Below are positions 1-64,000 of a stretch of 64,000 nucleotides of DNA, in pieces (the first letter of the stretch is position 1; each line of letters starts with the position of its first letter). This DNA is from Dictyostelium discoideum (Eukaryota), in contig CM000152.2 of the NCBI GenBank assembly GCA_000004695.1, positions 192,001 through 256,000 on the forward strand, in the 5' to 3' direction. The notes under the pieces are model-generated. The model searched no databases. It saw only the letters and a list, made by a program, of their open reading frames with translations, and had not been told where the DNA came from. The translations under genes were made by a program, and so were the position numbers.

Positions 1-1220
1 TACCAACAATAATTGAGAATAAAAGCATAATTAAAATTATACCAATAAAGAAATAATAAGAATCACCATGTGGGAAACCAACCATACCAGGTAATCTAAC
101 ATTCATACCCATGATACCAGCCAAGAGTGTTAATGGAATGAAGATTGTAGAGATTGCAGTGAACTTTCTCATATTTCTATTTACAGAATTAGAAGCATCA
201 CTAACTTCTAATGATACTCTTGCCATATATATATTATTTAAATTTGAAAGTAAACGTTGAGATAACGTTAACTTTTGTAACATTCTAAGTATATGATCTT
301 GTACATTCTTTAGATATCTCATCATATCTATTGGTATTAATTTCTCATCTCTAAGTAACACAGAGATAATTTCACTCTTTCCAAATACACCACTATGTAA
401 ATTTGTAACACGACGACCTGCTAAACCAATACGTGTGAACAGTTCATTCTGTTTTATACCACTCAACACCAATACTAATTCATCGAGTGATTGAGTTTCC
501 AACATTATCTTATCCACCAAGTCAATGTAAATATCTACAATACTATCGAGGAATGCATATATCATCCAACCACTAGATGGTAAACCACCACTTTGATTGT
601 ATTTCATCATACGAATCACTTGATAAGTACTTTGCAATTCCTCTTGATGAAATGTGAATACTATACGTGGGAATAACAACATATTCAATGTACCTGCAAC
701 CAATACATTTGATCCTGGTGCATAATGAATTTCACTCACAACTAAAAAGATATGATTTGAAAAGAATTCACATTTCTCTCTTGTCTCTTGTCTAATTATA
801 TCCTTTTTAGTTAATGGATGAATTGATAAAATATCACAAATCTCTGAAATTTCCGAATTTGTTAAACTTTGTAAATCAACCCAATAATGAATTTTATTTT
901 CCATCTTTTCTTTATTATTTTCATTTAATTGATCTTTTAAAAATATTTTTAATTCTTCAAATGAAACCAATTCATTAATTAAACTAGTTTGATTAGTTAT
1001 AAAAATATGCTAAAAAAATTATTAACATATGTAAAAATTGAGTTAATAAAATATAATTATATATATATTTCAAATTTTAAAAAATAAAATATACCTTTCC
1101 TTCAGAGAGTAAAGTCTTTCTATTATTATTATTAGTTCCATTTGAACAAACACTTGTACTTTCTGTTGCTGCACCTTGTGATTCATTTAATACATCAAAT
1201 TCAAATTCATTATCATTCAT
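1..1220 (-). CDS. CorA/Mrs2/Alr1-family Mg2+ transporter. The 5' part of the gene lies in the window. The CDS runs off the window start and the C-terminus is truncated. Exon 1 is 1095..1220 (MNDNEFEFDVLNESQ...LSEGK), the intron is 1010..1094, and exon 2 is 1..1009 (partial).
   Basis: Minus-strand translation gives ...SISTIFIPLTLLAGIMGMNVRLPGMVGFPHGDSYYFFIGIILIMLLFSIIVG, with the GMN signature in the loop between the two C-terminal TM helices. The intron has a GTATAT donor and TTTTTTAG acceptor, and the frame is continuous across the junction. Confidence 0.8.
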
Positions 1221-1563
1221 TTTATTTTTATATATATGATTTTTAATTTGTATTTTTTTTTTATTTATTTATTTGTTTATTTGTTTGTTTTTTGTTTTTT
1301 TGTTTTTTTTTTTTTTTTTTTTGACTTTATTTATTCTATTTTAAAATTTTAATATGGCGAGCTATAAATAGATTTTATTGTGTGATAAAAAATAAAAAAA
1401 TAAAAAAAAATCGATTCTATAAGTTACTTGTTTTCTTCATTATAACTATTTTGTGAAAAAAAAATAATAAAATAAAAAATCGATTTTAAAATTACAATGA
1501 AAATAATAATTTATTATATCGATGTATTTTATTTTATTACTATTTATGTTTGTGTTGTGTTTG

Positions 1564-1596
<33 letters not shown>

Positions 1597-1603
1597 TTTT
1601 TTA

Positions 1604-1668
<65 letters not shown>

Positions 1669-1897
1669 AATTTTTTTTTTTGAGTATTTTTGACACCAAA
1701 AATATGGAAATTTGAATAAAAATAAAATAAAATAAAAAATAAAATAAAATAAATAACAAAAAGTCTTTTTTACTAAAAATAAAAAAAAAAAAAAAAAAAA
1801 AAAAAACAAATCATTCATTCATTCACACAGGCTTCAGATACATACCAGGTACAAATACATACATCAAAACAACAAACACATACATACTACACATACA

Positions 1898-2077
1898 ATG
1901 TCATCAGATAGTTCATTTGCATTATATATTCATAGAGAAAGAAGATTAATTGATATTGTTGATAATAATTGGGAACAAGAAACTTTACCACAAGAATTAA
2001 TTAGACATCCAACTATAAATGAAAATATAACTTTAAATGAAGAATTTGAAGAGTTACAAAGTAATTATAAAATAGAC

Positions 2078-2111
<34 letters not shown>

Positions 2112-2202
2112 TTTATTTTTTACTCACAATATCTCTCCCTCTCTCTATTTTATTTTTAAACAGGACAACAATGTAAGAAAGAAAAAGCATGGAATGAATT
2201 AG
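1898..2202 (+). CDS. Hypothetical small protein of about 73 aa in two exons (1898..2077 and 2164..2202). The intron begins GTATAT(AT)n and ends AAACAG.
   Basis: Exon 1 has normal amino-acid composition (MSSDSSFALYIHRERRLIDIVDNNWEQETLPQELIRHPTINENITLNEEFEELQSNYKID). A phase-0 donor lies immediately before an (AT)n run. Spliced exon 2 adds DNNVRKKKHGMN then a stop. I recognise no homolog. Confidence 0.2.
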
Positions 2203-2565
2203 CTTTAAATAGTTTCAATTAATTTGTGTATATTAGAAAAAAAAAATAAAAATAAATAAGTGTTGTAATTGTCAATTTTACAAAATCAAAATTATTTCAA
2301 TAATACATTGTAAAAAATGAAATAAAATGAAATGAAATAAAATAAAAGTGATTGAAGCTATAATTTTAAAATATTTTAAAATATTAGTTCAAAATTATAT
2401 ATATTAATTAAAATAATTAATTTGAAAATATGAATTCCATTTAATATTATTTTTATTTTTATTTTTATTTTTATTATTTTTTAATTATTTTTTTTTATTT
2501 TTTTACTATTACAAATTTATTATATATATTTTTTAATTTTTTTTTTTATTATTATTGTTAATTAT

Positions 2566-2640
2566 TGTTGTTGGTTAATTATTGTTGGTTAATTATTAAT
2601 CATTGTTGGTTAATTATTAATTATTGTTGGTTAATTATAC
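2566..2640. repeat. Tandem repeat of about four copies of a 17-19-nt unit (ttgttggttaattattaa). It sits immediately 3' of the ELMO gene stop.
   Basis: Direct reading: attattgttaattattgttgttggttaattattgttggttaattattaatcattgttggttaattattaattattgttggttaattatac. Confidence 0.7.
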
Positions 2641-5181
2641 AGTTCTAAAATCAAAATTATCAGGTAAAATTGGAATTTGAGGAGTTTCTTTTGGAATATC
2701 AATACCATCTAAATCCAATAATTTAACAGAAGTATTTATTGATAATAATGAATGATAATCATCTAAACCTTCTTGACTCTTAATTTCTTGACCTGATAAT
2801 AATTTAATAGAATCCCAAAAGTTTGAAACATCATCTCTATTTGAAGATATTAAATCAATTGTAAATAGATTTGGATTTGATGAAGATGATGAAGATGATG
2901 AAGATGATTGTAATGATGGTGATGATAGTAATACTGGTGATGATGGTGTTGGTGTTGAACTTTGTTGATGTTGTACTGATAATGATGATGATTGTGGTTG
3001 TTGTTGTTGTTGTTGTGGTATTAAAATCGGTGATGTTGTATTTGGTGATAATTGACCACTATTATTAATATTAATACTACTCATACTAACACTATTACTA
3101 TTACCATTACCATTGCTTGTATTATTATTTGTATTATTTGTATTTGTATTTGTATTATTATTTGTTAAATTATCTTTAATATTATTATTACTACTACTTA
3201 TATTAATTATACTATCTTTAATACTATTCATACTTGTTGAAGAATCAAGTTGTAAACTATTACTACTATTATTTAAATTTGAAAGTGGTAATTGATTTTG
3301 AATTAATGATTGAATTTGTTCATCTTTAATTGAAATATTAAAATAAGATAATGATTTATCTTTTTTTTTATTATTTGAATTTGTAGATTCACCATTAAAA
3401 AAAAGATCACTAATTTTAATAGTATTATAATTTGTTGGAATTGATTGATTTGGTAATGGTGGTTGATTTAATTCAGTTGATAAAAAACAATATTGAATTT
3501 CATATGAACAATTTTCATTATTGTTGTTATTATTATTATTATTATTAAATAAACGTATAAAAATCCAATTTAATGGTAAAGATTGTTTAGTTTTTAATTG
3601 TTTATGTAATTTAAATTGAAAACCTTCTTGAAAGTATGATATTTTTTGAGACTTTATTAAATCTAAAACTTGATAATTTACACCAGTTAACAACTTTTTC
3701 ATATCATCTCTAGATGATGAACTTAGGTCATTTAATAAAGATAGTAATGAAGAACCATTTGCAAAATTTGATAATAGTAAATTTGATGATGAATTATTTT
3801 GATTTGAATTTGTACCACCATTTGAATTTTTAGTATTTTTTTGACATTTCCAATCAAAAGCTTCCAAAGTAGTTGGTTTTGATTCTAATGCTGTAATAAT
3901 TAAATTTTTAACAGATGACATAATCTTTTGAAAATGCATATAAGTACCATTCATATCATCCCATGTTGAATCTAATATTTGAAATGTTGTACAATAAACT
4001 TCCTCAAATGCATGAGGATGTGAGAAAAATAGTGGAAAGAAAGGTAAATCATCGATATTGGTAGTGCTAGTGGTATTGCTAGTGGTATTGCTAGTGGTGC
4101 TATTATATGGATTTAAATTTGGTGTACCCATTTTAAAGATTGAGTTGTATAATTCAAATGTTAAGACTATACCAGCTGTAGCAGTTGGATATTCACGTTC
4201 TTTTCTGTCTATTTGACTATTAACAATTTTTCTAAACTTTTCATTATAATTTTGAGCGAAATAAATTAAATTATCTAATCCCCAAATACCCATAGCACGA
4301 AAGTCTGTACATGGATCAGTACCTTGAAAACCCATTTGTTTCCATTGTTCAGATACACGTGATTCTAATTTCACACCTGGATATGTTAATGACCAAAGTT
4401 TCATTAACAATGCATCATGCTCACTAGACTCTTTATTAAATGTAACATTCTTTCTATTAGTTATAACTTGGAATCTATGACGTTGGTAAATGTATAACTG
4501 TCTCTTTAATTCCGGTGCTACAATAATTGATTCAACCAATTTCTTTAACTTTTGATTTATCTCATATTCATCCAACTCTTTTAATAATTTATTAAACCCA
4601 TTCTCACCACCGGTGACACTGCCATTCTCTAAACCTGGAATGGTTGTTGACATAGTTTTACCAATTATTATATTTATCAATGTTAATGCATTCAATTGAA
4701 CATCTACAGTATTTGAAGAACTTAATAATTGCACTAGAGTATGGTTATAATTTCGTTTAGTTTTTTCATTATATTCCAATACTAATGTACTTGAGAATTG
4801 TTTGAAATTTAAATTATTACTTTGATTTAAAAATAAGCATAATAAAGATAAGGATGTTTTTGAAATACTTGGATTACTTGTATTCTCAGTTAATGGTAAT
4901 AATTGAGTTATCAATGATGCAGTATCTGTCGATGTCATTGATGTAATAGTAAACTCATATGACATTATAGTTTGTAATGCTGATAATGCATAACTCAATG
5001 TGTTACCTGTCAATTCCTTTAATTGACATACAATAACTTCAATACCATTCTTTTCAACAAATTTTTTAATTAAAATTTCTTCTTTTAAATCTTTTAAATC
5101 AAAAAATGCTTTCTTTTTAAATGTATTATCTTTTAAATTATTTAATAAATTATTAATTAATGTATCTGGTGATAATTGAAC

Positions 5182-5219
<38 letters not shown>

Positions 5220-5654
5220 GAATTTGTTGTTGAATTTGTTGTTGAATTTGTTGACCATTAATATTTATACTTGATGATGGTGATGATGGTGCATTATTAT
5301 TTGTTGTTCCAACTACACTATTACTATAACCACTACCAATTGAAATTGTACCTAATCTATTTAAATGTTTAATTATAATTTCTGATCCTTCATCAATTAA
5401 ATTTATATTCTTTTTTTTTTTTTTTTTTTATCAATTATTAATATAATTTTAAAATAAATAAATATATAAATTTAAATTTTAAAAAAATAACCTACATCAA
5501 CTAATTGACCAGATGATAAAAATAAAGAATATGAATAATAATTTGTAATTAAAAATAACGAACATAATTTTTGAGTTACTTGTTGAAGATTTGTAATTTC
5601 TGTTTCAAAATTATGTTCAATTATCCTTTCTTGGAATGTAACTTTAATTTTCAT
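2635..5654 (-). CDS. ELMO (engulfment and cell motility) domain protein of about 977 aa. Exon 1 is 5496..5654, the intron is 5410..5495 (GTAGGT donor), and exon 2 is 2635..5409.
   Basis: The ELMO-domain core is KLWSLTYPGVKLESRVSEQWKQMGFQGTDPCTDFRAMGIWGLDNLIYFAQNY. N-terminal exon 1 (MKIKVTFQERIIEHNFETEITNLQQ...SSGQLVD) joins in phase 0 to NINLIDEGSEIIIKHLNRLG... There is a coding (CAA)n poly-Gln tract and poly-Asn tracts. Length is similar to the Dictyostelium Elmo paralogs, but I cannot assign which one. Confidence 0.85.
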
Positions 5655-5816
5655 TTTTTTTTTTTTTTTTTTTTTTGAAAAATTAATTTATTTTATTAAC
5701 TTTACAATTAAACAAAAAAAAAAATAAAAAAAAATTTTATTTTAATAACTTTCTGGTATTGCAATAAAAAAAAAAATAAAAAAAAAAAAAAAAACAATTA
5801 ATAAAAATGATTAATG

Positions 5817-5864
<48 letters not shown>

Positions 5865-6110
5865 AATATCAAAATTGGTGGGTTAAAATGCTTAAAAAAA
5901 AAAATTAAAAAAAAATTAAAAAAATTAAAATAATTAAAAAAAAAAAAATCTAAAAAAATTTGATTTTGATATTTTATTTTCATTTTTTTTATTTTTTTAT
6001 TTTTATTTTTTAATTCACAATGTTTAGTTTGTTTTTTTCTTTTTTATTTTTATTATTTTTATTTATTTTTTTTCATTAATCATTTTTAAATACCCAAATT
6101 ATTTTTATTA

Positions 6111-6143
<33 letters not shown>

Positions 6144-6373
6144 TCTATTATCTTTAATTAAAATTTTATTTTTATTTATTTTATTTCATTTTGGGCTATT
6201 TAATTTACTCATCTTTTTAAATTTTATACTTCAGTTGTTGCCCGTACCAGGGAAATAGTTTTTTATAAAAACCAACAATAATTGAAGAATAAAATTTAAA
6301 AGGACCAGAAAATTAAATAATTCAAAATAAATAAAATAAATAAAAATAAAATACATTAATTATAATAATAATT

Positions 6374-6408
<35 letters not shown>

Positions 6409-6472
6409 CACTATAACTACATTTAATAATTTTTTTTTATATTTATTTATTTTTTTTTTTATTTTTTTATTT

Positions 6473-8536
6473 TTAAGCACTAATTGAACCTTTTCTAAAA
6501 TCATTACGTTCAATTATACAATTAATAACAACTGGTTGTTGATTTTGATTTAAAATTTTATTTGATTCTTCTAAAGCAAATTTTAATTCAGATTCATTTG
6601 TTGATTTAAAACCTTTACCACCAAATGCTATTGCAACTTGATGATAATCAGTATAAGCTAAATTACAACCAACATCACTATTTAATTGTTCTTGTTGTTC
6701 ACGTAAGATTTGAATCCAACCTGAATCATTACCAATGATAGCACCAACTGAAATTTTATGACGTACCATTGTATCCAACTCTGGTATACTATAACCGAAA
6801 GCACCATCACCATAGATTGTCCAAACTTGATGATCAGGTCTACAAAGTTTGGCAGCAATTGAAAAACCAGCACCAACACCCAATGTACCAAATACACCAG
6901 GATCCAACCAAGATAATGGTGCTCTTGGACGAACGATATAACTTGCAGAACCAACGAAATCACCACCATCAGCCACCATAATGGTTTTGTGTGGTAATTG
7001 TTCATCAAACATTTGCAATGCTTTCAATGGATTTAAGAAACCCTCTTTTGATGGTGGAATATTGATTTTATTGGCAATATCAACATTTCTAGAGACATCA
7101 AGATTTGTCAATTCATTAATCCAATCTCTAAATTTCAATTCGATTATAGATCTATCTGATGATGGTAACTCTGAGATTGACTCTGACAATTGTACTAAAA
7201 ATGAACCAGGATCTAAACTGTATGGATAATTAGGTGACTTGTTTTTATATAAATCAATTGAATCCCTATTGATTGAGAATACCTTTGCACGACTATTAAT
7301 TGATCTACCATAATTTAAACGGAAATCACATGTTACACCTGCCAAAATAACCAAATCTGCTTTCTTTAATGCATGAGATCTACAATGTCTAAAAAGATTA
7401 GAATGACTTGTACCCAATAAACCTCTTGACATACTACTAGTGAAAACAGGTATACCCAATGATTGAACACTTCTTTGTAACGATTCAATTGAATAGGCAT
7501 CATTAATCAATGTAACTTGTGAACCAACGATCAACACTGGCTTTTTACATGCCCCGTCTTTATTTGAAACCAATCGGGCTAGTAATGCTGAAACGTGATC
7601 AGAGGTAACTCTAGTTTGATGTTGTCTCACTCTACCATGAATCACTATATTACTATCGATCGCTGAGAATATCTTCTTCAAATGATATGACATATACATA
7701 TTTATTACACGTGATGCCAATGATTTTGCTTGATCTTGATTCTTTAAATACCATCCCCTAACCACTGACTCTTGATATAGAACATCGATTGGGAATTCAA
7801 CAAACACAGGACCCGGTGTACCATTACGTGCCTCATAGAATGCTCTCTCCAACATTGGTACGATATCACTGTTAGTTGAAACATGTGAACACCATTTAAC
7901 ATGTGGTCTAAGTAATGCAAATTGATCAATGTCTTGTAATGATCCTTTTCCTTTCAATAAATCACTTGTTGCACCACCTATTAAAACAACACCACTTTGT
8001 GCCATCTGTGCATTCTTTACTGCTGTTATAGTATTTGTTAATCCTGGACCTGCTGTTACAACTGCAACACCTGGTATACCTGTTAATCTAAAGACACCAT
8101 CTGCTGCAAATACTGTTGTTGATTCATGTCTTACCTTTAGTTTTTTTTTAAAAAAAAAAAAAAAAAAAATATAAATATAAATATTTCAGTTTTAATTTAT
8201 TTTTTTTTTTTTTTTTTTTTTTTATTTTTTTTTTTTTATTTTTAAATATACACATATACATACATCAATAACTCTAATACCAATTTTATCAGATTCAACT
8301 AAAATTGGAGCAATATGACCACCAGTTAATGTGAATAAAAATTTAACACCTTGTTTTGATAAAACATTTGCAACTAATTCACCACCACTTGAACTTTTTT
8401 GAAATTTAAAATTGATAATTTGACCATCACAATCAATAATATTTCTATTTTCTAAAAAATATAATGAGAATAAAACTGATCCAACACTTGCTGCTATAAC
8501 AGCTCCTTTTGTAATATTTTCTTGTTCCAATAACAT
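6473..8536 (-). CDS. TPP-dependent enzyme of the acetolactate-synthase-like family (ILVBL / 2-hydroxyacyl-CoA lyase 2-like, membrane-anchored). Exon 1 is 8264..8536, the intron is 8135..8263, and exon 2 is 6473..8134.
   Basis: Exon 1 encodes an N-terminal TM helix ([18 protein letters not shown]) followed by [31 protein letters not shown]...IRVID. The GTATGT donor joins in phase 0 to [39 protein letters not shown]... (TPP N-domain). The C-terminal TPP-binding region is [10 protein letters not shown]...GNDSGW. An N-terminal membrane anchor plus TPP fold points to ILVBL rather than HACL1 or AHAS. Confidence 0.85.
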
Positions 8537-8805
8537 TTTTATTTTTATTATTATTATTATTATCTTTTTAAATAATAAAAATAAAATAAAAAAAATAAAA
8601 GTTTAAAAAAAAAAATAAAAATATTTGAAAATAAAAAAATAAAATTATGTGAAAAAAAAAAAAAAAAAAAAAAGATATTATTAAAAAAAAAAAAATTAAA
8701 AAAAAAAATAAATTAAAAAATAAATATCTATTTCCTTTTTGTGAAATTCAATTAAACCAAAAAAAAACTAAAAAAACTAAAAAACAATCCAAAAACAACC
8801 AATAC

Positions 8806-8839
<34 letters not shown>

Positions 8840-8994
8840 TTTTCTATAAATAGCATTTTTTTAATATTTTCATTTTATTATTAATTTTCCATCTTAAAAT
8901 AAAATAAAAAAAAAAAAAAAAAAAAAAGAATAAAATAAAATAAAAAATCAAAATTAAAATTTTTTTTTTTTTTTTTTATTATTTTATTTCTTAT

Positions 8995-9787
8995 TTACAA
9001 ATCATTTTTTCTATGTTTTTTAAGTTGTCTATTATCTTGAGTTATTTTATCAGATTTTTCTTCAATATATTTAATAGCACTTTCATTTGATAAAATATCA
9101 CCTAAAGCACCACGTTTCTTTTCTTTATTTGTGAATCTATTATAATAGTCAACATTTGAATTTTGGAAGACACCAATTTCGAAATGTTCTGGTAATTCCT
9201 CCAATTGTGATCTATTGTGTCTTTTAGTTGGATCAATGAATTTTTGTAATTTAATTAAGTTTGCTTCTAATTTCATCTCTTCTGTCACCTCTTTCTTACC
9301 GAACCCATACCAACCTTTATTCTTTAAATTTCTATCAACCTTTGGTTTTGTCTCTAATACTGATGTATTCTCAACAACTGGTTTCATTGACTTTTTTAAT
9401 AATTCTAATTTACTTGGTGCTATATCTTTAAAATCTTTTTTTGAAATATTTTTTGTAATACCTAATTGACTATTTTTACTTAATCTTTTTTTAAAATAAA
9501 ATGAAAATTAAAAAATATTAATAAAAATATTTTAAAAAAAATATTAATAAAATTTAAAAAATAATATATTATTTTACATTTTTTGTTGAGTTACTAATTT
9601 ATTTAAATGTACTGCTGTATTCTTTGCTAATTGATCAATAAGTTTAAATTCATCTATATAGTTTGTAAAATAAAAAAAAATAAAAAAAATAAAAAAAAAA
9701 TAAAAAGTTTTATTAGATTGAGAATTTTTTATTTTTTAGTTTTAGTCACACACATACCTTCTAATATATCATTTTCAGTCTTTTTTG

Positions 9788-9829
<42 letters not shown>

Positions 9830-9929
9830 CTGTTATACTAATTTCTTTATTTTTATTTGTTAATGAAACATTATTTAAATTTAAAACATCATAATTTTGA
9901 TCAATATTTGATTTCTTTGTTTTACTCAT
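8995..9929 (-). CDS. Fcf2 pre-rRNA processing protein (FCF2/DNTTIP2 family) of about 245 aa in three exons: 9758..9929, 9578..9653 and 8995..9484.
   Basis: The C-terminal Fcf2 domain is KGWYGFGKKEVTEEMKLEANLIKLQKFIDPTKRHNRS...YYNRFTNKEKKRGALGDIL. Splice phases close: exon 1 ends ...ILE+g; exon 2 is atGAATTTAAAC...CAAAAAAT (phase 1 in, phase 2 out); exon 3 begins ATTAAGT... This gives ...NDILEDEFKLIDQLAKNTAVHLNKLVTQQKILSKNSQLGITKNISKKDFKDIAPSKLELLKKSMKPVV... Confidence 0.7.
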
Positions 9930-9997
9930 TTTATTTGATTTTATTTCTTAAAATTAATTTTGAGAAAAAGGGTTTCGTCAATTTGTTCGTTTTTTTG

Positions 9998-10033
<36 letters not shown>

Positions 10034-10241
10034 AAAAAAAAAAAATTTTAATTTTTTTTTTTTTTTTTTTTTTATTTTTATTTTTAAAAAATAAATAAAA
10101 TTAAAAAAATAAAAATAAAATTAGAATAAAACTATAAATAAAGAATAATCATATTTATTTACACTTTGGGGTGTCATTAAAAAAAAAAAATAAAAAAAAA
10201 ATTATAAAAATAGGAAAAAAAAAAAAAAAAAAAAAAAAATC

Positions 10242-10346
<105 letters not shown>

Positions 10347-10865
10347 TGTCTATTTGGATAGAATGTTGAAATTCATTTATAATTTCCTTTTTTTTTATTG
10401 GATTTTTTTTTTTTTTTAAGTAAAATTATTATTTTTGGGTTAGTCAATTATGATAATCTCTGATGTTTTTTAATTAGGGTGCTAATATTATCCGATTTTG
10501 TGAGCCTGAAAAAAAAAACAAATTGTATGGGTTTTTTTTATATTTTTTTAATTTTTTTTTTGTTTTTTAATTTTTTTTTTTTATTTTTTTTTTTTTTTTT
10601 GCACTTTTTTTAATTTTTTTTTTTTGCTTTTTTTTTTTTTTTTTTTTTTTCATTTTTATGTGAAAAAAAAAAAACAAATAAAACGATTGGATTAATATCT
10701 TTACACACTTAATTGTCCTTTTTTTTTTTTTTTTTCTCTCTCTCCACATTGTATTTTTACACTTTGTATATATAATAATAATAATAATAATAATAGTTAA
10801 TAAATAAAATAAAGTAATAATAATAATTGTACAATAAAGAAAATCAATCACATTAATAACTTTCG

Positions 10866-10903
<38 letters not shown>

Positions 10904-10933
10904 AAAAAAATCACACACTATTTTTTTTATAAT

Positions 10934-10963
<30 letters not shown>

Positions 10964-10964
<1 letters not shown>

Positions 10965-13644
10965 TGTCTAATCCTGTATCTGTATGTAAATTAATGGGAA
11001 AAAAAAATAAAATAAAATAAAATAAAATAAAATAAAATAAAATAAAAATAAAAAATAAGATAAAATTATTCATATTTATTCCTTTATTTCAAATTATAAA
11101 TTAATATTTGTATAGATTAATAATAGTGGTAGTATTAGTAATTCTAATTTAAATAATGAAAGTTTATCACCAAGTAGATTATCATCTTCACCAAATTCGA
11201 AATCAAGTATGTATTTTTTTTTTTTTTTAAATACACCCCCCTCTCCTCCTCCCCTTCCTCTTCCTCTCATCATTAAATAAAACATATTACTAATTAGTGA
11301 AAAATATAATATAGTGGAGTTAAATGGTAAAAGAACATTGAAAAGTAGTGTTGTAAAAACATTATTAAATAGATCAAGTTCAGGTAATAATTTAAATAAT
11401 ACAGTAACAACAAGAAGAGCAGCAGGATCATTTACATCAAATTATCAAAATATATATACACCAAATAATAATAGTTATAATAGTAGTAATAATAATAATA
11501 ATAATAATAATGACGACGATACAGTATCAGTAGATGGTGATAATCCACCAGATTCACCAAAATCCACTAAAGATCATAGTAATAGTGTTGGAAGTAATAG
11601 TGGTGGTGGTGGTGGTGGTAGTAGTGGAGGATTAAATATGAGTATGAATAATATAAAACAACAACAACAAGATAATTTAATAAAACAGCAACAAAAGGAT
11701 AGATCATTGTGGACTGTTAGATCATTGAAAGAGCATGCAGAAGTATTGGATATAATGGAGAGATTGAAACCAGTGAATAGAGCCATCTCATTTGGTCAAA
11801 TTTATGCAAGAGAGGAGACACAATTTGATTTCGATCCATTGATTGGTCGTGATACAATGTTACAATTAATTCTACAACATTTACAATTTGAGGGATTGAT
11901 GGACTCTAGAAAGTTATTAGAAGAGGAGGCAAGAGTGCAATATCCAGAGTATGCAATCAACGAATCTAGATTAGTGACCCTACTTCGTACGGCTTTAAAA
12001 GATTCAGAACGTGTTTTCCAATTAACTTTAGATGATAAAAAAAGAGATTCACAACAACAATTGGAAGAGCATTTAGCATTCCTTGGTCTATTCAAAGATG
12101 AGACGGCAACTGATATAATGGGTGAAGATGTAAATATTTATGATGAACCTGAAAATTCAAATATTATATATGTAGATGATAAAGAAAAAGAAAAAGAAAA
12201 GGAAAAAGAAAAAGAAAAAGAAAAAGATAAATTTGGACCAAATTCAACAAATAGTTTAAGCGGTAGTGGTTCATCACCAAATATACCTAGTGGTATGAAT
12301 AATAATAGTAGTAGTATAGGTAATAATAGTATTGGTAATAGTAATAGTTATAGTAATGGTGAGTTATCACCATTGTCAGCATCAACATTGTTAATGATGT
12401 CACCACAGAATAAGAATTCAATAGAGACGAATAAACCACAAGTTAAGGCGGCATCATTAAATAAATTGGTTATTTTATTAACACCAGATAATAATCATGA
12501 TTTAGAGTATACAAAGACATTCTTGTTAACTTACCAATCATTTACAACACCAGAGATGTTGTTGGAGAAATTGGTCCAACGTTATCATGTACCACAGAAA
12601 CCAGGTCAATCATTGGACGATTGGAAAAAGAGTGCCGTACCAATTCAATTACGTGTTGCCAATGTTATTAGAACTTGGATAAAGGATTACTTTTCAGATT
12701 TCAATGATAAACTCATTCAAAATGTAAAATCACTCTATGAGAATATGAAACAGTCTGGTAATATGTCGCATGCAAAGATTCTATCAGAGTCGTTGAATGC
12801 AAAGATCAAGGGTATGGTTGGCATGGACGATCAAAAGAGGGCCCCCACTTTCACAAGTCCTGCACCCGAACCAAAGGTACCAAAGAATATTTGGTCACAA
12901 ACTTTAGACATTTTCTCTGTCGATGAAGAAGAAATCGCTAGACAATTGACCTTGATGGACTTTGAAATCTTTTCAGCCATTAAATCAACCGAATTGTTGA
13001 ATCAAAGTTGGAATAAACCAAAACTACGTCACCGTTCACCAAATGTATTGACTTTGATCAATAGATTCAATGAGATCTCTCAATGGACTGCAACTTCGAT
13101 TCTCTCTTATCCAAAGGTTAAGGATAGAGCTAGAATCATGGCTAAGTTCATAAAGATCGCTGAATATTGTATGAGACATTTAAATAATTTCAATACTTCA
13201 ATGGCAATTCTTTCAGGTTTAAACGCTTCCTCTGTTCATAGATTAAAATTCACCAAAGAAGAGTTACCAAAACATACTCAACAAGTTTACACAGAGTTAC
13301 AATTTCATCTAAGTTCAGCTCAAGCTTACAAAGAGTATCGTGCTCTTTTGGCAAAAGCAAATCCACCTTGTTTACCTTATCTTGGTGTTTATTTAACAGA
13401 TTTAACTTTCTTTGAAGAAGGTAATCCTGATTTCATTCAAGGTTTCATCAATTTTGGTAAAAGAAAGTTAATCTATGGTTCAATTTCAAATGTTCAAAGT
13501 TTTCAAAATGCAAAATATAATTTACAACCAGTTTATCAAATTACAAAATTATTAAAAGGTTTTAAACTTTTAGAAGAAAATGATTTATATTCAAGATCAA
13601 TGTCATTTGAACCAAGAAATAAAGAAAGAAGTGAAATTTTATAA
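10964..13644 (+). CDS. Ras guanine-nucleotide exchange factor (LisH-like motif, RasGEF_N/REM and CDC25 catalytic domain) of about 811 aa. Exons are 10964..10981 (MSNPVS), 11116..11206 and 11315..13644.
   Basis: The CDC25 domain is LTLMDFEIFSAIKSTELLNQSWNKPK...NFNTSMAILSGLNASSVHRLKFTKEEL...PPCLPYLGVYLTDLTFFEEGNPDF. The REM region is NKLVILLTPDNNHDLEYTKTFLLTYQSFTTPEMLLEKLVQRY. The LisH-like motif is DTMLQLILQHLQFEGLMDSRKLL. The main ORF has no ATG (the track shows a GTG start), and an in-frame TAG at 11296 blocks read-through upstream. Two short 5' exons with GTATGT donors supply the start; the exon 2 to 3 junction itself creates the ATG of ...KS-MELNGK. Confidence 0.85.
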
Positions 13645-13771
13645 AAAAACAAAAATCAAAAAAAAAAAAAAAAAAAAAAAAGTGATAATACAAATCCTTT
13701 AAAAGATTTTTATTTATTATTTTTTTTATTTTTTTTAATCCACAAACTAAAGAAAAAAAAAAACAAAAAAA

Positions 13772-13806
<35 letters not shown>

Positions 13807-14242
13807 TTTATATAATTAATTTAATATATAATAAATAAGCGATTTTTTAAAAACAAATCAAAGATTTTATTTCATTTTTTTTATTTTATTTTTTATTTAT
13901 TGGTTCACAAATCAAATTTTTATTTTTTTTTATTTTTTATTTTTTTTTTTTTTGTTTTTTTTTTATTTTTTATTTTTTTGAGAGCAATTGCTGACTTAAT
14001 CGATTTTTTATGTTTTTCATTTCAATTTTTTTTTTTTTTTGTTTTTTTTTTTTTTATTATAATTTTTTAATTTTTTTTTTTTTTTTTTTTAAATTAAAAA
14101 ACTTTGCTGTTGTGAAGCAAATTTTTTTATTTATTTTTAAAATTATTACAACAGTAGAATATAAAAACCAAAAAGGAATTCAAGATTTATATTTTAATAC
14201 GCACCTATATATCTTTATTTAATTAATGGAATTTCACCTGAA

Positions 14243-15086
14243 ATGGGAGGAATATTCTCTAAAGGTTACCTACCTGAATTACCAAATGGTTCTCTTATCA
14301 AATTAGGGATTATTGGTTTAGAGAATTCTGGGAAGGTAAATTTTAATTATTATAATATTAATAATAATAATAACAGTAATAATAATAAAAAAAAAAAAAA
14401 TACTAATTATGTAAATTTTTTTTTTTTTTTTTTTTTATTTTATTTTTTTTTTTTTTCAAAATCATGTTTTAATTATTATATAAAAAATAAAAAAAACAAT
14501 AATAATAAATTATTATTATTATTATTATTATTTTATTTTATTATTTTTACTATTTTATTTTATTTTTTTTATTTATTTTATTTTATTAAAGACAACATTA
14601 TTAAATAAATTTATAGATGCATCATCAAAAAAATCTATAGCATCAGTATTAATATCAACAGGAGTTTATATAGAATCTATAATATTTAAAGGATGGGAAA
14701 TATTTGCAGGTGATTTATTATATCCAAATTATATAAGTAAAATTTATAAACCATATTTATTAGGATCAGATGTAATTATATTTATGATTGATTCATCAGA
14801 TATTCATCAAATGACCGAGGCAAAGAATCAGATTGATCTATTGATCCAAGAACAATGTATTAATAGTAGTGTATTTTTAGTAATGGCAAATAAACAAGAC
14901 CAAAAACGGTGTGTTTCAATCCATCAATTGGAGCAGTATTTAGAACTGTACAGATTAACAAACCCTTGGAAATGTTTACCATTATCCTTAATTCAAGAAA
15001 AAGGTATTGAAGATTTAATAAAATGGATTTTAGAAAATACTGTAGTAAGAAAAACTTATAATAATCAATTACAAACTTTACAATAG
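14243..15086 (+). CDS. ARF/ARL-family small GTPase, divergent, of about 196 aa. Exon 1 is 14243..14335, the intron is 14336..14591, and exon 2 is 14592..15086.
   Basis: The N-terminus is MGGIFSK... (Gly2 myristoylation context). The P-loop GIIGLENSGK|TTLLNK is split by the intron (GTAAAT donor, TTAAAG acceptor). The G4 motif is ANKQD. The G3 region reads KGWEIFAGD instead of the canonical WDxGGQ. Confidence 0.7.
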
Positions 15087-15406
15087 TAATAATAATAAAT
15101 AATAAATAATAATAAATAATAAATAATGAATAAAATATAAAAAAATAAAAAAAATAAAAAAAAATAAACAATAAACAATAATTTAAATTTAATCAATTAT
15201 CATCATAATCATTAATAATAATAATTATAATAATTATAATAATTCATCATATCCTCCCTCCTCTCTCTCACTCTCTCTTTTATTATTTTAAAATAATAAT
15301 AATAATAAAGTTTTAATGATAATTTTGAAAAAAAAAAAAAAAAAAAAAAAAGTGTATTGTTTTTATTTTATTTTATTTTGTTTTATTTTATTTATTTAAT
15401 TTTATA

Positions 15407-17554
15407 TTAAAGTTTTAATTTTTCAATTGGGGTTAAATATCTCTTTAAAACAAAATAAATAAAAACACCATAAATTATTGCACCAGTTGCAACGAGATAA
15501 TAACCATCTCTTTCAATTCTATATTTTCCATTTTGTTCGGCACAAAGTTCTTTTGATATATTATCATGTATTATTACTTGTTGTTGTTGTTCTTGTATTA
15601 TTGTTGTTGTTGTTGTTAAATTATTTGAAGAAGTAGAAATTAAAGAAGAAGAAGATGAAGAAGATGAAGAATTATCATTTGATATATTTACAATACATTC
15701 ACTTGTTGTTAATTTATCAATTAACATTAAAATAAATAATTTTGGATAAGTTCCAGCGAAATTGGCAATTGTATTTAATAAGGTTACATAAGTACCACCA
15801 ATACTTTTATCACTAATCTTTAAAAAGAAAGAACCTTGTGATACTGACATTAAATTATAAGAGAAACTTGAAAATAATGAAATCATCAATAACAAAAAGA
15901 AATGACTCCAACTAATTTCACCACCATTTAAATTTGGGAAATAAAATACACTACACATATTAACTAAAATAAAGAATACTCCAACTAAATATGCATTACT
16001 CCACTTTTTTTTATCATAAAAATTTAATAAAAGTTAATAAAAATTAATAAAAATTAATAAATTATTATTTAATAAATAAATAAATTTACTTACAATTGTT
16101 AATGGTTTATTTTTAACCCATTTACTTGAAATTATTGAGAAAATGATAATACTTGGGAATTGAATTAATGAGAACGAGGCGATATCTTCTTTTCTTAAAC
16201 CTTTTTCTAATAGTTTTAAATTTAATGCAGATTCATTTGGTTGAAAAACTATTTTTGAAATGATGAATAATATTGATAAAATTTTAATATGTGGTAAAGT
16301 AATAATCTTCCATAAAAGATAATAAACTTGTTTTGGTGTTAAATCAGATTCACTAATATCCATACCATATGTTTCTTGTACAATTGATTTTTTACCATTA
16401 TCATAATTATTATTACTATTATTATTATCAATAATTTCATTATTCTCATTATTCTCTTTAATTATTGTTATATCTTTTTTATCAATTGAAATATGTTGTT
16501 TATTCTTTTTATTTTGTTTTTTAACTGGTGATGATAATAATGATGGTGATAAGGATGATGGTGATGATCTCATTGATTTACTTTCAATTGACTCATTTTC
16601 AATTTTACTTTTAACTTGTTTATTTTTATCATCATTATTATTATTATTATAATTATCATGACGAGTAGTAGTAGTAGTAATTGTAGTTGATTCCTCATCT
16701 TTAAAAAATGCTAAATAAATACTAAGTATTATAAATAATATACCCCAAAACTGTAAATAACCAGGTAATGTTATTATACCCTCTTCTGATGGTACACTTC
16801 TTAAAAATTTATTTGCAAATTTTGGTGAACTTAATGTTAAAAATATTGTATATGATAAAAAGTATCCTGTATTTAATCCAATAGTCTATTTTTAATTGAT
16901 ATAAATTAAAATAAATTAGTAAAAATTTTAATTTATGCCAGTAATAAAGTGATAATAATAATAATAATACATACTTGACAAGTTGAAGCATAATGTAAAT
17001 AAGGTTTTGATAAAATAGTTAATGCCCACGCATCAACAGCAATATCTTGAGTTGCCATTAAAAATATTAATAAAAAGAATACTATTGTAATATAGATTAT
17101 TTTAGTTTCAGCATGTTCTAAAAGTGTTTCAATGAAAAAACTAATTGTTATGAAAACTATTCCAGCTAAAATTTGAATTGGTACAATCCATGATTTTCTT
17201 CTACCAAATGATTGAACGAAATAACTATCAACAATTGGTGACCATAATAATTTCAATGAATATGGATATGTACTAATTGTAAAAATACCAATTTGTGTAT
17301 ATGTTGCATGTTTATGTAATAAAAATGGTATTGTACCAAATGATAATCCAATCGGTATACCTTGAATTAAATCTATATATATATATATAATTTATATATC
17401 ATGTGTAGTATAAAATTATAATAAGTTAATAAATATGTAGGTGTGTGTATGTGTGTGTGTATATATATATATATATGTACTTACATAATAAAACCAACCA
17501 AACTATATTATTTAATTCATTTCCAAAATGTCTTTTTAATAAAGTAAATAACAT
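15407..17554 (-). CDS. Acetyl-CoA transporter (SLC33A1/AT-1 family) of about 618 aa in four exons: 17485..17554, 16975..17372, 16094..16885 and 15407..16003.
   Basis: Strong similarity to human AT-1 (SLC33A1) along the whole length: LIQGIPIGLSFGTIPFLL, SLKLLWSPIVDSYFVQSFGRRKSWIVPIQ, FLMATQDIAVDAWALTILSKPYLHYASTCQ|TIGLNTGYFL, and DKSIGGTYVTLLNTIANFAGTYPKL. All four junctions use GTAAGT or GTATGT donors and close in frame. The start M (MLFTLLKRHFG...) is the first ATG after an in-frame TAA. Confidence 0.85.
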
Positions 17555-17900
17555 GTCGACAAAGTGTATGTATGTGGTGGTACTACCCTTTTCTTGTTTT
17601 TGGTGAACAAAAAAGAAAATGAATTTTTAAAAATAAATAAAAAAAAAAAAAAAATGAAAAATGAAAAATGAAAAAAAAATTAAAAATTAAACCAAAACTG
17701 ATGACATTACACTCCTCTTTTTTTGCATATTTCATCATTTTTTTTTTAAAAAATTTTTTTGACGAAATATAAAAATAACTCAACAGTTTAAGTTTTTTTT
17801 TTTTTTTTTTTTTTTTTTTTCGGAAAATCAAAAGATTAAATAAAGAAATAACTCTTGGATTTAAAAAATTAAGTCAATAAATTATTTTTAAAATTTTATT

Positions 17901-17966
17901 TTATTTTGGGTCTTGACTGTCAATTGAAATATTTAAATTTGTTTGTTGTTGGTTTTGTTGTTGATT

Positions 17967-18005
<39 letters not shown>

Positions 18006-18273
18006 CATTCTTTCTTCAAGAGCTTTAACAGCTAATGCTCTTCTTCTCTCCATATCAGCTACATTATAGCTATCATCATTGTTATTAATATTATTATTAT
18101 TTGTTGTTGGTAAAATTGATTGATTTGAAAATCTTGATGATGAACATATTGATAATTTACAAAGAATTTTAAATACTATATTTGAAATAACTTTAATTGG
18201 TGCTCTAAATATATTTAAAAAATAAAAAAAAAGAGGGTTAGTATGAATGTGGTGAATAAATTATAATAATAAT

Positions 18274-18354
<81 letters not shown>

Positions 18355-19378
18355 TTACTGTACTGGGTCAGGGAAAAATGTATAAAATGAAAAAGATTCA
18401 TTAAGATCACCTTTTACACCAGATTTAACTTGATAAAATCTTAAATAAATCCAAGCTATAAATACACCATAAATGACCAATGTGAATGATCTGTCTTGAA
18501 ATCCAATGAATGAAAATACAATCACTCTAAATAAAATCAATATAAATGGTATCCATTTTGCTCTAATCTTTATTAAAAAGAAATTAAATTCTTGTTCTGT
18601 TATTAATTGTTTCAATGCAACTGAAAATGCTGCTATAACACCTGAAAATCCACAAACATTTGCTTTCCTTTTTTAAAAAATAAAAAAACAAATAATTAGT
18701 ATATATATATATATATATATATATTTATTTGATATAAAATACATACATTATAAGATCAATACCACCAAAAAACATAAATTTAAATACAAAGAAAAAGAAT
18801 GAACATAAACTTGAAAAGAAAATTACTACTAATATAAACTTTATAAATTCTCTTGAACCCCATATTGGTTCTAAATATTTCCCAATAAATAATAATGCTA
18901 CTATATTGAAAATTCCCTAAAAAAAAAAAAAAAATACATAAAATATAAAATTTATTAAGAGTTAGTATATATGCACATATAAATTGAACAATTAGTTATT
19001 GATATTTTGAAAAATTTTACACTAATAATAGAGGTCTCTGTTAAACTTGCTGTAAAAAAAGTCCACAAATAGAATCGGGGTGGTGCTATACTATAAAAAA
19101 AAAAAAAAAAAAAAATAATAATAATAGTGTTTTATTAATATTATATAAATAAAAACAACAAAGGAGAGAAGAGAGAGAGAGAGAAAGCTACTGTGTATTT
19201 ATTTTAATTTTTAATTTACTTACTATACAACATTTAAAGTTAAAATTTCCAATGAATTATAATAATTACAAATAATACCAAGGAATAGAAATACACTTAA
19301 AGTTATTGCAATGGATTTTGTTAACCTTGGGAAATTATTTAAATTTGATAAAACATTATTTGTTGATAAACCCTCCAT
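17901..19378 (-). CDS. TMEM115/PL6-like (rhomboid-fold) multipass membrane protein of about 335 aa in five exons: 19224..19378, 19021..19090, 18747..18916, 18359..18667 and 17901..18204.
   Basis: Exon phases all close: 155+70+170+309+304 nt gives 336 codons. The conserved-looking core is GIFNIVALLFIGKYLEPIWGSREFIKFILVV followed by further TM helices, with a Q-rich C-terminal tail. An (ATA)n run lies inside intron 4. The family assignment comes from memory of the TMEM115 motif and is not verified. Confidence 0.55.
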
Positions 19379-19385
19379 TCTTTTC

Positions 19386-19417
<32 letters not shown>

Positions 19418-19755
19418 GTTTTTCTTTGTTTTTCGTCTAAACTTCTATTATCTTCATTAATTTAGGAATTTGAAAAAATTTAAAAAAAAATTTTAAAAAA
19501 AAAAATAAAATAAAAATAAAAATAAATTAGCAAAAATTAAAATAAAAACAAATTAAAAAAAAAAATAAAATAAAAATAAAAAAAAAAAAAAACAATAAAA
19601 TTCATTTTTTTTTTTTTTTCCTATTTTTTATAAATTAAAAAATTTTTGAACATCACAAGCACTTCCATCAATAATAATAATAAATAATATATGTACATAT
19701 AATAATAAAAAAAAAAAAAAAAAAAAAAACAAATATAAATATAAATTTATATTTA

Positions 19756-19915
19756 GAAAAAAAAAACAAAAACAATAACAAAAACAAAAACAAAAACAAA
19801 AACAAAAACAAAAACAATAATAAGGTTATCAATAAATAATAAATTAAAAAATTTAAAATTATCAACAGTAAAAAATTTATATAATAAATCATCATCAATA
19901 TCAATAATACTTGTA

Positions 19916-19993
<78 letters not shown>

Positions 19994-22784
19994 TTTATTT
20001 CATTATCAACAACAAATTTATTTAATCAAAAATTATGTATAGAATCATATAAAAAAGTAAATTATTGTAAAAAGAAAGGAGGTGGTAATAAAAATAATGA
20101 TGATAATGATAATGAAAAGAATGAAAAAAATGAAAAAAAAGTAAAAAATGAAAAGAAAGAAAAAAATGAAAAAAATGATGGAAATGAAAAAGTTGAAATA
20201 GTTGAAGATAATGATTTAATTGTACCATTATCAAAAGAATTATTACAATTTGATAAACCATCAAATAAAAGTATGTAAAAAAAATATTGTATTTTTTTAA
20301 TAATATTATTAATTAAAATTATATTAATATAATTTTTTTTTTTTTTTTTTTAAAAAAAAAGGAAAAGATTGGCCATTAAATTCAGAAGTTGTAATTTATC
20401 CATCAAATTCAGTTAATTTTATTGGTACAACAGGACCAATTAATCTTGGATTTCAATTTATTACTAGATTAGTACCAAACGCAAGTGGTAAAACATTTCT
20501 TGGATTTTTTTTATGTAAAGATGCGTATAGAAATAATAATAATCAGATTGGAAGGACTATAGATAGTATTCATAATGTTGGTGTATTGGCTCAAGTTACA
20601 CTATCACCTAGTGGGATTTACCATTTTGAAACGATTAAAAGGATTAGAATAAAGGAGGTGCAAAATGGCCAATTCCCATTCATAGCGAGTATAGAACCAT
20701 TGTCAAACGATGAACGAGAATTAAAAGACCCCAGAATAGCAGAGTTAATGACGAAAATCAATGTATTGTCATTGGAATATAGGAAACTTTATCCAGACGT
20801 CTATACAATTAATTCGGTTGATTTTGAAAATCAGATTGAAGTAATTGATAACCCAGATTACTATTTGGCTGCAGTTATCAATTATTACGGTTTGAATTAC
20901 CCTGACGAATGTCAAAAAATATTAGAGACTCAATCGGTTGTGAAACGATTGGAGATGTTGTATCACATGATATTGAATGAGCAACCATTGTTGGCATTGC
21001 AACAAAAGATTGCAAAAGATTTAGATGATAAGACTACGGCTTATAAAAATAAATTATTATTAACTGAGCAATTGAAAAAGTTGAAAGCACTATTGGGTAA
21101 TGAAACCGACGAAAAGGAGAAAACAATCGAAAAGTATCAGAATAAATTATCAGAGTTAACTTTGATATCTGAATCATCGAAAAAGGTAATCCAAGATGAA
21201 ATTTATAAAATTTCAACAATTGACCCATCTTCATCGGAATATTCAGCATTAAAGAATTATTTGGAATGGTTAACTAATTTACCATGGGGTATTTACTCTG
21301 CTGACTATTTCGATTTAAAACATTCTAAAATGGTTTTGGATTCCGATCATTACGGTTTGGAGGATATTAAACAAAGAATATTAGAATTCATTTCAGTTGG
21401 TCATATAAAAGGCACGGTTCAAGGTAAAATACTTTGTTTCATAGGTCCACCAGGTACTGGTAAAACTTCAATAGCTAAATCCATTGCGAAAGCATTGAAA
21501 AAGGAATTTTTTAGATTCTCTGTGGGTGGTTTATTCGATGAGAGTGAAATCAAAGGTCATAGAAGAACCTATGTGGGTTCAATGCCTGGAAAGATCATTC
21601 AAGCTTTGAAAATAACTCAAACTTCAAATCCAGTGATATTAATCGATGAAATTGATAAAATTGGAAAAAGAAACCATGGTGACCCTTCATCTGCCTTACT
21701 TGAGGTACTAGACCCCGAGCAAAATGTTAGTTTTGTTGATCATTATCTAGATACACCCTATGATCTATCAAAGGTTCTATTCATTTGCACTGCAAACTCT
21801 GGTCAAGATATACCAGCTGCATTATCCGATCGTATGGAAATCATTCGTTTACCAGGTTATGTAGAAGAGGAACAAATTGAAATCGTAAAGAATTTCATCA
21901 TTCCAAAGACTTTTATAGATTGTGGTATTAAACTTGACCAATTATCAATCTCTGACGATGTCATCAAACAAATCGTTAAATTTTATAGTAGAGAAGTTGG
22001 AATTCGTGAATTGGAGAAATTAATTGAAAAGATTATGAGAAAGACTGCATTGAAGCTAGTGAATGGTACTGCTGAAAGAGTTGATCTAACTTTGGATAAT
22101 CTTGAACAATACTTGGGTATACCATCATATACATCCGATAGATACTATGATGTAACTCCAATTGGTGTTGTAAATGGTTTAGCATATACTAAAAAGGGTG
22201 GTGCAACATTATATATTGAAAGTACTTCTGAAGAAATTCAAAAACCTTTATCATCTCTACCACCATCACAACAACAACAAAACCAATTGGAACCATCCAT
22301 TAAAACTACAGGTAATTTGGGTGATGTCATGTCAGAATCGTCAACTATTGCCTACACTTTTGCTAAAAACTTTTTATACGAATTGGATCCTAATAATACA
22401 TTCTTCTCAAATCATAATATTCATTTACATTCACCACAGGGTAACATACCAAAGGATGGTCCATCTGCAGGTGTTACAATGGTAACTTCATTATTATCAT
22501 TGGCTTTAAATGAACCAGTTCAAAATAATTTAGGTATGACTGGTGAAGTTACAATCACTGGTAAAGTCATTACTATTGGCGGTGTAAAAGAGAAAACAAT
22601 TGCTGCCAAAAGATCAGGTTTAACTTCTGTTATTTTCCCTATTAATAATAGAATCAATTTCGAAGAGTTACCAACTTATATTAAAAACGATATTGATGTT
22701 ACATATGCAAATGATTATAAAGATGTTTTTGAAGTTGCTTTTCCAAATAAAAAATATCTTTTAAATAATTTAAAAACTTTTTAA
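19756..22784 (+). CDS. Lon protease (LONP1-like, mitochondrial type; AAA+ ATPase plus S16 peptidase), 5' end unresolved. The last exon is 20362..22784. The preceding coding exon is open in frame from 19756 to 20270 (donor GTATGT at 20271). No start codon was identified.
   Basis: The Lon N-domain (GKDWPLNSEVVIYPSNSVNFIGTTGP...), Walker A (GPPGTGKTSIAKSIA), Walker B (ILIDEIDKIG) and S16 active-site region (PKDGPSAGVTMVTSLLSLALN...TGEVTITGKVITIGGVKEK) are all present. The upstream exon joins via a phase-1 GTATGT...AAAAAAAAAG intron (...KPSNK-R-KDWPL). There is no PTS1 at the C-terminus, so a mitochondrial rather than peroxisomal Lon is suggested. Confidence 0.85.
19921..19990. repeat. (AAT)n microsatellite of about 23 units. 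It is either coding poly-Asn or intronic within the Lon 5' region.
   Basis: An uninterrupted aataataat... run. It is preceded by a GTAAAT donor-like site at about 19911 and followed by a ...TATGTATAG acceptor-like site at about 20040. Confidence 0.7.
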
Positions 22785-22914
22785 AAAGTAATAAAAAAAT
22801 AATAAATAATAAATAATAAATAATAAATAATAAAATATAAATGATAAATACAAATAAATAAATAAAAAATGTTATATTTATGTACAAAAAAGGTTTAATT
22901 AAATAGTTTTATTG

Positions 22915-22945
<31 letters not shown>

Positions 22946-22952
22946 TATATTT

Positions 22953-23198
22953 TTAAGCCATTAATGCTGGCTGACATAGTATATTATAACTTAAACCATT
23001 ATTATATGTTAAAACTACATTATTTTTATAGACTGTTGTTATATATTGAGTTTTATCGCTATTTTGTTTTGTCATTACAACATAATTATTATCATTCTTA
23101 TATTCTTCAACTTCTTTTATATTTTCATTGTCTATAAAGTATTTGAAAGAAACGGCAATAACAAAGTTTTCAAATTTTAAGTGTACAACTTCAAACAT
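22953..23198 (-). CDS. Hypothetical small protein (81 aa), convergent with Lon.
   Basis: Non-repetitive composition (MFEVVHLKFENFVIAVSFKYFIDNENIKEVEEYKNDNNYVVMTKQNSDKTQYITTVYKNNVVLTYNNGLSYNILCQPALMA), unlike the homopolymer-derived ORFs around it. No recognisable domain. Confidence 0.2.
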   Translation of the reverse strand: MFEVVHLKFENFVIAVSFKYFIDNENIKEVEEYKNDNNYVVMTKQNSDKTQYITTVYKNNVVLTYNNGLSYNILCQPALMA

Positions 23199-24613
23199 TT
23201 TCTTTTTTTTTCTTTTTTCTTTTTTTTTTTTTTTTAATATGTATAAACTTGAAATTAATTTATTTATTTATTATTTTTTTAAAATTAAATAATGAATTTG
23301 TTTATATATTTTTTTTTTTTTTTTTACTGTTTTTTAAAATAATATTAATATAATTTAAAAATTATTCGAATAATTATTTAATTAAAAAAATATTTGTTTT
23401 TTTTTTTTTTTTTTATTAAATTTAATAATGATAATAATTTTTTTTTTTTTTTTTTATTTATATTTAAATTTTTTTTTTTTTACAATTAAAACCTAATTAA
23501 ATCATTATTATCGATAGTTTTTATTGAGAAAAAAAATTATTGAAAAGGAATTTATTGTGTAAAACAGCAAATTACAAATTTGTATAAAAATATAAAAAAG
23601 GAAAAGTATTTGTGTAAAAAAGGAAAAATCTCAACCTAACCCCATTAGAATTACTTAGAATGGAAGTGTTTTTTTTTGTGTGATTGTTAAAAATAGTTTT
23701 TTTTTTGATTTTGAATTTATTTTTAATTTTTTTATTTTTTTATTTTTTTAGAAAATTAAAAATAAAAATAAAAATAAAAAAATAACCACCACATATTTTT
23801 GTGAGTGTGAGAAAAAAAAAGAAAGTGGTAATATTGTATGTAACAATCCTTTTTAATCACACCAATAATTATTAAAACCAGCCAAAATTGCATCAAAAAA
23901 AAAAAAAAAAAAAATATAATAATAAAAAATAAACAATATTTTACCCATCAATGATAATATATAAATTTATTTCTTTTTTCATAATTTATTTATTTTTTTT
24001 TATATTCTATTAATGTGGTGTGAGTTGCTGGGAGTTGGTAAAATTTTTTTTTTTTTTTTTTTTTATTGTGTGTTGACTTTAGGCTTAAATTTGTTGATGT
24101 CTTTTTTATTTTATGGAAAAAAAAAAAAAAAAAAAAAAAAAAAAGAAAATTTGATGTCTGACAGTTTTTTTTAATTTTTTTATTTATTTATTTTTTTTTA
24201 TTTTTTTTTATTTAGATAAAATTAATTTGATTTGCTACGATGTTAATTTATTATATTTGATAGTTAAAAAGGTTATAATTAGAAAAAAAAAAAAAAAAAA
24301 AAAAATAATTAAACCCTTTTACCACACAAATGTAATTTTTTTATCTGTATTTTTTTTTTTTAATAATTTTTTTCTTTTCAAATAAAGATAGGCTTTAATA
24401 TATGATCATATAAAGTATTTTAAAATTTTTTAAATTTTGAAAAGGGGTAACTTATAATTATGAAAAAAAATAAAAAAAATAAAAAAAAATAAAAAATTGG
24501 ATTTGTATAATGATACAAATAAAAAAAAAAAAAAAAAAAAAATTTCCCAATCATATTAATATTAATTATTATTTTTTTTTTTTTAAATTTTTTTATTATT
24601 TATATATTTAGGA

Positions 24614-24688
24614 ATGAACAGCATTCAAGTATATAATAGTAATAATAATATTAATAATAGTATTATTAATATTTATAATAATAGTTTA

Positions 24689-24760
<72 letters not shown>

Positions 24761-25183
24761 TTTAATACTGCTATAAATGATGAATATTATTTTCAAAATT
24801 TAAATAAACATAATAATATTTATAATAATAATAATAAAAATTCATTGTATGAATATTTATATTTTTATAATGAACCAATTAAAATGGGTCACATACCATA
24901 CCAAACAAAGATATTAATATTTTTAGATGAATTTAATTTTCCAATAAATGTTGGTGATATTCCTCCTCAAGTTATTGAAATTCATTTTGGGAAAAAATTC
25001 AATCAACCTTTAAATAAAAATGTACTTCCAAAAGGTTTACAAAGAATTAGATTTGGTAGAGGTTATAAACATAATTTAATACCTGGGGTAAATTATAATC
25101 CAAACACATTATTATCAATTAAATTTGGTGATAATTTATTCGATTTTGAAAATGGTGGAGAAGCACCACCTCTTCAAATTTAA
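24614..25183 (+). CDS. FNIP-repeat protein (Dictyostelium-type FNIP repeats) with an N-terminal poly-Asn tract; 189 aa.
   Basis: Repeated units match the FNIP repeat pattern (IPxxVxxLxFGxxFNQPL): IPPQVIEIHFGKKFNQPLNKNVLPKGLQRIRFGRGYKHNLIPGVNYNPNTLLSIKFGDNLF. The poly-N comes from a coding (AAT)n run. Confidence 0.7.
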
Positions 25184-25218
25184 TTTTTTCTTTTTAGTTA
25201 ATCAAAAAAAAAAAAAGG

Positions 25219-25249
<31 letters not shown>

Positions 25250-26042
25250 ATAAAAAAAAAAAATTTTTTTGAAAAAAAAAAAAAAAAATTTTGTCGATTT
25301 CAAATTATATAATATTTCAAATTTATTTTTCTAAACACTTTTTGAATTAATAATTTTTTCATTTTTTTATTTATATTTTAAAAATTCATATGATTAATTA
25401 ATAAATTAAAAATATATCTTCAATAAAAAAAATAGATACCATGAATTAATAATGCTTGTCATTTTATTATTATTATTTTTATAAATATTATTATTATTAT
25501 TATTTTTATTATTATTTTTAGAAAATAAAGATTATTAGGGTTGAATCAGTTCTATGACCATGATTCGAATACAACATGGTTTTAATTTATAATCCAAACA
25601 AAAGAAAATTATATCTTTGTTTGGGTGAAGTGCACATAGTTTATAATTATCAATATTATAATTTGTTATGTTGAGATAGGGTACAATTGTGTTTGTTTTG
25701 GAATTAATCTGGGTTGAGAAAAAAAAATGGATGAGTGATATTTTAAAAAAAAGATTTCTCTTTAATATGGTATTTTTTAAATTTTAATTTTTTTTTTTTT
25801 TTTTTTTTTTAATCAATAATATTTTTTTTTTTAATTATTTAATTATTTTCATTGTAGTTTGGAATTAATTGATTGTTTTTATAAGTTTATTTTGAATGAA
25901 AGAGTAAAAATTTTTAATAAAAAATTATTCTAAATTCAATGAATTGATCAATCACCTCAAAAAAATATGTTAATAAATTTATAAATTTATCATAATTATG
26001 GTGTTTTCAAAATCTCAATTTTAAATGGTATTAGTAATCAAA

Positions 26043-26100
<58 letters not shown>

Positions 26101-26293
26101 ATATTTTTTTTTTTAAATTGGAATATTGTAAAATATTGTGAACAGAACCCCCATTAATATTGCTCATTAAATATTAATATTGGAGTGAACTTATTATCCT
26201 TAAAAAAATTTCGGTTAATTAATTTATTGTTTTTTTTTATTAACAATAAATATTAACAATAATTTTTAAAATTCGATCGAGAGTGTCTTTTGG

Positions 26294-26333
<40 letters not shown>

Positions 26334-26859
26334 ATAAAAATCATAATTAAAATTAAAATTAAAATTTAATAAAAGTTATTCAATTAATTAATTATGATTC
26401 AAAATTAACATAAATTTGAACAACACTATTAGTATATACTCTTTTTATTTTATTTTTTTGGCCTTCAATAATAATAAAAAAAAAGAAATTACTAAAAAAA
26501 TTCATTATTTTATGTTGAGATATTTATAACACACTTTATTTTAAATTTTACCCACACAAACACAAGAAAATAGGTTAGAATATTAATTTGATTATATTGA
26601 AATTAAAAAAATAAAAAATGTATATATAGTATTTGGGTTTTTATTTAAAATTATTTTATTATTTAAATTAAAATTGAAAAATTAAAAATTAATAGATATT
26701 ATATTACTGATTTTTGTTATATCGATATCGATGGATGTGAGAGAATTACTACTGAAAAGATGGAATTATTACTTTAATTATGCTAATTATATTATATTTA
26801 ATTTTAAGTTTTAAATCACTTAAAAAATTTATTTTTTATAACTTTATTTTATATTATTA

Positions 26860-26891
<32 letters not shown>

Positions 26892-26953
26892 GCGATCGTA
26901 CTTTAAAAACGCATTATAATATGTATTTATTATAAAAACTTAATAACCACACA

Positions 26954-26995
<42 letters not shown>

Positions 26996-27123
26996 ACATT
27001 CCCACACACACAAAAAAACAGAATCAAGATAATAGCAAACCCAACAAGATATAAAATCCTAACCATTGTAACTTAATTGTTTTATCATTTATATATATTT
27101 ATATAATTTCGTGTGCTGGTGTG

Positions 27124-27158
<35 letters not shown>

Positions 27159-27214
27159 ATTTTAATAATTATTTATTTTAAATAATTATAAAAAAAAAAA
27201 AAAACAATACACCA

Positions 27215-27261
<47 letters not shown>

Positions 27262-27587
27262 TTCTTTATTTTTAATATAACAATTTTTTTATAATTATTT
27301 GTTACCGTGTTACGCATTATATTTACTATATAATAATTTAAATATTTTACAATTTTTAATTTATATATAAAATTTTTTTATTTTTTTTATTTTATTTTTT
27401 TTATTTTAGACACAATCATTTTTTTTTTTTTTTTTTTTTTTTTAAATAAATAAATTAAAAAAAAAAAAAGTATTTAATTAATTAATTATTTAAAATAAAA
27501 ATTAAACTATATTTATATGTAATAGTAAAAACATCAGTGTAAGGAAAAAAAAAATAAAATAAAAAAAAAATAAAAAGGTAAATTTCA

Positions 27588-27623
<36 letters not shown>

Positions 27624-29402
27624 TTGTTTAATTTTTTAAATTTTATTATATTGTAGTTTTTTTTTTTTTTACCAAAAATAGAAATTTTTATAAAAAAATG
27701 GTTTACTATAGTATTGGATGATTTAAAAATAGAAATTGTTATAGCAATAATCAGTCAACCTAATTTTTTACAATTTTGTCAAAAACAAAACCATCAATTT
27801 TAAAAAAAATTAAAAAAATTAAAAAAAAGAAATTAATTTAAAAAAAAAAAAATAACAATTCATAGAATAAAACACCAAATTTAGTTGTTCAATTTGTTGT
27901 TTTTGTTATTGTTGTTTTTTTATCTTTTTTGTTGTTAATTTAAAAATTTCACACCATACACAATTAATGAATAACACAGGCAATTACTTTTTTTGGATAA
28001 ATTATATATTCTATATTTATACTTTTTAATATATTTTTAAAAAAAAAAAAAAAAAAAAGGAAAAAAAAAAATTGTGAATAGAAAAAAAAAAAAAAAAAAA
28101 AAAAATTATTAAATTGGTGATAAATAATAATTTTTTGTGCATAGTATTAATATATAATTGGAGAGGTAAAATTAATTATTTTTTTTGGGGTTAAAATAAA
28201 ATAATAAATTTTTATCTGTTATTCATCATTCTCATATTCAATTATTTACGCCCAAAAAGAAACCAATTATTTTTTTAATTTGTTTGGTGATTTTTTTTTT
28301 TTTTTTCAACAAATATATTTTTATTCTAAAGGTTAAAACTAACAATTTCAATAAAAAATAATTATAATAATTAGTATCTGCTTTTTTAAAGTAACAATAT
28401 CAATCAATCATACACATTAAAAAAATTAATTACTCCACCTAAAACTCACACACACCCACCCCCTTTTTTTGAAAATTTAAACCATATATATGTTTTTTTT
28501 TTTTTTTTTTTAAAAAAAATATTTTCTACCACACAATCGAATCAAAATTGCATATCTCACTATAGTGAGAGAAGTAGACGGTGTGTTTGTGTGTTTTTTG
28601 TTTTTGTTTTTTGTGTGTTTTTGTTTTTTGTGTGTTTTGATTTTTTTTTTTTTTTTTTTTTTTTGGGTGTGAATGTGGTATTTATTGTTGTGAATTAAAA
28701 CTTTTATTATGATAAATAATAACAAGAATAGTATGGGTTTGAATTTTTTTTTCTATTTTTAAAAAAAAATAAAATAAAATAATAATAATAATAATAAAAA
28801 AATAAAATTAAAAAAAAAATAAAAAGTATTAGTTTTTTTTTTTTTTTTTTTTTTTATTATTTTATTTTTTTAATTTTATTTCTTTTAAAAGATAATTTAT
28901 ATTTTTATAAAAAAAACCAAAAAAAAAAAAAAATAAAAAATAAGGCAAAAATAATTATTTAAACCATTAAAGCTTGAAAATGGCTACCATTGTTTGTGTA
29001 TGTGTTAATATTAAAATTTAAAATCTAGATAAAAATTCTATAAATAATAAAAATAATAATAATAATAAAAATGTTTAAAAAAAAAAATAATAAAAAAAAT
29101 TATAAAAAAAAAAAAATACCAAAAAAAACAATAATTTTAAAAATAATAAAAATAATAATGATAAAAAAAAACAATTATAAATGTAACATGTGGTGTCATT
29201 ATTATTTGTGTGTGTTAGGAGTGTGTGAACACAACCTATAAGGATTTTGATAATTAATTTTTTTTATATTTTTGTTTTTATATGTTGAATTGTTTTTTTT
29301 TGTGTATTTTTATTATTATTTTTATTATTATTATTATTTTTGTTTTTTTTTTTTAATAATTAATTTTACTTTCCTATTTAATTTTATTTTTTTTATTCTT
29401 TT

Positions 29403-29455
<53 letters not shown>

Positions 29456-29611
29456 TTAAAAATTTATAAAAAGAATAAAAATAATAATACAAATTTTAAA
29501 TATATATATTTATATAAAAAGTATATATATTAATTAATTAATTAATTAACTTTTATTATTATTTTTTTTATTTTTATTTTTTTTTTAAAATTAATTAATA
29601 TTTAGAAAAAA

Positions 29612-31434
29612 ATGGTTAGAAAGTTATTTAATACATCACATAAAAAAGAATTAATATTAGATGTTGATACGACCATTGTAAAAATTGGAACACCAAAGAA
29701 TGTTGTATTATTAACAAAATGGTTAGATGCAAATGGAGCAATTAAAGAAGAAGGTGTATTTAGAGTAAATGGTAATACAACAACAATGGAACAAATTAAA
29801 AAGAATTTTAGTCAAGGAAAAGATGATTTAACTAAATACACTTCTGCTGATATTCATTCAATGGCTGGTTGTTTAAAATTCATTTTAAGAGAATTACCAG
29901 AACCAATATTCACTTGGGATTTTTATCCAATATTTATAAAAATACAATGTAAATATATGAATATATATTTAAAAATTATTTTAAAATTGAAAAAAAAAAA
30001 ATATTAATATTTATTTATTATTTATTTAATAGGTTTACAAGATGAATCAAGGAAATTATTTTTTTTAAAAATGTTAATTCACGGTTTACCATATACAAGT
30101 AGAACATTAGTATTTCAATTGTTTGGATTTTTAAGTAAATTTTCAGTACATCAAGATCAAAATAAAATGACTCCAAAAAATTTAGCAACAGTTTTTGCAC
30201 CAAATGTATTAAGACCTAAAAAAGAGGAAGATAATTTTCAATTAATGAATAATCAAGATTCAATCGGTGTTATTGAAACTTTAATAGAAGAATTTCAATA
30301 TATTTCAAATGTAAATAAATTTATATTTATTTTAATTTATTTTAATTTTATTTATTAACCTTTTTTTTTTTTTTTTTTTTTTAGATTCAAAAGAATACAT
30401 TAAATTCACAAGAAATTAAAGTTAAATCAGTATTACCATTTGATGAGACTACAAATGCAATTACTCAACAAAGTTTAGTTGAAGATTATTTAATTGCTAA
30501 AGCAAATACACCACAGGAATCATCAAGTTTTAAAAAGAATTTACCATTTAAAAAAGGTGATATTATAAAGTTATTGTATATTAAAAATGATGGTAATTTC
30601 ATTGGAGAAATTAATGGTATTACAGGTAACTTATCACAAACCTATGTTGATATAATCGATATTTCTGAACTTGCAGAAGCTTTTACATTAACTCCACCAC
30701 CAATTCCAACTTTACCAATTGCTTCAACCATATTACATACACCACCTACATCATCATCATCTTCATCTTCATCATCATCTTCTTCTATATTATTAACCGA
30801 TAACCAACCAAAATTATGTTCTTCAACACCTAGAATTAATAATTCTCCAAGTAGTTTCTCACCATCACTATCATCAACAACACCACAATTATTAGTACAA
30901 CAATCACCTAGACAATCACCTAGACAAATTCCATCTATTAGCTTAATAGTTGAACCAAATAATACTAATCAACCATCATTTGGCCATGGCACATTACAAA
31001 GAACAAGTACTGGTTACTTTAGTTCCAAACCATTATCGATTTCACAACCTATTAATATGTCAAAACCAACTAATATGTCACCACCAACTCATCATGCTAT
31101 GTCAATGCATAATTTACCACCATCAAACACAACTAGGGAAAATCATTTACCACCATTACCAACTAAACCTCCACCCTTAACAATACCTTCTTCAAGTAGT
31201 CTTCCAACTACTCCAATAAAACAACAACCACAACAACCAATACAACAACCATTAACACCACAGAACCATCATCACCATCATCATCACAATAATTTATCAT
31301 CATCTGTTAATACTGCTAATACTGGTAATTGTGCAAATATACTTTCACCAAATAGTGATAGATATTTATCAAGTCGTAGTCAATCAAGTGTACATTTATC
31401 AGGTTCATCTTCATCCTCCTCTTCCTCATCTTCC

Positions 31435-31466
<32 letters not shown>

Positions 31467-32223
31467 GACATCAAACAGAAAATTTGATTTTTCATTAAAA
31501 TCAAAGAGTTCAAAAAATTCACCTTCTAAAAATTTACCTCCACAACCAACTACTACCTCAACATTAACACCTCCACCACCACCAACTATTACAACCACTA
31601 CTACCACTACCACTACTACCACTACTACCACAATTGCAACAACACCACCTCCACCATCAAAACCATTACCAAATATTCCTGTAAAAGATCAACAATTTAA
31701 TACATTAAAAAGATCAACAATTGAAATTCCACCACCAACAATAACATCAACCAATATTAATAACAATAATAATACTATTAATCCAAGAACATTAAATTAT
31801 AGTTTTTCATCATTTTCAATTACTTATAATAATAGTCAATTAGGTGGACAATTATCACAAGAAGAACCTCCAGGTGGAGTCAAATCACAATCTTCTTACT
31901 TGGATAATAATAATTTACCATCCAGAAATACAAATATTCCAAATTTACCACCAAGACCTCCACCTTTAAATATTCCACAACAACAACAACAATATAAACC
32001 ATTACCATCACCACCACAATTACAATCACCACAATCATCTTTAAATCAATCTTTACAAATTCCATTACAACAACAACAACAAGTACAACAACAAAAGTTG
32101 ACTACACATTATATATTACCACCTCAAAATACAAATTTAAGTGGAAAAAATCTTCAAAGATCATCAACATCAATGTTACTTAATAAATTACCACCACCAC
32201 CATTTAGTTTTAATAAAAATTAA
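29612..32223 (+). CDS. RhoGAP-domain protein with an SH3 domain and a long S/T/P/Q-rich tail; about 818 aa. Exons are 29612..29948, 30033..30310 and 30385..32223.
   Basis: The RhoGAP domain spans exons 1 and 2 (GVFRVNGNTTTMEQIKKNF...DIHSMAGCLKFILRELPEPIFTWDFYPIFIKIQ|C|LQDESRKLFFLKMLIHGLPYTSRTLVFQLFGFLSKFSVHQDQNKMTPKNLATVFAPNVL). Junctions close through a phase-1 GTAAAT...AATAG intron and a phase-0 GTAAAT...TTTAG intron. The SH3-like segment is KGDIIKLLYIKNDGNFIGEINGITGNLSQTYVDII. The C-terminal tail has poly-Ser, poly-Thr and Pro-rich repeats. Confidence 0.85.
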
Positions 32224-32729
32224 AATATACATTTATATATATATAAAATTAATTCATATAAAAAAATTACTAAAAAAAAAAAAAAAAAAAATTACAAGCG
32301 AATAAAATAGTTGGTAACTTACCAATACATCTTTTTTTAAATATATTATTATTTTCATTATTATTATCATTATTTTTATTTTTATTTTTAACGTATTTGA
32401 TTTCTTAAATTAGTTGTTATCATCATTCCAATCATGTTTACAAATCTGTGTGTGTGTGTGTATGTGTGTGAATTTTGATCAATCATGAAAATAAGAAATA
32501 AATAAAAAATAAATAAATAAAAAAATAACTGACATATATATATATTCGTATATGAATATAATTTAGATATTTTTTACTTTTCAAAAATAATTAATATTAA
32601 TATTACTGGATTTTATTATTTTATTATTTTCATCCAATCACTGCCCGAGATTATTAGATTTTTATTTTGATTTATAATAATGTGTTTTTTTTAATTTTTT
32701 TTTTTTTAAATCAAATTCTTATAAAAATA

Positions 32730-32760
<31 letters not shown>

Positions 32761-32998
32761 TTGATTTCTCCACAGAATCTCATCAATTTTGTGTAAAACA
32801 ACACAGTTTTTTTGGCAATTTAATTTTTTTTTATTTTTATTTTTATTTTTTTTTTTATTTTTGTTTTTTTTTTATTTTTTATTTTTTTAAAAAAAAAACA
32901 CAAAAGGTTTTGGACAAACTGATAACCAAGTGAAAAAATAATAATTTTATTTTTAAAAAATCGACACCACAATATATAATTAATGTATTACATCATTA

Positions 32999-33460
32999 AT
33001 GATGGAAAATAATAATAATAATAATAGTGGCTCTAAAAATAGTGATGGTTCTTCTTTTTCCACTATAAATAACAATAATAATAATAATAATAATAATAAT
33101 AGTAATACTACTAATAGTAATAATAATAATAATTCTAATAATAATCATCCCAATTATTATAATGGCCCTCCAAATTATGGCAGCACAAATAACAGTTTTG
33201 ATGATTACGATAAAATATCTCAGTCAAATCACTTAAACAACAACAATAATAATATACATTCCAATAATAATAATAATAATAACAATAGCAATAGTAATAG
33301 TAATAATAATAACAATAGTAATAATAATGGTAATAATAATAATGGTAATAATAATAATGGTAATAATAATAATGGCAATAATAATAATAATGGCAATAAT
33401 AATAATGGCAATAATAATAATAATGGAAATAATAATGGTAATAATAATAATGGCCATGTA

Positions 33461-33546
<86 letters not shown>

Positions 33547-33559
33547 TAACAATAATAAT

Positions 33560-33618
<59 letters not shown>

Positions 33619-35095
33619 TCCAAGTTTTTTTAATCCAAATGATATTGGTTTATCCAATTCAAATATATCACCACCGATACCATCAAATATGAATGATCAT
33701 TTAAATAATGGCTCAAATGTACAGCAATCTTTAACCGAGCAATTAATTCAACCACCATTAAATACACTTTCATCTGCTACCTCTTCTCCAAAACTTTATA
33801 ATCATTTCCCTCATTCTTTACCACCAAATCAACAACAACAGCAACAGCAACAAACACCACCAACACCTCAACAACAACAGTCATTACTATCACCACCACC
33901 ACTGCCACCACCACCACCATCATCATCCAATTCTCATCCAACACCAAATTCATTAACAAGTTCAAATACCACCACCACTACTACTGCAATAGCAAATGGT
34001 AACAAAATGTCAGTTGCAGAATTTACTTCAAATCAAAATTTAACAATTCAATTACATTTATATCATCAACAATTGGAACAACAACATCAAAGAATGGCAT
34101 TTCTGGAACAACTAATTCAACAACAACAAATTGCATTAAATATAATATGTCCACACCTTTTTCAAGTTAATATGTATCAATTGATTCAGAATGATTTACA
34201 AAATCATATGACTTTACAACAACATCAACAATATTCACAACATCAACAACATTTACAACAACAACATAGTCATATGAATTTACAACAACAACAACAACAT
34301 CCACAACATCCACAACATCAACAACATCAACAACATCAACAACATCATCATCAACAGCATCAACAACAGCCTCCACATCCAAACTCACACCCACAACATC
34401 CAAATCAAAATCCACACCAAAATCCACAAATCCATCATTCACCAGCATATCACCTACAACAACAGCAACAGCAACAACAACAGCAACAACAACAACAACA
34501 CCATCACCACCACCAACAACACCAAAATACTCACCCTCAAAATCCACAGCATTCTCAACTTCAACATCAAAATATTCCACATCAACAACTACAACTACAA
34601 CAACACCACCAACAACACCACCAACAACAACACCAACAACACCAACAACAACACCAACAACAACAACAACAACCAACACCACATCATATATTTTTACAAA
34701 TGCAACAAATACAACAACAACAGCAACAACAAAATCATCAACATCCAAATCAAATGGTACATCATCAGCAAATGCCAAATAATATGAATTCAATGTCAAT
34801 GAATCATCAATCACCTCAAAACATACATGATCATCAACAACAACAATTAAAATTTGATGACAAAGAAAGAAACCTTTTATCAAATTCATCATCATCAAAG
34901 GTAAATACTGAACAACTTGAATCACCACCTTCATCATCATCATCATCAACAACAACCACAACAACAACCACAACACCATCATCTCACAAAGTTAGAAAAA
35001 CTATATCCAAACCTGATTCAAAACCTAGTAGTGAATTGGATCAAGAAACTGGAAAGAAAAAAAAATCCTCAAAAACTAAAAAAGTGACAAAATAA
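32999..35095 (+). CDS. Low-complexity N/Q/H-rich protein (698 aa) with a basic C-terminal tail.
   Basis: A single long ORF. The N-terminal third is poly-Asn or (NNNG)n from (AAT)n/(AATGGT)n. The middle is Q/H-rich (HQQHQQ repeats). The C-terminus is charged and non-repetitive (KFDDKERNLLSNSSSSKVNTEQLESPP...HKVRKTISKPDSKPSSELDQETGKKKKSSKTKKVTK). No recognisable domain. Confidence 0.5.
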
Positions 35096-35262
35096 ATCAA
35101 TCACCACACAACTAAAAAAACAAATCAATGTCTATAAAATAAAAGAGAAAAGGGAGAGAGGGAAGAAAAAAAAAAAAAAAAAAAAAAAAAAAACATATTT
35201 AAATATATATTTATAATATCATAATAATTAAGTTATTTAAACTAAATAAACGAATTACTAAC

Positions 35263-35295
<33 letters not shown>

Positions 35296-35596
35296 AAAAC
35301 ATAATATATACCATTTAAATTTCTAGCTTTTTAACTTCTGAAGTCCATAAAAATAATGAGAGAGAACCTGGAAATAATTTTTAATTTTTTTTTTTATATT
35401 TGATTTAAAAAGAATAGTAAACTTTTAAAAGGTAAAAAGAATAAAAAAATAAATTATAAACAAAATAAAATAAAATAAAATAAAAAATAAATTAATATAT
35501 TTATAACTTTTTTTTTTTTTTTTTTTAATTTATTAATTTTTTTAAAAACTAATTATCTGATATATATTCTAATTTTTTTATTATTTATTTATTATT

Positions 35597-36549
35597 TTAA
35601 TTTTCAGAACCATTAAATGCTTTAATATATTGACATGATTGTTTTTGATTTGGGTTTAATGAAGAAATTTCATCAGATTCAATGGCATCTTGATTATTTC
35701 TTGGATTATCTCTATTTAAATTCCACATAGAGATGAATCCTAAATTTTTCTCTTTTGAGAAATTTGAAATGACTTTAACATTTTCAAAAGATAATATTGA
35801 AGTATCAGGATTTTTACCAATCATTGGAGTAATTGCAATTCTTTGATATAATTGGTCATCATTTAGAGATGTATATAAAGAATTTAATTGATCTTTTAGA
35901 TTTTTAATAACACTAATAATATCTTTATCCATATTATTCTTCCAATCATCATTATAAAATCCCATTGTAATTAAATTAATAATTAAATTATTTTTATTAT
36001 TGTTATTATTATTAAGTAATTGATTTTCTTTAACTTTTGAAATTATTGACATACCAGTTGGATTTAAACCATGAGTTGATGCTGGTAATGTTATACTAAT
36101 TATTAATTGTGGATATTTTTCAATTACTTTTTTTAATGCTTTTAATATGAAATCAACATTATTTAAACTACCCATTAAACAAATATCCAAATGATCAATT
36201 TCATACATTTCAATTGCTTCAATATAAATTTTTTCCAATTGTTCAATTGAGAATTTACTTGAAACATCTTGAGTTGATTCATTAATTCCACCAAATGAGA
36301 TACCAACTCTTTTACCAGAATCTTTAAGTACTTTTGATAATGGTAGTGCCCAATTCATTGGAATTTGATCATGACCACTCCAACATGCATTTCCATTTGA
36401 TGATAATGTTAATCCACTTAAAATAACACCTTTTAAACCATTTTCAAAAATTTGTTTTGTATAAATTGAATTTGGTCTACCATGTTCTTTAAATTTTTTA
36501 TCTATAAAATTTTAAAACATAATATTTTAATTAATAAAAATAATTTCCA

Positions 36550-36582
<33 letters not shown>

Positions 36583-36670
36583 TAAATATAAAATAACTAT
36601 TATTAATACAAATACCATCACTCCATTCTACATTTACTGCAACATTAATAAATGGATAAAATCCTGACAT
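35597..36670 (-). CDS. Glycoside hydrolase family 18 class-III (hevamine/narbonin-like) protein of about 320 aa. Exon 1 is 36616..36670, the intron is 36502..36615, and exon 2 is 35597..36501.
   Basis: Collinear with class III chitinases: VGISFGG (cf LSLGGG), EIDHLDICLMG at the position of the DGIDFDIE catalytic motif, LIISITLPAS (cf YLTAAPQCP), and GFISMWNLNRD (cf GGVMLWS). Exon 1 (MSGFYPFINVAVNVEWSD) joins in phase 1 through GTATTTG...TTATAG to DKKFKEHGRPNSIYTKQIF... Confidence 0.55.
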
Positions 36671-37026
36671 TATTTATTAATTATTATTTAATATAAATAT
36701 TAAATATAATGAAAAAAAAAAAAAAAAAAAAAAAGATAACGGACATAATTTTTAAATAATAATAATAATTAAAACCAATTTGAAAAAAAAAAGTTTAGAT
36801 CCACCAAATTGGTAAAAAAAAAAAAAAAAAAAAAAAAATTGATCTTTTGTTTTGAAACAATTGTAAAAGAGGAAATATAAAATTGAGAACACACAAAATA
36901 TTTTATTGTTTTTTTTTCTTTTTTTTTTTTTTTTTTTTTAAAAATCTTTTTTTTCAAACCCACTTCCTAAATGGGATTGATAACTAATATTATAAATATA
37001 TTTTTTTTTTTTTTTTTTTTTTTTTA

Positions 37027-40659
<3,633 letters not shown>

Positions 40660-41453
40660 CTTTTATTTGTTTAAAATTAATTAATTATTTATTTTTTATA
40701 AAAAACTAAAATGAATTTATAAAAAAACAATGAACAAAATAAAAAAAATAAATAAAAAATAAAAAAATATATTTTATAATTTTTATTAAAAAAAAAAAAA
40801 TAAAAATAAAAAAAAAAAATATAATAAAAAAAAAAAAATAAAAAAAAGGCGGGAAATTTCTGGAAATAAATTATGACAAAAAAAAAAAAAAAAAAAAAAC
40901 AGAATAAAGTAAAATAAACCCTCTTCCATCTTAAAACAATATTAAAATATCCCTTGAAAAATAAATTAAATAAATACCTAAAAAAAAATAAAAATAAAAA
41001 TAAAAATAATAAAAACTAGTAATAATTTTATTTCTGTTTTAAAAAATATTATCCTAAATAATAAATCTATGGATTGTTTTTTTATTTTTTTATTTTTTTT
41101 TTTTTTTGGTAAAAGAGAAAGAGATAATTTAATTCTACAAAAATATAATTTTTTTTTTTTTTTTACTTATTGGTCACATAAACTACTTCCAAAATAATTT
41201 TTTGTTCTTTTTTTTAATAACAAATTTTTATTTTTTAATCCAAAAAAAAAGAACAAAAAACTATCAGGGAAATGGTTTTGGATTGTTAAATAAAAAAAAA
41301 AAAAATAATAATAAAAAAATTCTTGTATAAAATTTTATTAACTAATATGCATATCTATCTCTCGACCGCTAACCTTTTTGGGTTCAAAAAAATAAAAAAA
41401 AAAATAAAAATAAAAATAAAAAAATAAAAAAACCAAAACCAAAAATAAAATAA

Positions 41454-41484
<31 letters not shown>

Positions 41485-41702
41485 TAAAAAAAAAATAAAA
41501 AAAAAAAAGTTTTCTTTAAAATTGCAAGAGTGGTGATATTATTATTTTTTATTAAAAAAAAAAAAAGTAAAAAAAATAGTAAAAACAAAGAATAAAAAAG
41601 ATAGTTATAATTACAAAAATTAAAAAAAAAAAAAAAAAAAAAGAAACACGCAAATCCTATATAGATAATATAAAAATATATACAAAAAAATAAAAGTATA
41701 AA

Positions 41703-42872
41703 ATGAGTCAACAAACAACAGACTCACCATTATCTCCAAATGAATTATCACAATCTACCAATATTAATAAAAGTATAGAGCAAAACTCACCAAATTATAG
41801 ACTTTTATTCGAATAGTATGTATACTATTCTCTCATTAAATTTTAAATTATGATGAAACAGTTTGGTGTTTCATCATAACACATAATAATAATAATAAAA
41901 ATAAAAAAAGGTACTAATTTCTTTCCTCAAAAATAAACTATTAACACAATTCTAGTAAAAAACTTTCAGATTTAATGATTAGAGGACTATATGTCATACC
42001 CTCATTCAATTCAATTCATGGTAATAATTAAACAAAACAATACTAATAAAAATAATAATAATAAATAAAACTAATATAAATATATTTTTAAATAGAATGG
42101 CATTGTGTATTATTTATTAGAAATAGAATATATAGATCAGCAATTATTAGATTTAATGTAGTTATACCTGACGAGTAAAATATCCACTATATTATATTAA
42201 AAAAAAAAAAAAAAAAAAATTATTGAGAGAATAATAATTAATTAACATACCCCCTCACCCCCCTCACACCAAAAAAAAAAATTTCATTTTAGTTTTCCAG
42301 AATCATGCCCATCTATTAAATTTTTAACACCAATATTTCATCCATTAATTGGGCCAGAAGGAGAAATTGATTTATCACATCAATTCCCTGACTGGTCAGC
42401 AGAAAAGTATATGATTGCACATGTGTTGTGTTATATTAAAAGTATTTTCCATAATCCTGATAAATATGATTTCCCACCTCTAAATACCGATGCCCATAAT
42501 TTGTAAGTAATAGTATTATTTTCACTTTTATTTTACCATTCCTTAAACTTGTTGTAACTAATTAACACTTTAAAACCTCAATAAAAAAAATACAATAAAC
42601 AAATAATAATAATAATAATAATAATATATATAATTAAAAGAATGAAAAATAATCCAGACTCATTCCAAAAAAGAGTTTCTGAATATGTAGAAGATTCTAT
42701 TAAAAATGTTTATGATAATCCCCAAGATAATGCAATTTGTTTTTCAAAGGAATGGAAAGATAAAAATCAATTAGAAAATGCAAAAAAACAAATTTTCAAA
42801 AAAGATGTTGGTTTAATAGATCAATTGTCTGAACTGTATTCAAAATCAAAATTAAAAGACTTATTTAAATAA
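41703..42872 (+). CDS. UBC-fold E2 variant lacking the catalytic Cys (AKTIP/FTS-like) of about 257 aa in five exons: 41703..41815, 41956..42020, 42096..42174, 42293..42502 and 42641..42872.
   Basis: The spliced product contains ...RLLFEYKKLSDLMIRGLYVIPSFNSIHGEWHCVLFIRNRIYRSAIIRFNVVIPDDFPESCPSIKFLTPIFHPLIGPEGEIDLSHQFPDW... This is the UBC core (FP..PP.i.F.T.ifHPNi) with HPL in place of HPN and no Cys at the active-site position. All four introns (GTATGT/GTAATA/GTAAAA/GTAAGT donors) close in phase (2,1,2,2). Confidence 0.65.
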
Positions 42873-43157
42873 AAAAAAAAAAAAAAAAAAAACAAAATAA
42901 TATAATATAATAAAAAAAAATAAAAAAAAGAAAAAAAAAAAATATAAAAAAATTAAAAATAGAAAAAAACTTTTAAAGTTTTTTTTTTTTTAGAAAAATT
43001 TATTATATTTAATTTTATTTTTAGATTTAAAGAGAGAGAATGAAAAAATTTGATAATTAGGCATGGATAAAGTTTTTTTTTTTTTTTTTTTTTTTTTTTT
43101 CTGTTTTTTTTGTTAGGAGTTTTTCTGTTTTTTTTTTTATTATTTATGGCATTCGTT

Positions 43158-43203
<46 letters not shown>

Positions 43204-43234
43204 CAAAAGGAATATTATTATTATTATTAATTAT

Positions 43235-44563
43235 TTATTCAAATCTTTGTTTTTTCGATTTATTTGGAACTGATTTTTTCCATTGCTTAACATTAACATT
43301 AATGAGTGATTGGAGTACAACTTCATTTGTGAGTGGATTTGTAAGGGTAAAGTGAAAGTAGAGTGGGATATGAGAGTTATGACCACTGCAACACATTGGC
43401 TTTAAGGAGAGAGTGAAACCACCATCTTTGACACGAGTTAATATGTTATTTTTGACCAAAAGAACTTTACCTTTTGCATGTGGATTAGCGGAAAAGTAAG
43501 ATTTGGTTTGATAATATTCGGTACAGATTTTACAGTTGTAAATTGGATTTAAATGTCCATCGTAGACATTGCCATCCAAAATCAAAGCTTTCTCATTGAC
43601 ATCTGGTTGTTGTTTGAATCTCTTTGCATTACCACTGTAACCGAGTGAAGGATGAATGTAGATACGATAGGATTCATATTTACTCATGGCTTGTGGATTA
43701 TTGAATGCGAGGAAACGTTGAGAATCAAAGATACCGGTTTTATCATCGATTTGTGTGATTGGTAATGAAGTGTCTGGGAATGATGGTAATTTGAATTGGA
43801 TTGGTTGGTAGTAGTTTCTATGCATTGGTTCGAGGAGATTCCAACATGCCTTGTGTCTGCCTGGTTCACCGGCCAAGTATGGTTCAAAGAAAACGACATT
43901 GGAACGAACGGAAATTGGTGGATTAATTTCATTTTGTTTTTGTAAACTTGATGGATCTAAACCACTCTCCCAATGTTGAGCACCCATTGGACTTTCTGGT
44001 AAACAAATTGGTGATGATGGTGACATTTGATTATGTGAATCTGGTGATGATAAATCTAAGAATGCTGAATTTACAATTTGTGTATTATTACCATTTCCAT
44101 TTTGTTGATGTTGTTGATGTTGATGATGATGTTGTTGTTGTTGTTGTTGTTGTAAATGATGATGACCTTCCATTTTTAAACTAGGATGACTAATAACTAA
44201 ACTTGCTTGATTACCAATTGGCATGTTGTTATTATTATTATTAGCACCTCTACCTTTCTTTTGATTAATGTTACATGGTTTGCCAATATTAAATTGTTGT
44301 TGTAATTGTTGTTGTTGTAATTGTTGTTGTTGTTGTTGGTGTTGTTGTAATTGTTGTTGTTGTTGTAGTTGTTGTTGTTGTTGTTGTTGATTTGAATTTT
44401 GGAGTTGGTTTTGGAATTGTAAAAAGTTGTGGAAGTTTAAGTTACCATTGTTATTATTGTTGTTGTTATTATTATTATGGTTGTTATTGTTAACAAATCC
44501 TCCATTAAACATACCACCATTGTTGCCGTTGTTGTTGTTGCTGTTGTTGTTGTTATTATTACT

Positions 44564-44629
<66 letters not shown>

Positions 44630-44893
44630 GTTCATGATTGAGTTGTAGTCAATGTTAGAGCCATTGAACATGAAATCAGAGAAACCACTGGCATTATTGT
44701 TTCCATTGTTGCTATTGCTATTACCATTGTTGTTATTATTATTTTGTGGCCAAGCTTGTGGTGGTAAAATAGAAGAACTTGAATTACCTTTCATTGGAGC
44801 AGAGAGAACAACACCATAATTTGGAACATAGTAGGATGGAACAGAGTAAATCAATGGTGATGAGTTTTGGTTCGATGATAATTGTTGTTGTTG

Positions 44894-44933
<40 letters not shown>

Positions 44934-45337
44934 GTGTTGTTGCTATTGTTATTGGACTCATCATTTGGAGTAGTTGGTTCAGAACGAACATTGTTATTGT
45001 TGTTGCTGCTACCATTGTTGTTGTTGTTGTTGTTGCTGCTGTTAGCAGAGTTTTGATTAGAGAAATTAAAACTTGGTACCATTGATGATTGATTATCAGA
45101 TTGTGGTGATTGGTAATTATTTTGTGGTGATGGTACTGAATCACTATTGTTATTATTATTATTATTACTATTATTATTATTATTATTGTTGTGATTGTTG
45201 TTGTTATTACCATTATTATTACCATTATTATTACCACCATTTGAGTTATTTGATTTTTCATTACCATCTTTTGGCATGTTAATGATATCAGAACACCTAA
45301 TATATATAATTTTTTTTTTTTTTATGTTAGTAATTTT

Positions 45338-45372
<35 letters not shown>

Positions 45373-45989
45373 TTTGTATTTTTTTTTTTTTTTTCTTTGT
45401 TTCTAAAAATATATATTTACCATTCAAAATAATCAGGAACAGAAGAGTTTAATAAGATATCGGCCATTGTTGATTTTTGATCAGGTGTATTGCTATTGCT
45501 ATTACCGTTATTATTGTTATTATTTTGACTACTAATAATTAAATTAATTAAATTTTGATGGGCGATTGACGATGAAGAACCGTTAAAAATATTACTAGAT
45601 AATAAAGCTGATTTTAAGGAATCGAGGTTTTCTGAATTACTAGTATTATTATTATTACTATTGTTGTTGTTGTTGTTGTTGTTGTGGTTATGAATACTGT
45701 TTAAGTTATTTTGGTTTTGAAAAGAATTTTGGTTGTTGCTATTTAATAAATTATTATTATTATTATTAATAATATTATTATTTGAATTATTATTAATTGA
45801 GTTGTTATTTGTATTATAAATAATATTATTTTTAAAAAATGTATTTTTCAAAAGGTTTCCGGTATTAATATTAGTGTTATTATTAATATTATTAATATTA
45901 TTATTATTATTAGTATTATTAATGTTGGTGTTGCAAGAAGATAATGAAGGGAATTGAGTTGTTGAATAAAGCTGCTCTATTGAGGACAT
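43235..45989 (-). CDS. N-rich protein of about 876 aa with a conserved globular C-terminal domain (possible NDT80/PhoG-like or p53-like DNA-binding fold). Exon 1 is 45421..45989, the intron is 45297..45420, and exon 2 is 43235..45296.
   Basis: Two ORFs in the track (45417..45989 and 43235..45427) are joined by a GTAAAT...TATATATTAG intron in phase 2, giving ...PDYFEW|[11 protein letters not shown]... The C-terminal 300 aa are non-repetitive ([92 protein letters not shown]...[90 protein letters not shown]). The domain call is from memory only. Confidence 0.55.
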
Positions 45990-48335
45990 TTTTAGTTTGT
46001 ATACGTGTGTCTAGTAATGATTGGCCAAATTTAAATAATTCTAGAATTTTATGTGAATGAGTTAATATGTATAATTTAAATTCTAATCTTGTTGGGTGTG
46101 TGGGTTTTTTTATTTTTTTTTTTATTTTTTGTTTTTTTTTTTTGTTTTTTGTTTTTTTTTTGTTTTATTGTAAAGAAATTATATGGGTGGTGGGATATTT
46201 TTGAAATTTTTTTTTTTTTTTTTTTAAAATTTTTTTTTTTTTTTTTTAGTTATATTTAACTATTTTATTAAGGAGAACGATCTGTTTAAAAATACAATCG
46301 CTATTGGATGAATTGTTGAGTAAAATGTGTGAGGGGGTTTTACAAACAAATCTAATATATTTATAAAAGTAAAAAAAATAATAATAATAATAGTAAATAA
46401 ATAATTTAACTATAATATATTATTAATTATAATATTGCTATTTTTGTTTTGTTTGAACTAATTGGGAAAAAGATTTTAGGCAGAGATAAATAGGTGGATT
46501 GGTTCTTAAAAATATTATTTATCTATATTTATAAATATAAATAGAAATTTATGTATGTGTCTAAATATAAATAGAAATATATTTATGTGTGTGTATGTGG
46601 GGGTGTGCGTGTGTTTATTTGTATTTGGACTTGAGAAAAAAAAAAAAAAAAAAAAAAAAAAATTAAAAGAATAAGGTGGACACAATAATATATAGATATA
46701 TTTATATAAATAAATATACAATGAAATTATTTGATAAAGAGTATACGCGAGTAATTTATCTATTTTTATTTTTATTTTTATTTTTATTTTTATTTTTATT
46801 TTTATTTTTATTTTTGATTTGTAATAAAGTAAAACTACAAAGGGTAATAATAATAATAATAATTATGTAATAAAAAAAAAAAAAAAAATAATAATAATAG
46901 AAAGATAGAAATGGGCGTGAAATTGAAAATACAATGAAAAAGGAATGATAGATTTAAAATAAATATAAATTTTAAATCTTTATCAAATTATTACAATTTA
47001 TATTTCAACAACAATGCACCACAATTATTTTTATTTTTATTTTTATTTTTATTATTTATTTTTATTTGTAAATATTTTATTTGTTTTTTTTTTTTTTTTT
47101 ATTTTGTTTTGTTTAATTTTATTTTATTTTATTTTATTTTTTTTAGGTTTTTTTTTTTTTTTTTGGGTTTTTTTTTTTTTTTTTTTTGGGTTTTATAGGT
47201 TTGCAAAAATTAATAAAATAAATAAAAAAATAAAAAAAATAAAAAAAAAATAAAAATAAAACTCTGATCCTGATGATGATAATTACTTTTGCTATTTTTT
47301 TTGTTTATTTTTTTTTTTTTTTTTTTTTTTGTTTAATGATATATTAATTTATTTTTATTTATTTATTTTTTTTTTTTTTATTTTTATTTTTGTGTGTTAA
47401 TTAGTTTACTAAAATTTTTTTTTTTTTTTACAGGTTTTTTGGAAAAAAATAAATCAAAAAAAAAAAAATAAAAATTAAAAAAAAAAAAAAAAATTAAAAA
47501 AAAAATTGAAAAAAAAAAATTGGAAAAAAAAAAAAAAAATTAAAAAAAAAAAAAATTATCATAATAATGTGGTTTTTTTTTTTGGTGTGTCGGTTGGTAT
47601 TAAAAAAAAAAAAATTATCAGTTGAATTATGTTATATATTTATTCTCTGTAACCATTTATAACCTTATTTTAATTTAATTAATTTTATTTTTATTTTTAT
47701 TTTTATTTATTATTACTATTATTTTTATTTTTTTTATTTATTTATTTATTTATTTATTTATTATTCATTTATTATTTACCTTTTTTATTTTTTTGGTGTA
47801 TTAATAAGTGTTTTTTTTTTTTTTTTATATTATTTTTTTTTTTTTTTAAATCTGGAAATTTTTTTTTTTTTACTTTTTTTATTTTATTTTTTTTTAATTT
47901 TTATTTTATTTTTTAATTTTTAATTTTTATTATTATGATCAAAATTCTATTTTTAAATTTTTGATGTCTTCAACATGGCACCTTTATGATGACCATCACA
48001 GAAAATTCAATTTCAAATGAGAATTCCTATAAGAAAAAAAATAAATTATAAAATTATTGATGATGTGGTCGAACTTTGAATTATTAAAATGGAGTGAAAT
48101 AAAAAAATAATAAAGTGGAACTTATAAAATTCCATCATCTCATTCCACGACACCCAATTTGGAATAGAAATGGTAGATCAAAATATCAGTTTGAGTGTAT
48201 GGATTAGATTAGTTTTTTTGTATAAAATTTTTTATGAAAAAAAGATTTTTTCATGATTCCTCGAATAAATGAAATTAAGTTTTTTTTTTATAAAAAAAAA
48301 TTAAAAATAAAAAAATAAAAATAAAAAAAATAAAA

Positions 48336-48381
<46 letters not shown>

Positions 48382-48470
48382 TGGGGTTGGACAAAAATAA
48401 AATTTTTAAAATAGTCATAAATACACACACGCACGCTCACTGGCGCTCAGATCATAATTCAAATAATAAG

Positions 48471-50531
48471 ATGAGAACAATCTCACAAAAACTAATCTTA
48501 TTTTTATCGAAAAATCAAAAACTTAAATATTTCTTTAATACAAGTATTTTATTACTAGTTTTTTATTGGATTTATAAAAATGTTTTAATTAAAAAAAATA
48601 AAAATAAAAATAATAACCATGATGATCATGTCAACCAAAAAATTCAAAATATTCAAGAAAATCAAAAAACCACCACACAAAATATTCAAAATAAAAGAAA
48701 TGAAGATACAACAACAACTAAAAATTATTTTAAATTATCAAATGATATTAAAATTCATGTTTTAAGTACACCAGAAGAATGTGATTTAATTTTAAATGAA
48801 TTTTATCAATCATTATTATTGAAAATGGTTGATGATAAAAATTCACCACCAATGATTGATGGTGCAGACGGTGTAATAATAAATCAACAACAAACAACAA
48901 CAGAATTACTGTTATTCCCAAATTGTAATGAAATAAACAATGATGGTTTAGATTTTATAATTGGTTTTGATGCTGAATGGGGTAATCCAAATAGTATTTT
49001 TGATGATAAAATTGATGATAAAACTACAAAAACACATTATAATCATAAAGTTGCATTAATTCAATTATCAAGTAAAAATGAAACATTTTTAATTCAAGTT
49101 TCACAAATGGAGAAAATTCCAATATCATTGGAACAGATTTTAACAGATCCTCGTTTAATTAAAGTCGGTGTTGCAGTTTCACAAGATGCAGCAACCATTT
49201 TTCAAACATTTTCAGTTGTTACAAAAGGGTATGTTGATTTAGTACCAATTGCAAGATTAACCAATTATGAAGGAAATGGATTAGCAAGTTTAGCATTAAA
49301 CGTTATGAATGTAACATTAAATAAATCTAATAAAATTCGTTGTGGTCATTGGGAGAATAAAAAATTATCAAATGATCAAATTCATTATGCAGCAGCTGAT
49401 GCATGGGTTGGTAGAGAAATATTCGAAATTATGTTCAACACTTATAAAAACTCAAAAACTGATCCAAATGATAAAAAAGATTTAGTTTATACTTTATGTA
49501 GACAATTTACAGGTGCAAGTTTTAAAAGTATAAATAAATTAAAAAATAGAGAAAATAATAATAATGGCAATAATAATGACAATACCAATAATAAACCAAT
49601 TAAAGAAAACATGTTAAAGAAAACTGTACCTGATAAAAGAGTATTATATGATAATTGTTTAATGTATAGTCCTGATGATGTATTATTATCAAGTATTAGT
49701 AAAAAGAAAGTTGAATGGTATGTTAGTAGACAATTGGCAGATATAATTAAAGAAGAACCATTATCAATTAAATTAAAATTCCAACCACATGGTGAAGGTC
49801 ATTCTGGTGACCAATTTTATTTAGCATCAAAAGAGAATATTTGTGTAGTTTGTGGTTCAACTCATAAAATTCTACGTCATTCAATGGTACCACATTGTTA
49901 TCGTCAATATTTACCAGAGGAAATTAAAAGTCATTCATCACATGATGTAATATTAGTTTGTTGTGATTGTCATGCTATTCTAGATAAAAAGAATCAAATT
50001 ATGAAAATGATAATTTCACAACAATACAATGTACCAATTGATAATGAAAATAAACAATTTATAACTGACCATACTTTATTAAAAATTACTCAAATCGCAT
50101 CAATTGTTAAAAATAATTTCTATTCAACAGGAAATAATAATAACATTAGTGAAGATAATTTAATTAAAGGTAATAAAAAATGTAAAAAGAATATTCCAGA
50201 TGAGAAATTAGAAGAAATGAAGAAAATTGTAATGGAATATATTGGAAAGGAAGAGATTAATGTTGAAGATTTAGATGAAATTTTAAAATTAAATCCAAAA
50301 CAAAAGAATGAAAATTATATTCCACATGAAAAAAAAGTTATTGATAAAGTATTGGCAATGGGTGAAAAAGGTATATTTGAATTTATTCGTAGTTGGAGAA
50401 AGAATTTCGTTGAATCAGTTCAACCAAAATTCCTTCCAGAACATTGGTCAATTGATAAAGTTGTTTGTTGTGATAATGGTCATCGTAAACCAAAAGATCA
50501 AAGACAAAAACAAATTCAAAATCAAGAATAA
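48471..50531 (+). CDS. EXD2-like protein, paralog 1 (686 aa from the ATG at 48471): N-terminal TM helix, 3'-5' exonuclease (DEDDy) domain and C-terminal HNH-like Cys/His motif.
   Basis: The exonuclease motifs are FIIGFDAEW (Exo I), HKVALIQLSSKNETFLIQV, and YAAADAWVGREIFE (Exo III, Y-x3-D). The HNH-like motif is CVVCGSTHKILRHSMVPHCYRQYLPEEIKSHSSHDVILVCCDCHAIL. The predicted TM is ILLLVFYWIY. The track ORF extends upstream of this ATG to a non-ATG codon, so the true start is uncertain. Confidence 0.8.
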   Translation: MRTISQKLILFLSKNQKLKYFFNTSILLLVFYWIYKNVLIKKNKNKNNNHDDHVNQKIQNIQENQKTTTQNIQNKRNEDTTTTKNYFKLSNDIKIHVLSTPEECDLILNEFYQSLLLKMVDDKNSPPMIDGADGVIINQQQTTTELLLFPNCNEINNDGLDFIIGFDAEWGNPNSIFDDKIDDKTTKTHYNHKVALIQLSSKNETFLIQVSQMEKIPISLEQILTDPRLIKVGVAVSQDAATIFQTFSVVTKGYVDLVPIARLTNYEGNGLASLALNVMNVTLNKSNKIRCGHWENKKLSNDQIHYAAADAWVGREIFEIMFNTYKNSKTDPNDKKDLVYTLCRQFTGASFKSINKLKNRENNNNGNNNDNTNNKPIKENMLKKTVPDKRVLYDNCLMYSPDDVLLSSISKKKVEWYVSRQLADIIKEEPLSIKLKFQPHGEGHSGDQFYLASKENICVVCGSTHKILRHSMVPHCYRQYLPEEIKSHSSHDVILVCCDCHAILDKKNQIMKMIISQQYNVPIDNENKQFITDHTLLKITQIASIVKNNFYSTGNNNNISEDNLIKGNKKCKKNIPDEKLEEMKKIVMEYIGKEEINVEDLDEILKLNPKQKNENYIPHEKKVIDKVLAMGEKGIFEFIRSWRKNFVESVQPKFLPEHWSIDKVVCCDNGHRKPKDQRQKQIQNQE

Positions 50532-50963
50532 TTAATTAATTAATTAAATTATAACAATAATAATAATAAAAATAAAAATGTAATAATAGTTTTTTTTAAA
50601 AAAGATTTTATTTATTTTTATTTTTTTTATTTTTCCAACTTTTTTTTTTTTTTTGGGGGAGGGGGTTATATATTTTTAGATTTTTTTTTTTATTTTAGGA
50701 TTTTTTAAAGAATGACGCATCACAAACACACAAACAACCAAACAAAAATAAATTTAAGCTTTCGAATTTCGTTGTTTTTTTAACGAAATTTTGTTTATTT
50801 TTTAGAGGTTGAAAATTTTTTTTCAAAGAATCTTGAAAAGTTATGAAAATTATAAAAAAAAAAAAAAAAAAAAAATTAACGTGCTTTCAGTTATTTATCA
50901 AAAAAAAAATAAATTATTATCATTAATAATATATATTTTAATAACAATAACAATAACAATAAA

Positions 50964-53120
<2,157 letters not shown>

Positions 53121-53511
53121 TAACAATAACAATAATAATAATAGTAATAATAAATTAATTACAATAATAATAATAATAAATTAAAGATCTTTTTTTTTTT
53201 TAATTAATTTAATATAAAAAAAAAAAAAAATAAAAAAAAAAAAAAAAACAAATATCAAGATAAAAATTTTAGTTGTGAACAATAACAACAATAATGATTT
53301 AATACGCTGTTTTTTAACTTATTATTATTATTATAAAAAAAAATAAAAAAAATAAAAAAAAAAGAAAAAAAATAAAAAAAAAGAAAATTTTAAAAGAAGT
53401 TATGGGGTTAACCAATTTCTTTTCCTTATTCTCAATGCCGAAATGCAAAGGAAATTTTTTTTTTTCTTTTTTAAAAAAATATCTTTACCCAAAATGACTT
53501 CAAATTGTTTT

Positions 53512-53543
<32 letters not shown>

Positions 53544-54459
53544 TCAAAAAGTTGAAAAAAAATAAATAATCAATCAAGCTCATTTTACTAGTTAAAAATC
53601 AAATAATGATTAAAAAATATCAGAATTATCGTTTTGTAAAAAAACAATATCCAATTGTTTTTTTTTATTTTTTTTTGTATGTATGTTGTGGACAAAAAAA
53701 AAAAAAAATCAATTCAAATTATTTATTATTAAAAAAAAAAAAAAAAATCCCAAAAAATAAAAAAATAAAAAATAAAAAAAAATTAATTTTCCATTTTACA
53801 TAAAGGAACTATTTTTAAGACCACAATTTTAATTATTGTTCCCCCACCAATTACTTTATTGTTAAAAATTTTTTTTTATAATAAACTCAGCCTGTTGTTC
53901 AACCATTGATTCATTTTAAAATTTATTTTGAATTTGGATAATTATGGTGGTGATTAAAAAAATAAGAAATAGAATATTAGATCATAATTTTTTAAAATCT
54001 CAATTAATCACAAAGTCTACAAAATAAAAAATACCCCAAACAAATACTTTCATTATTTTTTTAAAAAAAAAAAAAAAAATCATAAAAATAAAAAAAAAAA
54101 ACTGAAGGGGGTAAAAAAAACTATTTTCCAAAATTTCCCACTATGATTGATTGTTTTAACACGTTATTTTTTTGTGTTTATATATATAGTTCAATGGAAA
54201 CCAGTTAATTTTGATCACACAGAGGGGTTCCATTTTTTTTTTATTTTTATTTTTATTATTTTTTTTTTAATTTTTTTAATTTTTTTATTTAATTTTAATT
54301 TAAATTCTATTTCAATTTTCGAAAGATAATCATTATCTTTTATTGATTGGATGCCCTATTATCTTGATTTTATAAAAGATTGACCCAATAAATTGATTAC
54401 AATAATATTTTCATTCCTTTTATCATCAACAATCACCGAACAAACAAATTAAGTAAATC

Positions 54460-54491
<32 letters not shown>

Positions 54492-54719
54492 TATCTCAAA
54501 ATAACCTTTTAAGTTCATGTGAGCATTAAAAATAATTAAATTATTTCGTGATTATATAATATTTCAAATTTTCATAAACATTATTTTTTATAAAAATTAA
54601 AAAAGTATAAATAGAATTTTTTTTTATTTATTTTTCATTTCACAATTTAAAATATATAAAATAAAAAAAAAAAAATCAAATAAATAATTTAATAGATTGT
54701 ATTAATAAATTTTTATAAA

Positions 54720-54799
54720 ATGGCAAAAATTATAATTTCTTTAATTTTATTGCTCTCTTTATTTTCATTTTCATATGGTAAATAATTTAATTATCAAAT

Positions 54800-54849
<50 letters not shown>

Positions 54850-55623
54850 AAAAAACATTAACCACTAAAATAATTATAGGTGCTTATAATTGTAATAAAT
54901 TAAATTGTTCATCAAAAAATACAAAATGTAGAACATTCTCTTGTACTAGTGTTGTTGGATGTTATTATACTGATAAATGCACTAGCCCAGATTTATGCCA
55001 TAATTCTGCTTGTAATGCTTCAACTGGAAATTGTACATTAACTACTATCAGTTGTAATGATAATAACCCTTGTACTGATGATTTTTGCCATCCAGGTTAT
55101 GGTTGTTATAGTGTTCCAAACAGTTGTGATCCAGGTGTAATTTGCCAACAAAATTGTAATGATAATGATCCATGTACATATGATTTCTGTGATGCTTTAA
55201 ATATTTGTCGTCATTCCGAAACCTATTGCAATGATGGTGATGCTTGTACATTAAATACTTGTGGTGTAAATGGTTGTAACTTTACAAAAATATCTTGCGA
55301 TGATAATGGTAAGATATATATATATTTTTGTCTACTCAAATTGTTAACAAAAAAAGAAAATAATAATAACATTTAATTTATTTTATTAAATTTTAGATCC
55401 ATGTACTGCCGATTATTGTTCAACATTATATGGTTGTTATCATGAACCAATCGAATGTTCAATTAAAGTACCATGTAATATTGATTCCGATTGTAATAGA
55501 AATAATGGATGTGAAACTTTTACTTGTAATTTATCAACAAATACCTGTGATTACTATGCTAAAAATTGTGGTGGTTGGCCATGTATTAATAATCAATGTA
55601 CAACTGGTTCAATTTCAAATTAA
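54720..55623 (+). CDS. Secreted Cys-rich protein with Dictyostelium CTDC-type repeats (prestalk/spore-coat-like ECM protein family) of about 237 aa. Exons are 54720..54777, 54880..55308 and 55397..55623.
   Basis: Exon 1 is a signal peptide (MAKIIISLILLLSLFSFSY|G) ending at a GTAAAT donor. Exons 2 and 3 encode repeated C-x-D-x-N-x-C-T-x-D-x-C units (CNDNNPCTDDFCHPGYGCY, CNDNDPCTYDFCDALNIC, CDDNDPCTADYCSTLYGCY...). Introns are in phase 1 and phase 1, and lengths close (58+429+227 nt). The overlapping track ORFs 55430..55732(+) and 55048..55251(-) are wrong-frame artefacts. Confidence 0.8.
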
Positions 55624-55667
55624 ATATACCTTTACATTTTCATATATTTATTTATATATTTATTTAT

Positions 55668-55705
<38 letters not shown>

Positions 55706-55836
55706 AAATGTTCGAATTCGATTGAAATTTAAGAAATAAAAGGTAGGTGGAAAATTAATATATACTCAAAACAGTTTTATTTATATTTATTATTTTTTTA
55801 AAAATGATCATATTTATTAAAAATTATTATATATTT

Positions 55837-57141
55837 CTATAAATTATTTAAATTTTTAAATTTTGAATATTCAAATAATAATTCATCAATATCACTAACA
55901 TCTTGAAGAGTTGTTGGAATTATATAGCTTTTATCTATTTGAAATTAAAATATTAATTAGTAAATATAAAAAAAAGATACATTATTTAATAATGAAAATA
56001 AAAATGAAAACATACTATTAAAAATTGAGGTAAATATTGATTTGATTGTTTTCCAAGTTCTTGTTTTTGGTCTAATTATAAACACTTACAATCTTTTAAC
56101 TATTATTTATTTAATATTTGGGAGAGTAGAAAGATTTTTTTTAACTATATTGTTAATTTCATTTTTTAATGAGATAGTATCTATATTTATATTTTCTAGT
56201 ACTAATATTGCAGCAATTTCTTTACCATGAATTTCATCATCTATACCAATAACACAAGATTCAAAAATATTTTGAATTTTTAAAATTAAATTTTCAAGTA
56301 CACCACCATTAACAATATAACTATCATATGAAAATGAATCATCATATCTTGAACAAAAATACCATAAATTATTTTCATAATAACCAATATCTTTTGTTCT
56401 AAAATATCCTTCATATTCATTTAAATATGGTTGCTTATATATTAATCTATCATTAATATCACCCAATAAACGATTACGTACACCAGGTGGAATGGAAACT
56501 TTATAACAATTTCACCTTTTCATTTTCTTTATTTTCAATTACACTAGCTTGATTATTATTGTTGGAGTTGGTGTTGGTGAATAAATATTTAACAGATATG
56601 ATAATCCTTTTTGAGTATAACCACCAAATATTATATTATGTGTTGCACCAATTCTACAACATGATAATGTTGATATAATTAATTTAATACTATTTTGCAT
56701 ATAAATGATTACAATATCACCTTTTTAATACCTAAATTCTTTAATGATCTTAAAATTTACAAACTTTATCAAATAATTGTTTATATGTAATTTGAGTTGA
56801 AATTTGTTTTGATGGTATTTCATGTACAAATGCGATTTCTTCACCTCTACCATTAACAATATGTTTATCTAATGCATTATAACATGCATTTAATAATCCA
56901 CTTGAAAACCATTCATTATTATTACTATTATAAATATTTTCATATTCTTTATCTCTGTAATATAATAATAATAAAACTATTAATAAAATAATAATTAGAA
57001 GCCATACCAATGAACATATTTTTTAGTAACATCATTCCAAAATGATAATTGATCATTTAATCCATACTGGTAATCATTTTCATAATCAAAAGGTTTTGAT
57101 AATTTAAATTGTTGTTTTTTATTATTATTATTGTTAATCAT
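55837..57141 (-). pseudogene. Decayed partial duplicate of the downstream acyl-CoA synthetase gene, with the same exon layout, an internal deletion of about 0.95 kb, frameshifts and premature stops.
   Basis: The pseudogene's upstream region is similar to the intact gene's. It carries the same 4-exon layout, with a homologous micro-exon and terminal exon (KSYIIPTTLQDVSDIDELLFEYSKFKNLNNL* vs KSYIIPPTLQDDIVIDELLIEYSKFKNSNDI*). The exon-1/exon-2 junction gives TG+A (a TGA stop) where the intact copy has TG+G (Trp). Single-base deletions produce ...KVCKF* where the intact copy reads KVCKFSRSLKNLGIKKGD. The sequence jumps from the (PT)n region directly to the C-terminal third, so the AMP-binding core including the TSGTTSKPK motif is absent. 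TAA replaces TAT at ...NIK(Y). Confidence 0.7.
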
Positions 57142-57292
57142 TTTAATAATTAAATAATTATTTTACATTATTTTGAATTTTTATTAGCTCTATAATAAAT
57201 AAAATAATAGAAAAAAAAAAAAAAAAATTTAACATTATTTATAGGTTGCTGAATAGAGAGTAAAAGTAAAAAAAAGAAATAACCAGTGGTAC

Positions 57293-57500
57293 CAAATAAA
57301 ATTATTTTTCACCACTTTAGTGCTGATATTTTTATATCTGACCAGCCAACCTTAATTCAACACAACAATTTTTTTTTATTTTTCTTTAATTTAATTTATT
57401 GGGGGAGAGTTGTTCAAAAAAAAATAAAGGGTGGCAAACTCAGCAGCTCCACATAAAATTACTTTCCACCACTTTGATGTTGATTTTTTCATATCTGGCT
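57293..57500. repeat. Two imperfect direct repeats of about 50 nt, roughly 110 nt apart, in the spacer between the ACS pseudogene and the intact ACS gene.
   Basis: caaataaaattatttttcaccactttagtgctgatatttttatatctgaccagcc (57293..57346) against cacataaaattactttccaccactttgatgttgattttttcatatctggcttttt (57452..57500); roughly 80% identical. Each is preceded by a short G-rich block (aaccagtggtacc / gggtggcaaactcagcagctcc). Confidence 0.6.
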
Positions 57501-57686
57501 TTTTAATAAAAAATAATTTATTTCAACAACAAATTTTTTTTTTTTCTTCAAGAATAAATCGCAAACAGTTTTATTTATAATTATTATTTTTTAATAGTTA
57601 TTATATTTATTCATTTTAACGTTTATTTCTTTTGATCCCCCAGAATAGGAGAGAGATGGAGAGTTTGTGAAAATTACTATAAATTT

Positions 57687-60038
57687 CTATATATCATTGG
57701 AATTTTTAAATTTTGAATATTCAATTAATAATTCATCAATAACAATATCATCTTGAAGAGTTGGCGGAATTATATAGGATTTATCTATTTGAAGTAAAAA
57801 TATTAATATAATTTTAATAATAGATACAGTTAATAAAAATAACAATAATAAAAATAAAAATGAATTCATACTATTAAAAATTGATGTTAATAATGATTTA
57901 ATTCTTTTCCCAGTTCTTGTTTTTGGTCTAATATTAAAAATAATAATTTAGTTAATATAATTGCTTTTATTGTTATTATTATTATCGAAGATTATTATTT
58001 TAATTATAAACACTTACAATCTTTTAACTATTATTATATATTTAATATTTATGCAAGTAAAAAGATTAGTTTTAACTATATTATTAATTTCATTTTTTAA
58101 TGAGATAGTATCTATATTTTTATTTTCTAGTACTAATATTGCAGCAATTTCTTGACCATGGATTTCATCATCTATACCAATAACACAAGATTCAGAAATA
58201 TTTTGAATTTTTAGAATTAAATTTTCAAGTACACCACTATTAACAATAACACTACCATATGAAATTGAATCATCAGATCTTGAACTAAAATACCATACTT
58301 TATTTTCATCAAAATAACCAATATCTTTTGTTCTAAAATATCCTTCAAACTCATTTAAATAATGTTGCTTATATAATAATCTATCATTAGTATCACCAAA
58401 TAAACAATTACATAAACCAGGTGGTAATGGAAACTTTATAACAATTTCACCTTTTTCATTTTCTTTATTTTCAATTACACTAGTTTGATTATTATTGTTG
58501 ATTTTTGAAACTATTTTAATATTATAACCAGGTGCAACTTTACCAATAGCATCAACACTACAATTTTTTAAATTTAAATCATTTTCAGTTGAATTATAAA
58601 TCATTGGAAATCCAGATTCAGTTTGCCAATAATCAATTATTATTGATAATTTTAAAGTATTGGTTAAATAATTTATTGTCTTTTCATAAACTTTTTCAGA
58701 ACCAATTGATACATGTTTTAAATGTTTTAAATTAAATTGAAATCTAATTTCACCATTTGGGTCAACCATTTTTATTAAATTCATTTGGTGTGGTGTTGTT
58801 GGGAATACATTAACATTATACTTTTCAATTAAACTCCAAAACATTCTAACTTTTTCAGTATCATTATCATTTTCATTTAATGGACCTTCAATAAAAACTG
58901 ATTTACAGCCAGAAAATAAGCAACCATAAAGCAATGTACTATGACCACTAACCCAACCAATTGAGCTTAAACTTAAATAAGTATCACCCTTATTTAATTT
59001 AAATATATTTTTAACTGAATAACAAAGTGATGCAATATGACCAGCTGTTTCTCTAACAATTGCTTTTGGTTTACTTGTTGTACCACTGGTATTCATAACA
59101 TAAATTGGATGATTTGATTCAACTAATTCATACTCTAATAATGGTTCAATATCACCACCATTAACTAAATCATTCCAATCAAAAATATTAAAATTATGAT
59201 TATTATTTTGATTATTATTATTATTGTTCTTATTATTACCATTATTATTATAATCATTTCTATTGAATAAAATTATATTTTTTAAATTTAAATTTGAATT
59301 TATTAATGATTCTATTATTTCTTTATAAAAATAATATATATCATTATTTAATAAACCATAGTTTGAAGTAATTATTAGTTTTGGTGATTGATTGAAATTT
59401 GGTGTTGGTGTTGGTGTTGGTGTTGGTGTTGGTGTTGGTGTTGGTGTTGGTGTTGGTGAATAAATATTTAACAAATCAGTTAGTCCTTTTTGAGTATAAC
59501 CACCAAATATTATATTATGTGTTGCACCAATTCTACAACATGATAATGCTGATATAATTAATTCAATACTATTATGCATATAAATTATTACAATATCACC
59601 TTTTTTAATACCCAAATTCTTTAATGATCTTGAAAATTTACAAACTTTATCAAATAATTGTTTATATGTAATTTGAGTTGAAATTTGTTTTGATGGTATT
59701 TCATGCACAAATGCAATTTCTTCACCTCCACCATTAACAATATGTTTATCTAATGCATTATAACATGCATTTAATAATCCACCTGAAAACCATTCATTAT
59801 TATTACTATTATAAATATTTTCATATTCTTTGTCCCTATAGTATAATATTAATAATTACTATTATTTTAATTATAATATTAATATTATATATTATTAATT
59901 TAACATCATACATACCAATGAACATATTTTTTAGCAACATCATTCCAAAATGAAAATTGATCATTTAACCCATACTGGTAATCATTTTCATAATTAAAAG
60001 GTTCTGATAATTTATATTGTTGTTTATTATTATTATTA

Positions 60039-60096
<58 letters not shown>

Positions 60097-60103
60097 CTAT
60101 CAT
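57687..60103 (-). CDS. Acyl-CoA synthetase of the acetyl/propionyl-CoA synthetase (ACSS-like, AMP-binding) family of about 706 aa in four exons: 59916..60103, 58018..59835, 57872..57927 (56-nt micro-exon) and 57687..57784.
   Basis: The ACS N-terminal region is FSFWNDVAKKYVHW|W|DKEYENIYNSNNNEWFSGGLLNACYNALDKHIVNGGGEEIAFVHE. The AMP-binding motif is TSGTTSKPKAIV. The micro-exon encodes the conserved LPKTRTGKRIKSLLTSIFN (cf LPKTRSGKIMRR). A coding (PT)10 tract from (TGGTGT)n is present. Splice phases 2,2,1 all close. Track ORF 58014..59708 ends at a TAA that is really the GTAAGT donor (ttgTAAgtg). Confidence 0.85.
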
Positions 60104-60380
60104 TTTATTAACTATCCAATAATAGTGATTTTATACATATATTATTTTGAATTTCTATTATTTGTGTGTTTATAATTTAAAATAATTAAAAGTAAAAAAA
60201 AAAAAAAAAAATAATAAAAATTTAACACAACAAATCTGTTTTTTTTGTTGTGTTAAATTTTTATTATTTTTTTTTTTTTTATTTCTTTTAATTTTTTAAT
60301 AAATAAAAAAGGATATATATTTTTTTTTTTTTTTTTTTTTTTATATTTATAAATGTAATAAAATTTTATTTAAATATATT

Positions 60381-63025
60381 TTAATTTCTAAAATCTCTAA
60401 TTTCATTAATAATTTCATTTGCTTTTCTTAAAATTTCGATCATAGCTTTACAAGATTTTCTCTTACTAGAGATTTGTGGTGATTCCTCTAATAATTCATC
60501 AAACAATTCCTCTTTGTAGAGGGCTGCAACCAATTCATTTTGAATGTGTTCTTTTGATTGATTGACCAAGAAATGCATAATTGATTTTGGAACTGAATCC
60601 TTAACATTCTTTTTAACGATATTAAAATAGGAAATTAAAAGTTCACGAATTAATTCAGTTTCAAATTTCTCTTTACTTGTTAAATCATCTGGTGCTTTAA
60701 TAATTGATGGTACTTGATTTAATTTATCACCTCTACCATAGAAATCATCTTGATAACGATTATAACTACTATTATTGCTGCTACTATTATTATTATTATT
60801 ATAACTAGTTTTATATTGTGATTGTGATGATTGTTGTAATTGTTGTGATGATGAAGATGATGATTGTTGACCACCAAAAGTATTATAATTATTACCGCTA
60901 TTACTACTTGAATTAATTGGTGATGTTGGATTATTTGAATTATTACTATTATTAGCACCACCATATTGACCTAAAGATGGATCAGGTGAAGCTCTGAAAA
61001 AAGATGAAAAGAAAGAACCTTGTTGATGATCTTGTCTATTATTATTATTGTTATTATTATTATTATTGTTTGGACCATTTTGTGGGATTGAACTTGGTTT
61101 AGATTGATTTGGAGGCATATTTTGTGGACCTTTATTAAGTTGATTTGGTTGTTGATTTGGTTGTTGTTGAGCTGGTGGACCACCTGGATATTTATTTTGA
61201 CCTTGTTGTTGTTGTTGTAAGAATGGATTTGTACTTTGATTTTGTTGATTCATATTTTGTTGATTCATATTTTGTTGATTTACATTCATATTACCATTAT
61301 CACCCTTTTGATTATTATTGATACCATTTTGTTGTTGTTGTTGTTGTTGTTGCTGTTGTTGTTGTTGATATTGATCTTGTAATTGTTGAAGATGATTTTG
61401 TTGTTGGAGTTGTTGTTTTTTATATAATGATTCAAAGATACCTTCACCACCTACAAAATCTGGATGAGAAGTATTGATGAAAGCTGTTTCAATTTTTATG
61501 AGATGTTCAATCATTGTTTTGGTTGGTACTTTATGTTTTTGAAGAAGATTATTGACCACTTCGATTACTCTAGCTTTGAGATTAATGAAACGTGACAATT
61601 CCTTAGCCTCCAATTGTGAGACGATTCTTTGAAGTTCATCATAGACATATTCAACACATTGAGCACTTGGTTCCTCCAAACGAACGACTTGTTTCTTTAC
61701 CAAGAGTTCAAAGGAGATTTCAGGAATGAAGAGGGCAGCTCTTGGACCTGTAGCATTACGCATGGTGGTTCTAATATCGTTGAGAGAAATGCCTTCCAAA
61801 GGATCGATATTATTGACACAATGAGAGTAGATCTCATTGAAAATATAAGAGATACGAGCACCACCATAGAGTTCATTATTGGAGAGATCGGTGAGTTTAC
61901 CATCGATGGCATCTTTGAAATTGCTACTAAAGATAGTGATAATTTGTAAGAGGAGGGCGCCTTGGCTATTCTTTGTATCGTATAAAGGGTCGCCATAGGT
62001 AGACAATTCACCTTGGACATCGGATAACATTTTACTGACCTTTACCTTTAGGTCTGGGAGGGTGTCTCTAATGTGAAACATTAATAATTTATTGAGAGTT
62101 TTCGAGAGGTAGGCTGTACCTGAACGATTGGCAATTGATTTATAGATTGGATGATTCTTAAAGTAGAGTATCTCACTCTTTAATGACTCTCTAATGGATT
62201 TCTTTGCAATGATATCCTCCTGACTACGATTGATGACACCAATGAAACCCAATGTCAATGGAATGACACGACCGGTCAACACCTCCATAGCGTCGGTACC
62301 TTTATCCATTAAATCCAATTTAGTGATGACACCAATGGTTCTCTTACCCTCTGGATCCACCTCTTTAGCCAATTGCAAGGCATCAGAATTTGCTAAATCA
62401 GTATTTGCTGGTGTCACTGCAACGATAATAGCATTTTGTTTCTTTATGTAGGCCATTACCATTCTACGAATTTGTTGTTCAATATCAGTAGGTTGATCAC
62501 CAACTGGTACCTTGGTTATACCTGGTAAATCCACCAATGTCAAGTTTACAACATGTGGTGAATAGATCTTTAAATTGATTGGTTGTGCTGAAATACCTTT
62601 ATTCTTACCTGTCATTCTATCAGTATCACGTATAATCTCTTCTCTAATCTCTGAGAAATCATAAAACATATCATTTGGTTTATGTAAAAATTCACCCCAT
62701 TCTTGAGTTTGTGATCCTTTAATTTTATAATAATAATAATAAATAAATAATAATTAGTATTTTATAAATATATATATAATATATATAAAAATTACATACC
62801 ATCATCAGCAATTGGTAAATGAGTTAATTGTAAAATCAAAGGTCTTCTTGTTACAATACCAGAACCTCTTGGTAAAAAATCACGACCTACTATATTTTCA
62901 AGTACACTACTTTTACCTGAAGATTGACTACCAACAACAACGATTTGTGGTAAATCCAATGGGTCTGATCCTAATGTATTAAATACATCTTGAAGTTTAT
63001 TAATAACTGGGATTAATTGATCCAT
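60381..63025 (-). CDS. dymA: Dynamin A: GTPase domain, Q/N/S-rich insertion and GED. 853 aa reconstructed. Exon 1 is 62800..63025, the intron is 62717..62799, and exon 2 is 60381..62716.
   Basis: The N-terminus is [67 protein letters not shown], with the dynamin G1-G4 motifs. The phase-1 GTATGT...TTAAAG intron joins ...PIADD|G|[27 protein letters not shown]... A long QNS-rich middle insert and a C-terminal GED ([27 protein letters not shown]) follow. The 853-aa total matches my recollection of D. discoideum DymA. Confidence 0.93.
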
Positions 63026-64000
63026 TTATTATTATTATTATTACTATATATTTAGTTTATTGGTGTGTGTATGTATGTGTGTGTGTGTTTGTTTATTGTT
63101 TATTATTAGTTCGAGTGTGTGGGTTATTTTTTTATTTTTTATTTTTTATTTTTTTTTATAAGTATAGTTTTTTTTAATATTTGTGTGTTGTGAGTTTTAT
63201 TTTTCTTTATTCTTTTTATTTTTTATTTAAATTTTTATTTTATTTTATTTTATTTTATTTTATTTTATTTATTATTATATTACATGCAATAAAATGAAAT
63301 TAATTTAATATTAATGGATTATATTGGGATGAAAAAAAAAAAAAAAAAAAAAAAAAAATTTAAAAAAAATCTATTTGAACGAATTAAAATTTTTAAAAAA
63401 AAAAATTAAAAAAAAAAAAATAAAAAATTAAAAAAAATAAAAAAAAAAAAATAAAATAAAATAATTTAAAAAATTATATTCAAATACAAACGTTGAAAAC
63501 AATTACTCTCCCAGAAATTTGAGTAAAACTTAATTTTTTAAACATTTTTTTTAAATTGAATCAAATGTAACCAAAGTAATACGTAGTTTAAAAATAAAAA
63601 ACTATATAATATATATATTTTTTTTTAAGTAGGGATAAAAAAAAAATAAAAAAAAAAAAAAAAAGAGTTTTATTTTATTTAATATTATTTTAATTATTTT
63701 TTATTTTTTTTAATTATTTATTATTTTATTGATTAAAAAATTGGGATTTGAGATTTGGGAAAAAAAAAAAAAATATATATATTTTCATTTTTTTTTTTTC
63801 ATTTTTTTTTTTTTTTTAACAATTTAATTTTATTTATTTTTAATATGGATTTAGTACAGAAAAATAAAACACTCAAAAATACACAAAATGATATGAAATA
63901 TAAAAAAAATGAATGTAAAATATATATGCTTTTTGAATTTTTTAATTATTTTATTTTTTTTTTATTTTTTTTTTTTTTAATTTTAAATTCAAAGAATCAA

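Follow-up and report, generated by a model that had tools for sequence, protein, structure and literature searches.

A G2/G3 fusion remnant beside an intact acyl-CoA synthetase gene of Dictyostelium discoideum, probably left by an internal deletion in an older tandem array

Introduction

When a shortened and damaged gene lies next to an intact and very similar one, is it a recent and incomplete copy of that neighbor, or what is left of an older array? This question is raised by a locus of Dictyostelium discoideum in which a block of 1.3 kb stands downstream of an intact acyl-CoA synthetase (ACS) gene, in the same orientation. We will refer to the block as the "short copy," and to the whole 64,000-nt stretch of DNA analyzed here as "the window." An earlier note, made from the letters of the window, read the short copy as a partial tandem duplication of its neighbor which had died recently. 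The comparison with two related genomes, presented below, leads to a different pedigree.

The Intact Neighboring Gene

The intact gene and its repeat are laid out as follows:

57687-60103, minus strand: intact ACS gene (copy B); spliced ORF, 719 aa
60103-59916, 59835-58018, 57927-57872 (56-nt micro-exon) and 57784-57687, minus strand: its four exons
59396-59452: hexanucleotide repeat within the gene, (TGGTGT)n on the plus strand and (ACACCA)n on the coding strand, as read from the sequence

The three introns of the spliced ORF (80, 90, and 87 nt) are all canonical (GT..AG). The 719-aa product matches the Pfam families ACAS_N (173.1 bits), AMP-binding (52.7 bits), and AMP-binding_C (45.4 bits), in every case exceeding the gathering score. 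Enzymes of the ANL superfamily carry a P-loop of the form (T/S)SG(T/S)TxxPK and a C-terminal catalytic lysine motif, PKTxSGK; both are found here, as TSGTTSKPK and PKTRTGK. Among the NCBIfam families it matches propionate- and acetate-CoA ligase best. The gene is a predicted short-chain-type acyl-CoA synthetase of the ANL superfamily, sharing domain architecture, P-loop, and lysine motif with the Acs/PrpE/ACSS-type ligases. Unlike acetate- and propionate-CoA ligases proper, it scores far under the equivalog cut-offs (PRK10524, 342.8 vs. 955; TIGR02188, 335.9 vs. 724.95; TIGR02316, 296.5 vs. 827.4 bits) and carries long Asn-rich and Thr-Pro inserts. The Thr-Pro insert is encoded by the (ACACCA)n repeat, whose length is highly variable among orthologues and paralogues. 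Literature searches turned up nothing on this ACS subfamily in Dictyostelium.

Anatomy of the Short Copy

The short copy (55837-57141, minus strand) is a collinear, shortened, 84-92% identical version of the intact gene. Three BLASTN blocks pair 55820-56076 with 57670-57932 (84%, E 9e-69), 56073-56564 with 58001-58500 (92%, E 0), and 56560-57186 with 59439-60095 (89%, E 0), confirming that the exons, intron positions, and micro-exon of the intact gene are recapitulated, as the earlier note had described. A further 50-nt block lies in the 3' flank (55769-55818 against 57563-57611), and upstream of the ATG the similarity to the intact gene reaches only some 45-90 nt. The short copy has kept both flanks and each of the three intron positions. 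The pairwise alignment of the two blocks, which the same note had proposed, places the breakpoints at a junction between 56565 and 56564. The parts are given below, where G1, G2, and G3 denote the three tandem copies found in related genomes (see the section on the three-copy array):

57142-57686, minus strand: spacer from the intact gene to the short copy; orthologous to the G1-G2 spacer, holding a G2-type upstream region
57008-57141, minus strand: exon 1 remnant; ATG at 57141-57139, poly-Asn tract 54 nt shorter than in the intact copy, ends in TG
56955-57007, minus strand: intron 1; 53 nt, GTATGG...TTACAG, next base A
56565-56954, minus strand: exon 2 remnant, first part; homogenized region, weakly G2-type
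56564-56565, minus strand: deletion junction, where G2-derived meets G3-derived sequence; CCAACTC, then CAACAATAATAATC
56090-56564, minus strand: exon 2 remnant, second part; G3-type
56072-56089, minus strand: collapsed intron 2; 18 nt
56016-56071, minus strand: micro-exon remnant; 56 nt, with the PKTRTGK-type motif reading PKTRTWK
56015-55935, minus strand: intron 3; 81 nt
55837-55934, minus strand: terminal exon remnant; 98 nt, stop TAG at 55839-55837, G3-type and running into a G3-type 3' flank

Within the spacer, a 49-nt unit is repeated, at 57292-57340 and 57449-57497. It was considered as a mobile element and rejected as such, being conserved in the orthologous spacers and occurring nowhere else in the window; a regulatory or incidental nature is more likely.

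Loss of Function

All of the lesions first noticed in the window are present. The exon 1/exon 2 junction codon is TG+A (57009-57008 plus 56954), a stop, where the intact copy has TG+G. Four single-base deletions, opposite positions 59632, 59606, 58456, and 58425 of the intact copy, are distributed evenly over the two parts of the exon 2 remnant, and that opposite 59632 produces the reading KVCKF-TAA, with the TAA at 56752-56750. Two deletions of 3 nt also fall in the second part, and one of them leaves a TAA (56109-56107) where the intact copy has a TAT. Beyond the lesions noticed at first, intron 1 has shrunk from 80 to 53 nt and intron 2 from 90 to 18 nt. Measured against the neighbor, 0.90-0.94 kb is missing, the exact figure varying with the alignment of the hexanucleotide repeat, and the adenylation core, including the P-loop, is gone with it. 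Rescue by splicing into a shorter intact ORF, which would have spoken for a living gene, was looked for in the short copy and none was found; its longest ATG ORF has 53 codons.

The substitution pattern is consistent with this picture. The short copy's own branch carries 3 synonymous and 24 nonsynonymous substitutions, small counts that do not differ from the neutral ratio of 1:4.2 (p = 0.46) but do differ from the branch of the intact gene (Fisher p = 0.013-0.018). We thus regard the short copy as an unprocessed, predicted non-functional pseudogene beside an intact ACS gene. A processed origin (retrocopy) was rejected, as the introns are kept and the copy sits in tandem beside its relatives. 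A tRNA scan of the 64-kb window found none, so that a tRNA-linked retroelement explanation does not apply.

Could the damage be an artefact, with two tandem paralogues collapsed into a chimera by the assembly, or frameshifts introduced by sequencing errors? Tandem paralogues of about 90% identity in a genome of 78% A+T are hard to assemble, and two of the four single-base deletions do fall in A-runs. However, collapse would yield a full-length hybrid in register, whereas the junction seen here is out of register by 0.9 kb. Several of the lesions are also unlike homopolymer errors: substitution-type stops, the other two single-base deletions, the 3-nt deletions, and intron deletions of 72 and 31 nt. 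The neutral 3:24 pattern is, moreover, a property of real decaying sequence. We therefore consider an artefact very improbable.

A Three-Copy Array in Related Genomes

Two diverged assemblies of the discoideum clade, which fall together on one side of the tree, served as comparators (loci L001 and L002). Each has three full tandem copies, G1-G2-G3, at the syntenic locus, flanked by dynamin A on one side and a Dicty_CTDC gene on the other. Over about 520 nt the spacer of the window aligns collinearly with L001 9491-9992 (82%, E 4e-110), and it is also collinear with L002; on the far side, positions 56082 to 51384 of the window align in the same order with L001 15282-19991 (93%). The three-copy state is taken as ancestral because of the phylogeny, rather than from an outgroup locus. 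Dynamin A of the window equals PDB 1JWY at 241 of 241 residues, but both related genomes are equally identical, so that this protein does not discriminate within the clade. A dynamin A search for further syntenic loci (D. citrinum, D. firmibasis, and others) gave no Dictyostelium match, the best being 78%. In D. purpureum, family members form an independent four-copy tandem array or stand as a single gene, with other neighboring genes, and for that reason those loci cannot polarize the copy number. The subfamily to which the intact gene belongs is a dictyostelid-expanded one, as its four tandem copies in that species illustrate.

The intact gene of the window clusters with G1 of both related loci (NJ bootstrap 87-99%), with dN/dS against those genes of 0.31-0.35, and is accordingly the G1 orthologue. 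As for G2 and G3, disabling lesions occur in both, independently and with none shared, in the window lineage, in L001, and in L002. Yet G2 and G3 show a dN/dS of 0.28-0.31 between L001 and L002, equal to the 0.26 of intact G1. Over the first 0.6 kb, at the 5' end, all copies are homogenized, with only about 5% divergence between paralogues. One reading would be that the extra copies were lost in parallel, repeatedly and very recently across the discoideum clade, or that gene conversion with G1 makes the dead copies look young, as a conversion reservoir for the one functional gene; we regard this as an improbable proposal. In one automated gene model from a related assembly (P0001), a 30-nt "intron" skips a TAA.

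The lesions of the short copy were searched for in G2 and G3 of the two related genomes, and none is common to them. Because no lesion is held in common, the inactivation postdates the split from the related lineages, whereas the paralogy itself is older than that split. The idea of a young gene death is hence half right: the death is recent in this sense, as the neutral-like branch also suggests, but the duplication is not, for it predates the split.

Ancestry of Each Segment

Diagnostic sites distinguish G2 from G3 along the short copy. Upstream of the ATG they are G2-type over G3-type at 24:2, from the ATG to the junction they are mixed (7:6), and past the junction they run 6:50, with 27 G3-type against 2 G2-type sites in the second part of the exon 2 remnant alone. 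Trees agree with these counts. The 5' flank groups with G2 (NJ bootstrap 98%) and the 3' half with G3 (100%), while the segment from the ATG to the junction groups with G2 at 64%, a weak assignment because this region is homogenized among all copies. Within it, states common to the short copy and G2 only are found at 56981 and at 56599-56598, the latter 33-35 nt from the junction; the 16 nt directly left of the junction, on the other hand, equal one G3 version of the repeat. The short copy is thus best described as a G2/G3 fusion remnant.

These results bear directly on the proposal that the adjacent gene was recently and partially duplicated in tandem, and that the copy then lost 0.95 kb and decayed. 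The two blocks are indeed adjacent, similarly oriented, collinear, and 84-92% identical, with intron positions alike, which speaks in its favor. Nevertheless, the short copy and its neighbor group together in 0% of bootstrap replicates, both in the 3' half and in the 5' flank; G1 of the related genomes is nearer to the neighbor (5% divergence) than the short copy is (8.9%, 3' half); and in other genomes the two halves have separate orthologues, G2 and G3. Nor is the copy truncated at a duplication boundary: the ATG end, the stop end, and the flanks are all present, the missing part is internal, and the duplication was therefore not partial. We find this explanation hardly credible.

Size of the Missing DNA and Proposed Origin

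Mapped on the related loci, the missing DNA amounts to 4,004 bp in L001 (10714 to 14719) and 4,011 bp in L002. The spacing from stop to stop is 1,850 bp in the window, against 6,085 and 6,032 bp in the related loci. The earlier estimate of about 0.95 kb lost at a repeat, P-loop included, was thus right about the P-loop and close for the gap relative to the neighbor, but the true loss relative to the three-copy state is about 4.0 kb. Simple repeats border both breakpoints: (ACACCA)n on the left, at the position equivalent to the repeat of the intact gene, and an AAT/poly-Asn tract on the right. The microhomology between them is only about 1-5 nt, so that the suggestion of a repeat-mediated deletion keeps its setting but gains weak support from the breakpoints.

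From these data, the pseudogene is probably the product of an internal deletion in an older G1-G2-G3 tandem array of short-chain-type ACS paralogues. The starting state would have been the three paralogues between dynamin A and the Dicty_CTDC gene. About 4 kb would then have been lost, starting in exon 2 of G2 at the hexanucleotide repeat that encodes Thr-Pro and ending late in exon 2 of G3, shortly ahead of its poly-Asn tract; the adenylation core and its P-loop would have gone with it. In the resulting chimera, 0.6 kb from the 5' end of G2, with its promoter region, would be followed by the 3' 0.7 kb of G3 and its downstream flank. G1 survives intact in the window lineage as the 719-aa gene, and the remnant would have drifted neutrally, accumulating frameshifts, stops, and intron shrinkage. 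We infer that the small lesions are later than the deletion.

In gene coordinates, the two sides of the junction lie 0.9 kb from each other, and two courses of events could have led to it. We lean, with a little better than an even chance, toward one out-of-register deletion of the microhomology type. The other course would comprise an in-register unequal exchange between G2 and G3, with loss of a unit of about 3.0 kb and formation of a full-length hybrid, and a later intragenic deletion of 0.9-1.0 kb which, together with the small lesions, killed that hybrid; only in this variant would the exchange have been in register. Homologous exchange is plausible within the 5' 0.6 kb, where the paralogues are about 5% diverged, the mixed 7:6 sites between ATG and junction fit it, and the repeat reads CACCAACACCAACTCC at the junction, as in G3 of L002; the unit measures 3,017-3,031 bp, and the gap within the gene would come to 973-994 bp. 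This variant requires two events where one suffices, however. The states shared with G2 only extend to within 33-35 nt of the junction, and the junction can be composed exactly from the left-hand CCAACTC of G2 plus the right-hand CAACAATAAT, with zero extra bases. We hold it to be possible but doubtful. The two courses cannot be separated because of the weak G2 assignment of the 5' part and the G3-like 16 nt, and the single deletion remains our preferred reading.

Comparison with Known Systems and Significance

Fusion genes arising by unequal exchange between tandem paralogues are well known, as in hemoglobin Lepore (delta/beta), the CYP21A1P/CYP21A2 chimeras, and the red/green opsin hybrids. 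As in the Lepore-type fusions, the short copy takes its 5' end and promoter from the upstream paralogue and its 3' end from the downstream one, the intervening DNA is lost, and the copy number of the array falls by one. In contrast to them, its junction is 0.9 kb out of register with a few bases of microhomology, which is no classical in-register exchange unless a second deletion followed; and whereas a Lepore-type fusion gives a hybrid protein, the product of the short copy is dead.

Unprocessed pseudogenes have also been described in Dictyostelium: 26 tgr pseudogenes accompany 38 tgr genes in strain AX4 (PMC12745789), and racK is a further example (PMC3188802). Like these, the short copy, with its introns and flanks kept, is interrupted by stops and frameshifts and has functional relatives beside it. 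It differs from them in belonging to a metabolic enzyme family of the ANL type, and in that its chimeric origin can be traced through comparator genomes.

For annotation, 55837-57141 should be recorded as a pseudogene and not as a gene, and the 719-aa gene is the sole predicted functional member of the ACS array in the genome of the window. In related assemblies, automated models mask pseudogenes with invented micro-introns and so inflate the apparent size of gene families. The locus further illustrates that identity to a neighbor is a poor clock: the 85-95% noted at first suggested a young partial duplicate, while the comparators show an older three-copy array cut by deletion, so that this identity reflects old paralogy and past constraint, not recent copying. 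The short copy is an instance of ordinary birth-and-death turnover in a lineage-expanded family of metabolic enzymes.

Genomic setting and the intact gene

With a G+C content of about 20%, long A/T runs and AAT-codon tracts, the window is typically Dictyostelium-like, and both of its acyl-CoA synthetase (ACS) copies are encoded on the minus strand. The intact copy has dynamin A as its nearest upstream neighbour (minus strand, 60381 to about 62900), a gene whose product matches the dynamin portion of PDB 1JWY/1JX2 at all 241 residues. The same 241/241 identity is found at the syntenic loci of two diverged discoideum-clade assemblies (L001 and L002), and thus this gene places the window at the level of the D. 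discoideum clade. A further tandem pair is present on the plus strand (48381-50531 and 50964-53120), its two intact ORFs being 716 and 718 aa long; both contain a 3'-5' exonuclease domain (DNA_pol_A_exo1), and they are 68% identical to one another.

The intact ACS gene splices cleanly into a 719-aa ORF, its introns (80, 90 and 87 nt) being all GT..AG:

Exons of the intact ACS gene (spliced ORF)
60103-59916, minus strand, first exon
59835-58018, minus strand, second exon
57927-57872, minus strand, third exon
57784-57687, minus strand, fourth exon

The product contains the Pfam domains ACAS_N, AMP-binding and AMP-binding_C, and its nearest NCBIfam families, propionate- and acetate-CoA ligases, score far under their cut-offs; it is thus predicted to be a divergent short-chain-type ANL enzyme. 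Its closest database proteins, P0001 (80% identical) and P0002 (73%), come from the L001 and L002 arrays and have several states in common with the short copy and not with the intact gene. Beyond the dictyostelids, the best matches (P0010-P0079) share 29-33% identity and are propionyl/acetyl-CoA synthetases of bacteria, a good many of them Flavobacterium; no non-dictyostelid eukaryotic protein is evident among the matches listed, which may just mirror database composition.

The short copy

The short copy (55837-57141, minus strand) and the intact gene were compared by BLASTN, base-level alignment, an indel catalogue and string searches. The collinear homology first noticed from the sequence alone was borne out by four BLASTN matches, whose E values range from 1.6e-11 for the block of 50 nt in the flank to 0:

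BLASTN blocks, short copy against intact copy
55769-55818 and 57563-57611, 88% identity
55820-56076 and 57670-57932, 84% identity
56073-56564 and 58001-58500, 92% identity
56560-57186 and 59439-60095, 89% identity

All the lesions listed in the earlier note were recovered: the codon TG/A across the exon 1/exon 2 junction, a 1-nt deletion leading to KVCKF-TAA (TAA at 56752-56750) together with three additional 1-nt deletions, a TAA in place of TAT at 56109-56107, and an internal gap of 0.90-0.94 kb relative to the intact gene, through which the P-loop was lost. On the minus strand the deletion junction, between 56565 and 56564, reads ...CCAACTC/CAACAATAATAATC... (slash at the junction). Further lesions, absent from the earlier note, are an intron 1 shortened to 53 nt, an intron 2 reduced to 18 nt (56089-56072) and a poly-Asn tract 54 nt shorter. 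The homologous frame switches between the three reading frames, every one of which contains stops, and the longest ATG-initiated ORF on the same strand has 53 codons; splicing round the lesions thus yields no intact ORF, and the copy is dead, as had been proposed.

Ancestry of the short copy

The loci L001 and L002 belong to assemblies built from Nanopore and Illumina data for diverged "D. discoideum" isolates, of which some are termed possible cryptic species (PMC12745789). Both are syntenic with the window, running from dynamin A through three tandem ACS copies (G1, G2 and G3), each with all four exons, to a Dicty_CTDC gene on the opposite strand. In the window, the intact gene and everything upstream correspond collinearly to G1; the spacer plus exon 1 of the short copy correspond to the G1-G2 spacer and the first part of G2; and the 3' part of the short copy, with all that follows downstream, corresponds to the last part of G3 and the G3 flank. 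A 49-nt element is present twice in the spacer preceding the short copy (57292-57340 and 57449-57497, 84% identical); it is kept in the G1-G2 spacers of both related loci, is also found upstream of G3, and might serve the family as a promoter element.

An eight-sequence MAFFT alignment was used for segment tests by G2-versus-G3 diagnostic sites and NJ bootstrap:

Affinity of short-copy segments
Upstream of the ATG, G2-type to G3-type sites 24:2, grouping with G2 at 98%
ATG to junction, sites 7:6, grouping with G2 at 64%
After the junction, sites 6:50, grouping with G3 at 100%

In neither the 5' flank nor the 3' half did any replicate (0%) join the short copy to the intact gene beside it, while the intact gene and G1 grouped at 87-99%. 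Divergence over the 3' half is 8.9% between the short copy and its neighbour, against only some 5% between that neighbour and its orthologue G1. These results indicate that the short copy is a chimera with a G2 front and a G3 back; its description as a partial duplicate of the neighbouring gene does not hold. Since both G2 and G3 are closer to a relative in the window than to one another, the three-copy array is older than the lineage split, and it was the window lineage that lost DNA. Mapped on the related loci, 4,004 or 4,011 bp are missing, and the stop-to-stop spacing is 1,850 bp versus 6,085 and 6,032 bp. A deletion between paralogues of a tandem family produced the short copy, which classes as an unprocessed pseudogene.

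Route of the loss

The left (5') breakpoint is the end of an (ACACCA)n Thr-Pro repeat, and the right one lies just ahead of an AAT/poly-Asn tract late in exon 2; both kinds of tract are highly variable in length among copies. Orthologues differ in the length of such tracts (window 59396-59452 and 60030-60098; L002 near 6842-7060 and 14486-14660) by up to 120-130 nt. The sequence common to both breakpoint sides is only about 1-5 nt, pointing to a junction of microhomology or slippage type and not to recombination between long repeats. The suspected repeat-mediated deletion finds weak support in the position of the breakpoints beside variable simple tracts.

A single out-of-register deletion of 4 kb would join the left part of G2 to the right part of G3, and is favoured by a small margin: it needs one event, the states exclusive to the short copy and G2 continue to 33-35 nt from the junction, and the latter is fully accounted for by the left side of G2 followed by right-hand sequence, no bases being left over. 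These same points count against a two-event route in which G2 and G3 first exchanged in register, at the cost of a 3,017-3,031 bp unit, and an intragenic deletion of 973-994 bp came later; this somewhat less likely course draws on the 16 nt adjoining the junction, identical to one G3 version of the repeat, and on the homogenisation of the 5' 0.6 kb among all copies.

Age and inactivation

For orthologous pairs, dS is 0.11-0.12 when the window is set against the related genomes and 0.065-0.075 when these two are compared with each other. Changes were assigned to branches by parsimony. The short copy's own branch carries 3 synonymous and 24 nonsynonymous changes, fitting the neutral 1:4.2 (binomial p = 0.46) and differing from the 9-11 to 12-15 on the intact gene's branch (Fisher p = 0.013-0.018); a dN/dS of 0.31-0.35 against G1 marks the intact gene as constrained. 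None of the short copy's lesions was shared with G2 or G3 of L001 and L002. With its neutral-like branch, this places the inactivation in the window lineage after the split. The young gene death proposed earlier is therefore half upheld: the death is recent in comparison with the array, but the paralogues themselves are old.

The array in related genomes

G1 is intact at both related loci, while G2 and G3 (L001 10001-12454 and 13153-15536; L002 10001-12360 and 13063-15455) have their own in-frame stops or frameshifts, which differ between L001 and L002 and include none of the window's. Lesions notwithstanding, L001-L002 dN/dS for G2 and G3 (0.28-0.31) is similar to that of intact G1 (0.26); either the copies were lost in parallel and very recently, or the dead copies owe their young look to conversion from G1. 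In the deposited model of P0001, a 30-nt GT..AG "intron" (L001 11635-11664) jumps an in-frame TAA, turning DQTSTIEN*ENELGEIV into DQTSEIV, and P0002 is patched similarly; automated gene models thus conceal pseudogenes in these assemblies.

An orphan fragment in the G2-G3 spacer (L001 12644-12747; L002 12547-12689) comprises the 56-nt micro-exon flanked by the last part of intron 2 and the first part of intron 3; left over from an earlier array rearrangement, it is missing from the window because that spacer was deleted there. Divergence among paralogues is some 5% in the 5' 0.6 kb (window 56565-57141 and 59444-60103, and the same regions of L001 and L002) versus 9-12% in the 3' 0.7 kb, whereas orthologues diverge equally in both, a pattern that suggests old gene conversion limited to the 5' end. 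In D. purpureum (L003 10001-20499, GL871108.1), four intact tandem copies of the same subfamily (657-659 aa) lie among neighbours differing from the window's, with no dynamin called nearby; the family formed tandem arrays there independently.

Significance

In joining two paralogues, the short copy resembles Lepore-type fusion genes in outcome; it differs from them in its out-of-register junction and in being dead. In Dictyostelium families, pseudogenes often stand beside working relatives (PMC12745789; PMC3188802), and no paper on this ACS subfamily in Dictyostelium was found; the short copy is real but ordinary. The observation behind the earlier note was sound, and its interpretation holds for a dead paralogue and fails for a neighbour-derived duplicate. 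The main value of the short copy lies in its corrected annotation and in a warning: the identity of one neighbour to another is a poor ground for inferring a "young partial duplication".
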